The notes beneath the pieces were generated by a model that saw only the letters and a program-made list of their open reading frames with translations, had not been told where the DNA came from and did no database searches. Source: an uncultured Gammaproteobacteria bacterium (GTDB taxonomy: Bacteria; Patescibacteriota; Microgenomatia; 2-02-FULL-39-11). From it: DNA of 60,777 bases. Location: NCBI GenBank assembly GCA_964446235.1, contig CAYUNW010000001.1, positions 103,837 to 164,613 of the forward strand. The letters are read 5' to 3'. Both the position numbers and the translations under genes were made by a program. Within the stretch, counting starts at the first letter, position 1. Each line of letters begins with the position of its first letter. Shown here one piece after another: positions 1 through 60,777 of the stretch.

Positions 1-1608
1 TGCCTGCAAAAGATTTATAACTTTCTCAGATCTGATACCAAAACCCTGGCAAAGTTTTTGGAAATTAGGATTTTTCAGTCTAGTTTCAGCATAATTTCCC
101 TTATAAAACAACTCCTGCCACTGTCTGACCATACCTAGAAAGTTATTATTCAACAAAGCGATTTTTACATCGACATTTTCCTGTACAATAGTAGCCAATT
201 CCTGCAAAGTCATTTGAATACCTCCATCACCTATTACTATCCAAACTTCTCTTTTCGGATCAGCTACTTTTGCACCTATTCCGGCAGGCAAAGCAAATCC
301 CATTGTTCCTAATCCACCTGATGTTATATGTGAATTATATTTATTATATTCATAGTATCTTGCAGCATACATCTGATTTTGTCCTACATCAGCCACAACT
401 GTCGCCTTACCATCAGTTTCCTTTGAAATTAATCTTATTACTTGAGCAGATTTCAGTTTTTTTGAATGTAATTCCGGAAGCCAAACCTTTTCTTTTTCCT
501 CCAATTTCCATTTCTTAAATTCAGTTAACCATTGAAAATGCTTTTTTTTATAAATTAAAGGTAATAACTGAATCATAATTTCTTTTGCATCAGCCACGAT
601 TCCCAAGTAAGGTTTAATGTTTTTGCCGATTTCAGAAGGATCTATATCAATATGTATGATTTTTGCCTGCCGGGCATATTTATTAACAGCGCTAGTTACT
701 CTGTCAGAAAACCTCATACCTAAAACCAGAATCACATCAGCCTCGTTTGTGGCTCTATTGGCTGCTACATTACCATGCATACCGGGCATGCCCATAAACA
801 ATCTGTGATTTGAAGGTATAGCTGATAATCCTAAATGTGTGAGAATTATTGGTGCATCCATTTTTTCAGCAACTTTTAAAAGATTTTTACCGTCTCCAGA
901 CAACATAACTCCATGTCCGGCTAAAATTAACGGTTTATGTGCTCCATTTAGTAAATCTGCTACTTTCTTCAATTCATCTTTTGAAGGTTTCGTTTTAATT
1001 TCTTCTGAATTACGATAACCTAATTTTTTTGGGTATTTAAAAATCGCAGAACCTGTTTGTGCGTCTTTGGTAATATCAATCAAAACCGGACCAGGCCGAC
1101 CGCTTGATGCAATATGAAATGCTTCTCTGATAGTATAGGCAATATCTTGTGTGCAAGTTACTTGATAATTACGCTTGGTAATGGGTGCAGTAATACCCAC
1201 CACATCCGCTTCCTGAAAAGCATCTCTTCCCAAATACATCGAAGGCACCTGTCCGGTGATACAAACCATAGGGATAGAATCCATCATGGCATCTGCCAAA
1301 CCTGTCACCAAATTGGTCGCACCTGGTCCAGAAGTAGCAAAACAAACACCAGGTCTTCCTGTAATCCAAGCATATCCCTCTGCAGCATGCGCTGCTCCCT
1401 GCTCGTGACGGACTAAAATATGTCTTAATTGAGGAAATTTATAGATAGCATCATAAATTGGGATATTTGCCCCACCAGGATATCCAAAAATCACGCTTAT
1501 CCCTTCGCGACATAAACATTCGCAGAGGATATCTGCTCCTTGAACTTTTTCCCCTTCTTTCAGTTTACTGGTAAATTTATTGATTTTTGATTGTTTAGTT
1601 AGTTTCAT
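1..1608 (-). CDS. ilvB: Acetolactate synthase large subunit (partial; 3' end runs off the window)
   Basis: Not in the ORF track because no stop lies in the window. Hand translation from ATG 1608 gives MKLTKQ...GADILCECL...VIFGYPGGA...[14 protein letters not shown]...[13 protein letters not shown]...[10 protein letters not shown]...[12 protein letters not shown]...[12 protein letters not shown]. The start overlaps the ilvD TGA (ATGA). Confidence 0.96.
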
Positions 1609-3365
1609 AAGGTATTATCCATAACAGCACCGTAATTTGCGCTCAAAACATGCTGGCTGTAACGGCCAAGCCAACCGTTTTTAACTTTTGATTCAAATAC
1701 CGGCAGTTTTTTCAAACGATCATTCATTTCTTTTAGACGGATTTTTAAATTTACTAATTTTTTTGTAGTATCAATCTCTATCAAATCTCCATCATAAATA
1801 ACAGCTATCGGACCACCTACAGCTGCCTCCGGAGAAATATGCCCCACACAAAGCCCTCGAGTACCACCTGAAAATCTCCCGTCTGTAATTAATGCCGCTT
1901 TTATCCCCAAACCTTTGATTGCTGAAGTTGGTGAAAGCATCTCCTGCATCCCCGGCCCTCCACGCGGACCTTCATACCTTATCACTACCACATCACCATC
2001 CTTAATTTTCTTTTTTAATATTGCATCTAAAGCCTCTTCTTGAGAGTTGTAACATTTAGCCCGACCGGTAAAACTCATCATATCTTTATCCACTCCCGCC
2101 GTCTTCACTACGGCTCCATCCGGAGCCAAATTGCCAAAAAGGACTGTTAAACCGCCTTTTTGGGAAAAAGCATTTTTCCCGAAGCGAATAACATCATTAT
2201 CAGGATCTGGAGCTTCTTTAATATAATCGCCAAGTTTCCCTATGCAAGTCTTGGCGCCAGTATCAAGTAGAGATTTACTGTGCCTGACAACAGCTTTCAA
2301 AATTGCAGCAACTCCCCCTACTCGATGAACATCTTCTATATGAACTTCCGGACGAGATGGTGAAACTCTACAGACATTGGGAGTTTGATCTGAGATTTCT
2401 GCGATACGTTCTAATCTATAGGGAATTCCAGCCTCATAAGCCAAAGCCAGTGTATGCAAAACCGTATTGGTTGATCCACCCATGGCTAAATCCAAACAAA
2501 AAGCGTTGTCAATAGAACTTTTTTTAACAATATCTTTCGGTCTAACTTTATTTTTGACTAATTTGACTATCGTCTCAGCAGCTTTTTGGGTCATAGCCAG
2601 TCTTTGAGGATTGACTTTCCAGATACCCTTCTTTTTATCAACCCATATAGCTGCAGGAACTGTCCCGTTTCCGGGTAAAGCCAATCCTATAGCTTCTGCT
2701 AAACAATTCATCGAATTTGCCGTAAACATCCCAGCGCAACTTCCGCAGGTCTGACAAGCACCTTGGGCAAGTTTCATCAAGCTATTTTCGCTTATCTTAC
2801 CGGCTACATATTGACCAACTCCTTCAAATACGGATATCAGATCTGTATTGTTTTGCCCGGCCAACATTGGTCCGCCACTTAAATAAAGCGCCGGAATATT
2901 CAGTCTCACCATAGCATTAAGCATACCCGGTACAATCTTGTCACAGTTACCAATCCCAATCCAAGCATCCGGTGGATGAGCCCCTATTATCGTTTCTATC
3001 TGATCGGTAATCAATTCTCTTGATGGAAGAGAATATTTCATACCAAAATGTCCCATGGCTATCCCATCATCTACCGCTCCACCGATATTGCAATACCAAA
3101 CATTTACCTTAAGTTTTTTCAGTTCTTCCACCAGCTTTGCTCCTAAAACTTGAAGATGAATATGTCCAGGTATATGAGTAGTATAAGAATTAACGACTGT
3201 AATGAATGGCTTTTTTCTATCAGATATTTTTTTTATTACTCCGGCAGCTATCATCAAAGATGCATTGGGTATCATATGATAACCTTCTGTGACAATCCTG
3301 CTGCCTTTTTTTTGAATTTGAGCAATACCTTGATTGATTGCTTGTCTTTTTCTGATCTTTTTCAT
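1605..3365 (-). CDS. ilvD: Dihydroxy-acid dehydratase
   Basis: [61 protein letters not shown] and GHISPEA motifs. Confidence 0.97.
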
Positions 3366-3383
3366 ATTTTTTGCTCTTAATTA

Positions 3384-3412
3384 CAAAAAAACCTCTCTTT
3401 TTTTGAGAGGTT
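3384..3412 (-). terminator. Intrinsic terminator of the ilv leader (attenuator)
   Basis: Minus-strand RNA AACCUCUC-AAAAAAA-GAGAGGUU followed by UUUUUG, about 20 nt before the ilvD ATG. Confidence 0.9.
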
Positions 3413-3435
3413 GCTTTTGTGATTTACAAAATTTT

Positions 3436-3516
3436 TCAGGCTTTTTTCCAAGCAAACCTCTGTCCTGAAATCAGGACAATTATGGAAATTATTATGCTTG
3501 GAAATAAACTATTCAT
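3436..3516 (-). CDS. ilv operon leader peptide, 26 aa MNSLFPSIIISIIVLISGQRFAWKKA
   Basis: Hand-translated ATG 3516 to TGA 3436. Codons 8-16 are IIISIIVLI. It overlaps protector and antiterminator helices upstream of a terminator. Confidence 0.85.
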   Translation of the reverse strand: MNSLFPSIIISIIVLISGQRFAWKKA

Positions 3517-3528
3517 ATTGATTTTTCA

Positions 3529-3557
3529 TTTATATCAAAATAGGTTTTAATTGTCAA
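3529..3557 (-). promoter_or_regulatory. Sigma70-type promoter of the ilv leader
   Basis: TTGACA (3557-3552), 17 nt, TATAAA (3534-3529), with TGn extension. Confidence 0.75.
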
Positions 3558-3567
3558 TATAAGGCGT

Positions 3568-5094
3568 TTAAATATTTTCTTCCCTTACTCTATATTGTAA
3601 TGCCTCGCTTATATGATATGGCGAAATTTCTATAGATTTTTCTAAATCTGCAATAGTTCTGGAAATTTTTAAAACTCGATAATAACTTCTTGCAGATAAA
3701 TTTAAACTTACAACTGCATTTCGAATAAGACTTAGACATTCGGAAGACAGTTTTATATATTCTTTTACGGCTCTTGAAGTTAAATCAGAATTACACGTGT
3801 AAATGGTTTTCGAATATCTTTGTGTTTGCAAATCTCTTGCTCTTTGGATCCTGATTTTGATAATTTTAGATTCTTCACTCTTCTGATCAACTGTCAATCT
3901 TTCTACCCTCACAGGAGGTAAATTAATATGTAAATCAATCCTGTCTAAAATCGGTCCAGAAATTCTTTTCTGATATTGAAGAATTTTTCCAGGTAAACAA
4001 TTGCATTTTCTGACTTCATCACCATAAAATCCACAGGGACAGGGATTTGCAGCAGCAACCAATATAAATTTTGCTGGATAACTAAGAGTTCCGGCTGCTC
4101 TTGATATTGTAACAATTCCATCCTCCATTGGCTGCCTCAAAGATTCTAAAACATGACGCGGATATTCAGGAAACTCGTCCAAAAATAACACTCCTCGATG
4201 AGCTAAAGATATTTCTCCCGGCATAGGTTTTGCACCACCACCAATCAAGCCGATTCTGCTAGTGGTATGATGTGGAGCTCTAAACGGTCTTGTTTTTATT
4301 ATCGCCTCACCAATAGGAATATTACCCGTAATAGAATATATTTTTGTTACTTCTAATGCTTCTGACTCTGTCAGATCTGGAAGTATTCCGGGTAACGCTC
4401 TTGCCAACATCGTTTTCCCCGCTCCAGGTACCCCTTTTATAAAAAGGTTGTGACCTCCAGCCGCTGATATTTCAAATACTCTTTTTGCTTGCTCTTGTCC
4501 TTTAATATCGGAGAAATCAAATTCGCTATTTATATCAATTTTCAATTTGGTAAATGGTGTATAAGGATATTTTTCTATTGTTTTAATACCAGCAAAATGT
4601 TTATAAATTGTAATTAAGCTCTCAACAGGATAAACATCAACACCTTTAATTACGGATGCTTCCTGAGCATTTGTGCTGGGTAAAAATATTGATTTGTATC
4701 CTTTATTTTTTGCCAAAATCATCATCGGTAAGATTCCTTTTGTGTGTCTTAAAGTACCGTCAAGTGATAATTCTCCTAAAACCAAAATTTTGTCGGAATA
4801 TGCTTTTAATTGTCCGGAGGCTATCAAAATACCTAAAGCTATAGGCAAATCATATGATGGTCCTTCTTTTGGTATATCTGCAGGAGCTAAATTTACTGTA
4901 ATCCTGTGTGTAGGAAACTCAGCTCCTGAATTTTTAATTGCTGCTCTAACTCTTTCTTTTGATTCCTCTATTGATTTTGATGGCAACCCAACAATGGTAA
5001 ATGAAGGTAAGCTTTTCAAGTAAATATCAACTTCTACAGTGATTGTAATAGGGTCTAAACCGACAGTTGCTCCGGACAGAACTTTAGCCAGCAT
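3568..5094 (-). CDS. comM: YifB/ComM family Mg-chelatase-like AAA+ ATPase
   Basis: FTIVGLP..SIEESKERVRAAIKNSG, VNLAPAD..KEG..YDLPIA, GVPGAGKT, PFRAPHHT, GEISLAHRGVLFLDE, NPCPCG, SGPILDRID, LSARSY.RVLK. Confidence 0.93.
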   Translation of the reverse strand: MLAKVLSGATVGLDPITITVEVDIYLKSLPSFTIVGLPSKSIEESKERVRAAIKNSGAEFPTHRITVNLAPADIPKEGPSYDLPIALGILIASGQLKAYSDKILVLGELSLDGTLRHTKGILPMMILAKNKGYKSIFLPSTNAQEASVIKGVDVYPVESLITIYKHFAGIKTIEKYPYTPFTKLKIDINSEFDFSDIKGQEQAKRVFEISAAGGHNLFIKGVPGAGKTMLARALPGILPDLTESEALEVTKIYSITGNIPIGEAIIKTRPFRAPHHTTSRIGLIGGGAKPMPGEISLAHRGVLFLDEFPEYPRHVLESLRQPMEDGIVTISRAAGTLSYPAKFILVAAANPCPCGFYGDEVRKCNCLPGKILQYQKRISGPILDRIDLHINLPPVRVERLTVDQKSEESKIIKIRIQRARDLQTQRYSKTIYTCNSDLTSRAVKEYIKLSSECLSLIRNAVVSLNLSARSYYRVLKISRTIADLEKSIEISPYHISEALQYRVREENI

Positions 5095-5100
5095 ATTCTC

Positions 5101-5149
5101 AGTATATAGTATTAAGTATGAAGTATTAAGTATGTAGTATTCAGTATAA
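5101..5149. repeat. Seven tandem degenerate heptamers AGTATnn
   Basis: agtatat agtatta agtatga agtatta agtatgt agtattc agtataa, with exact 7-nt period. Confidence 0.9.
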
Positions 5150-5307
5150 AAAGCAGAGAAGAAAATCTTGAGCGAAAATTAAAAATTACTAAAAGTAAGG
5201 CTATTTGAGAACCGTCCCCTTTGATAATTTTTGAAATCTGGATTGTCAAAATAGGAACTTTCATCCCAAAGGTAGAATTTAGATTTAAAGGTATTTTAAC
5301 TTTCTAT

Positions 5308-5937
5308 TTAATTACACCGCTCAAATGCCGGTAAATGCTTCTCTTCTGATGCATTCATGAGATTTGTAAAAACATTTTCAATATCAACATACTGACTGAC
5401 AGCTGGTAATAACTTATCCTTATAAAGCTTAGCATTGGCTATTTCCGCATCTACTCCGATTTGACAAGCCTCCTTCAAGGTAGACGGAGCAGTAACTTTG
5501 GATGCCCAGCTGTTTTCAGGCACAATTAGTCCATATTTATCATAAACTGCTTTTAGTGAAGCTATATGCTGTTCTTCTGCGCCTTTTATCATAGAAAAAG
5601 GTCTTACCGCCCCAAGCTTTGCAATAACCGCTTCATAGGTAGCTAAAGCTTTATACTCATCATTTATTGCCTCATCTAACGCGTCTTTGGCTTCTGGCGA
5701 TAATTCTCCTGCCGGATATTCAAGATTATCAACATAAAGACAATCATCGGAAAGGCAATTACCCCTACTTGGCTGTTCTGTCTGATTTCTTCTCTGTCCC
5801 TTTCCAATATTAACGGTATCAGCCTGAGTTAAAGATTGCGAAATGTCACCAGCTTGTTTTGACTGTATAAGAGCATATCCTCCAATTAATCCCGCAATCA
5901 ATACTATACCTGTATACATTAGTGTTTTGCTATTCAT
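5308..5937 (-). CDS. Membrane-anchored ferritin-like (DUF2202-like) protein
   Basis: N-terminal TM segment. Di-iron-type E/ExxH pattern: INDEYKA, AEEQHI, AEIAN, SEEKHL. Confidence 0.75.
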   Translation of the reverse strand: MNSKTLMYTGIVLIAGLIGGYALIQSKQAGDISQSLTQADTVNIGKGQRRNQTEQPSRGNCLSDDCLYVDNLEYPAGELSPEAKDALDEAINDEYKALATYEAVIAKLGAVRPFSMIKGAEEQHIASLKAVYDKYGLIVPENSWASKVTAPSTLKEACQIGVDAEIANAKLYKDKLLPAVSQYVDIENVFTNLMNASEEKHLPAFERCN

Positions 5938-5979
5938 TTTTATTCACTCCCTTAATTTTTAATTATACTTTAATTATCA

Positions 5980-6018
5980 CGCCTTTTTCCCCCGCAAATC
6001 TTTATGCGGGGGAAGGCG
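5980..6018. terminator. Strong GC-rich stem-loop between two co-oriented genes
   Basis: cgcc..tcccccgca / tgcggggga.aggcg inverted repeat. It has no clean U-tract on the minus strand. Confidence 0.5.
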
Positions 6019-6033
6019 AGAATATATACTTAT

Positions 6034-6414
6034 TTATTTTTTTCTTCCTAGACCCATTCCTTGACCTTTACCTGAACCGTTTCTTAATCCTAATCCCAGT
6101 TCCTGTCTGATTTTGTTGGCTTCTTCAGTTTTGCCTTCTTCTGTCAGTTTATGAGCTTGGGCAAATTTGGGAAAATTTCCTTCGTTGATAACTTGAGTCA
6201 CTCTTCCTTTGTCCTGCATCAAATTCTTCCAAGCATTGTAATCGTTATTGGCAAAAGCTTTTTCCATAGCTTCGTGTCTCTCTGGACTGTAATTTGGTCC
6301 CTGTTTATTCGGGTCACCCTGATATGCAAAAGTTTGTTTTGCAAATACTGCTGTAATAGCAAGAGAAATTATAGTTGCTGACAAAATTAATTTTTTGTTT
6401 TTCATTTTTTTCAC
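6034..6414 (-). CDS. Secreted hypothetical protein
   Basis: Signal peptide (AFA-YQG), strong SD AAGGAGGTGA, Gly-rich C-terminus. Confidence 0.8.
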   Translation of the reverse strand: MKKMKNKKLILSATIISLAITAVFAKQTFAYQGDPNKQGPNYSPERHEAMEKAFANNDYNAWKNLMQDKGRVTQVINEGNFPKFAQAHKLTEEGKTEEANKIRQELGLGLRNGSGKGQGMGLGRKK

Positions 6415-6438
6415 CTCCTTTCTTATTTAATAAATGGA

Positions 6439-6471
6439 ATAATAACCTACAAAACTGAGAACAAACTGAAA
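6439..6471 (-). promoter_or_regulatory. Candidate OmpR/PhoB-type direct-repeat box plus -10
   Basis: TTTCAG-N5-TCTCAG (11-nt period), 10 nt upstream of TATTAT. Confidence 0.4.
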
Positions 6472-6490
6472 AAATAGGATTAACAATTAA

Positions 6491-7771
6491 TTAAAATGGG
6501 AATTTAGGATAATATGACTTTTTAGTTAATTGATGTTCAATCATTATGAGCCTATTATATTTTGCTGTTCGCTCACTTCTGGCCGGTGCTCCGGTCTTAA
6601 TCTGCCCTATACCCATAGCTACAGATAAATCCGCGATAAACGTATCTTCGGTTTCACCGCTTCTATGGGAAATTATTGCTGACATATTGTTTTTAAGAGC
6701 AAGCAAAATCGCGTCTATAGTCTCTGTGAGGGTACCAATCTGGTTAAGCTTGATAAGAATTGAGTTGGTGGTTTTTTCTTTAATGCCTTTTTGTAAACGC
6801 TTAACGTTTGTTACGTATAAATCATCACCTACAATTTGTTTTGTTTTACCTACTATCTGTGTAAACTTGGTAAACGCACTCCAATCATCTTCGGCAAAAA
6901 TATCTTCCATGGAAATTATCGGATATTTCTCCAGTAATTGCTGATAAAAAACAATCAATTCATCACTGGTGACAGTTTTTCCTTCTTTATTTAGGATGTA
7001 CTTACCGTTTTTATAAAATTCCGAAGCCGCGGAATCTATACCAAAGGATATGTCGCTTCCAAGTTTAAATCCACCCTTTTTGATAGCTTCAGACATCATT
7101 TCAAAAGGCTCAATGTTGGATTTCACAGCCGGGGCAAAACCCCCTTCATCTCCAACAGTTATAGAGTAGCCTTTGTCTTTTATCACTTTTTTCAGAATTT
7201 GATATACTTCCACATTCATCCTTATAGCTTCCTGAATTGATTTGGCACCTACAGGAAAAAGCATGTATTCCTGAATATCTGTAGCCCAATTGGCATGCTT
7301 GCCGCCATTCATGACATTCATCTCTGGAATAGGCATAATAAATTTACCTTGAAAATAAGGATTAAATCTAGCTAAATACTCATACAGTTCTTTCTTTTCA
7401 TAATTAGCCTCTGCCCTTGCTACAGCTAAAGAAACCGCTAGTATAGCATTGGCTCCCAACCTGCTTTTATCTTCGGTTCCATCAAGCTCAATCATAATCT
7501 GATCAATTTTTTTCTGCTCATTGGCTTCAATATCTACTAATGAATCGGAAATCAATGTATTTACATATCCAACAGCTTTCAATACGCCTAACCCCTGATA
7601 ACGGTTATTTGCATTATCACGAAGTTCTTTTGCTTCATATTTGCCCGTTGATGCACCAGAAGGTACCGCAGACCAACCTACTGAACCATCTTTAAGGATG
7701 ACTGTTGCACCAACTGTAGGATTACCTCTACTATCTAATATCTCTTCAGCTAATATTTTTGCTATCTGCAT
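6491..7771 (-). CDS. eno: Enolase
   Basis: ILDSRGNPTV, VPSGASTG, LGANAILAVS, GDEGGFAP, VGDDL, KLNQIGT, SHRSGETED, GQIKTG, RSERTAKYN. Confidence 0.98.
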   Translation of the reverse strand: MQIAKILAEEILDSRGNPTVGATVILKDGSVGWSAVPSGASTGKYEAKELRDNANNRYQGLGVLKAVGYVNTLISDSLVDIEANEQKKIDQIMIELDGTEDKSRLGANAILAVSLAVARAEANYEKKELYEYLARFNPYFQGKFIMPIPEMNVMNGGKHANWATDIQEYMLFPVGAKSIQEAIRMNVEVYQILKKVIKDKGYSITVGDEGGFAPAVKSNIEPFEMMSEAIKKGGFKLGSDISFGIDSAASEFYKNGKYILNKEGKTVTSDELIVFYQQLLEKYPIISMEDIFAEDDWSAFTKFTQIVGKTKQIVGDDLYVTNVKRLQKGIKEKTTNSILIKLNQIGTLTETIDAILLALKNNMSAIISHRSGETEDTFIADLSVAMGIGQIKTGAPARSERTAKYNRLIMIEHQLTKKSYYPKFPF

Positions 7772-7856
7772 ATTTATCTTATAGAAATAATAATAACTCT
7801 TTAAAAATATAACTTAAAGTAGACAATAACATACATAAATATTTTATAATATTTTC

Positions 7857-9866
7857 ATGGATTATATCGGACCGATTCATGGTTCTTCATTAATTCCTCC
7901 TTTCTTTTTGTCGATTTTTTTTCTAATTGTTGTTTTTATAAATACTTTTTTAATCATTTTTATAAAAAAGAAGTATTTTAATTTAAACTATCTGATAAAA
8001 ATATCCATCCTTTTTAAATCTAATATATTTGCTTTCTCCGGCTTGCTTATGGTATTAGCTTTGATTGCTTTACACATATTACTACCTCAACCTCAAGCCA
8101 TAATATCATTCACAGAAAACATACAAAACAACCCTTCCGGCCCAATTATCATTGAATTTACAAAACCCGTGATGAGAAAAAATATAATAAAATCCATATT
8201 TCCGGAAATTCCAGGAAGATGGGTATTTGCCAGTCCAATTTATTCAACTCATCTTTATACGAAACTTTATTTCTTTCCTCAAAATACTTTGAAATCTGAT
8301 ACTGTATATACAATTAAACTTGAGGGAGTAAAAAACTTTCTGCAAACCGGAGACGGTATGGATTATAATCTTACTTATAAAACTTCTGATTCTGCAAAAA
8401 TATCAAAAATCAATTTCGTAAATAATTTAAATACTAAAAATGATATTTCTGAACTGGAAGTATATTTTGATAAACCAATAGAACCCACTGAAAACTTTTA
8501 TTTTTCTTTTTTTCCTGATATAAATTATGAAAAAATTTATAACACTGCAAATAATTCTTATTCACTAATCTTAAAACAACCTCTGACGGAAAATATTCCA
8601 TATTTGTTTAAAGCATATAAAGAAAACTTGACACTTGACACGCAAACGACTGAAGTCGTAGCTAGATCTAATGCTCAATTAGTATACAAAAGCTATCTTA
8701 ATTCTGACGTACTAGGTCTAACATCTTTTTCACCGGATACTGACATTGCTCTGTTACGTATTCCAATAGTCATCACTTTCGCTGATCCAATGGAGAAAAC
8801 GTCAGTAGAAAATAATTTTTCTATATCTCCTTTTACCGATGGCAAAATTGAATGGAAAGATGATTTTATTATGGTATTTACTCCTTTAAAATATCTGCCT
8901 GATACCAAATACACTGTATTCATTTCAAAAGAAGCGCTATTACAAAACGGAAAAAAGTTAAACGAAGATATTAATCAATCATTTACCACTATAGGAAAAG
9001 TCAGAATTTTAGATACTTTTCCTAAAAATGGCTGGACGGAAGTCTCAGTAGACAACAATATCAAAATTAGTTTCAATCAACCTGTTGATAAACAATCTGC
9101 AGAAAATCATTTTTCTATTTCTCCTTTAGTTTCTGGAAAATTTACTTGGGAAGACTATACACTGATTTTCAATCCTGATGATTATTTATCATATGAAACC
9201 GAATATCAAATTAAAATCTCAAAAAATATCCCTAGTTTAATTGGATTAGATTCGGATGAAGATTATAATTTCAATTTTACTACTCAAAATTCTACTACCA
9301 ATTTAAAAGTACCACAACTTTTACAAAAATATGCTTTATCATGTGAAATTGCAGCTTTACGGATGGTATTGGCATACAGAGGCGTTAGTGTAGATGAAGA
9401 TTTTCTTCTTTCAAAAATCGGTACAGATAATACCCCAAAAACCAATAATACATGGGGCAATCCATATATGGCATTTGTCGGTAACGTCAGAGGTAGACAA
9501 ATGCATACAGGATACGGAGTATATTGGGAACCTATAGCCAATGTTGCAAATTTATTCCGTTATGCAAAGTCATTCCAAAATTGGTCGCTTACTCAAATTA
9601 CTGAATCTTTGGAAAAAGGCCATCCTGTAATAGTCTGGGTAAATGTACAAAAAGGATCCCCTACAAATTGGTATACTACTGGAGGCGATAATATTTATGC
9701 TGTAACTGACGAACATGCAGTGGTAGTTACCGGTTTTGTAGGAACAGCAAAAAATCCTTCATATTTAATTATCAATGATCCTCTTTCAGGACAAGTCTAT
9801 TGGGATAGAAATTTATTCGAAAAAAAATGGAGCATGTTTCATCAAAGCGGGGTAATCGTATATTAA
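7857..9866 (+). CDS. Membrane-anchored protein with SbsA-type Ig-like repeats and a C-terminal C39-like peptidase domain
   Basis: N-terminal TM helices. Repeated I.I.F..P......Y.V.I motifs. QKYALSCEIAA (Q,C), DEHAVVVTG (H), INDP (D). Confidence 0.8.
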   Translation: MDYIGPIHGSSLIPPFFLSIFFLIVVFINTFLIIFIKKKYFNLNYLIKISILFKSNIFAFSGLLMVLALIALHILLPQPQAIISFTENIQNNPSGPIIIEFTKPVMRKNIIKSIFPEIPGRWVFASPIYSTHLYTKLYFFPQNTLKSDTVYTIKLEGVKNFLQTGDGMDYNLTYKTSDSAKISKINFVNNLNTKNDISELEVYFDKPIEPTENFYFSFFPDINYEKIYNTANNSYSLILKQPLTENIPYLFKAYKENLTLDTQTTEVVARSNAQLVYKSYLNSDVLGLTSFSPDTDIALLRIPIVITFADPMEKTSVENNFSISPFTDGKIEWKDDFIMVFTPLKYLPDTKYTVFISKEALLQNGKKLNEDINQSFTTIGKVRILDTFPKNGWTEVSVDNNIKISFNQPVDKQSAENHFSISPLVSGKFTWEDYTLIFNPDDYLSYETEYQIKISKNIPSLIGLDSDEDYNFNFTTQNSTTNLKVPQLLQKYALSCEIAALRMVLAYRGVSVDEDFLLSKIGTDNTPKTNNTWGNPYMAFVGNVRGRQMHTGYGVYWEPIANVANLFRYAKSFQNWSLTQITESLEKGHPVIVWVNVQKGSPTNWYTTGGDNIYAVTDEHAVVVTGFVGTAKNPSYLIINDPLSGQVYWDRNLFEKKWSMFHQSGVIVY

Positions 9867-9881
9867 AAAATTTTCCAATTA

Positions 9882-10367
9882 TTATAGTCCCATACGTGAT
9901 ATCAAATTTCCCAGAAAATGAGTAAAAAATACTACCAATATTGTAATAGTTAAATGTTCAATTAATACTTCTTTAATATTCTCTTTATGTTGTTTAGCAA
10001 TTATTGAACTTAAAATAGCAATTAATGTAAAACCCCATACGATACAAAATATTACTGCAAGGCTTAAATCAAATATCAATACTGGTAATACAAATGTTAA
10101 TGCTGTCAAAAATTTTGCTATAAATGTGCTGAAAGTCGACTCCCATATCTCACGGTGATTCTTGTTTCTGTCAGATTCTTCAGACATATGTATGCCTAAT
10201 GCATCGCTCATAGAGTCTGCTATCGCGATTATCAGTATCCCTCCAAGTACTGCTGTTTTTGAATGTGTACCAGAACTTAAACCTACCAACAATCCTAATG
10301 TAGTAATTATTCCCGATGTCAAACCAAAACTTACGCCTGTTTTTAGAGATTGTTTAATCTTTAACAT
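9882..10367 (-). CDS. VIT1/CCC1 family metal transporter-like protein
   Basis: FGLTSGIITTLGL, IAIADSMSDALGIH.SEES, multiple TM segments. Confidence 0.8.
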   Translation of the reverse strand: MLKIKQSLKTGVSFGLTSGIITTLGLLVGLSSGTHSKTAVLGGILIIAIADSMSDALGIHMSEESDRNKNHREIWESTFSTFIAKFLTALTFVLPVLIFDLSLAVIFCIVWGFTLIAILSSIIAKQHKENIKEVLIEHLTITILVVFFTHFLGNLISRMGL

Positions 10368-10899
10368 TTTTCCTTTTACTCAAAAATATTATTGTAGAAA
10401 TATTCATCATAAATGCAGTAAAAGCCATCATGGGTATAGTTATATAACCAAACTCCATTACAAAAAGTTTACTACATGCAACACTGAATCCTGTAACATC
10501 ACAGCTACCAATATTTATTAACCCTAATTGTGATAAATAATGATTAAACGAAACTACTACGCCAATTATTGACAACATCAACCCATAACGCAACGCTTCA
10601 TATTTTTTGTTTATTATTGCTAACAAATAAATAAAAACTTGTGGATACATGAAAATTCTCTGATACCAACATAGTTTACACGGCTGGTAACCGGCAATTT
10701 CTGAAAAAAAAAGACTCCCCAAAGTCGCTACCAAACTAACTATGAATACAATATATAAACGGTTATCATCAATGAATTTAATAATATTATTATTTCGGAA
10801 TTTTTTACAGAAATTTAATACGAAAATATATAAAACATAAAACTGACCAATTACAGTCAAATATGAAAGCAATTTATTTATAACAATTACCAAGTTCAT
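10354..10899 (-). CDS. dsbB: Disulfide bond formation protein B (DsbB/BdbC type)
   Basis: ATLGSLFFSEI.GYQPCKLCWYQRIFMYP, second Cys pair SC...CS, TIPMMA, 4 TM. Confidence 0.9.
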   Translation of the reverse strand: MNLVIVINKLLSYLTVIGQFYVLYIFVLNFCKKFRNNNIIKFIDDNRLYIVFIVSLVATLGSLFFSEIAGYQPCKLCWYQRIFMYPQVFIYLLAIINKKYEALRYGLMLSIIGVVVSFNHYLSQLGLINIGSCDVTGFSVACSKLFVMEFGYITIPMMAFTAFMMNISTIIFLSKRKNVKD

Positions 10900-10906
10900 T
10901 ATTTTA

Positions 10907-11311
10907 CTAAGGTATACTACATCCTGATTTTTCAGCTAATTTAGATAAACTCACCTCACCTTCCTCCCTTGTACCATCTCCAAATTCCCACGTAGGATAG
11001 GATTGAATATTTTTATCTTGGCATTCTTTATATTGTCCGTTTCCGTCTGGTGTAGAACATTCTATATACGGTACGAATTTCTGAGATTTACCAAAGCTTT
11101 TTTTCTGATTTTGACAATGACTACACCAAAAAGCTCCATAAAATTTTGCACCTTTTTCACTTAAACATTTAGCGAAAACGTCAAGTTTTCCCGGAGATTG
11201 TTGAATATAAATATATAATCCGATTAACATAATAACACCAGCAAAAATTAGCAAATTTTTGATATTTTTATTGAATTTATTCATAGTGGACATTATATTC
11301 TTTTGAAGCAT
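10907..11311 (-). CDS. Membrane-anchored thioredoxin-fold protein (VKOR-partner-like)
   Basis: FYGAFWCSHCQNQK, YIEC...C...I.SYPTW. Confidence 0.8.
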   Translation of the reverse strand: MLQKNIMSTMNKFNKNIKNLLIFAGVIMLIGLYIYIQQSPGKLDVFAKCLSEKGAKFYGAFWCSHCQNQKKSFGKSQKFVPYIECSTPDGNGQYKECQDKNIQSYPTWEFGDGTREEGEVSLSKLAEKSGCSIP

Positions 11312-11328
11312 TTTTGTACATTATCTAC

Positions 11329-12744
11329 TTATCCTGAAGGGTTAAATACCTGGCCAATAAATATTATAGATCCAGTATTATTTTCAGTAATAAGAAACAA
11401 GAACGGTTTATTTACTACCATATCAAAAGGTGTTTGGTCATTAATTTCAATTGCAGTTTTTAAACCAATTTCGATGCTTGAAGCTGCCGCTGCTTCGGTA
11501 CCTTTTTCGTTTACTTCAATATATGTTTTATGTTTTATCTTTGATATGTATAAATCGTTTTCCTTTCTAATCCTGCTGAAATCAGCTGTTAAGTTGCTAA
11601 ATGCTTCTTTTATACCAAGTTTTATAAAAACATCATTCATCATCTGTTCATATTCAATCCTAAAACCCGGCATTCTTAACAATCCTTTTCTACCGGCATA
11701 CTGACTTTGTAATTCGTTCCAATAATCTCCATTTAGTTTTTGTAATAAATCATTTATATCAATTTTAGGTAATATAACTGTCATCGCATAAGATGAATCT
11801 TTTCCATAAGGCAAAACTATCGACTGAAATTGATTGTTTTCTAAATAGATAAAGTTTTCCCTTTCCTGAAACATAAAAGGTACACTTATTCTATCCCCAT
11901 TAATCAAATCAAAAAAATCAACTGTGGTTTTCGTGATATCGAATTCATATTTCCATAATGCATTAAAATAAAAAGCATTTAACAAAAACATCACCGTATT
12001 ATTATCAATAGGAGGCTCTAGCATACCCTTTATCTTATTATTTGTTGTTTCTTTCACCCATAAATTTATGTCATCAACAGTTTTATTGTCTGAAAAATCT
12101 GCGAAATTGATATAAATATTATAAAAATCTTTATTTATATTCATAAATTTTTCATTGAAATCCTTACCTTGTCTGGCCAAAATTGAATTTGCTAACTTAA
12201 TTTCAATATCATTATTACCGACGTTTAAAACCTCGTTAAGAAATTTATTTTGTTGATTTATTTCATCTTCGGATATTTCTGCGTAGAACATCGTTTGAGA
12301 AATTTCGTTTTTCGTATTCTCACTTGCACCGTTATATAAAATATCCAACACCATTGATAATGAAATCGGGGAAAATAAAATATTTTCATTTTTATTATTG
12401 TTAGCGATTTTATTTAATAAGTTAAAAGCAAAATAATTATGAGACAAAACTACCTTATTAATATTTTCTAAAGGTACTTCTGTCGGTTGTATAGTTATTT
12501 GCATATATGGAGTTGGTAATAATTCCTGTCGATTTTTGATATTATTAATCACTTTTATACTGAATACGAAGATTATTATTAGAAAAGTTATCAGTATTAA
12601 ATATATACTTTTATATTTGAAGAAAATTCTTTTTAATATTAAGTTTTTATTTGTAAGAAAATTTTGTATTTTTTGATTATCTGGAATTTGATTTGTCTTG
12701 TCAGATATATTATTGTCTTTTAGGGAAGTTAAGTCTTGGATCAT
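11329..12744 (-). CDS. Serpin with an N-terminal TM anchor
   Basis: NILFSPISL, INLWV...TNNKI, LLNAFYFNALW, hinge EVNEKGTEAAAAS, VNKPFLFLI...TGSIIFIGQV. Confidence 0.93.
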   Translation of the reverse strand: MIQDLTSLKDNNISDKTNQIPDNQKIQNFLTNKNLILKRIFFKYKSIYLILITFLIIIFVFSIKVINNIKNRQELLPTPYMQITIQPTEVPLENINKVVLSHNYFAFNLLNKIANNNKNENILFSPISLSMVLDILYNGASENTKNEISQTMFYAEISEDEINQQNKFLNEVLNVGNNDIEIKLANSILARQGKDFNEKFMNINKDFYNIYINFADFSDNKTVDDINLWVKETTNNKIKGMLEPPIDNNTVMFLLNAFYFNALWKYEFDITKTTVDFFDLINGDRISVPFMFQERENFIYLENNQFQSIVLPYGKDSSYAMTVILPKIDINDLLQKLNGDYWNELQSQYAGRKGLLRMPGFRIEYEQMMNDVFIKLGIKEAFSNLTADFSRIRKENDLYISKIKHKTYIEVNEKGTEAAAASSIEIGLKTAIEINDQTPFDMVVNKPFLFLITENNTGSIIFIGQVFNPSG

Positions 12745-12847
12745 AAATAGATTATAACAAATAAATAATTATGAAATTTAATATTTTGAAAATCACACTT
12801 ACAGTTTATGGCATAAATTTATAAATGTATTTTGAAAATTTTAAAAA

Positions 12848-14146
12848 ATGAATCAATCAGGAATAATTAAATCTTTTATAAAAAAAAGCAGTTTCTCTGT
12901 AAAAGCTACCGGTTATAGTATGCAACCAATATTAACTCCGAAAGATTTACTTTTTTTTAAAAAAAATTCATTTTCAAATATTCAAATAAATGACATTATC
13001 ATAGTCAAAAAATCTGATAAATACCTAGTTCATAGAGTTATTTATAAAAATAGTAAATATCTAGTTACAAAAGGTGATAATAATCCTTACACTGATGGTG
13101 AAATCAAACCTCATCAAATAATCGGTAAATTATTTAAAATTCAAAGAAATAATAGAGAACTTCATCCTGACACGATATATCTAATACAATCAACTCAATA
13201 TCTGAAAGAAATTATAAAAATAAAAAATGAATTTGAAAAAAAAGGGATTGATTACCTATTTTTAAAAGGCCTCCCTCTTCATCTATATTATGAAAAAAAA
13301 ATACCAAGAAGATTGTATGCGGATTGTGATATTTTGGTTAACCAAAAACAAATTACCTTAATCAGAAAAATTTTGTTAAATAATGCATATGTTGAAACAA
13401 ATAATCTATTAACCAATTTTCATTCCAAATTTAAAAAGATTGATACACAAATTGTCTTTTTTAAAAAAACGAGGCACTTTTCAATTATTTTTGACATTCA
13501 TATATTACCAATATTCTTATCAAACCAATTAGGTTATTTGAATTCATTATATCCAACAGAAATAACCAAACAGATACCGAACGAATTCCTTAAAAATAAA
13601 ATTAAAATTAATATTGCTGATAACATTTTTTATATCCTTAACAGTTCAGATTTAATCATATTTCTATGTTTTCATTTTTTTCATCATAACTACAAAAGCA
13701 TTACACAACTATATTTTATATATAATGTAATCAATGAACTTTCACAAAAAAATAATTCTAAACTTTTATGGAATAATGTTTTCTTAAAACTTAAAAAGTA
13801 TAAGTTAATTAATTATTTATATCCTGTATTTATATGCCTAAAAAAATACTTCAACATCAAATATCCAAAGAATTTTATATCCTCTATCAAACCAAAGTCT
13901 AAAATTATAAATTGGTACTATCAAAAAGTAATTTTTAAAAATATGAATGTTTTTACTGTTGAAAATAGAATATCTGGAGGAATGAATAAATTTATGAATT
14001 TATTTTTTTTATCTGATGAAAAATTCAGTAAAAAAATATTCATTTTTTTTAATCCTTTAATTATTTTTTCGATTTTTTTTGTGTTTTATGTTAAGTTTAA
14101 ATCTATATTTAAAAAGTATCGCTATAAAAATAATTATATCTATTAA
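12848..14146 (+). CDS. S26-type (Sec11/SipW-like) peptidase domain fused to an NTP_transf_5-like nucleotidyltransferase
   Basis: TGYSMQP, LVHRV, TKGDNN..D in the first 100 aa, then LFLKG, RLYADCDILV, FDIH. Confidence 0.7.
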   Translation: MNQSGIIKSFIKKSSFSVKATGYSMQPILTPKDLLFFKKNSFSNIQINDIIIVKKSDKYLVHRVIYKNSKYLVTKGDNNPYTDGEIKPHQIIGKLFKIQRNNRELHPDTIYLIQSTQYLKEIIKIKNEFEKKGIDYLFLKGLPLHLYYEKKIPRRLYADCDILVNQKQITLIRKILLNNAYVETNNLLTNFHSKFKKIDTQIVFFKKTRHFSIIFDIHILPIFLSNQLGYLNSLYPTEITKQIPNEFLKNKIKINIADNIFYILNSSDLIIFLCFHFFHHNYKSITQLYFIYNVINELSQKNNSKLLWNNVFLKLKKYKLINYLYPVFICLKKYFNIKYPKNFISSIKPKSKIINWYYQKVIFKNMNVFTVENRISGGMNKFMNLFFLSDEKFSKKIFIFFNPLIIFSIFFVFYVKFKSIFKKYRYKNNYIY

Positions 14147-14242
14147 TACTTAAGTCCAATATTATTATAAAAAATGGCAATTCAAAAAATTGAAAATTAT
14201 CCTTAAATTTTTTAATAAATTATAATAATTAATCGAAAAAAT

Positions 14243-15163
14243 TTAAGAGTGAACAATTGGTGAATTAAGATCTATATGCACTTTCACAACATTAGATACC
14301 TCCTTCACTATTTGAAGATGAATTTTATCAAAAATTTTTTCTATCTCGGAAGTCTTCAAATCGTCTTTCAAATCAATATCCAAATCTACATAAATTTGAT
14401 CGCTTCCTGAATAGATAGCTGAAATTTTATTTATGGAAAAAACTTCCGGTACACTCTTAACTGCAATTCTAATTCTTGCATGAATTTCCTTCGGAACGCT
14501 TTGACCAACAATTAAATATTTTGATTGGATAATTAATATAACAGCAAATAAGATAATTAAGCATCCGATAACAATTGCCCCAATTGCATCAAATAGTATT
14601 ATTCCGAAAAGATCATACAATAATATCGATATTAAACCTACAAAAGCTGATATCGTTCCTAAACAATCACGAATCAGAGACGTCTTTACTAATTGTCTGC
14701 TTGATTGATGAAATGCTTGTAATAAAGATAGTTCTTTCTGATATATTTTTTTTAAACCTTGACTGAACGAATATCCATTTGAAAATAAGGAAACTATTAA
14801 TACAGTTAAAGCAATCCACTTATATTCTAACGGTTGAGGCTTAAATAACTGGTCTAAACCCCTCCAAATAGATAATCCACTACCGAAAAAAAGCATAACT
14901 GTAGAAGATAGCAAAGCCCAAAAAAAGATTTCCCTAGCATGCCCATGCGGATGTCTTTCGTCTCTTGGTAATTTTGAGTTATAATAACCGATTACTAATA
15001 ATGATGAGCCGATTGAATCTGCTATTCCTTGTACAAACACGGTAAATACCACCGCGCTGCCCGTTATAAGACTGACAACCAAATTAGTGGAAATATCAAG
15101 TAAATCAACGATAAATGAAATAAGTAAAACCCTTTTTGTAGAAATATTATCATTCGGATGCAT
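14243..15163 (-). CDS. Cation diffusion facilitator family transporter
   Basis: TGS......IADS, D.RHPHGHARE.FFW, RD..G, FDAIGA, C-terminal V..V..I..IYSG..IYVDLDI...VHID. Confidence 0.88.
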   Translation of the reverse strand: MHPNDNISTKRVLLISFIVDLLDISTNLVVSLITGSAVVFTVFVQGIADSIGSSLLVIGYYNSKLPRDERHPHGHAREIFFWALLSSTVMLFFGSGLSIWRGLDQLFKPQPLEYKWIALTVLIVSLFSNGYSFSQGLKKIYQKELSLLQAFHQSSRQLVKTSLIRDCLGTISAFVGLISILLYDLFGIILFDAIGAIVIGCLIILFAVILIIQSKYLIVGQSVPKEIHARIRIAVKSVPEVFSINKISAIYSGSDQIYVDLDIDLKDDLKTSEIEKIFDKIHLQIVKEVSNVVKVHIDLNSPIVHS

Positions 15164-15216
15164 ATTATTGATAATCTATCATAACATGTAAATTTTCACT
15201 TATAAAACTTCACCGG

Positions 15217-15245
15217 TTGACAATACATATATATAAAATTAAAAT
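15217..15245 (+). promoter_or_regulatory. Sigma70-type promoter of dsbA
   Basis: TTGACA, 17 nt, TAAAAT. An SD AAGGAG precedes the ATG. Confidence 0.7.
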
Positions 15246-15285
15246 GTTTTGTATATTTTTATGATTTTAAAAAGGAGCAATCTAT

Positions 15286-16050
15286 ATGAAAAAAAATATG
15301 GAACCGATTAATAAAGATTCTTTACTGAATAATCCGAAAATTATAATATTTTTAGGAATATTACTTTTAGTAATGACTTTTTTTTCAGGCACACTATGGA
15401 CAAAAGTCAATTATCTTGAAAAAAACCAACAGAAAACAGCTGAAGGTGCTGATGCAGAAATTATTGATGAAGGTATAGACGCGGATAAACCGGTTGATAT
15501 TGATAAAATATCAGATAAAGATCATGTATATGGCGACAGAAATTCTAGAATAATTCTTTTTGAATATTCGGATTTTGAATGCCCTTTTTGTAAAAAATTT
15601 CATCTGACAGCAAAAGAAGTTGCGGATGAATATAAAGGTAAAGTAGCCTGGGTATACAGACATTTCCCTCTTGATCAACTTCATCCAAAAGCTAGAAAAC
15701 AAGCAGAGGCGTCTGAATGTGCTGCAGAAATTGGAGGAAATGATGGTTTTTGGAAGTTTTCAGACAAAATATATGAGATTACCCCTTCAAATAACGGACT
15801 TGATATGGATAAGTTACCTGAATATGCTATGCAAGTTGGTTTGGATAAAAATAAATTTAAAGAATGTTTGGATAGCGGTAAATATGCACAAAGAGTTGAA
15901 GCAGATTATCAAAGTGGGATAAAAGCAGGTGTTAGAGGCACTCCTGGAACAATACTTTTAGATACAAAAACAGGAAAAACAAAAGTATTACCAGGAGCCG
16001 TACCCAAAGAGATGATCACTCAACCAATAGAAGAACTTTTAAAAAATTGA
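15286..16050 (+). CDS. dsbA: DsbA family thiol-disulfide oxidoreductase (BdbD-like)
   Basis: N-terminal TM, EYSDFECPFCKKF, YRHFPL..LHP, GVRGTP. Confidence 0.9.
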   Translation: MKKNMEPINKDSLLNNPKIIIFLGILLLVMTFFSGTLWTKVNYLEKNQQKTAEGADAEIIDEGIDADKPVDIDKISDKDHVYGDRNSRIILFEYSDFECPFCKKFHLTAKEVADEYKGKVAWVYRHFPLDQLHPKARKQAEASECAAEIGGNDGFWKFSDKIYEITPSNNGLDMDKLPEYAMQVGLDKNKFKECLDSGKYAQRVEADYQSGIKAGVRGTPGTILLDTKTGKTKVLPGAVPKEMITQPIEELLKN

Positions 16051-16149
16051 TTTAAAAAATTAATTATCAAAAAGACTTCCAGTAACTTGAAAGTTTTTTT
16101 GTGGTTTGATAGTTAGCTGATTAATAATATAATAATACCTACATTATAT

Positions 16150-16356
16150 ATGTGTTTTTCTATACCAATTAAAATTACCAGGGTAGAAAAAGGATGGATA
16201 TACCTTGAAAACGGTAATAAAATAAAATTAACCAGATCAGTAACGGCTAAAAAGGGCGATTATGTAAGATATGCCGGAAATGTTATTATAGATTTCTTAA
16301 CAAATAAAGAAGGATTGGAGATTAGAAAATTAATTAAACATATATATAGAAATTGA
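16150..16356 (+). CDS. hypC: HypC/HupF family chaperone (His-less variant)
   Basis: MCFSIP.KI N-terminus with Cys2. GDYVRYAGN replaces GxxVLVHVG. Confidence 0.75.
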   Translation: MCFSIPIKITRVEKGWIYLENGNKIKLTRSVTAKKGDYVRYAGNVIIDFLTNKEGLEIRKLIKHIYRN

Positions 16357-16357
16357 T

Positions 16358-17239
16358 ATGTCCAAAGGTTTGTTTTTTGCATTATTTGCCGCATTTATTT
16401 CCGGCTTCTCAATATTTTTAAATAAAATCCTGATAGTAAAAGGTATCCAACCTCTACCTTTAAACATAATTAAAAATTCCATCGCTTTGCTTATCATAAG
16501 TATTACTTTGTTAAAATTGAATAAATCTAAATTCCCATTAAACTCACAAATATGGCGTAATTTGATAATTATCGGAATCTTGGGTGGAGGAATACCCTTC
16601 ATACTTTTTTTCGAAGGATTGAAAATGATACCGGCAATAAACGCGGCGTTAATCCATAAAACTCTATTTATCTGGGTTGGAATATTTGCATTTTTATTCC
16701 TTAAAGAAAAAATCAGTCAATTCCAATTGATAGGTTATTTACTGATATTTGGAAGTAATTTTCTCATCAATGATTCAAAAAATATCGGATTTGAGTCAGG
16801 TGAAATTTTGATATTGACTGCTACAATATTATGGTCCTTGGAAAATATATTATCAAAAACTGTAATCGCAAAAACTGGCAGCCTTATCATATGCTGGTCT
16901 AGAATGTTTTTCGGATTAATACTATTATTTGTATTTTCCCTAATGACAAACCAAACTTCTGCAATTTTTACGCTTAATATCAATCAGTTAACTGTACTCT
17001 TTGTGTCAGGTGTGATGTTGGCTTTTTTTGTGATGTCTTTTTATAAATCGCTTGAATATCTACCGGTAAGCCTTTCTACAGCAATACTAGTATTATCTAC
17101 GGTAATTACCAATATGTTGACTACGGTATTTATAACACGTCAATTTCCAATAAATGAATCTGTCTTCAATATTTTCAATATATCCATTGTGTTTATGATA
17201 TACTGGATATTTAAATCAAAACAATATAAAGTGATCTAA
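16358..17239 (+). CDS. DMT/EamA family transporter
   Basis: About 10 TM segments in two repeats: LFFEGL....AA...., LKEKI. Confidence 0.88.
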   Translation: MSKGLFFALFAAFISGFSIFLNKILIVKGIQPLPLNIIKNSIALLIISITLLKLNKSKFPLNSQIWRNLIIIGILGGGIPFILFFEGLKMIPAINAALIHKTLFIWVGIFAFLFLKEKISQFQLIGYLLIFGSNFLINDSKNIGFESGEILILTATILWSLENILSKTVIAKTGSLIICWSRMFFGLILLFVFSLMTNQTSAIFTLNINQLTVLFVSGVMLAFFVMSFYKSLEYLPVSLSTAILVLSTVITNMLTTVFITRQFPINESVFNIFNISIVFMIYWIFKSKQYKVI

Positions 17240-17254
17240 TATCAGTATGAAAAA

Positions 17255-17986
17255 ATGAAATACGCTGGACCGGTGTTATGTGCCAGATACGCATACCCCC
17301 CAAATTCACTCCATCTGTGCGGTCCTGAAAAAGTTAAGGACCTGCAGTATTATTCTAAATCTTTAATATATGATAAAGGAACTTATGAAATAATCAAAGG
17401 CTTTAAAACTTTATACCCATATCTTCTATTGATAGCATCTGAGAATCATATTAAAGATCCGTTTCATCCAAAAGTCGTTGATGCGTATTGGATAGGAAAT
17501 AATCTTTTGACAAAAATAAATTTCAGAAATTACGCTAAATTGTTGGAAGAAAAATTTCTATTAAATAAACGTATAAAATCAAAACAATATAATAAATTAA
17601 TAAAAAAAGTCATCGACTATCCATTGCCAAATCATGCTTTCCATGTTTTAAACATTTATAAAAGAACAAATCATTCTCAAAATGTACATTCATTGGAATC
17701 AATGAATATGTGTTTAATCAATTATGGTCAAATTACATATATAAACAACAATAGTATCATCATAATTGCAAAATTATTAAAATACTTTAAAAGCAAGCTT
17801 GTATTTGGCAAAATCGAAACTCTCAATATCCTTCCACAGGCTACAAATGATCAAGAATTAAAGCTGCTTTCAGTAGGTGATTTTATCAGTTTTCATTGGG
17901 GATATTTATGTGAAAAATTAAACATCGAAAAATTAAATCGTCTGAAATACTATAATCAACTTGCCTTAAATTTTGCCAATAATTAA
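17255..17986 (+). CDS. DUF6390-like protein with a C-terminal HypC-like domain
   Basis: RYAYPPN.L.LCGP, LYPYL.LIA......DPF...VV.AYWIGN.LL, PNHAFHV, GDFISFHWG..C. Confidence 0.75.
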   Translation: MKYAGPVLCARYAYPPNSLHLCGPEKVKDLQYYSKSLIYDKGTYEIIKGFKTLYPYLLLIASENHIKDPFHPKVVDAYWIGNNLLTKINFRNYAKLLEEKFLLNKRIKSKQYNKLIKKVIDYPLPNHAFHVLNIYKRTNHSQNVHSLESMNMCLINYGQITYINNNSIIIIAKLLKYFKSKLVFGKIETLNILPQATNDQELKLLSVGDFISFHWGYLCEKLNIEKLNRLKYYNQLALNFANN

Positions 17987-18372
17987 TGAAAAGAAATATC
18001 TATTTTTGCGAAAATAACATCGAGACTAAAGACCAATTACCGAAAGGATTAATAGTAAAATTACAGAAAAGATTCCCAACAATAAATTTTTTGCATTTTG
18101 ATCCCAATGAAGAGTTTGTAAAACCTGAAAAAGATCTGGTAATTATCGATACAGTTTATGGAATAAAAGAAATACGGATATTTAAAAACCTACAACACCT
18201 TCAACTTTCTCCCAGAGTTACAATGCATGATTATGACTTATCTATACATTTAGGTATCATGAAAAAATTAGGAAAAATAAATAAGATTAAGATCGTGGCA
18301 ATCCCAATTAATATTACGACTAATCAAATATATAAAAAACTAGAATTTATGATTTCTTCCAACGAAATTTAA
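17986..18372 (+). CDS. Hydrogenase maturation endopeptidase-like protein (HyaD/HycI, peptidase A31)
   Basis: N....KD, LVIIDTV, TMHDYDL, KIVAIP. The acidic/Asp/His metal triad appears retained. Confidence 0.65.
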   Translation: MKRNIYFCENNIETKDQLPKGLIVKLQKRFPTINFLHFDPNEEFVKPEKDLVIIDTVYGIKEIRIFKNLQHLQLSPRVTMHDYDLSIHLGIMKKLGKINKIKIVAIPINITTNQIYKKLEFMISSNEI

Positions 18373-19645
18373 GAAAATGAGTTGCACAGCTCATACACGG
18401 ATCAAAAGAACGAACAATTCTTTCAATTATTCTTTCTAATTTATTTTTATCATTTATTCTAGATATATTTTCTTGAATATATTTTCTGATGCTTAATTCA
18501 ATTACAGTCTGATTCACTCCTGTAGGCACTATAATACTTCCTTCAATTATTTTACCATAATCGTCAACTTTTATTTTATAAAATAAAGTACCTCTTGGTG
18601 CATCAATAACTGCTGCGGATTCACCTTTTTTCCGTAGGTATGTAACCGGTTTTTCCTGTTGAATTTTCAGACAACCTAGGAGTTTTATGGAAGAATCGAC
18701 TGCATGTAATATTTCTATCGCTTGAGCAAGATTATTATGAAAAATGTTTTTTGAAGGAAAAACTTTTAAATATTTCTCTGTATCACTAATCGTGTCAAGA
18801 TTGAGATTGTTTTTTGCTAAATTTAATCTAGACAGTGCACCTAATAAAAGATTTTTATTTTTAAAATAATACGCAGTTGCTTGTGAATGATCTACTTTCA
18901 CTTTCTGTAAGTATTTACCGTATTCTTCAGGTAAATATTCATTTCCGTCACTATTTTTAATAATACCATTTATAAATGACAGCTCGTCGTCAATAACCGA
19001 ACTAAAAGTTATATCATTTAATTCTAGAATCATATCCCTATGATAAAACAAATCGATAATATCTATTACTTTTGAACGTATTGCAATTAATTTTTTATAA
19101 CAACTCATTAATGTAGTTTCATCAGGAAGTTTTAAAAATCCGCCTATTGTTAAATACGGTGCATGAACTGATCTTCCTCCAACGGCCTTTGCCAGCTCAT
19201 TACCTACTGCTTTGATAGAAAAGGCATTGAACAAATATTTATGTTCTTCGGGATTATTTTCATCAAAATCCAACAAAGAGTCTTTATTAAAAAAATCGGG
19301 TAGTACAAAAATATATAAATGTAGAGCATGATCCCTAATTATTAAAGCGTAATTAAGTAATTTTCTTAATATTTCTGTTTGTTTACTTATTTTTATATTA
19401 AATACTTTTTCAGCAGCTTTTAGAGCACACAACAAATGTGCATTTGAACATGTTCCGCATATCCGAGACGTAAGTTGCGGCAAAGCAACAATATCTTTTC
19501 CTCTAATAGCTTGTGTATAAAAACGTTTATACTCAGCGATTGAAAATTTTAAATCTCTTAGCTCCCCATTTCTAACCGAAATAATACAACTAGCTTTACC
19601 TTCAATCTTGGAAATATCCGAGATAGTTAAATCCAAATCATGCAT
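18347..19645 (-). CDS. hydA: [NiFe]-hydrogenase large subunit, group 3b-related
   Basis: KIEG, L1 SRICGTCSNAH, DAPRG, IVPT, L2 RSFDPCMSCATH plus a 9-aa tail. Confidence 0.92.
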   Translation of the reverse strand: MHDLDLTISDISKIEGKASCIISVRNGELRDLKFSIAEYKRFYTQAIRGKDIVALPQLTSRICGTCSNAHLLCALKAAEKVFNIKISKQTEILRKLLNYALIIRDHALHLYIFVLPDFFNKDSLLDFDENNPEEHKYLFNAFSIKAVGNELAKAVGGRSVHAPYLTIGGFLKLPDETTLMSCYKKLIAIRSKVIDIIDLFYHRDMILELNDITFSSVIDDELSFINGIIKNSDGNEYLPEEYGKYLQKVKVDHSQATAYYFKNKNLLLGALSRLNLAKNNLNLDTISDTEKYLKVFPSKNIFHNNLAQAIEILHAVDSSIKLLGCLKIQQEKPVTYLRKKGESAAVIDAPRGTLFYKIKVDDYGKIIEGSIIVPTGVNQTVIELSIRKYIQENISRINDKNKLERIIERIVRSFDPCMSCATHFLKFRWKKS

Positions 19646-19650
19646 AGGAT

Positions 19651-20142
19651 TTAGTCAATTCCAAATTCAATAAACAAATTTTCTATTAAATCAATAAATA
19701 ATTTTTCATCCATTGGACAACCTGGAATGGAATAATCAACCTTTACGATATCAGATATTTTTTTTACGGATTTTGCATATTTAAATCTTGCTAGAAAACC
19801 TTCAATTTCAATATTGGTTTTATCATCAAAAAGATTCCGCTGAGCAGATGGCATACCATTACAAGCACATGCTCCTATAGCTACAATTTTTTTCGACTCT
19901 TTACGAATATTGAGGAGTTGTTCTTTTTGTACCTCCGATGTAATAGCGCCTTCAATAAATGACACATCAATATTTTCTATCCTACTTCTTTTTTGCAAAA
20001 CAAGAGCAGAACATATTTCTAGTTTATTTTTCCATTTTAAGTAATAATCATTTAGTATTTCGGTAAAAACAATAGTAGAATCTTCACAACATGAAAATGA
20101 AAACCAACCGATTCTTAATTTATTTTCTGACATATAAATCAT
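19651..20142 (-). CDS. hydD: [NiFe]-hydrogenase small subunit, proximal-cluster domain only
   Basis: GWFSFSCCEDS, FIEGAI, IGACACNG, VD..IPGCP. 163 aa; Met4 is an alternative start. Confidence 0.88.
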   Translation of the reverse strand: MIYMSENKLRIGWFSFSCCEDSTIVFTEILNDYYLKWKNKLEICSALVLQKRSRIENIDVSFIEGAITSEVQKEQLLNIRKESKKIVAIGACACNGMPSAQRNLFDDKTNIEIEGFLARFKYAKSVKKISDIVKVDYSIPGCPMDEKLFIDLIENLFIEFGID

Positions 20143-20192
20143 CTTACATCACATTATAAATTATGCCAATATATAGATGGTTTTTATATTTA

Positions 20193-20201
20193 TGTTATAA
20201 T
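20193..20201 (+). promoter_or_regulatory. Extended -10 promoter of rnpB
   Basis: TG-T-TATAAT ending 5 nt before the P1 helix. Confidence 0.75.
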
Positions 20202-20206
20202 TATTC

Positions 20207-20659
20207 GCCTGCGGAGGCCGGATAATTACTCCGTATATTACGGAGAGGAAAGTCCAGACTGCAGAAAGCAAGGGACTCGCTTTAAATAGCGTGATCTCGC
20301 GAACAAGCGAGACTGGTGTTTATAATCCGAAAGGATAATAATACGATTCCTGAATTAACAGGATGAGAGAGTCACAGAGACGAGTCTTTACCTAAACTAA
20401 ATTAGCATGGTGAAGAAGTGAAACGTCCCATTTTGGGATACAGACAATCCCACCTGCAGCAATCTCCGAATTGGCCGAGTAAGACAGATGCTTTCCTGAG
20501 TTCTGAGAGAAATCTCAAGAAGCGGTCAAAAGATTGAGAGCGTTTCGATTTTTTCGAAATGGTATGATGAAAAAATCATCATTACTGATTTAAATATCAG
20601 TAAAAACCAAGATAAATTATTATCAAAAAACAGAATCTGGCTTACGAACCTCCGCAGGC
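20207..20659 (+). ncRNA. rnpB: RNase P RNA
   Basis: P1 GCCTGCGGAGG/CCTCCGCAGGC. CR-I GAGGAAAGTCCAGAC and CR-V AAAACAGAATCTGGCTTAC show compensatory P4 pairing. P3 CTCCGTA/TACGGAG. Confidence 0.95.
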
Positions 20660-20663
20660 AATT

Positions 20664-21650
20664 TTATTTATTTAATTCATCTTTGGATTTGGTTGAAATT
20701 AAACTCGTCAAAACAGTTTCTATTGTTAATACTACGGGTACTGCAAGCAAAGCACCACCTATTCCAGCAATTTTACCCCCAACTAATATTGATACGATCG
20801 TAACCAAAGGTGGTAATCCAACTACCTGTTTCATCACTAGTGGTACTACCAACTGATTTTCCAATTGTTGAATTATAAAATATAAAAATACAGTGATTAA
20901 AGCAAAAAATGGTGAGACTGCTAAAGAAATTAATACAGCAGGTATAGCCGAAATAATCGGTCCAATTGTCGGAATAATTTCTAGAACCCCTGCAAACAAC
21001 GCCAATGGTATCGCATACTGAATTCTCAACAAAACTAATCCGATATAAGTTGCTAAACCGATTATAAGTCCTAAAGCTAATTGACCTCTTACATAAGCTC
21101 CTAAACGTTCTTCGACTTTTTGTAAAAGACTAACTGATTTTGATGCAATATCATGGCTAAATAACCCTGATAAGTAACTTTCCAAATTCTTTCGTTCGAT
21201 TAACAAATAAAATGAAATTACAAAAATTGTAAAAGATACTACAATATTGTTAAAAAAACCGAAGGTAACCTTGACTATATTTTGACCAATTGGAGTAATT
21301 TGCTGACCGATAATTTGTGAATCTAAAGTTAAGAAAGGAAATGTATTTTTAAGGAATTCAAATAAATTATCAAAAAGATTAATCGTCTGATTTATTAAAA
21401 CAGGTAGAAATGAACTGATAGAAAATCCGATAAATAATAATGAAAGTATATATATAATAATTATTGAAAAAACCCTGGGAATAAATATTTTTTCCAAAAA
21501 TTCAACGATTGGTTTCAAAGCGGACATCAATATAAAAGCAATAAATACAAAAAAAAGGATATCTTTTATCTGAAAGATAAACCATAGAAATAATAAGAAG
21601 AATACTGTAAATAATATTGTTTTATGGGAAATTTCTATTTTATTTGTCAT
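20664..21650 (-). CDS. AI-2E (PerM) family transporter
   Basis: LGAYVRGQL, FAGVLEIIPTIGP, IQQLENQ.VVP.VM...VGL.P, GGALLAVP. Confidence 0.9.
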   Translation of the reverse strand: MTNKIEISHKTILFTVFFLLFLWFIFQIKDILFFVFIAFILMSALKPIVEFLEKIFIPRVFSIIIIYILSLLFIGFSISSFLPVLINQTINLFDNLFEFLKNTFPFLTLDSQIIGQQITPIGQNIVKVTFGFFNNIVVSFTIFVISFYLLIERKNLESYLSGLFSHDIASKSVSLLQKVEERLGAYVRGQLALGLIIGLATYIGLVLLRIQYAIPLALFAGVLEIIPTIGPIISAIPAVLISLAVSPFFALITVFLYFIIQQLENQLVVPLVMKQVVGLPPLVTIVSILVGGKIAGIGGALLAVPVVLTIETVLTSLISTKSKDELNK

Positions 21651-22657
21651 TGTATTTGGATTTTAGTATACCATTTTTTGATTTTATCCTCTATGTGTAA
21701 TGATAATTTTGGGTCCTCTATATTGAACCAGTTTATATCCTTAATCTTTTTAAACCATATAATTTGACGCTTCGCATATGCATATTCTTTGTCTATCCAA
21801 TTATTTTTAATTTCAGCAAATAATAATTTATTTTTAGTATTATAATTATTATTAAATATTAACTCAAAATCTTTATATCCTGTTGCTGAAAATGATTGTA
21901 ATCCAAAATGATAACCTTTATTTAATAAAATTTTAATTTCTTTAACTATTCCTTGTTTAAATCTTTTCTTAACTCTTTTAATAATTTTTTGTTTAATTAC
22001 TTCCTTACTAGCATATAAACCAATATATAAAATATCATATTCTCTAGACATCTGATTTTTCAATTTAACTTTGGATTTTATAAAATTTGAAATTTCAATT
22101 GTTCTAATAATTCTACGGAAGTTAAATCTATCAGATTTATTCATATTTTTCCATTCTATAGTATATTTTTTTTTAAGTAATTCTTGTAATTCTTTTAAAT
22201 TAAATTTATTTGCTTTTTCTCTAAATTTTATATCGGGAGGTATAAACATAAAAGACTTTGGGTTAACTAATCCTTCTATATACAATCCAGATCCACCAAC
22301 TATAATTGGTAATTTTTTACGGCTATGTAAACTGGTTATTACTTTTTCCCCTAAAGATATAAACTCTCCTAAGTTAAATTTATAATCAGGGTTTACAATG
22401 TCTGTTAACCAAACAGGTATAGACTTTATTTTACGATAACCGATTTGATAATCGTTTTTATGAGTTATCCTGATATTAGAAACTGTAATGAATTTTGAAT
22501 TACTTCTAAAATCTTTTCCAGTTCCAATATCCATATATTTATAAACTTGTCGGCTATCAGCAGATATAATCTCACCATTAAATTTTTGTGCGATTTTAAC
22601 ACCAATAGATGTCTTTCCTGTAGCTGTTGGACCACAAATCACAATAATCTTATTCAT
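21647..22657 (-). CDS. miaA: tRNA dimethylallyltransferase
   Basis: GPTATGKT, EIISADSRQVY..MDIGTGKD, VGGSGLY, YAKRQ..WF. Confidence 0.93.
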   Translation of the reverse strand: MNKIIVICGPTATGKTSIGVKIAQKFNGEIISADSRQVYKYMDIGTGKDFRSNSKFITVSNIRITHKNDYQIGYRKIKSIPVWLTDIVNPDYKFNLGEFISLGEKVITSLHSRKKLPIIVGGSGLYIEGLVNPKSFMFIPPDIKFREKANKFNLKELQELLKKKYTIEWKNMNKSDRFNFRRIIRTIEISNFIKSKVKLKNQMSREYDILYIGLYASKEVIKQKIIKRVKKRFKQGIVKEIKILLNKGYHFGLQSFSATGYKDFELIFNNNYNTKNKLLFAEIKNNWIDKEYAYAKRQIIWFKKIKDINWFNIEDPKLSLHIEDKIKKWYTKIQIQ

Positions 22658-23861
22658 TATAAATAGATGAATTTACTAGTCTATCTAAAATCGCCCATCT
22701 TATTTTTTTAGTTTCATAACTCACATCATCTTTTAGATTTTTGTGGGCATATGTATTTGGCCGATCTGAATACATAGCAATATAGGCTTTATAAAATTTA
22801 AATTTCTTACAAAACGATATTGTCTCTTGAAATTCTTTCTCTGATTCTTGACAAAAACCAACAATGATATCGGTAGAAATTCTAACTCCTTTTATTTTTT
22901 TAAGTCTGTAATATAATTTTCCATATTCTTCAGCTGTGTACCATCTATTCATACGTTTTAATACAGTATTACTACCTGATTGCACAGGTAAATGAATATC
23001 TCTTGAAATATTCCTATTCTTTTGAATTACATCGATTAGTTCCGGTGAAAAATCCCATGGATTACTTGATAAAAAATCGATATTTTTAAATCTAAATTTT
23101 CTTGAAATTTCCTCCAACAACGAAGGGAAAAGCGTTGGTATACGATAACGACCTAAATGTTTTACATATACTGGTTTATTTAATAATTTTTTTTGGTTTT
23201 TTGATTGAGTTTTTGAATTTAAAAAATAATTTTTTTTATAATTTCGATTACTTATAGAGTCTTTTTCATTTGCAAACATATCTGAACCATATGAATTAAC
23301 ATTCATTCCCAAAAGAGTAATTTTTTTATAACCCTTTTTATCAAGATAAGAACATTCTTTTATAATTTCATCATAAGGTCTACTGACTTCCATTCCTCTA
23401 GTAAATGGCACTACACAAAATGAACAAAAATTATTACAACCGTTGGATATCGGAACCAAGGCGTGTTTTCTATCGCTTCTAATAGGTATATTATCAAATC
23501 CAATTTCCTCAATAGGTAAAAAATCAATATTATTAGAGATTTTTTTTCTGACCTTTTTTTCCAACTTACCTGTTTTATCTCTTACAATCATACCCACCAT
23601 ACAACCTGTAACTACGATCTTTAATGGTTTACTCTTTAATTTGAAATTCGATTCTAAATTATGTATCAAACCGTACACCCTATCTTCAGCCATTTGTCTA
23701 ATCATACATGTGTTTATAACTGCATAATCTGAGTCGTAAATATTTAGTGCTTGTTTCAGTCCTTTATATTCTAAATATGCTTTAATTCTTTCACTATCTG
23801 CTGTATTCTGGGCGCATCCAAAAGTTTTTATAAAATAAGTTTTGTATTTGATTAATGACAT
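22650..23861 (-). CDS. miaB: MiaB-like radical SAM methylthiotransferase without a TRAM domain
   Basis: KTFGCAQN..DSE, NTC.IR, VTGC, CNNFCSFC, HLPVQSGS..VLKRMNR, STDIIVGF. Adjacent to miaA. Confidence 0.85.
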   Translation of the reverse strand: MSLIKYKTYFIKTFGCAQNTADSERIKAYLEYKGLKQALNIYDSDYAVINTCMIRQMAEDRVYGLIHNLESNFKLKSKPLKIVVTGCMVGMIVRDKTGKLEKKVRKKISNNIDFLPIEEIGFDNIPIRSDRKHALVPISNGCNNFCSFCVVPFTRGMEVSRPYDEIIKECSYLDKKGYKKITLLGMNVNSYGSDMFANEKDSISNRNYKKNYFLNSKTQSKNQKKLLNKPVYVKHLGRYRIPTLFPSLLEEISRKFRFKNIDFLSSNPWDFSPELIDVIQKNRNISRDIHLPVQSGSNTVLKRMNRWYTAEEYGKLYYRLKKIKGVRISTDIIVGFCQESEKEFQETISFCKKFKFYKAYIAMYSDRPNTYAHKNLKDDVSYETKKIRWAILDRLVNSSIYNE

Positions 23862-25075
23862 AATCGATTAAATGAAATTAACTCAATAATTTTTCTGGCG
23901 ACGTTAATTTTAACCTCTCTTTTAATATAATATTGATCACCATTTTTATTATATAAATAAACTTCATTTTCATCTGAATTAAAACCGATACCTTTTTTAC
24001 CAACATCGTTTAAGGCGATATAATCAGCATTTGTTTCAGAAAATTTCTTATTAATTATTTTTTGATATTCATGTTTATGTAATTTATATACCGCTTTAAA
24101 TCCGATAAGAATTATATTAGGATTCCATCTTTTAATTTTATTAATTATTTTGATATTTGGTGTTAATTCCAAATTTATAGAATTTTTACTATTAATTTTT
24201 TTATATTGGATATTTTTAACATAATAATCGCTCACTGCTGCGGTATGAAAAATCATATCGTATTTTCTGATGTTCTTTTTGATTAAAGTTTGCAATTCAT
24301 TAGAATTATTAAATTCAAGTTGTTTAATAGGAAGATCTGTATTAATACCATATCTTGATTTTATCAACAAAATATTTGCTGAATATCCTATACAAACTTC
24401 TGCAAGTGAAATCCCCATTTTCCCGGATGAAGTATTGGTTATAAATCTTATTGGATCTATTTGCTCAAAAGTCGGTCCAGCAGTTATGAGAATATTTTTA
24501 CCTGAAATATAATTCTTTATTTTAATTTCATCTTTTATTTGATTGATTATTATATTTTCAGATACTAATTTCCCCATCCCGTAATCACCACACGCTAATA
24601 ATCCAGATAACGGTTTTATAATTTTTATTCCTGATCTAGTAAGTACTTTCAAATTATTTTGGACAATTCTATTATTCCACATATTTACATTCATAGAAGG
24701 AATAATAATTTTTGGACATGTAGCAGCTAAAAAAGCCGTTGTCAAAATATCATCAGCAATTCCGTTTGCTAATTTACCTATTATATTTGCAGTAGCTGGA
24801 GCAACTATAAAAATAAATGCATTTTTGGTTATTTTTATATGATCGACTTCTTTATTTTTTATTATTTTTTTAATATTAAAATTATCACTGAAAATATCAT
24901 ATTTTATGATAAATTTGTTTTGTATTTTTTTTATTTCTGAAGCAAACATTTTCTTGGCATTTGTGGTAAACAATAATATTATTTCATAATCCTGATTCAA
25001 CTTATTTGCTAAATTAATAATTTTATATCCGGCAATACCTGCGCTGATACCTAATATAATTATTGGCTTATTCAT
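23852..25075 (-). CDS. coaBC: Bifunctional phosphopantothenoylcysteine decarboxylase/synthetase
   Basis: GIAGYK, HI, APATAN..GK.ANGIADD, PSMN.NMW, LACGDYG.GKL, TAGPT.E.IDPIRFITN.SSGKMG, AAVSDY, GFKA. Confidence 0.92.
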   Translation of the reverse strand: MNKPIIILGISAGIAGYKIINLANKLNQDYEIILLFTTNAKKMFASEIKKIQNKFIIKYDIFSDNFNIKKIIKNKEVDHIKITKNAFIFIVAPATANIIGKLANGIADDILTTAFLAATCPKIIIPSMNVNMWNNRIVQNNLKVLTRSGIKIIKPLSGLLACGDYGMGKLVSENIIINQIKDEIKIKNYISGKNILITAGPTFEQIDPIRFITNTSSGKMGISLAEVCIGYSANILLIKSRYGINTDLPIKQLEFNNSNELQTLIKKNIRKYDMIFHTAAVSDYYVKNIQYKKINSKNSINLELTPNIKIINKIKRWNPNIILIGFKAVYKLHKHEYQKIINKKFSETNADYIALNDVGKKGIGFNSDENEVYLYNKNGDQYYIKREVKINVARKIIELISFNRLCH

Positions 25076-25081
25076 TTCAAT

Positions 25082-25870
25082 TTATTTTGAAAAAGACGTG
25101 TATTTTCTTAAAGATAAATTCCAAAAACCAATACTCAAAAATAATAATAGTGCAGTAAAGATAAAACTATAGATGATAAATTTTAATTCTAATAAACCTA
25201 AAACTACTTTCACTGGAAAACTCATCATAATCCCTATTGGTAATATAAAAGTAATAAAACTCCTGAACGGTTCTGTATAAATATCAATAGGAAGCTTACC
25301 TAATCCGGTCAATTCCCTATACAACATAATCGTATTATCTACGTTTGATGTTAATATTGCCAAAGACAATACAAATATATGAAATGTCATTGCAATTAAA
25401 AGAGCGTTAATTATTAACAAAATATATAATAATATTCCTATTATATTAATATGGGGAATGTGTAAAAATACAATTATTATTAAAATTATCAATGGTACAA
25501 GAGTAATTAAATCCAACAAATCTGTCCATGCAAATAACACATAAAATAAACTATTTATAGGTTTTAATAACATATGATCGAAATTACCATTAATTAATTT
25601 AACGCGAAAACGATACACCTCCCTAAATAACATTTGAGTCGTTGAGTCAATCAAATTAAAAGTTAAATAAAAAAGTAGCACGTGCCAAAATTGATAATTA
25701 ACCAATATATTTGTTCGTAAAAATATCATATATAAAAATCCCATAAAAAATAAAAATCTAATTATTTTACCGGATAAAAAAATTACCAAACTTATTCTAG
25801 ATATTAAAAATACTCTAAATGATGCTTTTGCTAATTGATACCAGATTAGAATGTATTTTTTTACAATCAT
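25082..25870 (-). CDS. ABC-2 family permease (DUF990-like)
   Basis: G.FD..LLKP.N.LF, 6 TM. Start moved to ATG 25870, which overlaps the upstream TGA. Confidence 0.85.
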   Translation of the reverse strand: MIVKKYILIWYQLAKASFRVFLISRISLVIFLSGKIIRFLFFMGFLYMIFLRTNILVNYQFWHVLLFYLTFNLIDSTTQMLFREVYRFRVKLINGNFDHMLLKPINSLFYVLFAWTDLLDLITLVPLIILIIIVFLHIPHINIIGILLYILLIINALLIAMTFHIFVLSLAILTSNVDNTIMLYRELTGLGKLPIDIYTEPFRSFITFILPIGIMMSFPVKVVLGLLELKFIIYSFIFTALLLFLSIGFWNLSLRKYTSFSK

Positions 25871-26661
25871 AAGCCTTCGGCAGTATAAATCTTTAAACCT
25901 TTTTTCCATAGTATTTTGTTTAAAAAATATAATATAAAATTCCAAGTTAAGATTATTACTAATGCACTGACTATACTTTGTGTTGTTTGTTTTTCTAAAA
26001 AAACAGTTATTGGAAAATAAATAAGATATGTAAATGGTAATATTTTGATCATAAAATAAAGAGCATTTGGAAAAATATTCAAAGGGAAATATGTACCGGA
26101 TAAAAAAGATACAATTATTAAAAATAAAAATCTAGGAGCCCAAGTTTCTCTTGACCAAAATCCTATAAATGACAAAGAAATACTTAACTGATAGTACAAC
26201 AACACTGCGGCAATAAGAAATGTTATGAACCAGATAATGTTAATTATATTTTGGGGAAATAATAAAACTGGTTTGAATATAATATAAAAAAATATCATCT
26301 CAAAAAACGCAAAAAAAATATTTATCGATTTGTCTGCTAAATCTCTAATCAAATTATAGTGAAAATAATCGATTGGTTTAATTAAGTAATCACTTAATTT
26401 TCCGTAATTTATTTCTTCCGCTATCTTAAATGCTTGAGTTGATAATACGATACTTCCAACAAGTATTATCATCATTACATATGTCAACATTTCGTCTTTA
26501 CTATATCCAAAAATATTACTACTTTTGTGATAAATTGAATTCCATAAATAATATGTAAATAGTACTGATAGAACATTTCTAAATCTCCAAATTAACAAGT
26601 TTATTTTATTGACAAAATATAACTTAATTGAGTTTTTATAAATGATTAAGTATTTTTTCAA
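25867..26661 (-). CDS. ABC-2 family permease
   Basis: I..G.LS.YL.KP..Y, FLSG..FPL..FP, LPF.Y..YFP. Confidence 0.85.
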   Translation of the reverse strand: MKKYLIIYKNSIKLYFVNKINLLIWRFRNVLSVLFTYYLWNSIYHKSSNIFGYSKDEMLTYVMMIILVGSIVLSTQAFKIAEEINYGKLSDYLIKPIDYFHYNLIRDLADKSINIFFAFFEMIFFYIIFKPVLLFPQNIINIIWFITFLIAAVLLYYQLSISLSFIGFWSRETWAPRFLFLIIVSFLSGTYFPLNIFPNALYFMIKILPFTYLIYFPITVFLEKQTTQSIVSALVIILTWNFILYFLNKILWKKGLKIYTAEGL

Positions 26662-27635
26662 TTTTTATTATTTTCGAAAATATCTTTAATTACTGAATCT
26701 AATTCTGGATCTTCGATATTTATTGATTCTAAATATTGATCTTTAATTAAATTGCTTACGATATGTTTTACTCTATTTCTAGAAACTGATAACACTAATT
26801 TACCTTCGGTTTTATTAATATTCTGTATTTTTTCGATGAACTTCGGTATTCTATCTTTATAATAAACAGTAATGATTTTGTATTTTGAATATTTTTTAAT
26901 AATATCATCAGTATTACCATCGTAAATTATTCTTCCGTTAACTAATATAATTATTCTTTTGCATAATTGTTGAACATCACGCATGTAATGACTAGTAAAA
27001 ATAACTGTTGAACCAGTATTTTTATTGTATGAGCTTATAAATTTTCTAATTTTATCTTGCATAATAACATCTAATCCAATCGTAGGTTCATCTAAAAACA
27101 ACACTTCTGGTTTATGTAATAAACTTGCTATCAATTCCAATTTCATTTTTTGACCTAAAGATAATTGTCTCACTGGTTTATATATAATATTCTCTACACT
27201 TAGTAATTTTATAAATTCAGATAGATTATTTTTATAATCATTAGTATCCATATCGTATATTTCCTTATTCATATTGAAAATATCTAACGCAGACAAATCC
27301 CACCATAATTGATTTTTTTGACCCATCACGAAAGAAATTTTTTTTAAAAATTCTTTTTTCCTTTCAAACGGTGAATATCCAAGAATATTAATTTCACCAC
27401 TAGAAGGATGAATCAACCCTGCTAAACATTTAAGAGTTGTAGTTTTACCAGCTCCATTTGGTCCAATAAAACCAACAAATTCACCTTTTGAAATTTCAAA
27501 TGATATTCCCTTAACTGCCTTGGTAATTTTCGAATCAGACTTAGTTTGTTTTCTACTAAAAATGAAATTGAGTGGTTTAAAATTATTAGGATAATACTTT
27601 TTTAAATTTTTTACCTTAATTACTGGATAATACAT
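26658..27635 (-). CDS. ABC transporter ATP-binding protein
   Basis: GPNGAGKTT, LSLGQKMK, LFLDEPTIGLD, TSHYM.D. Confidence 0.95.
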   Translation of the reverse strand: MYYPVIKVKNLKKYYPNNFKPLNFIFSRKQTKSDSKITKAVKGISFEISKGEFVGFIGPNGAGKTTTLKCLAGLIHPSSGEINILGYSPFERKKEFLKKISFVMGQKNQLWWDLSALDIFNMNKEIYDMDTNDYKNNLSEFIKLLSVENIIYKPVRQLSLGQKMKLELIASLLHKPEVLFLDEPTIGLDVIMQDKIRKFISSYNKNTGSTVIFTSHYMRDVQQLCKRIIILVNGRIIYDGNTDDIIKKYSKYKIITVYYKDRIPKFIEKIQNINKTEGKLVLSVSRNRVKHIVSNLIKDQYLESINIEDPELDSVIKDIFENNKN

Positions 27636-27667
27636 AACATAAATTATACTTATTTATATTTAATTGA

Positions 27668-27697
27668 AGAAGAACTCTCTTTTTAGGAGAGTCCTTC
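27668..27697 (-). terminator. Stem-loop downstream of hup
   Basis: AGAAGGACUCUC-CUAAAA-GAGAGUUCUUCU. Confidence 0.65.
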
Positions 27698-27719
27698 TAC
27701 AAAATTCAGCTTTTAATTT

Positions 27720-27992
27720 TTATCTTATAACTTTCTTTAAAGCTTTTCCTGCTGTAAATCCAGGTGTTTTTCTTGCAGGAATATTTATAGGTGCACCTGT
27801 TTGCGGATTTCTTCCTTTTCTGGCTGCTCTTGATCTAACCATAAATGTACCAAATCCTGTAACAACAACTTTATCACCTTTTTTAAGAGTATCTGAAACA
27901 GCCCCAAACACAGCATTAACTGCATCTTTCGCTGCTTTTGCCGTTAGATTTGCTTTCTTTGATACGTAGGCGACTAAATCTGCTTTTGTCAT
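27720..27992 (-). CDS. hup: DNA-binding protein HU
   Basis: MTKADLV, GFGTF.VR.RAARKGRNPQTG..I.IPA; SD GGAGGTGA. Confidence 0.97.
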   Translation of the reverse strand: MTKADLVAYVSKKANLTAKAAKDAVNAVFGAVSDTLKKGDKVVVTGFGTFMVRSRAARKGRNPQTGAPINIPARKTPGFTAGKALKKVIR

Positions 27993-28175
27993 ATATTAAT
28001 CACCTCCTTTTTTATCCCTGATTTAAGGGTAGGCAGAAGATATTTAAAAATAGATTGATAAGATAATCCAAAATCAATTTAGTAAATTTATATCCCTTTG
28101 TCAAGCCCTAAATATGATATTTGAGGTAATATTTTGACAACAAATATATCAAACAATATATAATTATTACGTTAT

Positions 28176-29705
28176 CTAATAAACATTTTCCACAATTCTT
28201 GTTTCTCTAATAGCGGTAATCTTAATTTGACCAGGATATGATGGAAATTTTTTTTCAATATTTTCTTTAATTTTATGTGTTGTTACAACAACATCATCAT
28301 CTGTTAATTTACTTGAGTCTATAATAACTCTTAACTCTCTACCAGCTTGTAAAGCATAGGCACTTTCAATTCCTGAAAATGAAAGCGCAATATCTTCTAA
28401 AGTTTTTAATCTCTTAACGTACTCACCTATATCTTCATATCTTGCACCAGGTCTAGATCCAGATATGGCATCAGCAATATATACAATTACAGCTTCTAAT
28501 GACGGAAAAGGTATATCTTCATGATGAGAAGCAACACAATCAATAACCTCTTTAGGCATGCCATTCTTTTTTAATAGCTCCACTGCTAATTCTACGTGGG
28601 AACCGTCTTTATCGGTAATTACTTTTCCAATATCATGCAATAAACATCCTAACCTAACAACATTAACATCCGCTTTTAACTCACGTGCTAAAGCAATGCC
28701 AATTTTTGTTTCTTCCAACGTATGAGCTATCATATTCTGGCCGTATGAAAATCTATATTTAAACCTTCCTAGTAATGCAATTTTATCTATAGGCATATTG
28801 TAAACACCTACTGCGTGACATAATTTTTCTCCTTCGGTATACATGATTTTTTCGATTTCTCTAGTTGTTTGTTTAACTATCTCTTCAATCCTGACAGGTT
28901 GCACTCTACCGTCTCTAATTAATTTTTCCAAGGATACTCTTGCTATTTCTCTTCTAACCGGATCAAAGGAAGATAATCGAATAACACCTTCTTCATCCAA
29001 ATCCACATCAACTCCTGTTGCCATCTCAAAAGCCCTGATGTTTCTACCTTCTTTTCCAATAATTCTTCCTTTAAAATCCTCATCAGGAATTTTTATCGTC
29101 GAAACCGTATATTCAGGAACATAATTAGTAGCCCCATGTCTCATTGCATCAATCAATATTTCCCTAGACTTTTCTTCAGCTTCTTGTTTGGCTATAATTT
29201 CTGATTCTCGAATTCTTTTTGCAATATCTGTTTTGAGTTTATCTTCAAGTGCAAGAATGATAAGTTCTTTTGCTTTTTCTTGTGTTAAGTTAGCAACTTT
29301 TTCCAGTTTTACCACCAAATCAGTTTTTACTTTCTCAATTTCTTTTATTTTTTTATCAATATCGGTTTTTTTTGTCTCTAATTCTTTTTCTTTATTTTCT
29401 AGATAGTTTGTTTTCTGATCAATAATATTTTCTTTAGAAATCAAGCGTTTTTCTATAGAAATGATTTCCTGACGAATACGTCTTGCTTCATCCTCAGCAT
29501 CTCTCTTTATTTTTAATGCCTCATCTTTTGCTTCAATTATAATTTCTTTTGCTTGTTTTTCCATTAATGCTAAATCAACTGGAATAGTTTTTTCAGTTTT
29601 TTCTACAACCGGTTTAGATTTATGTTCTATCGTTTCATCTTGATTTTGTAATTGTTTTTCAATTTTTTCCAAACGATTAAGGATAGTTTTTAATACTGGT
29701 ATCAT
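28176..29705 (-). CDS. rny: Ribonuclease Y
   Basis: KGRIIGKEGRNIR (KH), LHDIGK (HD), ADAISG.RPGAR, QAGRELRV. Confidence 0.96.
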   Translation of the reverse strand: MIPVLKTILNRLEKIEKQLQNQDETIEHKSKPVVEKTEKTIPVDLALMEKQAKEIIIEAKDEALKIKRDAEDEARRIRQEIISIEKRLISKENIIDQKTNYLENKEKELETKKTDIDKKIKEIEKVKTDLVVKLEKVANLTQEKAKELIILALEDKLKTDIAKRIRESEIIAKQEAEEKSREILIDAMRHGATNYVPEYTVSTIKIPDEDFKGRIIGKEGRNIRAFEMATGVDVDLDEEGVIRLSSFDPVRREIARVSLEKLIRDGRVQPVRIEEIVKQTTREIEKIMYTEGEKLCHAVGVYNMPIDKIALLGRFKYRFSYGQNMIAHTLEETKIGIALARELKADVNVVRLGCLLHDIGKVITDKDGSHVELAVELLKKNGMPKEVIDCVASHHEDIPFPSLEAVIVYIADAISGSRPGARYEDIGEYVKRLKTLEDIALSFSGIESAYALQAGRELRVIIDSSKLTDDDVVVTTHKIKENIEKKFPSYPGQIKITAIRETRIVENVY

Positions 29706-29890
29706 ATATCTCCTTTCTAACTATAAAGTAAAAAAATGTTGGAAATATAAATAATTACCAAAAAGAGGCTATTATATAAAACTATAAAGATTATTTATGA
29801 TTTTAACTATTCTGCAATATTTTAATTTTTGGGAAAAATTCATTTTTCTTTTTGGTTAATATCTAATTATTTTCCAAATTTGTATTAATT

Positions 29891-30379
29891 TTATTCTTTT
29901 TTTAGATAGTAGTCAATGACTTGACTAATTATATCAATCTCAAAACCTCTTCTGATTAATAAATCTTTTATTTTTAATTTTTTGTTAATATTAGGCAATT
30001 TATCAAATAAATATTTTTTTTTCTGCAGTATTTTGATGGCTAAATCCTTTTGTAATGATTTTTGAGAATTTCTCTCTGACATAACCTTATTAATAATTTC
30101 ATCAGAAATACCTTTCTCTCTTAATTCATATACCAATACATACTTACCTTTTGGTTTCGTCAAGTCTCTCTGTTCCAACCACCATAGAGCAAATTTTAAA
30201 TCGTCCAAAAACCCATAGTTTTTTAAAATGCTCAAAGTTTTATCTATATATTTATCAGAATATTCATGTTTATGACAATAATTACTTAATCTAAATCTTA
30301 GTTCATCTATGCTTCGAGGACGTATAGACAACAATTTGAAGGAGTATTGTTTCAATCTATTGATAACATCATCAGTCAT
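29891..30379 (-). CDS. recX: Regulatory protein RecX
   Basis: LLS.RPRS..EL, LDD.KFA, ELR.KGI, L.RRGF. Directly downstream of recA. Confidence 0.9.
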
Positions 30380-31403
30380 TTTCCTTACCGACTATCTTTT
30401 CCGTAACATTACCTTTTTTGAAACTTTTCCATATTTCATCAAGAATTTCTCTGGCAATTTTTTGATTTTCAATTAAATACAATCTTGAAGCTTGCTTACC
30501 TTGTCCTATCATCTTCTCACCAAATCTGATAAACGCACCGCTTTTCGATAAAACATTTAACTCTAACCCCACATCAATAATACAACCTTCATAAGAAATC
30601 CCACTTTCTAAAATATCAAATTCAGCTAATCTGAATGGTGGCGCAACTTTGTTCTTGACGATTCTCACTCGATGTCTTGATCCGATTACTTTATCGCCAT
30701 CTTTAAGGGTTTCGATTTTTCTTGTATCCATTCTAATTGATGCGTAAAACTTCAAAGCTAACCCTCCTGGTGTTGTTTCAGGATTACCAAACATGATGCC
30801 AATTTTTTGCCGAAGCTGATTTGTAAAAATTGTTATAGTTTTTGATTTTGAAATTACTCCAGTTAATTTTCTTAATGCTTGTGACATTAAACGTGCTTGC
30901 ACTCCAACCATTGAATCACCCATTTCACCTTCAATTTCTGCTCTGGGAACAAGTGCTGCCACAGAATCAATAACGATCACATCAACCCCACCGGATCTTA
31001 CTAGTGTTTCTACGATTTCTAAAGCCTGTTCGCCCGTATCAGGTTGCGATACCAACAAATCATCAAGTTTGACCCCGAGTCTTTCTGCCCAAATAGGATC
31101 AAGTGCGTGTTCTGCATCGATAAAAGCAGCTATTCCACCGTTTTTTTGAGTTTGTGCAATAATTGACAATGCAACAGTTGTTTTACCTGAAGCTTCAGGA
31201 CCAAATATCTCAATCACTCTACCTTTTGGAATTCCACCTACTCCCAACGCCATATCTAAAGATAAAGCACCGGTCGATATTACCTCTGTAGCCATTTTTC
31301 CAGCAGTTTGATCTCCTAACTTCATAATTGATCCTTTACCGTACTGCTTTTCTATCTGCTCCATAGCAAGCCTAATTGCCTGCAATTTCTGATTTTGTAC
31401 CAT
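30372..31403 (-). CDS. recA: Recombinase A
   Basis: [55 protein letters not shown]. Start reset to MVQNQ after SD GGAG. Confidence 0.98.
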
Positions 31404-31515
31404 ACTTTCTCCTCTCATAAAAATTATATCTTCTAAAAACTCTAACATTTTGGCATACTCCATGTTAAAATACAAGGATATAAAAGGGTATCTTTTTGAT
31501 ATAAGCTAAGTAAAT

Positions 31516-31590
31516 CGGGGTATAGCGCAGTTGGCTTAGCGCACTCGCATGGGGTGCGAGAGGTCGTCGGTTCAAGTCCGACTACCCCGA
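31516..31590 (+). tRNA. tRNA-Pro(GGG), CCA not encoded
   Basis: Acceptor CGGGGTA/TACCCCG, D-stem GCGC, anticodon stem CTCGC/GCGAG with loop ATGGGGT, T-loop GTTCAAG. Confidence 0.95.
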
Positions 31591-31632
31591 CAAAATCAAA
31601 ATATTACACGACAAATAAAACTAAATATTGGA

Positions 31633-32835
31633 TTAGTCAATAAATTTTTTATTTTTTATTTTCTCTGGAAGAAAAAGTGTGTTTTTATTTTTTGGCCCAA
31701 CGTAAAATTCATTCCATTCATAACCTTTAGCATAACCTAATTCTTTCATCAACTTCGTCGGTGCATTTCTTAAATGAAATGGAACAGGTTCATTTGGATA
31801 TTCATATACTGCTTTTTTAGCTTTGTTTAAAGCATTTGGAACTAAACGAGATTTTGGAGCTTTGGATAAATAAATTACTATATGAACCAATATTAGTTGA
31901 GCTTCCGGCATACCAACTTTATTTACTGCTTCAAAAGCTTCGTTAGCTTGAATTAAAGCTCCTCTATCAGCCAAACCTATATCTTCGGATGCAAATATGA
32001 TCATTCTTCTAGCAATAAACTTTGGATCTTCCCCATTTTCCAACATTCTTGTCAAATAATACAAAGCTGCGTTTTCATCAGAACCTCGCATTGATTTTAT
32101 AAAGGCTGAAATAATATTATAATGTTCATCTGCTTTCTTATCATATATCCCAGTATATTTAGTTTGAAATATATCTAATACAATTTTTTTGGTTATTACC
32201 TTTTCTTTATAATTTAAACAAGCAATCTCTAACGCATTCAAAAGAATTCTTGCATCACCACCGGACAATTGTATAATTAATTCTCTAGATTCATTATTGA
32301 TTTTTTTGTCATACCTACCTATTCCATTTACATCATCATTCAATGCTCTATCAATAAGTTTATGTAGTTCATTTATTCCCAACGAATGTAATATAAATAC
32401 TCTGCATCTTGACAATAATGGACTAATAATTTCAAATGAAGGATTTTCAGTAGTTGCCCCAATTAGTATTATCAAACCATTCTCAATAAACGGTAAAAGA
32501 GTGTCCTGTTGAGATTTATTCCATCGATGGATCTCATCAATAAAAACAATTGTATTTTTACCTAATTGTTTATTAGTTTTCGCTATAGACAATATTTTTT
32601 TTAAGTCATCCTTTCCAGAAGCAACTCCTGAAAGTCTATAAAAATCAGCTTTTGATTCTTTTGAAATTATATAAGCTAATGAGGTCTTTCCAGAACCAGG
32701 TGGACCCCAAAAAATTATTGATGTTAGATTACCTAAGTCTATCATCCTTCTTAAAACCATTCCTTTATCGACCAAATGGGACTGTCCGACAAATTCCTCC
32801 AGTTTTTTTGGTCTTAATCGATACGCTAGGTTCAT
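31633..32835 (-). CDS. rarA: Replication-associated recombination protein A
   Basis: LA.RLRP..L.EFVGQ.HL, WGPPGSGKT, FIDEIHRWNKSQQD, GATTENPSF, SAFIKS.RGSD, ASEDIGLAD. Confidence 0.95.
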   Translation of the reverse strand: MNLAYRLRPKKLEEFVGQSHLVDKGMVLRRMIDLGNLTSIIFWGPPGSGKTSLAYIISKESKADFYRLSGVASGKDDLKKILSIAKTNKQLGKNTIVFIDEIHRWNKSQQDTLLPFIENGLIILIGATTENPSFEIISPLLSRCRVFILHSLGINELHKLIDRALNDDVNGIGRYDKKINNESRELIIQLSGGDARILLNALEIACLNYKEKVITKKIVLDIFQTKYTGIYDKKADEHYNIISAFIKSMRGSDENAALYYLTRMLENGEDPKFIARRMIIFASEDIGLADRGALIQANEAFEAVNKVGMPEAQLILVHIVIYLSKAPKSRLVPNALNKAKKAVYEYPNEPVPFHLRNAPTKLMKELGYAKGYEWNEFYVGPKNKNTLFLPEKIKNKKFID

Positions 32836-32909
32836 AAATTTATTATAACCGATGAACCCAATTTAAATCTTTTACGGAATTAATATGGATGAAATGGGAT
32901 AATATATCT

Positions 32910-33380
32910 TTACCTCTTCGGAGATTGTTTTTTTGCACGGGCTTTCTGTGCAAAACCGGCTTTTCTTCTTTCTTTAACTCTAGAATCTCTTTTAAGCAAA
33001 CCTCGACTTTTTAGTATAGGTCTATAATTTTCTTTATCAACTTTTTCCAACGCTCTTGCCGTACCATGAATAAACGCATCCAACTGTCCTTTAGGACCTC
33101 CGCCTTTTATCAATGCTACTACTCCGAATCTGCCTAATGTATTAGTTATTCTAAACGGATCATTATATAATTTTTCAAAAACACTACCGGAAAAATATTT
33201 CGATATCTCAATATTATTTACATACATCTTACCAGGTTTCAATTCAATATCTTTTATCTGATAATTATCATTTATTCCAACGTATAATTTTATATTTGCT
33301 GTTGCTTCTTTCCTTCTTCCGATTGCCTGATAATATTCTATTTTATCTACTTTCTTAGTTAAATTTGCTTTCTTTATCAT
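32910..33380 (-). CDS. rpsI: 30S ribosomal protein S9
   Basis: GRRKEA.A, GGG..GQ, D.RVKERRK.G..KARA..Q..KR. Confidence 0.96.
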   Translation of the reverse strand: MIKKANLTKKVDKIEYYQAIGRRKEATANIKLYVGINDNYQIKDIELKPGKMYVNNIEISKYFSGSVFEKLYNDPFRITNTLGRFGVVALIKGGGPKGQLDAFIHGTARALEKVDKENYRPILKSRGLLKRDSRVKERRKAGFAQKARAKKQSPKR

Positions 33381-33808
33381 AAATTATGACTTTTAAATTT
33401 ATTAAAATATGGATGTTTCTCTCCAATGTAAACAAACAATCTCTTAAGCATGGATTTTCTTAACTTATTTTTTGGTAACATACCTGATACTGCTTGAATT
33501 ATTATTCTTTTCGGATTTTCATTTCGTACAATATCGAAAGTTTTACGTTTCAATCCAGATGGATAACCTGAAAATCGCATGTAAATTTTATTTTTTTCCT
33601 TTTTACCTGTTAATTTAACTTTTTCACAATTTATTACTACAACAAAATCTCCACAATCTAAATTTGGTATATAATATTTTTTTGATTTGCCAATTAAATA
33701 TTTTGCAATCACTGTAGATTCTCTTCCAAGAATTTTATTTTTCAAATCAACAAGATGCCAAGTTCTTTCAATATCTTTATTTTTGGTTGATTTGGTAAGT
33801 TTATTCAT
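33377..33808 (-). CDS. rplM: 50S ribosomal protein L13
   Basis: W.LVD....LGR, DCGDFVVVIN, GMLPKN. Confidence 0.96.
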   Translation of the reverse strand: MNKLTKSTKNKDIERTWHLVDLKNKILGRESTVIAKYLIGKSKKYYIPNLDCGDFVVVINCEKVKLTGKKEKNKIYMRFSGYPSGLKRKTFDIVRNENPKRIIIQAVSGMLPKNKLRKSMLKRLFVYIGEKHPYFNKFKSHNL

Positions 33809-34239
33809 TATTTATTTTTAATGTCTTTTTTAATTTTCTTATTATCTGATTTTTTTATTTTACTTGCATTATCTTTTATCTCAATATTTTCTACCCAATT
33901 AATTTTCACCATTTGTGAATTATCCCCTTGCCTATTATTTAACTTAATTATTTTTGTATAACCTGAATGTCTATTTTTAAAAAAAGGGACAATATGTTTT
34001 GTAATTTTTAAAAATGATTCTTTGTTGTTTAGAAATGCTGTTAATTTATTTAAACTACTATTTTTTCCGCTAATCGCATAAGACAACATTTTCTCTATTG
34101 ACCTTGTAACAGCTTTTGCTTTCGGATATGTCGTAACAATTTTTCCATTTAAAATAAAAGCATTAACTTGCTGTCTAAATAATGCTTTACGTTCTTTAAT
34201 ATCCCTATTTAATTTACTAGACTTTTTTTTATGTTTCAT
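33808..34239 (-). CDS. rplQ: 50S ribosomal protein L17
   Basis: KLNR....RKAL, I.TT.PKAK, R.SGYT.I.K...R.GD. Confidence 0.93.
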   Translation of the reverse strand: MKHKKKSSKLNRDIKERKALFRQQVNAFILNGKIVTTYPKAKAVTRSIEKMLSYAISGKNSSLNKLTAFLNNKESFLKITKHIVPFFKNRHSGYTKIIKLNNRQGDNSQMVKINWVENIEIKDNASKIKKSDNKKIKKDIKNK

Positions 34240-34249
34240 GTAATAAAAC

Positions 34250-35167
34250 TTATACCTTTAACGCAATACCTTTATTTCTAAGTACTTCTTCAATGATATC
34301 TACAGATTTTGCACCCAGATTTTTAATCTGATAAAGTTCTTTTTTAGGTGTTCCTAATAACTGACCAACCGTATCAATATCACCATTATGAAGAGCATTA
34401 ACAATTCTTGTAGGTAAATCTAATTCTTCTAAAGTCATTTTTAATATTTCTTCCGATATTGCCGGAGTTACTGCAACAGACTCTGAAGATTTTGCTTTAG
34501 GATCATAAACTTGGACAATATATGAAACAAGTGTTTTAGCTGCTTCTTTTAATGCATCATACGGAGCAATTGATCCATCTGTCCAAATTTCCAGAATTAA
34601 TTTATCTAAATTTGTCATTCTACCTACTCTTGTTGCTTCAACTTTATAGTTCACTCTTGTTACCGGAGTAAAAACGGTATCCAAAACAATTGCTCCAAAT
34701 TCTTTCTTACCTTGATATTCATCGCTTGATCTATATCCAAAACCAGATTCAGCCGTCAAATCTAAATTTAATTTAGATTTATTTGTAGTTAATTCACCTA
34801 AATAAAGATCTTTATTTATTACTTCTGCATCTGAAGATTCCAAATCTTTCGCAAAAATTTTTGCAGGGCCTTTTTTTGATAACTTTAATACTACTGGTTT
34901 ATCTGTATCAAGTTTAAATCGAATTTTTTTAATATTTAGAATAAGATCAATAATATCTTCTTTCAAACCCACTAATGTAGAAAATGCATGGTCTACACCA
35001 TCAATCTTAATCTTTGTTGCACCCGCACCTTTAATTGATGTTAATAATACTCTACGTAAACTATTTCCGAGAGTATGACCATATCCTTGTTCTAAAGGTT
35101 CAACGATAAATTTTCCGTAGTCCTGTTTATCTGTCTCCTTTTTTATACTAAAATTTGGCTCTAACAT
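34250..35167 (-). CDS. rpoA: RNA polymerase alpha subunit
   Basis: EPLEQGYGHTLGNSLRRVLL, FTPV.RVNY.VE..RV, alpha-CTD L.L..R..N.L. Confidence 0.97.
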   Translation of the reverse strand: MLEPNFSIKKETDKQDYGKFIVEPLEQGYGHTLGNSLRRVLLTSIKGAGATKIKIDGVDHAFSTLVGLKEDIIDLILNIKKIRFKLDTDKPVVLKLSKKGPAKIFAKDLESSDAEVINKDLYLGELTTNKSKLNLDLTAESGFGYRSSDEYQGKKEFGAIVLDTVFTPVTRVNYKVEATRVGRMTNLDKLILEIWTDGSIAPYDALKEAAKTLVSYIVQVYDPKAKSSESVAVTPAISEEILKMTLEELDLPTRIVNALHNGDIDTVGQLLGTPKKELYQIKNLGAKSVDIIEEVLRNKGIALKV

Positions 35168-35189
35168 AATAAATATCCTCCTTTATTAA

Positions 35190-35813
35190 TTATTGTCTTG
35201 AATAGAACTCAATAATAAGCTGTTCGTTTATATCTTCGATAATATCTTCTCTTTTAGGATAACGTGTAATTTTAATCGCAGGACCCTTCCTTTGCAACCA
35301 GGTTGAAGGATTACTTTTTTTGTCCTCCAACAATTTTTTTACAACAGGGTTTTTCATTATTTTATCTTTAAATCCAATCACCATTCCAGTTTTTACTAAA
35401 TAAGATGGGATATCAACTTTTTTTGTATCAATTATGACATGACCGTGAGTAATAATTTGTCTAGCAAAATTTCTGGTAGGTACCAAATTACTTCTATACA
35501 AAACATTATCCAATCTTCTTTCTAGTAATATCATTAAAGCAACGCCTGTATTTCTGGGTTCTAAACTAGCAATCTTGAAATACTTACGAAATTGTCTTTC
35601 ATTTAGACCGTACATTCTTCTGACTTTCTGTTTTTCCCTCAATTGCACTCCGTAATCTGAAGTTTTTCTTCTACCCTTTTGACCGTGTTGTCCGGGTAAT
35701 ATTTTAATTCTTCTAAGTAATGAAGCATGTGCGGAACTACCTACCGTTTTTAAACCTAAATCCATTCCTTCTCTTCTTGCTAATTTATTTTTCGATCCTC
35801 TGTATCTACTCAT
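35190..35813 (-). CDS. rpsD: 30S ribosomal protein S4
   Basis: MSRYRG (start reset), L.EKQK.R..YG, LERRLDN, ARQ...HGH. Confidence 0.97.
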   Translation of the reverse strand: MSRYRGSKNKLARREGMDLGLKTVGSSAHASLLRRIKILPGQHGQKGRRKTSDYGVQLREKQKVRRMYGLNERQFRKYFKIASLEPRNTGVALMILLERRLDNVLYRSNLVPTRNFARQIITHGHVIIDTKKVDIPSYLVKTGMVIGFKDKIMKNPVVKKLLEDKKSNPSTWLQRKGPAIKITRYPKREDIIEDINEQLIIEFYSRQ

Positions 35814-35814
35814 T

Positions 35815-36189
35815 TTATACTCTCCTCTTTTTCTTAGGACGTACACCATTATGAGGGATTGGCGTAACATCAGCAATCATAGTAATTAATAAACCAGCAC
35901 TTTTTAATGCTCTTAAAGCCGCATCTCTACCTGTTCCAGGTCCTTTAATATAAACTTCAACACTTTTCATTTTATAATCATTAATCACTCTTTTCGTAAC
36001 CTGATCAACGGCACTGGTAGCTGCAAATGGAGTTGATTTTCTAGTTCCTTTAAAGCCTACAGCACCCGATGATGACCAACCTAATGTTGATCCTTTTTCA
36101 TCGGTAATAGTAACAATTGTGTTATTAAACGTAGATGTAATAAATACTTTACCTTTTTCTACTGTTTTTGTAATTTTCTTGGTTTTCAT
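35815..36189 (-). CDS. rpsK: 30S ribosomal protein S11
   Basis: STFNNTIVT, GFKG.RKSTPFAA, DVTPIPHNG.RP. Confidence 0.97.
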   Translation of the reverse strand: MKTKKITKTVEKGKVFITSTFNNTIVTITDEKGSTLGWSSSGAVGFKGTRKSTPFAATSAVDQVTKRVINDYKMKSVEVYIKGPGTGRDAALRALKSAGLLITMIADVTPIPHNGVRPKKKRRV

Positions 36190-36193
36190 AATA

Positions 36194-36601
36194 TTAATTT
36201 GTTTTTTGGGTTTGTTCCATCTTTGCCCGAACTTCTTTTTTCATTGCTCCAACGGTTTGACGTCTACCTCTTCTTGTTCTGGCGTTTGATCTGGTTCTTT
36301 GACCTCTTGAAGGTAAACCTCTAGCATGTCGAATGCCTCTATAACATCCGATTTCTTTCAATCTTTTAATATTTTCTCCAATTTCTGTTTTTAAATCGCC
36401 TTCAACTTTGAAGTTTTTATCAATTTCTTTCTGGATTTTGTTTATATCTTCCTCTGTTAATTCCTTAACTTTCATAGATTTGTTGATTTTCACTTCACGT
36501 AATAATACTTTTACATTACTTCTTCCTATACCAAATATTTTTGTTAGAGCTATATCAACTTTCTTATTTTCTGGTAAATCTATACCTGAAATTCTTGCCA
36601 T
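36194..36601 (-). CDS. rpsM: 30S ribosomal protein S13
   Basis: MARISGIDLP, YRG.RH..GLP.RGQRT..NARTR. Confidence 0.97.
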   Translation of the reverse strand: MARISGIDLPENKKVDIALTKIFGIGRSNVKVLLREVKINKSMKVKELTEEDINKIQKEIDKNFKVEGDLKTEIGENIKRLKEIGCYRGIRHARGLPSRGQRTRSNARTRRGRRQTVGAMKKEVRAKMEQTQKTN

Positions 36602-36606
36602 AATAT

Positions 36607-36720
36607 TTATCCTTGTCTTTGTTTATGTTTCGGATTCTCACAAATTATAAATACTTTACCTCTACGGACAACTACCTTACATTTATTACATCTTTTTTTT
36701 ACTGATGAATGAATTTTCAT
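36607..36720 (-). CDS. rpmJ: 50S ribosomal protein L36 (Zn-binding form), missed by the ORF track
   Basis: Hand translation [37 protein letters not shown]. Confidence 0.97.
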
Positions 36721-36721
36721 G

Positions 36722-36940
36722 TTAACTCAATCTATATGTTATTCTGCCACGATTTAAATCATAAGGTGTTACTTCTATCCTTACTTTATCCCCTGGCATA
36801 ATTTTTATATAATTAATTCTCATTTTCCCTGATAAATGACATAAAATTATTTTCTTACCTTCAACCTCTACCCTAAACATGGTGTTTGGTAATACTTCAG
36901 TCACTCTACCAACCAATTCAATATTATTTTTTTGGATCAT
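36722..36940 (-). CDS. infA: Translation initiation factor IF-1
   Basis: G.V.E.LPN.MFRV, HLSGKMR...I.I.PGD.V. Start reset to the ATGA overlap with map. Confidence 0.96.
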
Positions 36941-37722
36941 ATTGCTTTTTCCAATCCCGGAACTAACGGGGTCAAAACAAGACAACCGTGGGAAGTTACT
37001 TCCACGGTCGCTTCAAAAAGCCCAGATATTTTACCATCTTTGGATGCTATTGTCCATCCATCGTCTTTATAAATTATATCAGGCGTTGCCATATTATAGA
37101 TCACTTCTATTGCTAAAGTCATACCTTTTTTTAATAATGGTGTTTTATCCCTAGCATTATTTACAAAACCTGGTATTTCTGGTTCTTCATGTAACTGTCT
37201 ACCAATACCATGACCAACTAATGATTTAACTATGTGATAACCTGAATTTGATATACAATTTTCTATTGCTTGGGATATATCATAAACATAATTTCCTTCT
37301 TTTACTTTTTTTAAAGCTAAATATAACGCTTGTTCACCAATTTCTAAAAAATGTTTAGTTTCTTTATTATCTTTCTTTTCATCCCCAATCTTGATCGTCC
37401 AAGAAGAATCGGTATGAAAACCTTCGAAATATACACCACAATCAATTCCTATAATATCGCCATTTTTTAAAATATATTCATTTGGTATGCCATGAACTAC
37501 TATATCGTTCACACAAGCACAAATTGTCCATTTATAATCTTTAACCATTTTGAAAGAGGGTTTACCTCCCTGTTTTATAATTTCTTTTTCTGCAATTCTA
37601 TCAAGCGCTTTTAAACTCACGCCTTCAACAGCTTCAATCATTAAGCGTTTCATTACATCAGTCAAAATCCTACCGCCTTTCCGCATCTTTTTAAGTTCTG
37701 AATCAGATTTTATTGAAATCAT
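36937..37722 (-). CDS. map: Methionine aminopeptidase type I
   Basis: C..VND.VVHGIP, D.G....GFHTD, GHGIG..LHEEP, AIE, FEATV. Start probably MISIKS. Confidence 0.95.
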
Positions 37723-37747
37723 ATATTTTATTGATTTAATATCCAAA

Positions 37748-38335
37748 TTAAGTGGAAATCGAATTAATTTCTTTTAATATATCCATAAATACTTTTTCTT
37801 TCTTCTGATTACCGTCAATTTCGATTAAATTCGAATTTTTTTTATACTGTAATAAAAGTTTTTTTTCTTCCTTACGATATTCTTTTAATCTTTTTTTAAT
37901 TCTTATCGGCGTATCATGCGAAATGTTACTTCCTTCAAATATTTTTCTCTTTCGAATAATTAATCTTTGAAAAGAAATTTCATCATTGATATTGATAAAA
38001 ATTACACCATCAATGTTGTAACCGAGTTTTTTAACGTTTTCAAAAAGAAATATTGCTTGCTTTTCATTTCTCGGAAAACCATCCAAGATAAAACCTTTTT
38101 TAGCTTTTGCGGAGGAAAGATACTCTTTCCATAATAAGAACATTATTTGATTGTCTACGTATTTTCCTTCTGTTAAAGCATTTCTACAAATCTCTCCGAC
38201 TTTACTATTATTTTCCTTAGCTTTTTGTCTTACTAGATTTCCGGAATTATAAATTGGTAAACCCAAATGTTTTGATAATTGTTCAGCTTGAGTACCTTTT
38301 CCTGAACCTTCTGGTCCATAAATTATTAAATGCAT
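37748..38335 (-). CDS. adk: Adenylate kinase (short lid)
   Basis: GPEGSGKGTQA, GFILDGFPR, RL..Y. Confidence 0.92.
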   Translation of the reverse strand: MHLIIYGPEGSGKGTQAEQLSKHLGLPIYNSGNLVRQKAKENNSKVGEICRNALTEGKYVDNQIMFLLWKEYLSSAKAKKGFILDGFPRNEKQAIFLFENVKKLGYNIDGVIFININDEISFQRLIIRKRKIFEGSNISHDTPIRIKKRLKEYRKEEKKLLLQYKKNSNLIEIDGNQKKEKVFMDILKEINSIST

Positions 38336-38344
38336 ATAAATTTA

Positions 38345-39628
38345 TTAAAGAAAACTATCATAATTTCGCATTATTAGTTGTGCTTCTATTTTTTTAACCG
38401 TTTCCAAAACAACTGATACAACGATCAATATACTAGTTCCTCCAATTGTTAAAGCCGAAATTCCTGTAAATGATTTGATTATCGATGGGATAATGGCAAT
38501 TATTCCCAAAAAAATCGCACCAGCGAAAGTTATCCTGGTTAAAATGAAATTTAAATATTTTGCTGTAGGGGTCCCGGGTCTTATACCAGGAATAAAACCG
38601 CCATGTTTTTGAATTTCAGAGGAAATCTTCTGAGGATTGAAAGTAATTGCGGTATAAAAGTATGTAAATCCAATAACTAATAGAAAATAAATTACGTTAT
38701 AGGAAAAACTGTCTGTGTTAAATGTAGTTACAAAAGTCTTGGCAATATTTGAAATGATAGGATTAGGAATTTGTTCCACGAATCTTCCGAATAGCTGGGG
38801 TAATAAAACTATAGAAACAGCAAATATAATCGGAATAACACCAGCTTGATTAAGTCTTAACGGTAAAAAACTTGAAGATCCACCCATGATTCGATTACCT
38901 CTAATCCTTCTGGCATATGATATGGGAATTTGTCTAACTGCTTCATTTATCATAACAATACCGGCTATTACAATTAGCGCTATAACAATGAATACTAAAA
39001 CATTTAACATCTGATCTTGACTGAATATACTCAATGTCTGACCAAACATCACCGGAAATCTTCCAACAATACCTGCAAAAATCAAAACGGAAATTCCATT
39101 ACCTAAACCAAATTCGGAAATCAATTCTCCCAACCACATCAAAATCATCGTTCCGGCAGTCATCGTTACAATCATTGATAATAACGTCAAAGGATTTAAA
39201 GTTTCCATTATTCCTTGACTTCTTAAAAGAGCATACATACCTATTGACTGGACAATTGCTAGCGGAACAGTTAAAAATCTGGTATATTGATTGATTTTTT
39301 CTCTACCGTATTCTCCTTCTTTCTGTAATTCTTCAAGTTTAGGGAATACTATCGTTAAAAGTTGTAAAATAATCGAGGCATTTATATAAGGGTTTAAACC
39401 TATTGCCATTACTGAAAAATTTACCAAAGTACCTCCGGAAAAAATATCCAGTAAACCTAAAAATTCACTTTGGCTGAATAAATTCTTCATTTTCGCTAAA
39501 TCAACTCCTGGAATAGGGGTATGTGCAAATAATCTAAAAACAAAAAAAACGAAACCCGTAAAATATATTTTTTTTCTAATATCCGGAGTCTTAAATGCAC
39601 TTTTTATCAATTGAATTAATTTGTCCAT
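38345..39628 (-). CDS. secY: Preprotein translocase SecY
   Basis: FSGG, G..PYINASII.QLL, GNGIS..IF.GI, NQAGVIPIIFA, GFIPGIRPG, GGTS.LI.V. Confidence 0.98.
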   Translation of the reverse strand: MDKLIQLIKSAFKTPDIRKKIYFTGFVFFVFRLFAHTPIPGVDLAKMKNLFSQSEFLGLLDIFSGGTLVNFSVMAIGLNPYINASIILQLLTIVFPKLEELQKEGEYGREKINQYTRFLTVPLAIVQSIGMYALLRSQGIMETLNPLTLLSMIVTMTAGTMILMWLGELISEFGLGNGISVLIFAGIVGRFPVMFGQTLSIFSQDQMLNVLVFIVIALIVIAGIVMINEAVRQIPISYARRIRGNRIMGGSSSFLPLRLNQAGVIPIIFAVSIVLLPQLFGRFVEQIPNPIISNIAKTFVTTFNTDSFSYNVIYFLLVIGFTYFYTAITFNPQKISSEIQKHGGFIPGIRPGTPTAKYLNFILTRITFAGAIFLGIIAIIPSIIKSFTGISALTIGGTSILIVVSVVLETVKKIEAQLIMRNYDSFL

Positions 39629-40107
39629 TATTTTACTGTTTTATCACCTTTAATTGATTTAATAGGAACAATAATCCCTCCGGCTTTTTGGATTTTTCTG
39701 GCAGCACTCTTTGAACACGGTAATGCAATTTGTAGTGGAATTTTTAATTCCCCTTCACTTAAAATCTTGATATGAATTTTTTCACCCATCAAATCTGAAT
39801 TAATTATGCCTTTTTTTATAAGAGTTTCAATATTAACAACATCATTTTTTTGGAAAATGTTTAATTGATTTATATTGATAATAAAAGGCTTAATCTTAAT
39901 TGATTTATTTCGATATTTACCTCTATATAAAGGCAATCTTCGTATATAAGAACTGTTCCTGATGGAATTTCTGGCTTTTATCACACCTCTAGAACTTTGA
40001 CCTTTTGTACCTCTACCAGAAGTTTTACCTTTTCCACTCCCCAAACCCTGTCCCAATCTCTTATTTCTTTTTTTGATGATTCTGGGTAAAGTATTGATTT
40101 TAATCAT
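39628..40107 (-). CDS. rplO: 50S ribosomal protein L15
   Basis: RLGQG.GSGKGKTSGRG.KGQ, S.SA..KI..AGG. Confidence 0.94.
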   Translation of the reverse strand: MIKINTLPRIIKKRNKRLGQGLGSGKGKTSGRGTKGQSSRGVIKARNSIRNSSYIRRLPLYRGKYRNKSIKIKPFIININQLNIFQKNDVVNIETLIKKGIINSDLMGEKIHIKILSEGELKIPLQIALPCSKSAARKIQKAGGIIVPIKSIKGDKTVK

Positions 40108-40538
40108 ATTCTTCTTAATTTTTTTAATGCTTCAAATGTAGCATATACATTAGATGCTTTATTATCGGTACCTAATATCTTTGAAACAATATCTCTAACT
40201 CCTGCAGCTTCCACTACGGCCCTGACAGCTCCTCCAGCACGAATACCTGTACCTGATGGAGCCGGTTTCAATAATATTTTTGCTGCTCCTTTTTTGATTC
40301 GTATCTCATGGGTAATTGTTGTCTTTTTCATCGGAACATTTATTAAATGTTTCTTAGCATAAGTCACGCCTTTCCTTACTGCTCCTGTCACGTCTGCTGC
40401 TTTACCTAAACCTACACCAACTTGACCTTTTTTATTTCCTACAACAACCAAGACAGAAAATCCGATTTTGTTACCACCGGATGTTTTTTTAGACACTCGA
40501 TTTACTTGAATAATTTTTTCGATAAATTCTTGTTCCAT
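40104..40538 (-). CDS. rpsE: 30S ribosomal protein S5
   Basis: VNRVSK...GG, G.G.GKA, PA..GTG..AGG.VRAV.E. Start reset to MEQEF. Confidence 0.96.
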   Translation of the reverse strand: MEQEFIEKIIQVNRVSKKTSGGNKIGFSVLVVVGNKKGQVGVGLGKAADVTGAVRKGVTYAKKHLINVPMKKTTITHEIRIKKGAAKILLKPAPSGTGIRAGGAVRAVVEAAGVRDIVSKILGTDNKASNVYATFEALKKLRRI

Positions 40539-40539
40539 A

Positions 40540-40899
40540 TTAAAATTCCAATCCTCCTTCTCTGGCTCCATCTGCAAAAGCTTTGATTCTTCCGTGATAT
40601 AAATAACCACTTCTATCAAATATAACTTTTTTTATTTTTTTCTTTATTGCTTTTTCAGCAATTTCCTTACCGACTTGAAATGAAATTGATGATTTGTTCA
40701 TCTTATTTGTTTTATCAATCTTAATATTTTTCGAATTTATTGAAACTATAGTTTTACCTTTATCATCATTTATAACTTGAGCAGAAATATATTTATTTGA
40801 TCTATACACTGTAAGCCTAGGTCTAGCTTCAGTTCCGTGAATTCTTGCTTTAATTTTAATTTTCCTTTTAAATCTTCTTTTAAGTATTATATTTTTCAT
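40540..40899 (-). CDS. rplR: 50S ribosomal protein L18
   Basis: RPRL.V.RSNKYI.AQ, FDR.GY.YHGR....A..AR..GL.F. Confidence 0.96.
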   Translation of the reverse strand: MKNIILKRRFKRKIKIKARIHGTEARPRLTVYRSNKYISAQVINDDKGKTIVSINSKNIKIDKTNKMNKSSISFQVGKEIAEKAIKKKIKKVIFDRSGYLYHGRIKAFADGAREGGLEF

Positions 40900-40903
40900 A
40901 TTT

Positions 40904-41455
40904 TTATTTACCTGCAGCACCTCCTACTGCTTTTGCTGCTTTACCAAGTTTTTTTCGTATATGTTCATTAGAATATCTTATACCTTTGCCTTTATATGGC
41001 TCGGGGGGTTTTACTCGCCTTATGGACGCTGCGACTTCTCCTACTAAATATTTATCAATACCAATAACTGTAATTTTATTATCATTAACTTCAAATGATA
41101 TCCCATCGGGAGCGTGAATCTTGACAGGATTGATATATCCAACACTAACCATCAGGTCATTACCACTTATATTTGCTCTGTAGCCTACACCAATAAGTTC
41201 TAAAGTCTTTTTCCATCCTTCCATTACTCCTTTTTGAGCATTTAAAATCAAACTTCTATATAAACCTAATAAATTACTACTCCTTTTTGATTTATCTTCC
41301 AAAATAATTTCATTATTTTTGTTTATTACTGATAACTCGTCAGGTATCCTGATATTCAAATTACCTTTGACGCCCTTTAAAGTAATTTCATTTCCTAGAA
41401 TATTAATTTGGACGTTTTTTTCTATACTAATTGGTTTTTTACCTAATCTTGACAT
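40904..41455 (-). CDS. rplF: 50S ribosomal protein L6
   Basis: MSRLGK.PI, GVGYRA, PEPYKGKGIRY. Confidence 0.97.
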   Translation of the reverse strand: MSRLGKKPISIEKNVQINILGNEITLKGVKGNLNIRIPDELSVINKNNEIILEDKSKRSSNLLGLYRSLILNAQKGVMEGWKKTLELIGVGYRANISGNDLMVSVGYINPVKIHAPDGISFEVNDNKITVIGIDKYLVGEVAASIRRVKPPEPYKGKGIRYSNEHIRKKLGKAAKAVGGAAGK

Positions 41456-41461
41456 ATGATA

Positions 41462-41854
41462 TCACCATATTTCACAAATTATTTCTCCACCAATATTATT
41501 TTTCTTAGCAAATTCTCCAGTCAATAACCCTTTTGATGTTGAAACAATTACAATACCTAAACCACCAAGAACTTTCTTGATGTTTTTTGCGTTTGTATAT
41601 ATTTTTCTTCCTGGTTTACTAATTCTTTTTATTTCAGTCAATTTTGCTTTGTTATTTTCATATAATAAATCAATAATTATTTGTTTTTTGGTGTCATCTA
41701 ATTCTTTTACTGTATATTTTTTAATAAAACCGTTTTTCTGGAGAATATCAGCCAACGCCTCTTTTATTTTTGAATGAGGGGCTTTCAAATCTGATTTTCC
41801 TGCCATATAAGCATTTTTTATTCTGATTAAAAAATCTGAGATAGGATCTGTCAT
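41462..41854 (-). CDS. rpsH: 30S ribosomal protein S8
   Basis: MTDPI.D.L.RI.NA, SKPGR.IY, STSKG, GGE.IC..W. Confidence 0.97.
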   Translation of the reverse strand: MTDPISDFLIRIKNAYMAGKSDLKAPHSKIKEALADILQKNGFIKKYTVKELDDTKKQIIIDLLYENNKAKLTEIKRISKPGRKIYTNAKNIKKVLGGLGIVIVSTSKGLLTGEFAKKNNIGGEIICEIW

Positions 41855-41858
41855 ATAA

Positions 41859-42044
41859 TCACCAACTTGCTTTTATAACTCCGGGTAACTCCCCTTTATG
41901 TGCTTTTTCACGAAAACACAACCTGCATAAACCGAACCTTCTGATATAACCTCTACTTCTACCACATAATTGACACCTATTTACATTTCTAACTAGGTGT
42001 TTTTGTTTTTTTTGAAATTTGATAATATCTGATTTTTTTGCCAT
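41859..42044 (-). CDS. rpsN: 30S ribosomal protein S14 (type Z)
   Basis: MAKKS (start reset), RC..CGR......R.FGLCR.CFR. Confidence 0.96.
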
Positions 42045-42051
42045 AAATTCT

Positions 42052-42606
42052 TTAATTCTTAAATTCCTTTTTTTCAAAAGGCATACCTAATATTTTTAAT
42101 AATTCATAAGAGAATTTTTTATTCTTTGAATTCGTTACAAAAGTAATTTCTAAACCTCTAATCTTATCAATTTGACTATAATCAATTTCTGGAAATACTA
42201 TCTGTTCTGTTAATCCCAATGTATAATTCCCGTTTGAATCAAAGCTTTCAATTTTTACTCCTCGGAAATCTCTTATTCTTGATAACACGATTTTAAATAA
42301 TTTCTCTACAAAATCATACATTTTCTGTCCTCTTAATGTTGTTTTTACACCAATCTCCATACCTTTTCTTAATTTGAATGCTGATATGTCTTTTTTTGCC
42401 TTTGTTATTAATGGTTTCTGTCCGCTTATTAATTCTAACTGACTAGATACATTACTAATAATTTTTTTATCTGTAGTAGCTTCACCTAAACCAATATTTA
42501 TTACTACTTTCAATAGTTTAGGGATCATCATTACATTTGAAATTTTCAACTCTTTTTTAAGCTGTTCTTTATATTTATCGTTATATATTTTATTAAGATT
42601 ATTCAT
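42052..42606 (-). CDS. rplE: 50S ribosomal protein L5
   Basis: P.L.KVVIN.G.GE, GQKP....AK..I..FKLR.G, RIRDFRG, GNY..G..EQ..FPEI. Confidence 0.97.
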
Positions 42607-42621
42607 ATTTAAGAATCATGA

Positions 42622-42936
42622 TTATATCACTGAACCGCATTTTTTGCAGATCCTCTGTTTTTTCTTAGCAATAATTTTAAATCCTATCCTAGATGGTTTG
42701 GAACATTTATGACAAATATAAGCTATTTTACTAACAGGAATAGGTTTACTGAATTCAATTATCCCACCTTGTACTTTCTCGTCTCTTTTTTTAAGATGTC
42801 TTTTGGAAACGTTTAAACCCGGCAAAAATACTTTCATATCCTTGGGTAATAACTTATCAATTTTTGCTTTTTTACCTTTATCTTTTCCGCTTGTAATAAT
42901 TACTTCATCGCCTTTTTTATATTTAAACATATTCAA
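42622..42936 (-). CDS. rplX: 50S ribosomal protein L24
   Basis: KKGD.V....GKDKGK, C..C....R.G. Confidence 0.95.
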
Positions 42937-43307
42937 AAAACCTCTTTCGCCATAGAGGCAATTTTATTAAATCCTAATTCTTTTATTTCTCTTGCTATTG
43001 GTCCAAATACTCTTGTAGCGACCGGATTTTTGTCGTTCGGATTATCAATAATTACTACTGCGTTATCATCAAATCGAATATATGAACCGTCTGATCTTCT
43101 TTTTTCTTTTTTTGTTCTCACCACTACAGCCTTTATAACAGAATGAGTCTTCACTGTTCCTATAGGATCTGCTTTTTTTACTACCCCAGTTATTATATCC
43201 CCAATAAAGGCAAATTTACTGTTACCCCTACCATGTACCTGAATTACAGAGATTTTACTAGCACCGCTATTATCAGCCACATTTACAATAGATCTTAGTT
43301 GTAACAT
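42933..43307 (-). CDS. rplN: 50S ribosomal protein L14
   Basis: VADNSGA, RFDDNA.V.I, TRVFGP.A.E. Confidence 0.97.
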
Positions 43308-43558
43308 TATTTTTTCTCCTTCTTATCATGAGATAAAACTTTTTCCACTATATAATGTTTTTGTTTAGATAACGGTCTGGTTTGTTTAATTAGCACCTCA
43401 TCTCCCGTATTAATTGGGAAACCTTCATAATGCGCTTTAATTCTGGCTGTTCTTTTCAGAATTTTTTTATATAATGGGTGAATTTTACTATTTTCAATTT
43501 CAACCACGACTGTATTTTTCATTTTGTTTGATACGACTATCCCTTGTAATAATTTCAT
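43307..43558 (-). CDS. rpsQ: 30S ribosomal protein S17
   Basis: G.VVS.KM..TVVV, HP.Y.K, TRPLSK.K. Confidence 0.96.
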
Positions 43559-43761
43559 TTTTTTACCAACTCCCTTCTACGCAATTCTGTAAGAAATTTT
43601 GCGATTTTTCTTTTCTTTTTCTTTACTAAATTTGTATCTCGGAATTTGCTTGCATTTATTTCTATCGATACTTTTGCAATATCTTCACGCTCTTTTTTCA
43701 GCATGTTATTTAGCTGAGAATCTGTCATGTCAATAATTTTTTCAATAATTTTATTGCTCAT
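43555..43761 (-). CDS. rpmC: 50S ribosomal protein L29
   Basis: Position between rplP and rpsQ; KRKIAK..T.L. Confidence 0.85.
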   Translation of the reverse strand: MSNKIIEKIIDMTDSQLNNMLKKEREDIAKVSIEINASKFRDTNLVKKKKRKIAKFLTELRRRELVKK

Positions 43762-43764
43762 TTT

Positions 43765-44172
43765 TTATTTACGTTTTACGTATTTTGATTTAAATGGTAA
43801 TTTACTAGCAGCCTTTCGCATAGCTTCCTGTGCAATCTGTTCAGAAACACCGCTCATTTCAAATAATATTTTACCCGGTCTGATAACTGCCACATGATCA
43901 ACAACATCACCTTTACCACTACCCATTCTCACTTCCGGCGGTTTATCAGATATAGGTTTATCTGGAAATACTCTAATCCATACTCTTCCGCCTTTTTGAG
44001 TATATTTTGTTAAAACTTTTCTACCTGCTTCAATATGCTTTGCTGACAACCAACCGCATGCCATAGCTTTCAATCCATAATCTCCAAAAGAAACCATAGA
44101 ACCCCTATATGACTTTCCTGCCATTGTACCTCTAAATTGTTTTCTAAATTTTTCTCTTTTTGGTGCTAACAT
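43765..44172 (-). CDS. rplP: 50S ribosomal protein L16
   Basis: ML.PKR.K.RK, W.R.FPDKP...KP.E.RMG.GKG. Confidence 0.97.
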   Translation of the reverse strand: MLAPKREKFRKQFRGTMAGKSYRGSMVSFGDYGLKAMACGWLSAKHIEAGRKVLTKYTQKGGRVWIRVFPDKPISDKPPEVRMGSGKGDVVDHVAVIRPGKILFEMSGVSEQIAQEAMRKAASKLPFKSKYVKRK

Positions 44173-44173
44173 A

Positions 44174-44833
44174 TTATTTTTTACATATCCAAACTTTTAC
44201 ACCTATATATCCGGATTTAGTAAGTGACGGTAATGATGCAAAATCCACTCTTTCACGTAATGTAGATAAAGGTATTGAACCTTGTTTATAGGTTTCAGTT
44301 CTGGAAATTTCTGCTCCCGCAATTCTACCTGCTAAAGTTATCTTTGCTCCTTTTGCTCCAGAAGTCATAATTTTTTCCAATGCAAAATTCACAACCCTTT
44401 TATGTGGCAATCTTCTAGCTAGTTGTTCTGCTATCTGTGAAGCCATAAAATAAGCCGATAGATTTGGTTCTTTTTCCGGTTCAACCCTTAAATCAATTTT
44501 TAAAGCAGATTTTGGGTCTAGTAGCTTATTTTTTCTTCTGTGTGTCAAGATTAATTTTGTCAATTCTTTTTTAAGTTCTTCCATATTCTGACCACCTCTA
44601 CCTATTACCACACCGGGACGAACCACATGAAGTATTAAATTTAATTTATTAATACTCCTTTCGATCTCGATTTTTGAAATTCCAGCTTTTGATAATTTAT
44701 TTATTAAAAAATCCCGAACAATCGAGTCTTCATAAACAAAATGCTTGTATCTTTTATTATCAGCAAACCATCTAGATTCCCATGTATAAATTACACCTAT
44801 TCGGAAACCTTTAGGATTTATTTTCTGTCCCAC
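44174..44833 (-). CDS. rpsC: 30S ribosomal protein S3
   Basis: GQK.NP.G.R.G (GTG start at 44833), RPG.VIG..G, GRI.GAEI.R, G.IG.KVWI. Confidence 0.96.
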   Translation of the reverse strand: MGQKINPKGFRIGVIYTWESRWFADNKRYKHFVYEDSIVRDFLINKLSKAGISKIEIERSINKLNLILHVVRPGVVIGRGGQNMEELKKELTKLILTHRRKNKLLDPKSALKIDLRVEPEKEPNLSAYFMASQIAEQLARRLPHKRVVNFALEKIMTSGAKGAKITLAGRIAGAEISRTETYKQGSIPLSTLRERVDFASLPSLTKSGYIGVKVWICKK

Positions 44834-45236
44834 TTTTGCTCCTTTCTTCATCTTTTTGAATTTTTTTCTTATCTGATTTATTTTTCATGATTTCAGGTTT
44901 TTTAAATTTTTGTTCTAATAATACTTTTATATTGCAGGTACGTTTTTTATACTGATGGGCCATACCCCTGGATACTGCATGCCATCGTTTAAATGCTGGA
45001 CCTTTAGTAACTTCGATAGTTTTAATGATCAAATCATTTTCGTTTATCTTATTATTATTTACAGCATTATTTTTGGCGCTTAAAATAATTTTTTTCAGTA
45101 ATCTAGCAGCTTTTGTTTCACCTACGGTCAAAATATTTTGCGCTTTATTTACATCCATACCAGTTAATTTACCTGAAATAAATTTCAGCTTCTTAGGTGA
45201 CATTCTTATGTATTTTATTTCGGTAACTAATTTCAT
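44811..45236 (-). CDS. rplV: 50S ribosomal protein L22
   Basis: R.SP.K, SA..NA, GP..KR.....RG.A. Confidence 0.95.
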   Translation of the reverse strand: MKLVTEIKYIRMSPKKLKFISGKLTGMDVNKAQNILTVGETKAARLLKKIILSAKNNAVNNNKINENDLIIKTIEVTKGPAFKRWHAVSRGMAHQYKKRTCNIKVLLEQKFKKPEIMKNKSDKKKIQKDEERSKSGTENKS

Positions 45237-45237
45237 A

Positions 45238-45522
45238 TTATGTCTTTTCTAATACCCTTTTAGTAACTTTTCCATGACCTCTAAATGTCCGCGTGGGAGC
45301 AAACTCCCCTAATCTGTGTCCCACCATAGTCTCAGTAATGAAAATTTCAGTATGAAACCTACCGTTATGAACTGCAATCTTGTGACCCACAAAATCCGGA
45401 GAAACTTGACAATTTCTTGACCAGGTTTTTATAGCTTCATTTGATTCCGATTTTTTTTGGTTTAATATTTTTTTTAATAATCTATTATCAATATAAGGAC
45501 CTTTTTTTGAACTTCTTGCCAT
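45238..45522 (-). CDS. rpsS: 30S ribosomal protein S19
   Basis: RS.KKGP, KTWSR, MVGH.LGEF.PTR. Confidence 0.97.
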
Positions 45523-45523
45523 A

Positions 45524-46279
45524 TTATTTATTCCTTTTCTTTATAATAAATTTATTACTGTATTTAAATTTTTTTCTTGTCTTTTTCCCTCTTGCTACTT
45601 TTCCCCAAGGAGTTTTTGACGACTTTAACCCTTCCCCGCTTCTTCCTTCCCCTCCTCCGTGAGGATGTGATCTTGGATTTTGTGCAGTACCTCTTACTAC
45701 CGGTCTTCTTCCTAATAATCTAGATCTGCCTGCTTTTCTAAGATTTTTAGTTTTTTCTTCAACATTTGACAGTTGTCCGATTGAAGCAAAGCATTCTAGT
45801 TTAATTTTCCTTACCTCACCTGATGGCATCTTAACATGGGCAAAATTATCTTCTTTTGCCAAAATAATTGCAAGAGTACCTGCGCCTCTAACTATTTGAC
45901 CACCTTTCCCCGGATGCATCTCAATATTATGTATAGACGTCCCTATAGGTATCTCTGAAAGAGGCATGCTATTTCCTGCTTTGGTTTCAATATTTTTCTT
46001 TCCTGAAATCACCTTATCGTTAATTTTTAATCCTAAGGGTGCCAGAATATACTTTTTATCACCATCTGCATAATTTATTAATGCTATATTGACACTTCTG
46101 TTTGGATCCTGTTCAATTTTAATAACTTTTCCCCATATACCATGTTTGTTTCTCAAAAAATCTATTTCACGGTAATACCTCTTTTGCCTACCACCCTGAT
46201 GACGGGTGGTAACTTTACCCGTATTATTCCTACCTGATTTTTTCGGTAGTATTTTATATAATTTTTTTATTTTATTCAT
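45524..46279 (-). CDS. rplB: 50S ribosomal protein L2
   Basis: GRNN.G..T.RH.GG, DPNRS, GK.G...[16 protein letters not shown]. Confidence 0.97.
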
Positions 46280-46282
46280 AGA

Positions 46283-46582
46283 TTACTCTTTCCCTTGAGT
46301 TGTATGAAAAATATCAATTTTCTGTCCTTTTTCCAATTTCACACGGGCTATTTTTACAGTCGGAGCTTTAACCATTTTTCTTTGTTTACCTGTTCTTTTC
46401 AATTTTCCTTTTCTGATTACTGTAGAAATGTTTATAACTTTTACTTTATAAATTTTACTTATTTCTTCAACTATCCTTTTTTTCTCTGCTTTTAGATTCA
46501 CAATAAAGGTATAAATGTTTTTACCAACATCAAGTATTGATTTTTCTGTAATATTTGGTTTGATAATTATAGATGTTTTCAT
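46283..46582 (-). CDS. rplW: 50S ribosomal protein L23
   Basis: P.ITEKS, Y.F.V...A.K..I, K.A.V.L..GQ.I. Confidence 0.95.
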   Translation of the reverse strand: MKTSIIIKPNITEKSILDVGKNIYTFIVNLKAEKKRIVEEISKIYKVKVINISTVIRKGKLKRTGKQRKMVKAPTVKIARVKLEKGQKIDIFHTTQGKE

Positions 46583-47343
46583 TTTGATTTTAAGTTCTTT
46601 CTATTTGTTTTCACTACAGGCTTAATTTGGTTTTTATGATTATCGGAATTTTTATTTTTTTTACTATATATTTGTTCCAACACTGTTATTGCATCTTTTG
46701 AAAAAAGCACAGTTTTTGAAGTTAAAATTTGATATGTATTTAATATTTGAACTGGAACAACAAATAAATTTTTGATATTTCTCGTAATCAAATTGAGTTT
46801 TGAATCATTTTTTGCAACTACAAGTAAAGTCTTGTTTTTAAGTTGTTTTGATTTTGTAGTCAAACCCAAGCTTGTAAGGAATTTAATGGTGTGTTTTGTT
46901 TTTAATTCAATCTTATCAAGACCGGTAACAATTTTAAGTTCTTCTTGTTTTAGTTTATCAGTTAATGCGGAAAAAAATGCTAGTTTCTTCATTTTTTTCG
47001 AAAGCGTTAATTTATAATCGTATGTTTTCGGACCATGAGCCACTCCACCTCCAATAAAAATTGGAGCTCTCTTACTACCATGTCTTGCTCTTCCTGTACC
47101 CTTTTGTCTATACATTTTCTTTGTAGTGAATGATACTTCAGATCTGGTCTTTGCTTTTCTAGTTCCTAATCTTTGGTTTGTATGAAAAACTCTTATAGCT
47201 TGAGCAATAAGCTTGAGATTTATCTTTACACCGAATATTTCTTTCGGTAATAAGATTTTACCTATCGATTTACCCAGAATATTAATTACCTGAACATTTA
47301 ATTCACCTTGAGTGTTTGTTTTTGTCGATATTTTTTTTGCCAT
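46579..47343 (-). CDS. rplD: 50S ribosomal protein L4
   Basis: R.GT...KTRSEV, QKGTG.ARHGS.RAP...GGG..HGP. Confidence 0.97.
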   Translation of the reverse strand: MAKKISTKTNTQGELNVQVINILGKSIGKILLPKEIFGVKINLKLIAQAIRVFHTNQRLGTRKAKTRSEVSFTTKKMYRQKGTGRARHGSKRAPIFIGGGVAHGPKTYDYKLTLSKKMKKLAFFSALTDKLKQEELKIVTGLDKIELKTKHTIKFLTSLGLTTKSKQLKNKTLLVVAKNDSKLNLITRNIKNLFVVPVQILNTYQILTSKTVLFSKDAITVLEQIYSKKNKNSDNHKNQIKPVVKTNRKNLKSK

Positions 47344-47348
47344 ACAAT

Positions 47349-47984
47349 TTATACACTTTTAATTATCAATAATGAATTTCTTCCGCCAGGTGCTAAACCT
47401 TTGATATTTAGTATTTCATTTCTTGAATCTATTGATATAACTTTTAGATTTTTAATTGTAACTTGATCATTTCCCATTCTACCTGCCATTCTTTTACCTT
47501 TATATACTCTTCCAGGAGTAGTAGTTTGCCCTATAGATCCTGGACTTCTTTCTCTGTCTGACTGACCATGAGTTCTCGGACCTCCTTTAAAATGATGTCT
47601 TTTTACACCACCCTGAAAACCCTTACCTTTTGAAATCCCAGTCACTTGAACCAAATCACCTTCCTGGAATATTTTATTAATATCTATTTTTTCGCCAATT
47701 TTTATATCAGAATCCATTTCCTCCATAAACTTAATTTCTTTGATATATCGTGGAGGATTTTTCTCAAGTCCGGTTTTTTTTAGAAAACCTAAAATACTTT
47801 TTTTTGTATTTTTTGACTTTTTTACCCCTATTCCCAATTGATAAGCACGGTAACCGTCTTTTTCAGATTCTTTTATATTTACCAAATATTGTGGACCTAC
47901 TTTAATTCGAGTTATCGGTACTCTAATTTCCTCTTTGGTAAAAATATTCGTTTGATCTAATTTAATTCCTAATATTGCTTTCAT
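47349..47984 (-). CDS. rplC: 50S ribosomal protein L3
   Basis: SKGKGFQG..KR..F, HG....R.PGSIG, KG.RM.G.MG. Confidence 0.97.
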   Translation of the reverse strand: MKAILGIKLDQTNIFTKEEIRVPITRIKVGPQYLVNIKESEKDGYRAYQLGIGVKKSKNTKKSILGFLKKTGLEKNPPRYIKEIKFMEEMDSDIKIGEKIDINKIFQEGDLVQVTGISKGKGFQGGVKRHHFKGGPRTHGQSDRERSPGSIGQTTTPGRVYKGKRMAGRMGNDQVTIKNLKVISIDSRNEILNIKGLAPGGRNSLLIIKSV

Positions 47985-47987
47985 CTT

Positions 47988-48033
47988 AAAAAAAATCAGC
48001 CCCGGATAGGGGCTAATTACTCCATCCAGGTTA
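47988..48033 (-). promoter_or_regulatory. Candidate terminator/antiterminator leader of the rplC operon
   Basis: UUAGCCCC-UAUCC-GGGGCUGA followed by U8. Alternative helix CCUGGAUGG/CUAUCCGGG. Confidence 0.65.
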
Positions 48034-48116
48034 TTTAAAAATATTATAATTTGTACATTATTCTCATGTACGGCTCTTTATATTATACAAAAATCGTCTT
48101 TTTTTCAATAATTAAT

Positions 48117-48425
48117 TTACATTTTTATCTCAATATCAACTCCTGCAGGTAATTCCAAATGCATTAAACTGTCAATTGTTCTATCTGTTGGTTCTAGAAT
48201 ATCTATTAATCTTTTATGAATTTTTATCATAAAAGCTTCTCTACTATCCTTATCTGTAAAAGGTGATCTTTGCACACTGTAATGATGGCGATCTGTAGGT
48301 AATGGAATTGGCCCAATAACTCTAGCTCCCGTTCTTACAGCGGTATCCAAGATTTTTTGGCACGAATCATCAATTATTCTGCCATCATATGCTTTTAAAC
48401 GTACTCTAATTCTGCCTTTTGGCAT
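48117..48425 (-). CDS. rpsJ: 30S ribosomal protein S10
   Basis: IR.RLKAYD...[24 protein letters not shown]. Confidence 0.97.
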
Positions 48426-48464
48426 TTTATTTTCTTATAAAATAATATTGAGCAGGTCTTTAAT

Positions 48465-49649
48465 TTATTTAAGTATTTTTGTAATTACACCGGCTCCAAC
48501 GGTTTTTCCACCTTCTCTTACGGCAAACCTTTGACCTTCTTCCAATGCTACCGGAACTATCAGTTTAACGGTCATTTTAATACTATCACCTGGCATTACC
48601 ATCTCTATTCCTTTAGGTAATGTTGCTTCTCCAGTAATATCGGTTGTTTTAATATAAAACTGTGGTCTGTATCCTGTAAAAAACGGTGTATGTCTACCAC
48701 CCTCTTCTTTTGTCAAAATATATACTTCTGCTTCAAACTCGGTATGTGGTGTAATTGATCCTGTTTTAGCAATAACTTGACCTCTTTCAACCTGATCTTT
48801 TTCCATACCTCGAAGCAATAAACCTACATTATCACCAGCCATCGCATCGTTTAACGTTTTTCTAAACATTTCTATCCCTGTCACGACAGTTTTTTGGGTT
48901 GCTTTAATTCCAACTATCTCAACTTCATCATTAACTTTCAAAGTGCCTCTTTCAACTCTTCCGGTAACAACAGTACCTCTTCCTTTTATCGAAAATACAT
49001 CTTCGATAGGCATTAAGAAAGGTTTTTCTGTGTCCCTTTTCGGTTCCGGAACATACTCATCGACCTGTTTCATCAATTCTTCAATTGATTTCACTGCTTC
49101 AGGATCACCTTGTAAAGCTTTAAGAGCACTACCTCTTATAACCGGAATTTTATCACCGGGAAACTTATATTTAGTCAATAACTCTCTTACTTCCATTTCA
49201 ACTAAATCAAGTAATTCTTTATCAGTTACCATATCTGTTTTATTCATAAAGACAATTATTGCCGGCACATTGACCTGTCCTGCTAACAATATATGCTCTC
49301 TAGTTTGAGGCATTGGTCCATCAGGAGCTGAAACAACTAATATTGCTCCATCCATCTGCGCAGCTCCGGTAATCATATTTTTAATGTAATCTGCGTGACC
49401 AGGAGCATCAATATGAGCATAATGCCTTTTTTCCGTTTCGTATTCTGAATGGTGAATATTAATCGTAACACCACGAGCTTTTTCTTCCGGCGCATTGTCA
49501 ATTTCTTCGTATTTCAATGCTTTTGCCAATCCTTTTTGTGCTAAAACATGGGTAATGGCAGATGTTAATGTGGTTTTACCATGATCTACATGTCCAATTG
49601 TTCCTATATTTAAATGTGGTTTATTTCTTTGAAAGGCACCTGTTGCCAT
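48465..49649 (-). CDS. tuf: Elongation factor Tu
   Basis: [42 protein letters not shown]. Confidence 0.99.
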
Positions 49650-49741
49650 ATCAAATCTCCTTTCTTTATTTTTATAATTATGATATTACCCAAATATCGT
49701 AAAAATTTAACTAAAAAACTGCCCAAATTTTGGGTATTAGG

Positions 49742-49770
49742 ATTATACACTATCAAACAGTACTAAACAA
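49742..49770 (-). promoter_or_regulatory. Internal promoter for tuf
   Basis: TTGTTT, 17 nt, TATAAT in the fusA-tuf spacer. Confidence 0.6.
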
Positions 49771-49802
49771 GAGGTTTCTAATAGGAATTATCGGAATTAA
49801 AT

Positions 49803-51905
49803 TTATATTGATTTATTTACTATTTTTTCGGTAATATTTTTTGGAACTTCGGAGTAATGTGATGGTTCCATATAGTATGCAGCTCGACCTTGAGATATAC
49901 TTCTCAAACTTGTGGCGTAACCGGATAATTCTGCTAATGGAACCATTGCCAGAATTACTACAACATGACCTCTTTTTTCAGTACCTAATATTTGACCTCT
50001 TTTACTAGATAGGTCACCAATCACAGTTCCCATAAACTCTTCCGGAGTAGTTACTTCCACTTTCATAACCGGTTCCAATAAAGTCAAACCAGCCTGTTTA
50101 ACTGCAGACTGTAAAGCCATACTACCTGCAATTTTAAAAGCAATATCGGAAGAATCCACCTCATGAAATGTACCATCGTATAAAGTAACCTGCATATCAA
50201 CCAATGGATAACCTGCCAATACTCCTCTTTCCATAGCTTCGATTACACCTTTTTCTACCGAAGAAATGAATTCTTTAGGTATTGCCCCTCCTTTTATAGC
50301 ATCTATAAATTCAAAACCTTCTCCTCGAGTTCTAGGTTCAACTCTTAAGAAACAATGTCCATATTGACCTCTTCCTCCTGATTGTTTGATATATTTACCT
50401 TCGGCTTCTGCCTTAGTCATAATAGTCTCTTTATAAGCCACTTGAGGCGCGCCTACATTGGCCATAACTTTAAATTCCCGTTTCATCCTATCTACCAATA
50501 CATCAAGATGCAATTCACCCATGCCCCAAATTATTGTTTGTCCAGTTTCTTGATTAGATTTAATTTTGAATGTTGGATCTTCTTCTGATAAACGCTGTAA
50601 AGCAAGAGACATTTTTTCCTGATCGGCTTTTGTTTTAGGTTCTATTGCTAAAGATATTACCGGATCAGGAAATGATATATTTTCAAGTAATATTGGATTT
50701 GTCTGATCACACAAAGTATCACCCGTCCCTGTATCTTTCAAACCAACAACCGCAACGATATCACCTGCAATAGCTTTTTCGATTTCCTCTCTCTGATTTG
50801 CGTGCATTAATAATAATCTTCCAACTCTTTCCTGCCGGTCACTATTCGCATTAAAAATATAAGAACCGGAAGAAATTTGACCTGAATATATTCTTACGTA
50901 GGTTAATTTACCAACGTGCGGATCAAGTTGTATTTTAAAAGCCAGAGCAGACATGGATGAATCTACTGATGGATTTCTAGTTTCTTCATTTTTAGTTTTG
51001 GGATTAATTCCCTTAGCTGATGAAATATCTAAAGGTGAAGGTAAAAAATCAATAATACCATCAAGTAATGGTTGAACACCTTTATTTCGTAATGATGAAC
51101 CGGCATAAATTGGTACTAATTTATAAGCTATTGTGGCTTTTCTTAAAGCTTTTTTTAATTCATCCAAACCAGGTTCTTTTCCGTTTAGATAACTTTCAAG
51201 AAGTTTATCATCCTGTTCACAAATCTGTTCTATCAAAATTTTACGGTATTTTTCTACTTCATCCTGCATATCTTTAGGAATATTATCGCTAACCTCATAT
51301 TTTGCTCCTAACTCATCACTTCCCCAAATTATTGTTTTTTTTGTTAATAAATCTATCACTCCTTTAAAAGAGTTTTCTTTACCTATAGGTATCGTCAATA
51401 TCGCCGGCACGGCTCCTAATCTATCCTGAACCATTTTTACGGTACGATAAAAATCAGCCCCCAACTTATCCATTTTGTTTATAAAACACAGTCTGGGAAC
51501 ATTATATTTATCTGCTTGATGCCATACAGTTTCCGATTGTGATTGAACTCCCTCCTCGGCGTCTAATACGGTTACACCACCGTCAAGCACTCTTAAAGAA
51601 CGCTCTACTTCTGCTGTAAAATCCACATGACCCGGAGTGTCAATGATATTAATCCTAATATTCTTCCAAAATGTTGTCGTAGCAGCGGATGTAATTGTTA
51701 TCCCTCTTTCTTTTTCCTGTGGCATCCAGTCCATTTGAGTCGTACCTTCATCAATATCTCCGATTTTATAGGTCTTGCCGGTATAGTATAAAATTCTTTC
51801 GGTTGTTGTCGTTTTACCAGCATCTATATGAGCGATAATACCAATGTTTCTGATATTATCTAAAGTAACTTCTTTTTTTGGTTTATTCAATACATTTGCG
51901 GTCAT
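49803..51905 (-). CDS. fusA: Elongation factor G
   Basis: AHIDAGKTTTTERIL, DTPGHVDF..EVERSLRVLDG, NKMD, GMGELHL, KQSGGRGQYG. Confidence 0.99.
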   Translation of the reverse strand: MTANVLNKPKKEVTLDNIRNIGIIAHIDAGKTTTTERILYYTGKTYKIGDIDEGTTQMDWMPQEKERGITITSAATTTFWKNIRINIIDTPGHVDFTAEVERSLRVLDGGVTVLDAEEGVQSQSETVWHQADKYNVPRLCFINKMDKLGADFYRTVKMVQDRLGAVPAILTIPIGKENSFKGVIDLLTKKTIIWGSDELGAKYEVSDNIPKDMQDEVEKYRKILIEQICEQDDKLLESYLNGKEPGLDELKKALRKATIAYKLVPIYAGSSLRNKGVQPLLDGIIDFLPSPLDISSAKGINPKTKNEETRNPSVDSSMSALAFKIQLDPHVGKLTYVRIYSGQISSGSYIFNANSDRQERVGRLLLMHANQREEIEKAIAGDIVAVVGLKDTGTGDTLCDQTNPILLENISFPDPVISLAIEPKTKADQEKMSLALQRLSEEDPTFKIKSNQETGQTIIWGMGELHLDVLVDRMKREFKVMANVGAPQVAYKETIMTKAEAEGKYIKQSGGRGQYGHCFLRVEPRTRGEGFEFIDAIKGGAIPKEFISSVEKGVIEAMERGVLAGYPLVDMQVTLYDGTFHEVDSSDIAFKIAGSMALQSAVKQAGLTLLEPVMKVEVTTPEEFMGTVIGDLSSKRGQILGTEKRGHVVVILAMVPLAELSGYATSLRSISQGRAAYYMEPSHYSEVPKNITEKIVNKSI

Positions 51906-51918
51906 AAAAAAATAAAAG

Positions 51919-51957
51919 CCAATTGAAAATTTGAAATATTATCAAATATTCAATTGG
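51919..51957 (-). terminator. Stem-loop plus U-tract between rpsG and fusA
   Basis: CCAAUUGAA..AUUUGA/UCAAAU..UUCAAUUGG, then CUUUUAUUUUUU-AUG. Confidence 0.55.
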
Positions 51958-51963
51958 ACTCTT

Positions 51964-52440
51964 TTACCATCGAAAATGCGAAAAAGCTCTGTTTGCTTCT
52001 GCATTTCGATGCATTAAGTCACGTTTTCTAATTGCTTCTCCAATATTATTATATGCATCTAATAATTCTGCTGCAAGTTTCTCTTTGAATGTGTGAAATT
52101 GTTTGTTTGGCCGAGCATTGGCTGATTGAATTAACCATCGTATGGCAAGCGATAATCTACGTTCCCCTCTAACTTCAACTGGCACCTGGTAAGAAGCGCC
52201 CCCTATTCTTCTAGGTCTGACTTCCATCTTCGGACCTACATTTTGAATCGCCTGTAAAAAAACTTCTAATGGTTCGAGTTTTTTTTCTTTTATAATCTCA
52301 AAAGCTCCGTACACATTATTTTGAGCTACCGTTTTCTTGCCGCTTTTCATTACTTTATTTATGAAACGGGTTAAAAGTTTATTGTCGTATACTGGATCTG
52401 TCGAAATATTCCTTTTTTTTGGTTTATTATGTCTAGCCAT
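51964..52440 (-). CDS. rpsG: 30S ribosomal protein S7
   Basis: M..GKK..A, P..EV..RR.GG..YQVP, H.MAEAN-like [13 protein letters not shown]. Confidence 0.97.
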
Positions 52441-52449
52441 AATATTTTA

Positions 52450-52905
52450 TTATGTATTTACTACCGGTGTTGCTGCAACGGTTTTTACTGCTGAAGTTTC
52501 ATCTTTTTTTGTACCATAACGAGATCTGCCTTTTTTTCTACCGACAACTCCTGTTGTATCAAATTTTCCTCTAACAATATGATATTTAACGCCCGGCAGG
52601 TCTTTCACTCTACCACCTCTAACCATTACAATCGCATGCTCGGTCAATTCATGTCCGATACCTGGAATATAAGATGTCACCTCTTGTTTGTTTGATAATC
52701 TAACTCTGGCAACCTTTCTCAATGCAGAATTAGGCTTTTTAGGAGTCATTGTTTTAACAAGAGTAACTACTCCTCTTTTAAACGGAGCTGGAATTTGTTT
52801 CACTAATCTTTTTGGAGAATTAAAATATTTTCTCAAAGCAGTTGCTTTGATCTTTTTTAAACTTTTTTTTCGTCCTTTTTTCACTAATTGATTAAATGTC
52901 GGCAT
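52450..52905 (-). CDS. rpsL: 30S ribosomal protein S12
   Basis: [33 protein letters not shown]...RG. Confidence 0.97.
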
Positions 52906-52922
52906 AAATGATAAAAAAAATA

Positions 52923-52961
52923 TCCAATCTAACCATTATCCAAATTTATTGGTAAATTGGA
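52923..52961 (-). terminator. Stem-loop plus U-tract after rpoC
   Basis: UCCAAUUUACCA...UGGUUAGAUUGGA, then UAUUUUUUUU. Confidence 0.6.
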
Positions 52962-52974
52962 CAATATGTAAATT

Positions 52975-55900
52975 CTAACTATTAATAATTGCTCTTTCTT
53001 TTGATACCGGAATGAGCCGACCGATTATAACATTTTCTTTCAATCCTAACAACAAATCTACTCTACCTGTCAAGGATGCGTCTGTTAATACATTTGTTGT
53101 TTCCTGAAATGATGCAGCTGATAACCAGGAATCAGTATATAACGATGCTCTGGTAATTCCCAGTATCACCACTTGAGCAGTGGCAGGCTCTCCACCTTCA
53201 GATAATATTTTTGCATTCTCAGTTTCAAATCTTCTTCTATCAACAAGCTCACCGGGTAATAATACGGTGTCTCCTGCCGTTTCAATTCTAACTTTATCAC
53301 TCATTTTCCTGATAATTACTTCAAAATGCTTATCATTTATCGGAATTCCTTGAGATTTATAGACTTTTTGAATTTCTTCAAGTAAGTACTTCTGAGCGCC
53401 TAACAATCCTCTTATTTGCAAAACTTGTCTTATATCTAAAGATCCGTGGGTAAGCGGGTCTCCTGCCGAAATTAAATCTCCAGTTTTTACGTTTAATTCT
53501 GACGTTTTAGTAACAAAATATGTTCTTTCTTCTACCGGTTTAATTCCTATACTTTTAATGGTTATATCATATCCTGTTTCAACCTCATCAACTGTTACTT
53601 TTCCTGAAATTTCCGCTAATGGTGAAAATACTTTTGGAGTTCTTGCTTCAACTAATTCTTCAACTCTAGGTAATCCCTGTGTAACGTCTAAACCTACAAT
53701 ACCCCCCGCATGTCTAACCCGCATAGTCAATTGAGTACCAGGTTCACCGATTGATTGTGCTGCTAAAATCCCCACGGGAGTACCAATTTCTACAAATTGT
53801 TTTGAAGATAAATCTAATCCATAACAGGAAGCACAAAGTCCTGTTCTTAATTCACATGTTAATGGAGAACGTACTATCACTTCTTTAACTTTACTTAGTC
53901 CAGGTAATTTATTCTCAGTTATCAGTTCTCCCTGTTTAAACAAAACCTTTTTCCCTTCGATCACATCTTTTATCAACACCCGGCCCATGATTTTTACTTC
54001 AAATTCCTCGTTCTTATTTTCCTCACGCACGATAGTAATACCTTCTTTAGTACCGCAATCATCGGTTCGTATAATTGCATCATGTGCTACATCAATCAAT
54101 CTTCTTGTAAGATACCCTGCGTCTGCAGTTTTTAAAGCCGAATCTGTTAATCCTTTTCTTGATCCTCTTGTTGAAGTTACATATTCAAAAATACTTAAAC
54201 CTTCACGATAATTTGATTTTGTGGGTAATTCTACTATTTTCCCCAATGGATCAACTACTAAACCTTTTATGGCGGATAATTGTTTTAATTGATCTTTAGA
54301 TGCTCTAGCGCCTCCGGAATTAATAATTATTTTTACCGGGTTATCATCAGTCATTGCATTCCATGTATCATCTGCAATTTTTTCTGTTACATCTATCCAA
54401 ATCTCATTAGCTAATCTACGTCTTTCTTCGTTGGTTATCAATCCTTGCAGATAATTATTTTCAATTTCTTTTATCTTTTCTTCAGCATTTTTTACTATAT
54501 CATTCTTCTCTTTGATAATAATATTATCGAACACCGACAATGATAATCCCCCTGCTATAGTTGCTCCAAAAAATCCAAAGTCTTTGAATCTATCAATTAA
54601 ATCAGCCACTTCCTCTTTAGGATACATATCATAGGCTGTCTTAATAATTGATTTTATTTTGGATGCTTTAATTGATTCATTGATGTATCTTAATTCTTTC
54701 GGTAATATTTCATTAAATAATATCCTACCAATACTTGTGCGGATAATTTTCCCGTCGATTTTTACCAAAACTGGGCTTCTTAAATCTTTTTTATCTGCCT
54801 GATATGCTAATATTGCTTCCTGTTCATCTGCAAAAATCGGTAATTCTTTATCATCAAAATTATCACTATCAGATCTTAATGATGTTAGATAATAACATCC
54901 CAAAGCCATTTCTTTATTTGGTATCGTAATCGGTGTACCATCGGCTGGTTTTAATAAATTCGACAATGGTAACATTAGCTCGCTTGATTCATTCTGGGAC
55001 TGTTTGGACAATGGAACATGCACAGCCATTTGGTCTCCGTCAAAATCCGCGTTATAACCTGCGCAAACACATGGGTGAATTCTGATTGCCGACCCTTCAA
55101 TCAATATCGGATAAAATGCTTGTATGCCTAATTTATGTAAAGTAGGAGCTCTGTTTAACAAAACAGGATGATTTTTGGTAATCTCTTCTAATATATCAAA
55201 TACTTCTGCTTCTCTCAGTTCTAAAACATTTTTAGCACTCTTTACATTCGGAGCGATCCCCCGAATAATCAACTCTCTTAGTACAAACGGTTTGAATAAT
55301 TCAAGCGCCATCTCTTTCGGCAAACCACACTGTGACAAACTTAATTCAGGTCCCACAACTATTACTGATCTACCTGAATAATCAACTCTTTTACCTAAAA
55401 GATTTTGCCTAAATCTCCCTTGTTTACCTCTCAACATGTCTGATAATGACCTTAACACCTGTGTACTTGCCGTTCGAGAAGTTCTTCTTTGACTTGCATC
55501 GATAAGGGAATCAACAGCTTCCTGTAGCATTCTTTTTTCATTTCTCAAAATAATCTCTGGAGCTCCTAATTCTATCAAATGTTTAAGTCTATTATTGCGA
55601 TTTATAACTCTTCTGTATAAATCATTCAAATCTGATGTAGCAAATTTACCACCAGTTAACTGAACCATCGGCCTCAAATCAGGCGGAATAACCGGTAAAA
55701 CATTCATAATCGTCCAACCAGGATTTATACTGGCAGTTTTTATACCTTCCAAAACATGTAATCTTTTGGTAATTTTTATCTTTTTCTGACCGGATGAGAC
55801 AATTAATTCTTTTCTCAAATCTGCAGTAATTTTAGGGATATCAAAGTTTTTTAAAATTTCATTAATTGCTTCTGCTCCCATACCAACTTTTACATAAGAA

Positions 55901-56688
55901 GAAACACCATACTCTCTTAATTTTAGATATTCATCTTCTGATATAACTGAAAGTGTCTTAATCCTTTTTACCAAATCTGAAATCGTATTAAATATTTCTT
56001 TTGCAGTTTCGTTCTCGCTTTCTTTATCCTCGTTTAAGCTCTTTATTTGTTGTTTCATTTTATATTGCAACTCGTCTACAGCTAAATCTTTTGCTTCTTT
56101 GTTTTTTACTTTTTTATCCAAATCCTTCTCAGCTTTATGAAATTCCTGTTCAATCTCTTTTTCTTTTGATAAATATATTTTATCCCTTTCAACTCTCCTC
56201 TTTTCAAAATTTACTTCTAATGATGAAAGTACTTTCTTTTGTTCTTCTTTATCCACGTTTAAAACTAAATATGAAGAATAGTAAATTATATTTTCCAATG
56301 CTTTTGGGGGAATATCCATAATTAAAGATAGTTTTGATGGACTACCTTTAAAAAACCACACATGAACTACGGGGGCTGCAAGTTTAATATGACCCATTCT
56401 CTCTCTACGTACCTTACTCTGTGTTACCTCTACTCCGCATTTATCACAAATTATTCCTCGGTATCGGATTCTTTTATATTTACCACAGTAACATTCCCAA
56501 TCTTTTGTAGGACCAAAAATTTTCTCGTCAAATAAACCGTCTTTTTCCGGTTTGAGAGTACGATAATTTATTGTTTCAGGTTTGGTAATTTCACCATATG
56601 ACCAAGATAATACATCTTCGCTTGATGCAAGCGTGACCAGTAAAGATGAAAAATCTACAATATTTTGAAAACTACCTTTTTTATCCAT
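52975..56688 (-). CDS. rpoC: RNA polymerase beta' subunit
   Basis: C.CGKY, RERMGHI.LA, GKRVDYSGRSVI, NADFDGDQM, ASFQETT.VL. Confidence 0.99.
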   Translation of the reverse strand: MDKKGSFQNIVDFSSLLVTLASSEDVLSWSYGEITKPETINYRTLKPEKDGLFDEKIFGPTKDWECYCGKYKRIRYRGIICDKCGVEVTQSKVRRERMGHIKLAAPVVHVWFFKGSPSKLSLIMDIPPKALENIIYYSSYLVLNVDKEEQKKVLSSLEVNFEKRRVERDKIYLSKEKEIEQEFHKAEKDLDKKVKNKEAKDLAVDELQYKMKQQIKSLNEDKESENETAKEIFNTISDLVKRIKTLSVISEDEYLKLREYGVSSYVKVGMGAEAINEILKNFDIPKITADLRKELIVSSGQKKIKITKRLHVLEGIKTASINPGWTIMNVLPVIPPDLRPMVQLTGGKFATSDLNDLYRRVINRNNRLKHLIELGAPEIILRNEKRMLQEAVDSLIDASQRRTSRTASTQVLRSLSDMLRGKQGRFRQNLLGKRVDYSGRSVIVVGPELSLSQCGLPKEMALELFKPFVLRELIIRGIAPNVKSAKNVLELREAEVFDILEEITKNHPVLLNRAPTLHKLGIQAFYPILIEGSAIRIHPCVCAGYNADFDGDQMAVHVPLSKQSQNESSELMLPLSNLLKPADGTPITIPNKEMALGCYYLTSLRSDSDNFDDKELPIFADEQEAILAYQADKKDLRSPVLVKIDGKIIRTSIGRILFNEILPKELRYINESIKASKIKSIIKTAYDMYPKEEVADLIDRFKDFGFFGATIAGGLSLSVFDNIIIKEKNDIVKNAEEKIKEIENNYLQGLITNEERRRLANEIWIDVTEKIADDTWNAMTDDNPVKIIINSGGARASKDQLKQLSAIKGLVVDPLGKIVELPTKSNYREGLSIFEYVTSTRGSRKGLTDSALKTADAGYLTRRLIDVAHDAIIRTDDCGTKEGITIVREENKNEEFEVKIMGRVLIKDVIEGKKVLFKQGELITENKLPGLSKVKEVIVRSPLTCELRTGLCASCYGLDLSSKQFVEIGTPVGILAAQSIGEPGTQLTMRVRHAGGIVGLDVTQGLPRVEELVEARTPKVFSPLAEISGKVTVDEVETGYDITIKSIGIKPVEERTYFVTKTSELNVKTGDLISAGDPLTHGSLDIRQVLQIRGLLGAQKYLLEEIQKVYKSQGIPINDKHFEVIIRKMSDKVRIETAGDTVLLPGELVDRRRFETENAKILSEGGEPATAQVVILGITRASLYTDSWLSAASFQETTNVLTDASLTGRVDLLLGLKENVIIGRLIPVSKERAIINS

Positions 56689-56690
56689 TA

Positions 56691-59600
56691 TTAATTCTCC
56701 TCATTGTCTAAATTTTCTTCTGTAATCGGTTTTTCTTCTTGAATTTTCTGTTTCGCTTCTCCTTCTAAATTTTCTTTAATTTCCTCAAGCTTCTTTTCAT
56801 TTTCTGCTTTTTCTTCAGAATTTTCCTGATTTTCACTTTGAATCTGTTTTTGAGCATGAATCACTCCTTGAGGAGTAATTTTAAGACCTAATGCCTGAAG
56901 TTCTTTTACTAAAACTTTAAATGATTCCGGAATTGTCGAGTCTGGAATATCCGTGCCTTTTACAATCGCTTCAAAAGCCCGAGCTCTACCTACTACATCA
57001 TCTGACTTTATAGTTAACATCTCTTGTAGAGTGTAAGCTGCACGATGAGCCTCCAATGCCCAAACTTCCATTTCCCCAAGTCTTTGTCCACCCATCTGAG
57101 CTTTACCGCCGAGAGGTTGTTGTGTAACTAAAGAATAAGGTCCTGTTGATCGAGCATGTGTTTTATCTTCAACCATGTGAATTAATTTCATGATATATGC
57201 AACTCCAACTACCACAGGTTCTTTATATGCTTCACCAGATCTACCGTCAAAAAGAATCGCTTTTCCGTTCAATGGCAAGCCTTGTCTATTATATTCATCG
57301 ACTATCTTACTTTCAGATATTTTTTCAAACACCGGTACGGATACTTTCGTGTTATTTTTCATCATTATCCAACCAAGATGAGCTTCTAATAACTGTCCTA
57401 AATTCATTCTTGATAATACTGATAATGGTGAAATAATAATGTCAACCGGAGTACCATCTTCTAAATACGGCATATCTGACACAGGTACGATATTGCTTAT
57501 TACACCTTTATTACCGTGTCTTCCGGCAAGTTTATCACCAACGACAACTTTCCTAAGCTGAGCAACTTTTACGATAATTTTCTTGATTGTTCCCGGGTGT
57601 AATTCATCACCTTTATCCCTATCTAAAATCTTAACTTCGATCACAACACCTCTCTCACCATGAGGCATACGTAAAGATGTGTCCCTAACTTCTCTTGCTT
57701 TTTCTCCAAAGATTGCTCTAAGAAGTCTTTCTTCAGCTGTCAGTTCTGTTTCACCTTTAGGGGCAATTTTACCTACTAATATATCATTCGGTTCTACTTC
57801 GGCACCTACAACTACTACTCCATAATCATCCAAATTTGCCAATGCTTCTTCACCGACATTGGGTATATCTCTAGTTGTTTCTTCCGGTCCAAGTTTAGTA
57901 TCAACTACTTCAACTTCATATTCCTCAATAGAAATTGAAGTTAAAACATCCTCTTTTACTAGTCTATCTGAAACTACAATAGCATCTTCATATCCCATTC
58001 CATCAAGAGACGCGTATGCAATTACAAGATTTTGACCCAATGCCAGTTCCCCACTTTCCGATGCTGGTGCATCGATTATCACTTGTCCATTTTTAACTTT
58101 TTGTTTAAGAGATACTAAAGGTTTTTGAGAGAAACAAGTATTTTGAGAAGTTCTTTTAAATTTTTCAATATGGTAAACATATTCTTTTTTACTTTTTCCT
58201 TTAAGAATTAATTTTTCAGCATCAACGTATATCACTAAACCATCTTCTGGAGCACACACTGCTCTTTTCAAAGCTAGTGGTACAACCGACTCCATCCCTG
58301 TGCCTACATAAGGTGATTGAGGTTTAACAAGTGGTACTGCTTGACATTGCATATGGGTACCCATAAGTGCTCTATTTGCCTCATCATGAGCAAGAAAAGG
58401 GATTAAAGAAGCAGAAACACCCACAACTTGTCTTGGAATAACGTCGATATAAGAAATATTTGCTGAATCCGTTTCCAAAAAATCGCCTTTATACCTTGCA
58501 GGAACCCGATCATCTAAAATATATCCTCTTTTATCAATATTTACACCTGCATGAGTAATAAACGATCTTCTTTCATCATCTGCTGTCAAATACTCGACTT
58601 TTGAAGTAATCCGTGGTTTGTTTGTTTTTTTATCAAATTCAACCTTACGATATGGTGCTTCTAAAAATCCGTATTCGTTAACTTTGGCGTATAAAGCCAT
58701 ATATGTGACTAGACCAATATTTGGTCCTTCTGGACTTCTTACTGGACAGATTCTTCCATATTGAGACGCATTAATATCTCTAATCGAAAATGAAGCTCTC
58801 TCTCTAGAAATTCCTCCAACTCCCATAACTGTTAATCTTCTTAAGTTGTCAATTTCTGATAAAGGATTAGTCTGGTCTAAAATTGTTGATAACTGACTAG
58901 TCCGGAAGAAATCATTAATTGATGCAATTATAGGTCGGGCATTAACGATTTGACTTGGCATCAAATCCAAATCCGTGCCAACCAAACTCATTCTTTCTTT
59001 AATTGATCTTTCAAGCCTCATTAATCCTAATTTAAAAGCATTTGTTGCTACTAATTCCCCTACCCTTCTGATTCTTCTATTTCCTAAATGATCAATATCA
59101 TCAATATCACCTTCGTTTTTTGTAAGCTTTAATAGATATTTCACTATACCAACGATATCTTCATTTGTTAAAACCCAATTATCTTTATTGTTTTCAATAC
59201 TCAAACCTAATTTCTTATTCATTTTATACCTACCTACTGAACCTAAACTATACCTTCTAGAATTGAAAAAAAGATTTTTTAATAATTCCTGTGCATTATC
59301 CAAAATCGCTGGCTCTCCTGGTCTCATTTTCCGGTAAATCTCAATTACAGCTTCCTGTTGGGTCTTTGACGAATCTTTGGAAAGAGTGCTTTCAATATAT
59401 CTTTTACTCTGTTCATCATCTTTAAAAATATTCATAATCGCTTCATCGCTGTCTATCCCAATAGCTCTCAAAAGCGTGGTAACAGGATGTTTTCTTCTTC
59501 TATCTATTCTGACAGTAACTACATCATTTCTGGATATGGCAAAGTCTAACCAAGAACCAAACAGAGGTCGGACTTCAGCAATATATAGCATTTTTCCTGT

Positions 59601-60068
59601 AACCGGGTCGCGATCACCGGTAAAATAGACTCCAGGAGACCTAACCAACTGATTGACAATACATCTTTCTACTCCATTAATTATAAATGTACCGTTCTCA
59701 GTCATTGTGGGAAAATCACCTAAAAAAACTTCTTGAGCAATCTTTTTACCGGTCTGAAGATTTGTTAAAATTGCTTCAACTTTCAATGGAGAATCATATG
59801 TTAAACCTTTATTTAAACATTCCTCCGTGGAATATCTAGGATTGTTGAAATAATGTTTACCAAAAGCCAAACTCCAATTTTTACCGGTAAAATCATCAAC
59901 AGGAGAAATCTCTTTTATCAACTCGGCTATTCCCTCATTGATAAACCATAAATATGATTCTTTTTGTACAGCAATTAAATCAAGCTTTGGAAGTTCAACA
60001 TTGGTTTCTACCCAATTTATTCTTGTAGAGGCAGTATGCGATTGATTATTATTCTTATTCTTTGGCAT
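56691..60068 (-). CDS. rpoB: RNA polymerase beta subunit
   Basis: FIING.ER..V.QL.RSPG, DIDHLGNRR, PEGPNIGL, GDKLAGRHGNKGV, GGQR.GEMEVWALEA. Confidence 0.99.
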   Translation of the reverse strand: MPKNKNNNQSHTASTRINWVETNVELPKLDLIAVQKESYLWFINEGIAELIKEISPVDDFTGKNWSLAFGKHYFNNPRYSTEECLNKGLTYDSPLKVEAILTNLQTGKKIAQEVFLGDFPTMTENGTFIINGVERCIVNQLVRSPGVYFTGDRDPVTGKMLYIAEVRPLFGSWLDFAISRNDVVTVRIDRRRKHPVTTLLRAIGIDSDEAIMNIFKDDEQSKRYIESTLSKDSSKTQQEAVIEIYRKMRPGEPAILDNAQELLKNLFFNSRRYSLGSVGRYKMNKKLGLSIENNKDNWVLTNEDIVGIVKYLLKLTKNEGDIDDIDHLGNRRIRRVGELVATNAFKLGLMRLERSIKERMSLVGTDLDLMPSQIVNARPIIASINDFFRTSQLSTILDQTNPLSEIDNLRRLTVMGVGGISRERASFSIRDINASQYGRICPVRSPEGPNIGLVTYMALYAKVNEYGFLEAPYRKVEFDKKTNKPRITSKVEYLTADDERRSFITHAGVNIDKRGYILDDRVPARYKGDFLETDSANISYIDVIPRQVVGVSASLIPFLAHDEANRALMGTHMQCQAVPLVKPQSPYVGTGMESVVPLALKRAVCAPEDGLVIYVDAEKLILKGKSKKEYVYHIEKFKRTSQNTCFSQKPLVSLKQKVKNGQVIIDAPASESGELALGQNLVIAYASLDGMGYEDAIVVSDRLVKEDVLTSISIEEYEVEVVDTKLGPEETTRDIPNVGEEALANLDDYGVVVVGAEVEPNDILVGKIAPKGETELTAEERLLRAIFGEKAREVRDTSLRMPHGERGVVIEVKILDRDKGDELHPGTIKKIIVKVAQLRKVVVGDKLAGRHGNKGVISNIVPVSDMPYLEDGTPVDIIISPLSVLSRMNLGQLLEAHLGWIMMKNNTKVSVPVFEKISESKIVDEYNRQGLPLNGKAILFDGRSGEAYKEPVVVGVAYIMKLIHMVEDKTHARSTGPYSLVTQQPLGGKAQMGGQRLGEMEVWALEAHRAAYTLQEMLTIKSDDVVGRARAFEAIVKGTDIPDSTIPESFKVLVKELQALGLKITPQGVIHAQKQIQSENQENSEEKAENEKKLEEIKENLEGEAKQKIQEEKPITEENLDNEEN

Positions 60069-60100
60069 CGGGAGAATCTAGATGTTATCTAATTTATCAA

Positions 60101-60141
60101 AAGAAAAAAAGCGTACAGAGACCGTACGCCTCTCGCTTTTT
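60101..60141 (-). terminator. Leader terminator upstream of rpoB, with an alternative fold
   Basis: GCGUAC-GGUCUCU-GUACGC followed by U7. Alternative pairing AAAAAGCG-AGAG with CUCU-(GUA)-CGCUUUUU. Confidence 0.7.
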
Positions 60142-60153
60142 ATCTTTTAAAGG

Positions 60154-60182
60154 ATTTTAAACTATCTTAATATACTTGTCAA
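60154..60182 (-). promoter_or_regulatory. rpoB promoter
   Basis: TTGACA (60182-60177), 17 nt, TAAAAT (60159-60154). Confidence 0.75.
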
Positions 60183-60205
60183 GGATATAAATTTTATGTT
60201 AAAAT
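60176..60205 (+). promoter_or_regulatory. nusA promoter
   Basis: TTGTCA, 18 nt, TAAAAT, with TGn extension. Confidence 0.6.
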
Positions 60206-60236
60206 AGTATTTAAGAATTTTGTTTATTTATATTTG

Positions 60237-60261
60237 TGGTGGGAATCTCCCACCAATTTTT
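60237..60261 (+). terminator. rimP-leader-like hairpin upstream of nusA
   Basis: UGGUGGGA-AUC-UCCCACCA followed by AUUUUU. Confidence 0.6.
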
Positions 60262-60278
60262 ATAATTGAATAAAAAAT

Positions 60279-60777
60279 ATGCCAGCAACTATTAAATCAG
60301 AATTTGCACTTGCTCTTAATCAGGTAGCGACTGAAAGAGGAATTGATCCAAATATTGTCCTAGAAACCATACAAGCCGCAATTCTTGCTGCATATAGAAA
60401 AGACTATGGATCAAAAGAATTAGAAGAAATTGAAGTTGAAATAAATCCAAAAAATGGTGAAGCTAGATTATTTAAAAATAAAAAAGACATCACACCGCCA
60501 GGATTCGGCAGAATCGCTGCTCAAACAGCAAAACAAGTCATTTTACAAAGAATAAGAGAAGCCGAAAAAAAAGCAATTATCGATGATTTTTCACAAAAAG
60601 TCGGTTTAGTAGCAAATGGTATGATTTTAAGATTTGATGGTCAAAATATCATTGTCGATATCGGCAGAACCGAAGCAATTTTACCTCCTCAAGAACAGAC
60701 TACAAATGAAAAATACCGTCTTAATCAAAGATTAGCTTTTTACATTGCTGATATTAACCATAGTCAAAGAGGAGATA
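60279..60777 (+). CDS. nusA: Transcription factor NusA (partial; runs off the window)
   Basis: Hand translation MPATIKSEFALALNQVATERGID...GFGRIAAQTAKQVILQRIREAE...VDIGRTEAILP. Confidence 0.96.
   Translation, partial: MPATIKSEFALALNQVATERGIDPNIVLETIQAAILAAYRKDYGSKELEEIEVEINPKNGEARLFKNKKDITPPGFGRIAAQTAKQVILQRIREAEKKAIIDDFSQKVGLVANGMILRFDGQNIIVDIGRTEAILPPQEQTTNEKYRLNQRLAFYIADINHSQRGD

Follow-up and report, generated by a model that had tools for sequence, protein, structure and literature searches.

Ribosome-mediated transcription attenuation of amino-acid operons is known from the enterobacterial ilvGMEDA and ilvBN leaders, and from the trp, his, leu, thr and pheA leaders, in which a promoter is followed by a short ORF with a run of codons for the products of the pathway, four RNA segments that can form alternative 1:2, 2:3 and 3:4 pairings, and an intrinsic terminator just before the first biosynthetic gene. 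Control of ilvGMEDA is multivalent, and in trp the antiterminator can be less stable than the terminator and act kinetically. In Staphylococcus aureus, a 26-aa leader peptide with an III-LL run, followed by a terminator, precedes an operon whose first gene is ilvD; this leader is conserved within its genus, and mutations in it de-repress the operon, which is also controlled by CodY (PMC5794164). In actinobacteria, short ORFs with I/V/L runs overlapping or preceding terminators upstream of ilv genes have been predicted by comparative genomics, and attenuation by uORF translation is supported by reporter assays for the Corynebacterium ilvB-II uORF (PMC10272879), whereas mutation of the control codons of a similar-looking ilvB leader in Streptomyces coelicolor had no effect (PMC1262725). 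Corynebacterium leader peptides may be leaderless, although our literature search did not confirm this. Finally, mycobacterial poly-cysteine sORFs act as leaderless first cistrons in which ribosome stalling in an amino-acid run remodels the downstream RNA structure and raises operon expression (bioRxiv 10.1101/834739).

Here, we describe a conserved, unannotated leader of this general design just upstream of the branched-chain amino-acid operon of an uncultured CPR/Patescibacteria bacterium. The window, meaning the whole stretch of 60,777 nt that we analysed, covers positions 103,837 to 164,613 of contig CAYUNW010000001.1 (assembly GCA_964446235.1). A first-pass annotation, made from the sequence alone, had listed a promoter, an Ile/Val/Leu-rich sORF, a protector fold, an antiterminator and a terminator between 3557 and 3385 on the minus strand, and each of these elements proved to be present where it had been placed. 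The features are as follows.

3552..3557, minus strand: -35 hexamer TTGACA of the leader promoter.
3529..3537, minus strand: extended -10 element TGaTATAAA (TATAAA at 3534-3529), 17 nt after the -35, the spacer ending in TGa.
3436..3516, minus strand: leader sORF of 26 codons plus stop (ATG at 3516, TGA at 3438-3436), MNSLFPSIIISIIVLISGQRFAWKKA, without a Shine-Dalgarno sequence; the ATG lies 12 nt after the -10, giving a predicted 5' UTR of about 5-6 nt.
3469..3495, minus strand: putative control codons 8-16, IIISIIVLI (6 Ile, 1 Val, 1 Leu, 1 Ser).
3485..3509, minus strand: segment 1, the 5' strand of the protector hairpin (GUUU 3509-3506, UUUCCAAGCA 3504-3495, AAUUUC 3490-3485).
3461..3478, minus strand: inner hairpin UGUCCUG (3478-3472), AUUU, CAGGACA (3467-3461) within codons 13-19, which we infer may act as an RNA polymerase pause hairpin.
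3440..3460, minus strand: segment 2, the 3' strand of the protector (UGCUUGGAAA 3454-3445 pairs with UUUCCAAGCA); its 5' part, GAGGUUUGCU 3460-3451, is also the upstream strand of the antiterminator.
3405..3415, minus strand: segment 3, in which AGCAACCUC 3415-3407 is complementary to segment 2 (antiterminator) and AACCUCUC 3412-3405 is the 5' arm of the terminator, followed by a loop of 7 A.
3385..3397, minus strand: segment 4, the terminator 3' arm GAGAGGUU (3397-3390) and U-tract to 3385.
1605..3365, minus strand: ilvD (dihydroxy-acid dehydratase, 586 aa), the first structural gene, 24 nt after the terminator stem.
1..1608, minus strand: ilvB (acetolactate synthase large subunit), whose start overlaps the ilvD stop codon and which runs off the window end.
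3568..5094, minus strand: upstream neighbour, a yifB/comM-like Mg-chelatase-family ATPase, which is not part of the element.

The downstream genes form a real ilv operon. IlvD carries the Pfam domains ILVD_EDD_N and ILV_EDD_C and scores 660 bits against the NCBIfam TIGR00110 equivalog cut-off of 618, and on two public contigs that are 100% identical in the leader (L081 and L082, which give no comparative information) the operon continues with ilvB, ilvC and a fusion of PALP (ThrC-like) and LeuA_dimer domains. In the relative L086, the operon reads ilvD-ilvB-ilvN-ilvC-(ThrC-like+LeuA domain)-RidA-ilvE. The best named RpoC hits are Candidatus Gottesmanbacteria at 72-76% identity, placing the organism among Gottesmanbacteria-like CPR bacteria. 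No gene is called between yifB and ilvD on L081 and L082, and none of 8 of the leader peptides tested occurs in a collection of 15 billion proteins, confirming that the sORF had been unannotated.

Several of these features exceed chance expectation within the window. The 165-nt leader folds at -46.1 kcal/mol, compared with -24.2 +/- 3.7 for 200 dinucleotide shuffles (z = -6.0), and the protector and inner hairpin pairs are those of the MFE structure. Only 3 of 338 ATG-initiated ORFs of 15-60 aa in all six frames of the window reach 8 I/L/V in 9 residues, and only 2 reach 6 Ile in 9. The 1:2 duplex is -20.7 kcal/mol (z = -5.4 against shuffles), the duplex between the sORF (3460-3451) and the terminator arm (3415-3407), at -14 kcal/mol, is matched or beaten by 8 of 500 shuffles, and the local terminator hairpin (8-bp stem, 7-nt loop and 7 U at 3412-3385) is -12.0 kcal/mol. 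By contrast, the promoter pattern alone is not enriched, with 9 matches in the window against 7.5 expected, and a consensus promoter scan did not list this site because the last base of its -10 is A rather than T; support for the promoter comes from its conservation in relatives. Together with the fact that about 1% of sORFs in this AT-rich DNA are equally I/L/V-rich, the promoter count might suggest a chance coincidence of an intergenic ORF, the terminator of the upstream gene and a promoter-like string. However, the fold score and the conservation of the whole arrangement, with covariation, in 10 diverged lineages with different upstream genes effectively refute this possibility.

The decisive evidence is comparative. 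The first-pass annotation had proposed a conserved I/L/V-rich sORF with covariation in relatives as a test, and its outcome is positive: nine further distinct leaders of the same design precede ilvD-first operons in relatives with about 75% IlvD identity. The ten leaders (the window and the relatives L083, L086, L087, L088, L089, L091, L101, L105 and L106) have IlvD proteins that are only about 75-80% identical, one relative's RpoC is 74% identical to the window's, and their upstream neighbours differ and include divergently transcribed genes. All ten keep a perfect TTGACA, a 17-18 nt spacer and a -10 box (TAAGAT, TAAAAT, TATATT, TAATAT or TATAGT in relatives), followed after 8-13 nt by ATG or GTG, and none has a Shine-Dalgarno sequence. 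The homologous sORFs in the 9 other lineages span 26-33 codons. A pattern scan of metagenomes returned 14 hits, of which four are real (two new members and two copies of L083) and ten are chance matches. Among species-representative genomes, the 80 loci with the closest IlvD mostly have ilvA-ilvD or other arrangements and none carries this leader, although our detection of operon starts there was crude and limited to 4 kb of flank, such that other kinds of leader may have been missed.

The I/L/V core shows a codon-like substitution pattern. In the 11-codon core, variable columns by codon position are 7, 3 and 10, the only indel is 3 nt, and 96 of 110 residues are I, L or V, the remainder being S, P, T or N, with no F, M, A, G or W. 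The 3' part of the sORF instead shows no codon periodicity (7, 7, 7), and in L105 its conserved Trp becomes Leu while the RNA complementarity becomes perfect. These data bear on the possibility that the sORF encodes a functional small hydrophobic membrane peptide with its own promoter and terminator, the ilv operon merely reading through and the composition reflecting a transmembrane helix. In favor of this view, the peptide has a hydrophobic stretch of 12-19 residues followed by a polar or charged tail, it is conserved in 10 lineages, including a G-Q-G-x-A-W-E motif, and I/L/V-rich sORFs do arise by chance. However, the third positions of the C-terminal motif are conserved, pointing to constraint at the RNA level, the N- and C-terminal tails are not conserved, segment 2 within the ORF is complementary to the terminator arm with compensatory changes, and the sORF is always linked to an ilvD-first operon whatever the upstream neighbour. 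Features expected of small hydrophobic or type I toxin-like peptide genes, namely selection on the peptide independently of the downstream gene, often with an antisense RNA, are thus not observed, with antisense promoters covered only by the consensus scan. We consider this explanation unlikely, although the two roles are not mutually exclusive.

Conservation extends to both mutually exclusive RNA helices. A full-length MAFFT alignment put the terminator arms out of register, and an intermediate version mis-registered three sequences; we therefore used spacer-trimmed sequences anchored on the Trp codon, CCTC and GAGG, and the covariation tests rest on 9 related sequences in this hand-anchored alignment. 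The antiterminator has 83.8% of cells paired, against 34-60% when partners are slid, and a covariation score of 0.189 against 0.104 for shuffles (0 of 500 reach it), with two compensatory pairs, CG/GC (4 and 4 sequences) and GC/UA. Protector, inner hairpin and terminator together have 86.8% paired, again reached by 0 of 500 shuffles; terminator pairs covary, and a hairpin at the place of the inner hairpin has 86% of cells paired in relatives. Duplexes between the sORF and segment 3 score z = -1.9 to -4.4 against shuffles, and in the window segment 2 has moved 9 nt but remains complementary to its own diverged terminator arm. The 1:2 protector, however, is no better than shuffles in the six relatives tested (z about 0).

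We next asked how a ribosome would influence these structures. Equilibrium folding of the complete leader with ribosome masks shows no switch for the window or L089, where the terminator wins at every ribosome position with P = 0.95 or higher. Footprint-masked folding of nascent RNA, which is still an equilibrium rather than a kinetic model, gives the expected change in all 9 leaders: with the A site on core I/L/V codons segment 3 is paired upstream with P = 0.56-1.0, and with the ribosome over the last eight sense codons P = 0.02-0.55. In the same model, however, only stalls at codons 3-12 work in the window, stalls at codons 13-16 do not free segment 2, a ribosome parked on the window's stop codon leaves GAGGUU exposed, and in L086, L088, L091 and L106 the footprint of a ribosome on the stop codon leaves segment 2 free to pair with segment 3. 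With a stall at Ile9/10, the antiterminator is the global MFE in L083, L087 and L091 and lies within 0.3-0.6 kcal/mol of it in L086 and L088. In the window, the terminator-containing fold is 6.9 and 8.2 kcal/mol more stable than the best fold without the terminator when the ribosome stalls at Ile9 and Ile10, respectively, and therefore antitermination there would have to be kinetic, or this copy is tight or leaky. Four relatives fold into the antiterminator when untranslated.

The lack of a Shine-Dalgarno sequence, together with a start codon 8-13 nt after the -10 box, implies a 5' UTR of 1-6 nt that is neither strictly leaderless nor SD-led, with initiation efficiency correspondingly uncertain. 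Only 15 of 63 window genes have an SD-like motif, and many have TATAAT 6-8 nt before the ATG, such that leaderless-type starts appear to be common in this genome; the codon-position pattern of the core also supports translation, which nonetheless remains inferred from sequence alone. An alternative is a terminator/antiterminator switch operated by something other than a translating ribosome, such as an RNA-binding protein, an uncharged tRNA or a small molecule, with an incidental ORF. In favor of this view, the strong, conserved alternative structures exist independently of any proof of translation, the sORF lacks a Shine-Dalgarno sequence, and the S. coelicolor ilvB leader peptide proved dispensable for regulation (PMC1262725). 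Against this view, a search of Rfam leader and cis-regulatory families (including Thr_leader, Phe_leader, Leu/His/Trp leaders, ilvB motifs, T-box and riboswitches) found only tRNA-Pro in the window at gathering score, the best hits in 3300-3620 at E up to 10 were Phe_leader at 20.3 bits and Thr_leader at 16.8 bits against thresholds of 55, and six homologous loci gave no hits at gathering score. Moreover, a non-translated RNA would not require the fixed distance between promoter and start codon, the open frame, the single 3-nt indel or the codon-position pattern preserved in 10 lineages, and the spacer between the stop codon and the terminator is unconserved and AT-rich, with no obvious ligand-binding fold. 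We therefore regard this explanation as improbable.

A further possibility, which we consider very unlikely, is that control acts mainly on translation of ilvD, through coupling, re-initiation or unmasking of its start region, as in the mycobacterial leaderless poly-Cys sORFs (bioRxiv 10.1101/834739). The sORF is leaderless-like, and the ilvD start lies within 10-28 nt of the hairpin in most members and usually has no SD. However, the hairpin is a canonical intrinsic terminator, with a GC-rich 6-9 bp stem and a 5-7 nt loop, followed immediately by 5-7 U in eight of the nine leaders that reach the terminator and by an interrupted CUUUUC tail in L105. In addition, the ilvD start codon itself is not inside the hairpin, and three members have 75-90 nt of extra sequence between the terminator and ilvD, indicating that proximity to the start is not conserved.

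Taken together, our data are best explained, with good though not complete confidence, by a ribosome-mediated transcription attenuator of the ilvD-ilvB-ilvC operon that would sense mainly isoleucine, and also valine and leucine, through the speed at which a ribosome translates the I/L/V run. In this view, transcription starts at a sigma-70-type promoter only a few nucleotides before the sORF, which is probably translated from a leaderless or nearly leaderless mRNA. When charged tRNA-Ile/Val/Leu is plentiful, the ribosome would run through the sORF and cover segment 2 (3460-3440), leaving segment 3 free to pair with segment 4, such that the AACCUCUC/GAGAGGUU hairpin and U-tract form and RNA polymerase stops 20-25 nt before ilvD. 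When the ribosome stalls in the I/L/V run (the model responds at codons 8-12 in the window), it would hold segment 1 and the inner hairpin open, allowing segment 2 to pair with segment 3 as it emerges, delaying or blocking the terminator so that the operon is transcribed. An untranslated leader in the window would fold into the strong 1:2 protector and terminate. Since the terminator stem ends 24 nt before the ATG in the window and 10-28 nt before it in six of the eight relatives with a complete leader, there is no room for a separate ilvD promoter, and ilvD expression must therefore read through the terminator. What the analysis establishes are the sequence elements, their conservation and covariation and the in silico switching behaviour, while the transcription start, translation of the sORF, transcription-translation coupling and the response to amino-acid supply are inferred.

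The interpretation offered by the first-pass annotation, that attenuation with the logic of the enterobacterial ilvGMEDA/ilvBN leaders operates in a Patescibacterium, is supported, with corrections concerning the absence of a Shine-Dalgarno sequence, the weakness of the window's own antiterminator and the inferred status of regulation by amino-acid supply. Its suggestion that ATA codons sharpen sensing is not supported: three, not four, of the six Ile codons are ATA, ATA makes up 36% of Ile codons in this genome, and the relatives use mostly ATT and ATC.

CPR/Patescibacteria are usually described as reduced, largely auxotrophic symbionts, and almost nothing is known about how they regulate genes. 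If our reading is correct, a lineage carrying a complete ilv operon under what looks like a textbook attenuator would experience and respond to fluctuating Ile/Val/Leu supply and would not simply depend on a host for these amino acids, its transcription and translation would be coupled closely enough for attenuation to work, and translation could start on mRNAs with almost no 5' leader and no Shine-Dalgarno sequence. More tentatively, Gottesmanbacteria-type CPR bacteria might make their own branched-chain amino acids and regulate their synthesis with a leaderless leader peptide, a 70S-type initiation at the very 5' end of the nascent RNA being coupled tightly enough to RNA polymerase to decide termination about 130 nt later; in part of the family the untranslated default state would be read-through, giving a two-state ribosome occlusion attenuator without a protector. 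If true, this would be, as far as we could find, the first evidence for functional transcription-translation coupling and amino-acid-responsive gene control in this ultra-small, supposedly host-dependent lineage, and a handle for predicting its physiology from sequence. We found no paper combining leader peptides, attenuation and Patescibacteria/CPR in the literature searched, which does not show that no report exists. While the mechanism is familiar, the leader is a new RNA/peptide family, absent from Rfam 15 and from protein collections, that could be modelled, searched for across metagenomes and tested in vitro without cultivating the organism.

Compared with the enterobacterial leaders, the element shares the order of promoter, codon run, alternative RNA segments and terminator, and its mixed Ile/Val/Leu codons resemble the multivalent control of ilvGMEDA, but there is no sequence or covariance-model similarity, the sORF starts a few nucleotides from the predicted transcript 5' end without a Shine-Dalgarno sequence, the host is a CPR bacterium, and in four relatives the preference of untranslated RNA for the antiterminator leaves no superattenuation state. 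The S. aureus leader also has 26 aa and precedes an ilvD-first operon, yet it has a ribosome-binding site 9 nt before its start, a terminator 52 nt after the stop codon and a proposed antiterminator that sequesters the poly-U tail (PMC5794164), whereas here the antiterminator takes the 5' arm of the terminator, there is no SD and no homology is evident. The actinobacterial leaders differ in first gene (ilvB), sequence family and phylum, and the S. coelicolor result is a warning that resemblance is not proof (PMC1262725, PMC10272879). Finally, the element resembles the mycobacterial poly-cysteine attenuators in its leaderless-like short ORF, but its output structure is a hairpin plus U-tract, a canonical intrinsic terminator, and not an SD-sequestering helix, and the amino acids that would be sensed are Ile, Val and Leu (bioRxiv 10.1101/834739).

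On the minus strand, the intergenic region between a yifB/comM-like ATPase gene (5094..3568) and the next gene (3365..1605) carries the following features, all read on that strand:

3557-3552, TTGACA
a 17-nt spacer ending in TGa
3534-3529, TATAAA
12 nt
3516, ATG, the start of a 26-codon ORF, MNSLFPSIIISIIVLISGQRFAWKKA
3438-3436, TGA, the stop codon
a 23-nt A/U-rich spacer
3412-3405, AACCUCUC
seven A
3397-3390, GAGAGGUU
U's to 3385
20 nt further on, the ATG of the downstream gene

We found that every coordinate given for these elements in the first-pass annotation is correct, and its observation is confirmed. The 165-nt leader folds at -46.1 kcal/mol, against -24.2 +/- 3.7 for dinucleotide shuffles (z = -6.0), and the fold contains the long hairpin that the annotation had called the protector as well as a separate terminator. 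Because the terminator stem is flanked by an A-rich run upstream and a U-tract downstream (3385-3420, both strands), a terminator scan also calls it on the plus strand, although no convergent gene needs it there.

The downstream protein has both IlvD/Edd Pfam domains and passes the NCBIfam ilvD equivalog cut-off, with 660 bits against 618. Directly after it, overlapping its stop codon, the acetolactate synthase large subunit runs off the window end. Two public contigs carrying the identical sequence show the operon ilvD, ilvB, ilvC and a PALP+LeuA_dimer fusion, with no gene called in the leader; the leader on these contigs is 100% identical to that of the window and therefore gives no comparative information. 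Comparison of window 1605-1 and L081 4758-7640 (one of these identical contigs) with L083 10633-11133 and L086 13608-14096 (contigs of relatives) showed that the window's lineage has no ilvN (acetolactate synthase small subunit) between ilvB and ilvC, where the gap is 76 nt, while the relatives all have a 160-166 aa ilvN there. The ilv operon of this clade also has no canonical ilvA. In its place, downstream of the window's ilvC and outside the window (L081 7580-7761+, L083 12216-14093, L086 15334-17226), is a protein of about 600-635 aa whose N-terminal part passes the NCBIfam threonine synthase model (TIGR00260, 240 bits against a cut-off of 167) and whose C-terminal part is a LeuA-type regulatory (LeuA_dimer) domain; in L086 it is followed by RidA and ilvE. 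It is possible that this protein provides an unusual, feedback-regulated route to 2-oxobutanoate. The 1237-aa ORF at 52975..56688 is RpoC, and its best named relatives, at 72-76% identity, are Candidatus Gottesmanbacteria and other Patescibacteria, so the earlier statement that this is a Patescibacterium holds. Elsewhere in the window, a 669-aa protein with two bacterial Ig-like (Big_5) domains and a C-terminal Peptidase_C39-like domain lies next to enolase (7857-9866, plus strand) and may be a secreted or surface protease.

Taken as a single sequence, the arrangement is only partly distinguishable from chance. Among 338 ATG-initiated ORFs of 15-60 aa in all six frames of the window, 3 reach 8 I/L/V in 9 residues and 2 reach 6 Ile in 9, and the composition alone is therefore about a 1% event. 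The promoter pattern TTGACA-N16-18-TANNNW occurs 9 times in the window against 7.5 expected, so on its own it carries no weight. The fold z-score and the position of the sORF between a promoter-like site and a terminator in front of ilvD are suggestive, but the case rests on comparison with relatives.

The closest IlvD anywhere in a database of 5.8 billion clusters is only 76% identical. Among 80 species-representative genomes, most relatives have ilvA-ilvD or other arrangements, and none has this leader. In contrast, relatives whose operon begins with ilvD do carry a homologous leader. Look-ups of the encoding contigs yielded L083/L084, L086, L087, L088, L089, L105 and L106, and a pattern scan of metagenomes yielded L091 and L101, which together with the window make ten distinct sequences. 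All ten have a perfect TTGACA, then 17-18 nt, then a -10 box, which in the relatives is TAAGAT, TAAAAT, TATATT, TAATAT or TATAGT; the start codon follows 8-13 nt later and is ATG in seven members and GTG in three. The upstream neighbours differ, and in L083 and L105 they are transcribed divergently; in L105 the divergent neighbour is a HEPN and nucleotidyltransferase (NTP_transf_2) gene pair, a typical toxin-antitoxin-like module (2027-2754, minus strand). The promoter, sORF and terminator therefore travel with ilvD as one unit, and the hairpin is not the terminator of an upstream gene. Three members (L087 about 3870-3995, L088 about 2465-2595, L106 678-755) carry an extra 75-90 nt between the terminator and ilvD, with two conserved hairpins, the second of which is ATCC(G/T)CCGAAGCTTTA(A)GCGAAGG..GGAT. 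No Rfam match was found for this insertion, which could be a second regulatory element or a small inserted repeat.

The peptides are 26-33 aa long and share the core S-I-I-I-L-S/P-I-I-V-L-V-I-G-Q-G-x-A-W-E, and none of the eight that we looked up is present in a collection of about 15 billion predicted proteins. In the 11-codon I/L/V core, the numbers of variable alignment columns at codon positions 1, 2 and 3 are 7, 3 and 10, the minimum substitution counts are 9, 3 and 17, and the only indel is 3 nt, which is evidence that this part is read as codons. Of 110 core residues, 96 are I, L or V and the rest are S, P, T or N, whereas F, M, A, G and W, which a generic membrane helix would tolerate, never occur there. 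The 3' third of the sORF (G-Q-G-x-A-W-E), on the other hand, shows no periodicity (7, 7, 7) and its third positions are conserved, which points to constraint as RNA. L105 illustrates this, since its Trp codon becomes Leu (UUG), yet UCUUUGGAGGG remains perfectly complementary to the terminator region CCCUCCAAAGA. The Leu, Val and Ser/Pro codons chosen in the core (CUC, CUU, CUG, GUC, UCN, CCN; window 3469-3495 and the homologous cores) supply the C residues of segment 1 for pairing with the G-rich segment 2. The Leu and Val codons among them are rare to uncommon in this genome (CUC 1%, CUG 5%, CUU 16% and GUC 8% of their families) and are used instead of the common UUA, GUU and GUA; they might also slow decoding. 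The suggestion in the first-pass annotation that ATA codons could sharpen sensing is not supported: three of the six Ile codons are ATA, ATA accounts for 36% of Ile codons in 22 window genes, and the relatives use almost only ATT and ATC in the run.

We next examined whether the leaders encode alternative RNA structures. In eight of the nine relatives segment 2 is UUGGGAGG(C/G) or a one-base variant of it, while L105 has UUUGGAGGG. Segment 3, the terminator's 5' arm plus the first loop bases, is (G/C)CCUC(Y)CAA, and segment 1 is CCUCUCA, CCUUCCA or CCUUUCC, inside the I-L-S/P codons. In a spacer-trimmed alignment of the nine leaders that reach the terminator, anchored by our choice on the Trp codon, on CCTC and on GAGG, the antiterminator (2:3) has 83.8% of cells paired, against 34-60% when partners are slid, and a covariation score of 0.189 against 0.104 for shuffles, with 0 of 500 shuffles reaching the observed score. 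It has two pairs with changes on both sides, namely CG in four sequences against GC in four, and GC against UA. The alternative conformation of protector, inner hairpin and terminator has 86.8% of cells paired, against 44-65% with slid partners, and a covariation score of 0.168 against 0.125, reached by 1 of 500 shuffles; 0 of 500 shuffles reach the observed percentage of paired cells, and compensatory CG/UA changes occur in the terminator stem. These tests involve few, related sequences and structures derived from them, and are supportive rather than conclusive. Alignment column 76 pairs with column 65 in one conformation and with column 94 in the other, and both of its partners change with it (CG/GC with column 65; CG, GU or AU with column 94). 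The window's copy is rearranged: the homologous UGGGAGG has decayed to UGGAAAA, and a new GAGGUU nine nucleotides upstream matches the window's own diverged arm AACCUC. The window's sORF pairs better with its own segment 3 (-13.9 kcal/mol) than with any relative's (-5.7 to -12.9).

To model the effect of a translating ribosome, we folded the nascent RNA, up to but not including segment 4, with a 27-nt footprint masked at each A-site codon. In this equilibrium model, the probability that segment 3 is paired upstream is 0.56-1.0 in all nine leaders with the A site on core I/L/V codons, and 0.02-0.55 with the ribosome over the last eight sense codons. Without a ribosome, it is 0.02-0.06 in the window, L089, L091, L105 and L106, predicting termination, and 0.94-1.0 in L083, L086, L087 and L088, predicting the antiterminator. 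With the full RNA and a stall at Ile9 or Ile10, the antiterminator is the global MFE in L083, L087 and L091, and lies within 0.3-0.6 kcal/mol of the MFE in L086 and L088. In the window and L089, however, the terminator-containing fold is 6.9 and 8.2 kcal/mol more stable than the best fold without the terminator, and at equilibrium the terminator forms at every ribosome position in both. For the window itself, then, read-through must depend on the antiterminator forming first, which is also the situation in the E. coli trp leader, where 3:4 is much more stable than 2:3. This is the weakest point of the model for this particular copy. The model showed three further imperfections: stalls at window codons 13-16 let the outer protector stem re-form around the ribosome, a ribosome on the window's stop codon leaves GAGGUU exposed, and in L086, L088, L091 and L106 the footprint of a ribosome on the stop codon leaves segment 2 free.

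No member has a Shine-Dalgarno sequence, and the -10 box lies 8-13 nt before the start codon, which predicts a 5' UTR of roughly 1-6 nt. This fits the genome, since only 15 of 63 window genes have even a loose SD motif 4-18 nt before the start codon, and many have a TATAAT-like box 6-8 nt before the ATG (examples of such gene starts are 12744(-), 32835(-), 7857(+), 27635(-) and 7771(-)), suggesting that leaderless mRNAs are common in this CPR genome. The leader peptide is thus probably translated from a leaderless or near-leaderless mRNA, an inference from geometry.

Collectively, the interpretation of the first-pass annotation is supported by the comparative test that it had proposed. Our best explanation, which we hold with fairly high confidence, is a ribosome-mediated transcription attenuator sensing Ile, Val and Leu, with a near-leaderless leader peptide, conserved across a Gottesmanbacteria-like clade. 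While the sequence elements, their conservation and the pairing changes among relatives come directly from our analysis, translation of the peptide, its near-leaderless start and any regulation of the operon by amino-acid supply are inferred from sequence and folding alone. The leader family is new, but the kind of regulator to which we assign it is well known, and its interest lies in the host lineage and the predicted leaderless start rather than in a new mechanism.

The element matches no Rfam 15 family, and full-text literature searches found no paper combining leader-peptide attenuation with Patescibacteria or CPR. By predicted function, it is the ilvGMEDA/trp type of attenuator. The nearest described analogue with ilvD as first gene is the 26-aa Ile/Leu-rich attenuator peptide of S. 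aureus, which has an RBS and a different antiterminator (PMC5794164). Further analogues are the actinobacterial ilvB leaders and the Corynebacterium ilvB-II uORF (PMC1262725, PMC10272879); the first of these papers also records that control-codon mutations in the S. coelicolor ilvB leader had no effect, a caution against equating resemblance with function. Leaderless sensory sORFs are known in mycobacteria, but they act on translation of the next gene (10.1101/834739).

Follow-up and report, generated by a model that had tools for sequence, protein, structure and literature searches.

The window, by which we mean the whole stretch of 60,777 nt analysed here, comes from a genome of the Gottesmanbacteria, which belong to the Microgenomates within the Candidate Phyla Radiation (CPR). 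Based on NCBIfam models, the gene order is rpoB, rpoC, rpsL, rpsG, fusA, tuf, rpsJ, a gap of 132 nt, and then rplC, rplD and rplW, all on the minus strand. The region between rpsJ and rplC contains the following features:

48117-48425, minus strand: rpsJ (uS10; NCBIfam 30S S10, 139.9 bits), the upstream neighbour of the leader
47985-48116, minus strand: the rpsJ-rplC gap of 132 nt
48108-48103, minus strand: -35-like hexamer TTGAAA, 15 nt upstream of TATAAT and 17 nt upstream of TAATAT (48085-48080)
48087-48082, minus strand: predicted -10 hexamer TATAAT of an internal rplC promoter, read from the sequence and an alignment of the eight closest leaders
48071-48053, minus strand: 5'-proximal hairpin GUACAU (48071-48066), 7-nt loop GAGAAUA, AUGUAC (48058-48053); -5.9 kcal/mol
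48067-48044, minus strand: possible 7-codon leader ORF MRIMYKL (speculative; stop codon 48046-48044), ending 13 nt upstream of X
48030-48020, minus strand: X, the purine-rich antiterminator strand CCUGGAUGG(AG), based on shuffle test, permutations, folding and covariation
48018-47994, minus strand: full intrinsic terminator hairpin AAUUAGCCCC / UAUCC / GGGGCUGAUU, based on structure and profile R1
48014-47998, minus strand: core of this terminator, AGCCCC (48014-48009), loop UAUCC (48008-48004), GGGGCU (48003-47998), read from the sequence
47995-47988, minus strand: U8 tract, followed by the 3 nt AAG and the rplC AUG at 47984
47349-47984, minus strand: rplC (uL3; L3_bact, 231 bits, alignment from residue 4), which heads a tightly packed r-protein cluster

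The original prediction had called the 132-nt gap unusual and had placed in it a TATAAT, a small GUACAU/AUGUAC hairpin, a GC-rich terminator with a U8 ending 3 nt before the rplC AUG, and an alternative 9-bp helix; all of these elements were found again at these positions. The whole gap folds better than its shuffled versions (z = -3.1). Upstream of it, tuf and rpsJ are separated by a spacer of only 39 nt (48426-48464) with no terminator-like site or hairpin, in agreement with the view that rpsJ travels with tuf. From rplC down to ~32.9 kb, the gaps between genes measure at most 22 nt, except for stretches holding small genes, and no strong terminator follows the leader across this packed cluster. 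It is plausible that, as was also proposed, the leader governs everything from rplC onward. A promoter-like site at 36671 lies inside a small gene reading as rpmJ (L36) and was discarded as a chance match. On the plus strand, a divergent gene begins at ~60281 and runs off the end of the window, with an N-terminus, MPATIKSEFALALNQVATERGIDP, which we take to look like that of NusA.

Our comparison drew on relatives retrieved with the uS10 protein from Candidatus Gottesmanbacteria and other Microgenomates (80 loci from genomes and 80 from metagenomes). Both rpsJ and rplC were found in 113 unique loci from Gottesman-, Levy-, Curtiss- and Shapirobacteria and others. In these loci, rpsJ and rplC are always separated by at least 60 nt, with a median spacer of 179 nt. 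A GC hairpin with a perfect stem and a U-run ending at most 60 nt before rplC is present in 73 of them and the arrangement TTGnnn-16..18-TAnnnT in 68. Where both occur, the promoter lies upstream of the terminator without exception (48/48 loci). The layout of promoter, leader, terminator and rplC is thus a feature of the lineage and not a peculiarity of the window. Two Saccharibacteria loci with short spacers of 62 and 69 nt lack it. Furthermore, genes are inserted between rpsJ and rplC in 24 of the 113 loci, among them L008, L018, L024, L038, L043-L045, L095, L102 and L103, with spacers of 465-2109 nt. In L008, L018, L024 and L095, the leader and terminator stand directly before rplC and not after rpsJ.

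Judged from its sequence, the hairpin in front of rplC has the make-up of an intrinsic terminator, with a stem of ten pairs, five of them G-C, a loop of 5 nt and a U8 tract. The core can be extended by UU/GA to the 8 bp that had been described at first or by AAUU/GAUU to 10 bp. No other terminator-like site in 14 kb is as good, and the gene strand of the whole 60.8-kb window has just two further strong terminators. It is also the first strong one on the minus strand after position 60106. We infer that transcription would terminate here in vivo. Moreover, since no promoter can fit into the 3 nt between terminator and rplC, all transcription of rplC must pass this hairpin.

No Shine-Dalgarno sequence is present between the U-run and the rplC AUG, and U8 may therefore double as an A/U-rich translation enhancer. 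Another U8 tract, at 52920-52913 (minus strand), is located 7 nt before the rpsL start codon and has no GC hairpin in front of it, which suggests that U-runs at start codons may also act in translation initiation in this organism. Taken to its end, such a function would make the hairpin and U-run a translation-initiation structure for rplC rather than a transcription terminator in vivo, either as a U-rich enhancer or through a hairpin that brings GGAG (48023-48020) to a distance of ~10 nt from the AUG, with the pairing of X to the terminator apex modulating translation. The missing Shine-Dalgarno sequence, the U8 shared with rpsL, the GGAGA used by tuf and the position of GGAG 1 nt 5' of the hairpin base are all compatible with this. 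However, a GC stem with a U-run of at least six is a canonical intrinsic terminator and is conserved in the above 73 of 113 relatives, the distances between purine tract and AUG are inconsistent in the closest relatives, and one group of relatives (type A, described below) carries a separate GGGAA after the terminator. We consider a translational role in place of termination highly improbable. Its variant of a split Shine-Dalgarno, with GGAG brought to the AUG by the hairpin, was rejected, the spacing not being conserved in relatives.

The TATAAT of the putative internal promoter is not significant alone, with 61 copies on the minus strand (31% GC). Together with an upstream element, as TTGnnn-N15-18-TATAAT, it is found at just seven sites of this strand across the 60.8 kb, others of which stand directly in front of rpsL and between fusA and tuf. 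When the eight closest leaders are aligned, the -10 has four invariant columns (A, A, A, T) and its remaining two positions are conserved to at least 70%, while the flanks are variable. Relatives carry TTGCAA or TTGAGT exactly 17 nt upstream of their -10 (TATAAT or TATACT); TTGCAA is found at exactly this distance in three of the eight closest leaders, and all type A relatives have TTGnnn-17-TATACT. The conserved -10 and the TTG-17 layout of the relatives argue for the initial reading of 48087-48082 as a candidate internal promoter, and we infer that this promoter fires. The 15-nt spacing between -35 and TATAAT in the window is suboptimal and weak, and its promoter, though likely, would be weaker than those predicted in the relatives.

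Promoter-like and terminator-like elements were also observed elsewhere on the minus strand of the window. A second leader of the promoter-then-terminator kind lies at 60182-60104, upstream of rpoB (ATG 60068). It has the promoter TTGACA(60182-60177)-17-TAAAAT(60159-60154) and, 38 nt before rpoB, the terminator GCGUAC/GGUCUCU/GUACGC (60129-60111) with a U-run. Prefix folding of this leader gave a competing hairpin, formed between the loop and the purines immediately 5' of the stem; the shuffle test of its upstream complementarity was not significant. The fusA-tuf gap contains, at 49770-49722, TTGTTT-17-TATAAT and, ~8 nt later, a small hairpin CCCAA/UUGGG with U6, followed by an A/U-rich leader of ~70 nt and a GGAGA Shine-Dalgarno sequence before tuf. 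Based on this promoter-like site, tuf-rpsJ probably has its own promoter, and GGAGA indicates that the organism uses Shine-Dalgarno sequences for some genes. Finally, in the region 3560-3366, TTGACA-17-TATAAA is followed by a possible hydrophobic ORF of 26 codons (MNSLFPSIIISIIVLISGQRFAWKKA) and by a bidirectional terminator, AACCUCUC/A7/GAGAGGUU (3412-3390), which lies 25 nt before the next gene (1605-3365).

In the rplC leader, the terminator hairpin has a competitor. The strand X pairs through CCUGGAUGG (48030-48022) with CUAUCCGGG (48009-48001) in a helix of 9 bp, three of which are G.U. Its partner is the terminator apex, which comprises the final C of the 5' arm, the entire loop and the three G with which the 3' arm begins. 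Since this helix extends into both arms of the terminator, the two structures are mutually exclusive, as had been predicted. A pseudoknot between X and the loop was rejected, as the loop of only 5 nt would be fully paired and the helix enters both arms. For the window, pairing of the terminator with the 32 nt upstream of it yields -15.7 kcal/mol (z = -4.0), and none of 200 shuffles was as good. Significant complementarity between X and terminator (p <= 0.05) was found in 30 of 42 leaders of the Gottesman group and in 28 of 43 unique leaders of other Microgenomates. Moreover, each leader's own X and terminator pair better than partners from different lineages, with a summed energy that was reached by none of 10,000 permutations.

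Covariation among the relatives points in the same direction. We aligned 36 X-terminator modules with MAFFT (alignment A2) and followed ten antiterminator pairs, of which eight display double changes. Paired cells amount to 75.9%, compared to 68.7 +/- 1.2 after shuffling, and the covariation score is 0.279, compared to 0.183 in shuffled alignments (reached in 0 of 500 shuffles) and to at most 0.097 with a slid partner. A compensatory change from CUCGG/CCGAG to CUUGG/CCAAG occurred twice independently (L004 and L022), and further compensations are CUCAAGG/CCUUGAG in L029 and UCUCGCAAC/GUUGUGAGA in L013. The alternative helix of the original prediction, for which conservation and covariation across Microgenomates were the decisive properties, thus displays both. 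The terminator register is shifted by one column between leader types, and RNAalifold consequently found no consensus pairs in the X-terminator module. A profile built from this module in 34 relatives, with the window left out (R1), is therefore a sequence-only model; it gave a single match on both strands of the 60.8 kb, at 48026-47991 (19 bits, E = 1.2e-4).

Folding of successively longer prefixes, starting from ~48075, gave the 5' hairpin together with the antiterminator until 47998 is reached (-19.7 kcal/mol). Not until GAUU is added does the terminator take over as the minimum-energy fold (-21.8 kcal/mol), and the antiterminator state then lies ~2 kcal/mol above it. In these calculations, two nearly isoenergetic states and a kinetic head start of the antiterminator would have the look of a conditional switch. 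In three relatives (L001, L082 and L137), the antiterminator is the minimum-energy fold at full length, which would fit constitutive read-through there. Of all parts of the leader, the predicted antiterminator is the best supported.

The leaders before rplC fall into several types. Those of type A (L004-L011, L013, L014, L017-L022, L029, L035 and L085-L099) share a strongly conserved and previously undescribed motif, GAGAUACUyUGGUAUACU, followed by a UUGAUAUGAC hairpin (GAUAUGA), by CCAAAAGUCUCGGAUGAG and by GACCUCAACCGAGGUC with a U-run. Their helix P1, which sequesters part of X, covaries: position 12 is GC in 12 leaders, GU in 6, AU in 3, UA in 2 and CG in 1. The 5' strand of this outer helix falls within the internal promoter, between its -35 and -10, and overlaps spacer and -10; consequently only read-through RNA from rpsJ can form P1. 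Type B, to which the window belongs together with L001-L003, L082-L084 and L137, has kept only promoter, X and terminator. In type C (L015, L055, L095 and L024), TATAAT is followed by cUACAUGUUAGUAAGCCCUAAACUCACUAAC, CGGAUGUAGGGAA and the terminator, and the conserved hairpin loop AAGCCCUAAAC can pair with UAGGG of X as an anti-antiterminator; L095 has a GC-rich insertion within this hairpin. Other Microgenomates, including Levy-, Curtiss- and Shapirobacteria and further loci, carry different leader modules before rplC (e.g., L023-L034, L033/L039/L056/L105, L119/L145/L148/L149, L123 and L142-L160). A AAGCCUAA hairpin among these duplicates the terminator arms in a 1:2 / 3:4 versus 2:3 layout. 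Short ORFs such as MEVIKA, MEVILAT and M..EVFLAT contain a perfect Shine-Dalgarno-like AUGGAGGUGAU, which is invariably read in frame as Met-Glu-Val or ...Glu-Val.... Moreover, ATGCCCAAA is found within or beside the promoter, and Curtiss-type leaders carry GGGACACCUGAAAACAUCUAAGGAGUCCUGCUUUUUU.

Between the -10 and X, the eight closest leaders share no conserved sequence and their individual folds differ, so that promoter, X and terminator are the only conserved parts among the window's closest relatives. The small GUACAU/AUGUAC hairpin is present in the window at -5.9 kcal/mol, as noted above, and its sequence is not kept in relatives, although a CAUG near the transcript start recurs. An anti-antiterminator complementary to X was sought upstream of X in the window's group and was not significant in what is an insensitive test owing to the long search region. 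Likewise, leader motifs gave only short, chance-level matches (AAAGCGUAA at 23S 1088 and UUGAUAGGCC at 2832) in a crude check for rRNA mimicry that used E. coli 16S and 23S rRNA as reference and not the organism's own.

As the closest relatives share no conserved leader sequence between promoter and X, r-protein synthesis is unlikely to be controlled by a metabolite riboswitch with, e.g., an alarmone or nucleotide as ligand. The terminator/antiterminator architecture is that of a riboswitch expression platform. Yet the window's group has no conserved aptamer-like core, no Rfam riboswitch matched at E values up to 10, and leader modules differ between sister lineages, so that we give this reading hardly any credence. 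The initial description as a riboswitch-like terminator/antiterminator leader can thus be kept for its second half, based on complementarity and covariation. The implied ligand-binding aptamer finds no counterpart among the conserved elements.

The recurring AUG near the 5' end of the leaders suggests another possibility, namely a translation-coupled attenuation that senses ribosome availability. A ribosome on a short 5' ORF, or at AUG-GAG-UAA in X, would cover X or its competitor. In the window, the first AUG (48067-48065) lies inside the GUACAU hairpin. Almost every leader has an AUG 8-20 nt past the -10, types B and C share a conserved CAUG and other Microgenomates a conserved AUGGAGGU, and within the window's group a stop codon lies 0-13 nt upstream of X. 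Furthermore, five non-Gottesman leaders have an upstream AUG and a GGAGGU that is always in frame as Glu-Val, and their ORFs end inside or beside X (peptides MINRTEVFLAT, MEVILAT and MEVIKA). However, leader ORFs have a median length of 8 codons both in the real frame and in a +2 out-of-frame control, and no peptide is conserved within the window's group. No Shine-Dalgarno sequence precedes the leader AUG, and an AUG is entirely absent from the comparable promoter-terminator leader of rpoB. Moreover, translation would be predicted to switch the leader on in certain lineages but off in others. On balance, we regard coupling to translation as quite unlikely.

From its sequence, the rpsJ-rplC spacer appears to be a transcription unit boundary that combines a promoter and an attenuator, and the leader probably throttles transcription of the large r-protein operon. 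In the mechanism we favour, a sigma-70-type promoter (TTGAAA ... TATAAT, 48108-48082) would start a leader of ~90 nt near 48075. X (48030-48020) would pair with the nascent terminator apex (48009-48001) before the 3' arm is complete, and with this antiterminator as default RNA polymerase would run into rplC and the packed r-protein genes. If X or the apex were occupied, the slightly more stable terminator (48018-47994 with U8) would form and transcription would stop 3 nt before the rplC AUG. The same hairpin would also stop transcripts arriving from the upstream rpoB...tuf-rpsJ genes. We take the most likely effector to be a trans-acting protein that would be made in proportion to surplus ribosome components and would favour the terminator, resulting in negative feedback. 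By the precedent of the E. coli S10 leader, uL4 or another r-protein encoded in the operon might play this part. That the leader is a genuine conditional attenuator appears fairly probable to us, whereas for the complete proposal, a factor-regulated attenuator whose effector is a trans-acting protein, our confidence is slightly short of even. An r-protein as effector, with uL4 as the first candidate by analogy, is a tentative suggestion and rather unlikely, and the response to uL4 or uL3 suggested at first is likewise no more than an analogy. The quite different leader modules of sister lineages count against this explanation, since they would be unexpected if one conserved r-protein site were mimicked. 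In addition, neither an anti-antiterminator nor a sensor is visible in the RNA of the window. Among sequencing runs, the window was found in one DNA run only and its relative L088 from Hainich in no RNA run.

Without any effector, the hairpin could end the rpoB...tuf-rpsJ transcripts constitutively, and the antiterminator would tune its efficiency or let promoter-born RNA escape. Such a factor-independent design would fix the ratio of EF-Tu and uS10 to the downstream r-proteins, with no signal sensed. Several observations fit this view: the hairpin is the first strong terminator on the minus strand after position 60106, the window has no sensor domain or anti-antiterminator, and in some relatives the antiterminator is the minimum-energy fold. 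In type A, moreover, only read-through RNA would form P1 and terminate, which promoter-born RNA could not do. A terminator selective for transcript origin is genuinely supported in type A. The window offers no such support: there, upstream-born and promoter-born transcripts share X and terminator and no helix discriminates between them. Furthermore, a plain terminator upstream of the promoter would suffice for a constitutive boundary and would not need a conserved, co-evolving alternative helix, and nearly isoenergetic states with conserved loop sequences are typical of regulated switches. We consider the constitutive reading unlikely.

A broader idea is that the rplC leaders of Microgenomates are self-contained, origin- or ribosome-sensing attenuators and not mimics of r-protein binding sites, for which we see only a small chance. 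If it were true, a single hairpin would, in the origin-sensing form of type A, terminate tuf-rpsJ RNA and pass promoter-born RNA, whereas in the ribosome-sensing form a short 5' ORF or GGAGGU over the switch would let free ribosomes set r-protein transcription. The window's version would then be a pared-down member of the family.

The conditional attenuator that we favour resembles several known systems. At the gathering score, no Rfam 15 family matches the window or 20 relatives, and permissive searches of the gap (E up to 10) and of a type A leader (E up to 5) found no r-leader or riboswitch. No paper describing this leader was found, and none of the S10-cluster leaders in the literature came from the CPR. 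In line with its initial description as a new leader, it is thus new to Rfam, r-leaders included, and to the literature searched. The E. coli S10 leader acts by uL4-mediated, NusA-dependent transcription attenuation and by translational control. Like the rplC leader, it consists of a promoter, a leader of ~100-170 nt and an intrinsic terminator just before the first cistron that is gated. The rplC leader would likewise gate a long r-protein operon, and in both the terminator apex is functionally constrained. However, the E. coli leader lies upstream of rpsJ, whereas the leader described here lies between rpsJ and rplC, with rpsJ fused to the tuf unit, and Rfam revealed no match in sequence or structure. 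Membership in the E. coli S10 leader family was rejected on both position and sequence. According to the work of Zengel and Lindahl, the E. coli mechanism reportedly uses no antiterminator helix, in contrast to the co-varying antiterminator of the rplC leader.

Leaders of S10 clusters have been described in Gammaproteobacteria, Firmicutes, Peptostreptococcaceae and Archaeoglobi. Like the rplC leader, the Firmicutes S10 r-leader, the Peptostreptococcaceae rpsJ motif and the Archaeoglobi L4 r-leader candidate are cis-regulatory RNAs before the S10 cluster (PMC7247131, PMC11109978), and the last of these is also located directly upstream of rplC-rplD-rplW-rplB. However, they come from other phyla and have other motifs, none of which matches the window or its relatives in Rfam, whether at its thresholds or at E values up to 10. 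With the trp, pyr, T-box and riboswitch platforms, the rplC leader shares mutually exclusive helices of similar stability and an antiterminator that would fold first, and types A and C have, like classical attenuators, a third helix that captures the antiterminator strand. In contrast to these, no aptamer, specifier or convincing leader peptide can be recognised in the window. Furthermore, its antiterminator targets the terminator apex, whereas that of classical attenuators targets only the 5' arm.

Overall, regulation of r-protein synthesis is known in detail only for few model phyla, and the r-protein leaders of E. coli are mostly confined to Gammaproteobacteria. Members of the CPR have tiny genomes and unusual ribosomes, and we know of no description of r-protein regulation in this radiation. 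The rplC leader represents a conserved and covariation-supported candidate attenuator at a non-canonical position, after rpsJ, and new RNA families might be defined from the several lineage-specific leader modules. Both sigma-70-like promoters and intrinsic termination appear to be readable in these genomes. With its ~90 nt, the leader may provide a template for studying how uncultivated bacteria balance EF-Tu and uS10 against the rest of the ribosome.

Follow-up and report, generated by a model that had tools for sequence, protein, structure and literature searches.

To our knowledge, the control of RNA polymerase level is understood in only a few model species. Expression of rpoBC in Escherichia coli is autogenously regulated at both the transcriptional and the translational level (PMC4670729). 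The rplL-rpoB attenuator of this organism, a terminator-type element located just 5' of rpoB, limits transcription into rpoBC and lies inside a long transcript from ribosomal-protein promoters, where it uncouples L10/L12 from beta/beta'. In Lactobacillales and Rhodobacterales, the lineage-restricted RNA structures Lacto-rpoB (RF01709) and Rhodo-rpoB are found upstream of rpoB and are presumed to be cis-regulatory by a mechanism that is unknown (PMC5737381; PMC2864571), and the mycobacterial rpoB-rpoC genes possess dedicated promoters whose architecture tunes the RpoB level (PMC6181997). Control through a leader or an attenuator of rpoB is thus not a new principle, and the element described here before rpoB is a real, apparently undescribed variant of this known type of control.

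The window analysed, i.e. the whole stretch of 60,777 nucleotides from an ultra-small member of the Gottesmanbacteria, of the groundwater type, carries rpoB (1125 aa, 56691-60068) and rpoC (1237 aa, 52975-56688) on the minus strand according to its list of open reading frames, and more minus-strand ORFs downstream of rpoC reach to ∼39628. Going by order and length only, these ORFs are probably rpsL, rpsG, fusA, tuf and the S10/spc genes, and the rpoBC operon probably extends to the ribosomal-protein genes of the str, S10 and spc groups. The 5' part of nusA (60279-60777, plus strand) is divergent from rpoB, with an intergenic region of 210 bp (60069-60278) between the two. As rplJ-rplL are located on a separate contig (C3:106704-107673; rpoB is on C1), rpoBC are not contained in an rplKAJL transcript in this genome, and the leader does not lie between rplL and rpoB of an rplKAJL-rpoBC transcript as it does in E. 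coli. The proposal of the first-pass annotation that rpoBC has its own promoter was borne out by the divergent orientation of nusA, the position of rplJL elsewhere and the conservation of the promoter at a fixed distance.

A sequence scan placed the −35 hexamer of the rpoBC promoter (TTGACA) at 60177-60182 and, with a 17-nt spacer, its −10 hexamer (TAAAAT) at 60154-60159, both on the minus strand, from which a transcription start at about 60148-60146 is predicted. An A-rich stretch separates the −10 hexamer from the leader hairpin (60110-60130, minus strand), whose 5' arm extends from G60130 to C60124 and whose 3' arm extends from G60116 to U60110. The hairpin reads GGCGUACGG-UCU-CUGUACGCU from 60130 to 60110 on the minus strand. 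In its conserved 7-bp core GGCGUAC (60130-60124) pairs with GUACGCU (60116-60110), and two extra pairs specific to the window lengthen the stem to 9 bp and leave UCU (60121-60119) as the loop. The U-rich tail U7-C-U4 (60099-60110, minus strand) comprises U7 at 60110-60104, a C, and U4 up to 60099, followed by G60098, and the rpoB AUG (60068) lies ∼30-31 nt past the end of this tail. Every element initially noted at this locus, namely TTGACA-17-TAAAAT, a terminator hairpin with U7 and then rpoB, is present on the minus strand.

Although the promoter matches the consensus at 11 of 12 positions, promoter-like matches in the AT-rich DNA scanned numbered five as against 4.7 expected, so that the match alone is at chance level; the promoter and hairpin were judged to be beyond chance because they are conserved in relatives, and not from the promoter match itself. 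Three terminator-like hairpin sites, including the rpoB leader hairpin, were found in the stretch scanned compared with 0.5 expected in shuffled sequences, and the 101-nt leader folds at −25.4 kcal/mol (z = −3.8 versus shuffles). TTGATA-14-TAGATT, the sole further promoter candidate in the segment from the U-tract to the AUG, was rejected for its wrong spacing and its lack of conservation. A leader peptide was likewise discarded, as the leader has no AUG and an in-frame extension 5' of the rpoB AUG stops after three codons.

In functional terms, the rplL-rpoB attenuator of E. coli comes nearest to the element. In contrast to the latter, rplJL are unlinked here, the candidate terminator is placed ∼15-20 nt past the own, and apparently only, promoter of rpoBC, and there is no sequence similarity between the two. 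Like Lacto-rpoB and Rhodo-rpoB, the element is a conserved RNA that consistently precedes rpoB, whereas those motifs occur in other phyla and have other structures than the single short hairpin with a U-tail seen here. It belongs to neither of these Rfam families: when 59900-60400 was compared with Rfam 15 by cmscan, 13 matches at chance level were listed up to E = 10, none of them to Lacto-rpoB or Rhodo-rpoB. The mycobacterial rpoB-rpoC genes are also transcribed from their own promoters, but are regulated through interference of two tandem promoters and not with a leader hairpin and U-tract.

With the N-terminal 200 residues of RpoB as query, the upstream regions of rpoB were gathered from 40 relatives. 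Almost all displayed the same promoter layout, in which TTGACA and TAnAAT are spaced by 16-19 nt and the −10 is mostly extended by TG, and the −35 hexamer was TTGACA or TTGACT in 36/36 distinct rpoB leaders. The −10 hexamer is followed in the relatives by 15-27 nt of variable, A-rich sequence and then by the stem, (A/G)GCGUAC and GUACGC(U/C), which encloses a variable loop of 5-11 nt. In all Gottesmanbacteria examined, the consensus promoter precedes GGCGUAC-loop(5-11 nt)-GUACGCU-UUaUUUUGUyGU and then rpoB; the tail consensus of this family is UUaUUUUGUyGUUUUU, and relatives carry the interrupted tail form UUNUUUUG. When 27 sequences were aligned, 99.5% of the cells of the 7-bp helix were paired, as compared with only 18-50% when the 3' partner was slid by one to three columns as a control.

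A covariance model (R1) built from this 27-sequence alignment was used to search the class at E ≤ 0.01 with strict filters, and matches were obtained in 78/301 Microgenomatia genomes, with one match per genome in all but three. Among the best 30 of these matches, 30/30 were located directly upstream of rpoB, and the element of the window itself scored 39.6 bits. The first-pass annotation had made its proposal depend on conservation of the hairpin, and the hairpin is indeed kept in the rpoB leaders of relatives, both in the 36 distinct leaders and in the genomes matched by R1. A sample of 401 genomes from the whole phylum gave only weak matches outside the class (28-33 bits). None of ten such loci inspected was within 1.5 kb of rpoB; these loci were mostly gene-end-terminator-like, and two were promoter-hairpin-U-tract units elsewhere. 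Among 26 genomes of other Patescibacteria classes, the rpoB upstream regions were heterogeneous, with frequent Shine-Dalgarno sequences and no shared hairpin. In the genome under study, one other GCGTAC-N-GTACGC site was present (contig C33), a chance match with no evident link to rpoB.

When one genome of each species was scanned for the exact pattern, its occurrence with rpoB was confined to metagenome-assembled genomes titled Candidatus Gottesmanbacteria, Microgenomates or Patescibacteria, plus a few apparently mislabelled contigs. Four records (L066, L077, L081 and L084, i.e. CAYIFB010000003.1, CAZFNL010000115.1, CAZJBV010000010.1 and CAZGTJ010000272.1) are titled 'uncultured Gammaproteobacteria' or 'Methanosarcinales archaeon'. 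They contain a Gottesmanbacteria-type rpoB with 68-72% identity to the N-terminus of the window RpoB and a matching leader, and are probably mislabelled or mis-binned.

The stem GGCGUAC/GUACGCU is nearly frozen in 21/36 distinct leaders, and the remaining variation preserves pairing. A compensatory variant, GCGAAC/GUUCGC, occurs in three families (f28, f16 and f9), GCGUAU/AUACGC and GCGUAA/UUACGC are further pairing-preserving variants, and GUGCGC and GUAUGC lead to G·U pairs. More distant families of the class have, at the same position after the promoter, stems with unrelated arms, such as ACGGACA/UGUCCGU, CUAGGCG/CGCCUGG, GCCGGU/ACCGGU, AGCACCCGC/GUGGGCGCU and GAGAGAC/GUCUCUC, and a U-rich tail of the form UUUUG(Y)(Y)GU comes after each of them. 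A simple test for a hairpin plus U-tract was passed by 40/46 distinct leaders of the class, and both the length (5-11 nt) and the sequence of the loop are free to vary between leaders. By sequence comparison, selection has acted on a transcribed hairpin that directly abuts a U-tail and has the shape of an intrinsic terminator.

The stem-loop is stable and contains G+C pairs (−11.5 kcal/mol for the 9-bp stem of the window; median of the relatives −9.1), and a U-tract follows directly 3' of the stem, U7CUUUU in the window and UUNUUUUG in the relatives. Terminator-like sites at the 3' ends of genes in this genome had a median of −10.5 kcal/mol (n = 19 only), which places the leader hairpin in mid-range, a position that is uninformative as to its leakiness. 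Nine exact pattern matches were encountered in non-CPR genomes (Pedobacter, Paenibacillus, Prevotella and others), away from rpoB and with T7 runs, one of them directly 3' of a tRNA-like sequence. As these appear to be ordinary terminators, the hairpin sequence is probably of a terminator-competent type. Of the 69 strict consensus promoters of this genome, only four (those of rpoB, 16S rRNA, nrdR and one small ORF) are followed by a proximal hairpin, and a promoter-proximal hairpin is therefore not a genome-wide habit. Two of these units are found on contig C3: the promoter-hairpin-U-tract at C3:90555 (plus strand) precedes a putative nrdR, as taken from its N-terminal sequence, and that at C3:4226 (plus strand) precedes a 137-aa ORF.

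We favour the reading, with a probability of roughly 0.6, that the rpoBC leader contains a promoter-proximal attenuator of the intrinsic-terminator type that is conserved across Microgenomatia and has no conserved antiterminator. The near-consensus sigma-70 promoter would start transcription ∼15-20 nt 5' of the short, G·U-closed hairpin, and at the interrupted U-rich tail that follows (UUNUUUUG...) some polymerases would pause and release a ∼45-nt RNA. The remaining polymerases would read through into rpoB, and the read-through fraction would set polymerase synthesis, so that the hairpin probably acts as a built-in brake. The output would be determined by the efficiency of a sub-optimal terminator, through the rate of elongation, the supply of NTPs or the action of NusA, NusG or other general factors, and not by a two-state switch of the ligand type. 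Transcription from the promoter, termination and its modulators are here all deduced from the sequence. Patescibacteria (CPR) have tiny genomes with few recognizable regulators. A class-wide, single-copy rpoBC leader element would offer a concrete handle on polymerase homeostasis in these uncultured bacteria, and at only ∼50 nt the rpoB leader would represent a compact natural case of a promoter-proximal terminator without an antiterminator.

Possible modulators are suggested by the details of the hairpin base and the tail. The terminal stem pair was G·U in 20, A-U in four and G-C in three of the 27 aligned sequences, and a TTNTTT reaches from the stem base into the proximal U-tract, the tail being TT[A/C/G]TTT with distal G/Y interruptions. 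NusG- and NusA-dependent terminators of Bacillus subtilis are characterized by a weak terminal pair, TTNTTT and distal interruptions of the U-tract (PMC8060035). The rpoB leader displays each of these sequence features; the likeness comprises a sub-optimal hairpin with a G·U or A-U base, TTNTTT and an interrupted U-tract, and the B. subtilis set includes leader terminators. On account of this match, the leader may reasonably be supposed, by analogy, to depend on elongation rate or general elongation factors. The NusG of relatives carries SWLAVRTTPGVT and that of B. subtilis SWYVVRNTPGVT at the same place, and this only partial match to the pause-competent residues counts against the attenuator. 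The NGN domain of NusG (PF02357) was not found in the present, ∼90%-complete assembly but was present in 13/14 relatives; nusG probably lies in the missing ∼10%. The rplJ-rplL genes on C3 (region C3:101500-108500) have no nusG-rplKA upstream.

Three further observations weigh against an attenuator. First, the stem is conserved in sequence across many families, although a plain terminator needs pairing only. Second, a terminator placed after the sole promoter of genes that are essential and highly expressed has to leak or to be relieved in some way, and no reliever was identified. Third, four rpoB leaders (L106 and L108 of family f3, L087 of family f14, and L107) have two hairpins, of which the first, at the conserved position, has a weak or absent U-tract, and the second, downstream, is stronger and carries U7. 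As some leaders separate the hairpin from a stronger terminator or lack an adjacent U-tract, the conserved hairpin may have a role of its own.

In a competing explanation, the hairpin would serve chiefly for recognition or stability, either as a 5' stem-loop bound by a protein (an operon product, RNA polymerase or a Nus factor) or as a protection of the mRNA 5' end, and termination would be incidental or absent. In such a case, the U-rich tail would be a single-stranded platform, e.g. for S1-type ribosome loading at a start without a Shine-Dalgarno sequence. The nearly frozen stem speaks for this explanation, as do the L107 hairpin with no adjacent U-tract and the separate, stronger terminator of L106, L108 and L087. 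The start codon is also in its favour: UUCUCCCG directly 5' of the rpoB AUG (60069-60077, minus strand) contains no Shine-Dalgarno sequence, and the start nevertheless has a conserved context, UUCCC(A/G)AUG, in the Gottesmanbacteria family. UUCCC(A/G)AUG is not the general start-codon context in this genome, which has 73 TCCCRATG sites in total. However, the U-rich tail abuts the stem in almost all leaders, even where the stem has been fully replaced, the loop varies freely in length and sequence, no binding partner is suggested, and rRNA mimicry (23S) found no support. We regard a main role in recognition or stability as unlikely, at perhaps one chance in five.

With respect to rRNA mimicry, the 23S rRNA gene on contig C6 (∼C6:7161-7178, minus strand) has GGAGGCGUACAAAGG, which shares 9-10 nt with the 5' arm of the hairpin and its flank. 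Mimicry was rejected, as the 23S rRNA stays GCGUAC in the f28 and f16 genomes despite their GCGAAC/GUUCGC leader stem, and the two 23S segments form no helix; the identity is probably a coincidence.

A broader and somewhat less probable variant, which we put forward as speculation, combines the leader terminator with a contact function of the stem. It assumes a small 'attenuon', i.e. minimal leader terminators placed before genes of the expression machinery and read by the transcription machinery, in which the conserved stem would be a specific contact for a product of these operons. Candidates in this genome would be the leaders of rpoBC, nusA and 16S rRNA, and the readers would be NusA, NusG, or the concentration and speed of polymerase. 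If true, these regulator-poor bacteria would need no dedicated repressors to keep polymerase, Nus factors and ribosomes in balance.

The first-pass annotation had suggested a two-state attenuator, in which a segment upstream of the hairpin pairs with the loop and 3' region and disrupts the terminator stem, the balance being set by polymerase speed or NusA level. The alternative pairing does exist in the window. This fold (60111-60136, minus strand) joins GCG (60136-34) to CGC (60113-11) and AGAGGC (60133-28) to GUCUCU (60122-17), with a GUA bulge, and is nearly isoenergetic with the 9-bp hairpin (−10.4 to −11.3 versus −11.5 kcal/mol). In prefix folding its inner hairpin even appears first. Its supposed effect on the terminator did not hold, since both folds finish in ...CGC immediately 5' of the U-tract and are both terminator-competent, and the alternative fold is hence not an antiterminator here. 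The global minimum-energy fold of the leader adds a long pairing between the A-tract and the U-tract, which cannot yet have formed when termination takes place, as the polymerase still encloses the U-tract at that point.

Nor is there a conserved switch, as no conserved structure that excludes the terminator was found. Once the 3' arm has been made, 25/27 leaders have their energy minimum at the terminator stem; in the two exceptions, L002 and L003, the minimum lies with the alternative fold, which leaves CGCU unpaired. Permutation of the loops among 34 leaders did reveal a stronger upstream-to-loop pairing with the native than with swapped loops (−4.3 versus −3.3 kcal/mol; 0/5000 permutations). 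However, these pairings differ by lineage (AGAGGC/GUCU, ACUCAGA/UUUGAGU, AGAGA/UCUCU, GACA/UGUC) and are missing in about half of the species, several of which rank 33 of 33, and the signal rests on a few inherited cases. It is possible that upstream-to-loop pairing serves as fine-tuning of folding and not as a conserved switch. A role for NusA level could be read from the position of nusA as the divergent neighbour of rpoB, but this arrangement was present in 15/30 of the relatives' loci and the leader element is also kept by families that lack an adjacent nusA. Taken with the exceptions and the permutation signal on one side and the shared end point of both folds on the other, a two-state attenuator appears improbable.

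A small trans-acting RNA, with the ∼45-nt terminated transcript as its product and rpoB expressed by mere read-through, would fit the layout of a strong promoter, hairpin and U-tract, but is very hard to reconcile with an element that always stands directly before rpoB, the lack of an alternative rpoB promoter in the 210-bp intergenic region, and the fact that the would-be seed parts (loop and 5' region) are the least conserved. A palindromic DNA operator, GCGTAC...GTACGC, bound by a repressor at about +15 to +40 could account for a sequence-conserved inverted repeat just 3' of the promoter, yet a half-site spacing of 5-11 bp unfit for a dimeric DNA-binding protein, half-sites that change complementarily or are replaced by unrelated complementary arms in distant families, and the strand-specific U-rich tail conserved alongside the repeat make it highly implausible.

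Returning to the preferred reading of a leader terminator without a conserved antiterminator, antitermination of the boxA type was considered and rejected, since the rpoB tail CGCUUUUUUUCUUUUGAU is unlike the rrn boxA elements of this genome. The latter are represented by GCACUUUGACAA in the 16S leader and UGCUCUUUAAAAA upstream of the 23S gene on contig C6. In the 16S rRNA leader (contig C14:10481-10700), a consensus promoter is followed by the hairpin ACCCGC/GCGGGU and UUUUUUGUCUU, and the boxA-like sequence is situated between this terminator-like hairpin and the 16S gene.

On the other side of the intergenic region, and outside the rpoB element, a sequence scan detected a divergent nusA promoter, TTGTCA-18-TAAAAT (60176-60205, plus strand). 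Before the nusA AUG (60279), a leader hairpin, UGGUGGGAAUCUCCCACCA, followed by AUUUUU occupies 60237-60255 of the plus strand, and this leader (UGGUGGG-N4-5-CCCACCA and AUUUUU) is near letter-identical in all members of the family with a divergent nusA. By analogy with NusA autoregulation, it may be a leader terminator as well. The −35 hexamers of rpoB (TTGACA, minus strand) and nusA (TTGTCA, plus strand) overlap within the palindrome CTTGTCAAG (60175-60183). As the CTTGACAAG core of the overlapping −35 hexamers recurs in many members of the family, the rpoB and nusA promoters may compete for polymerase.
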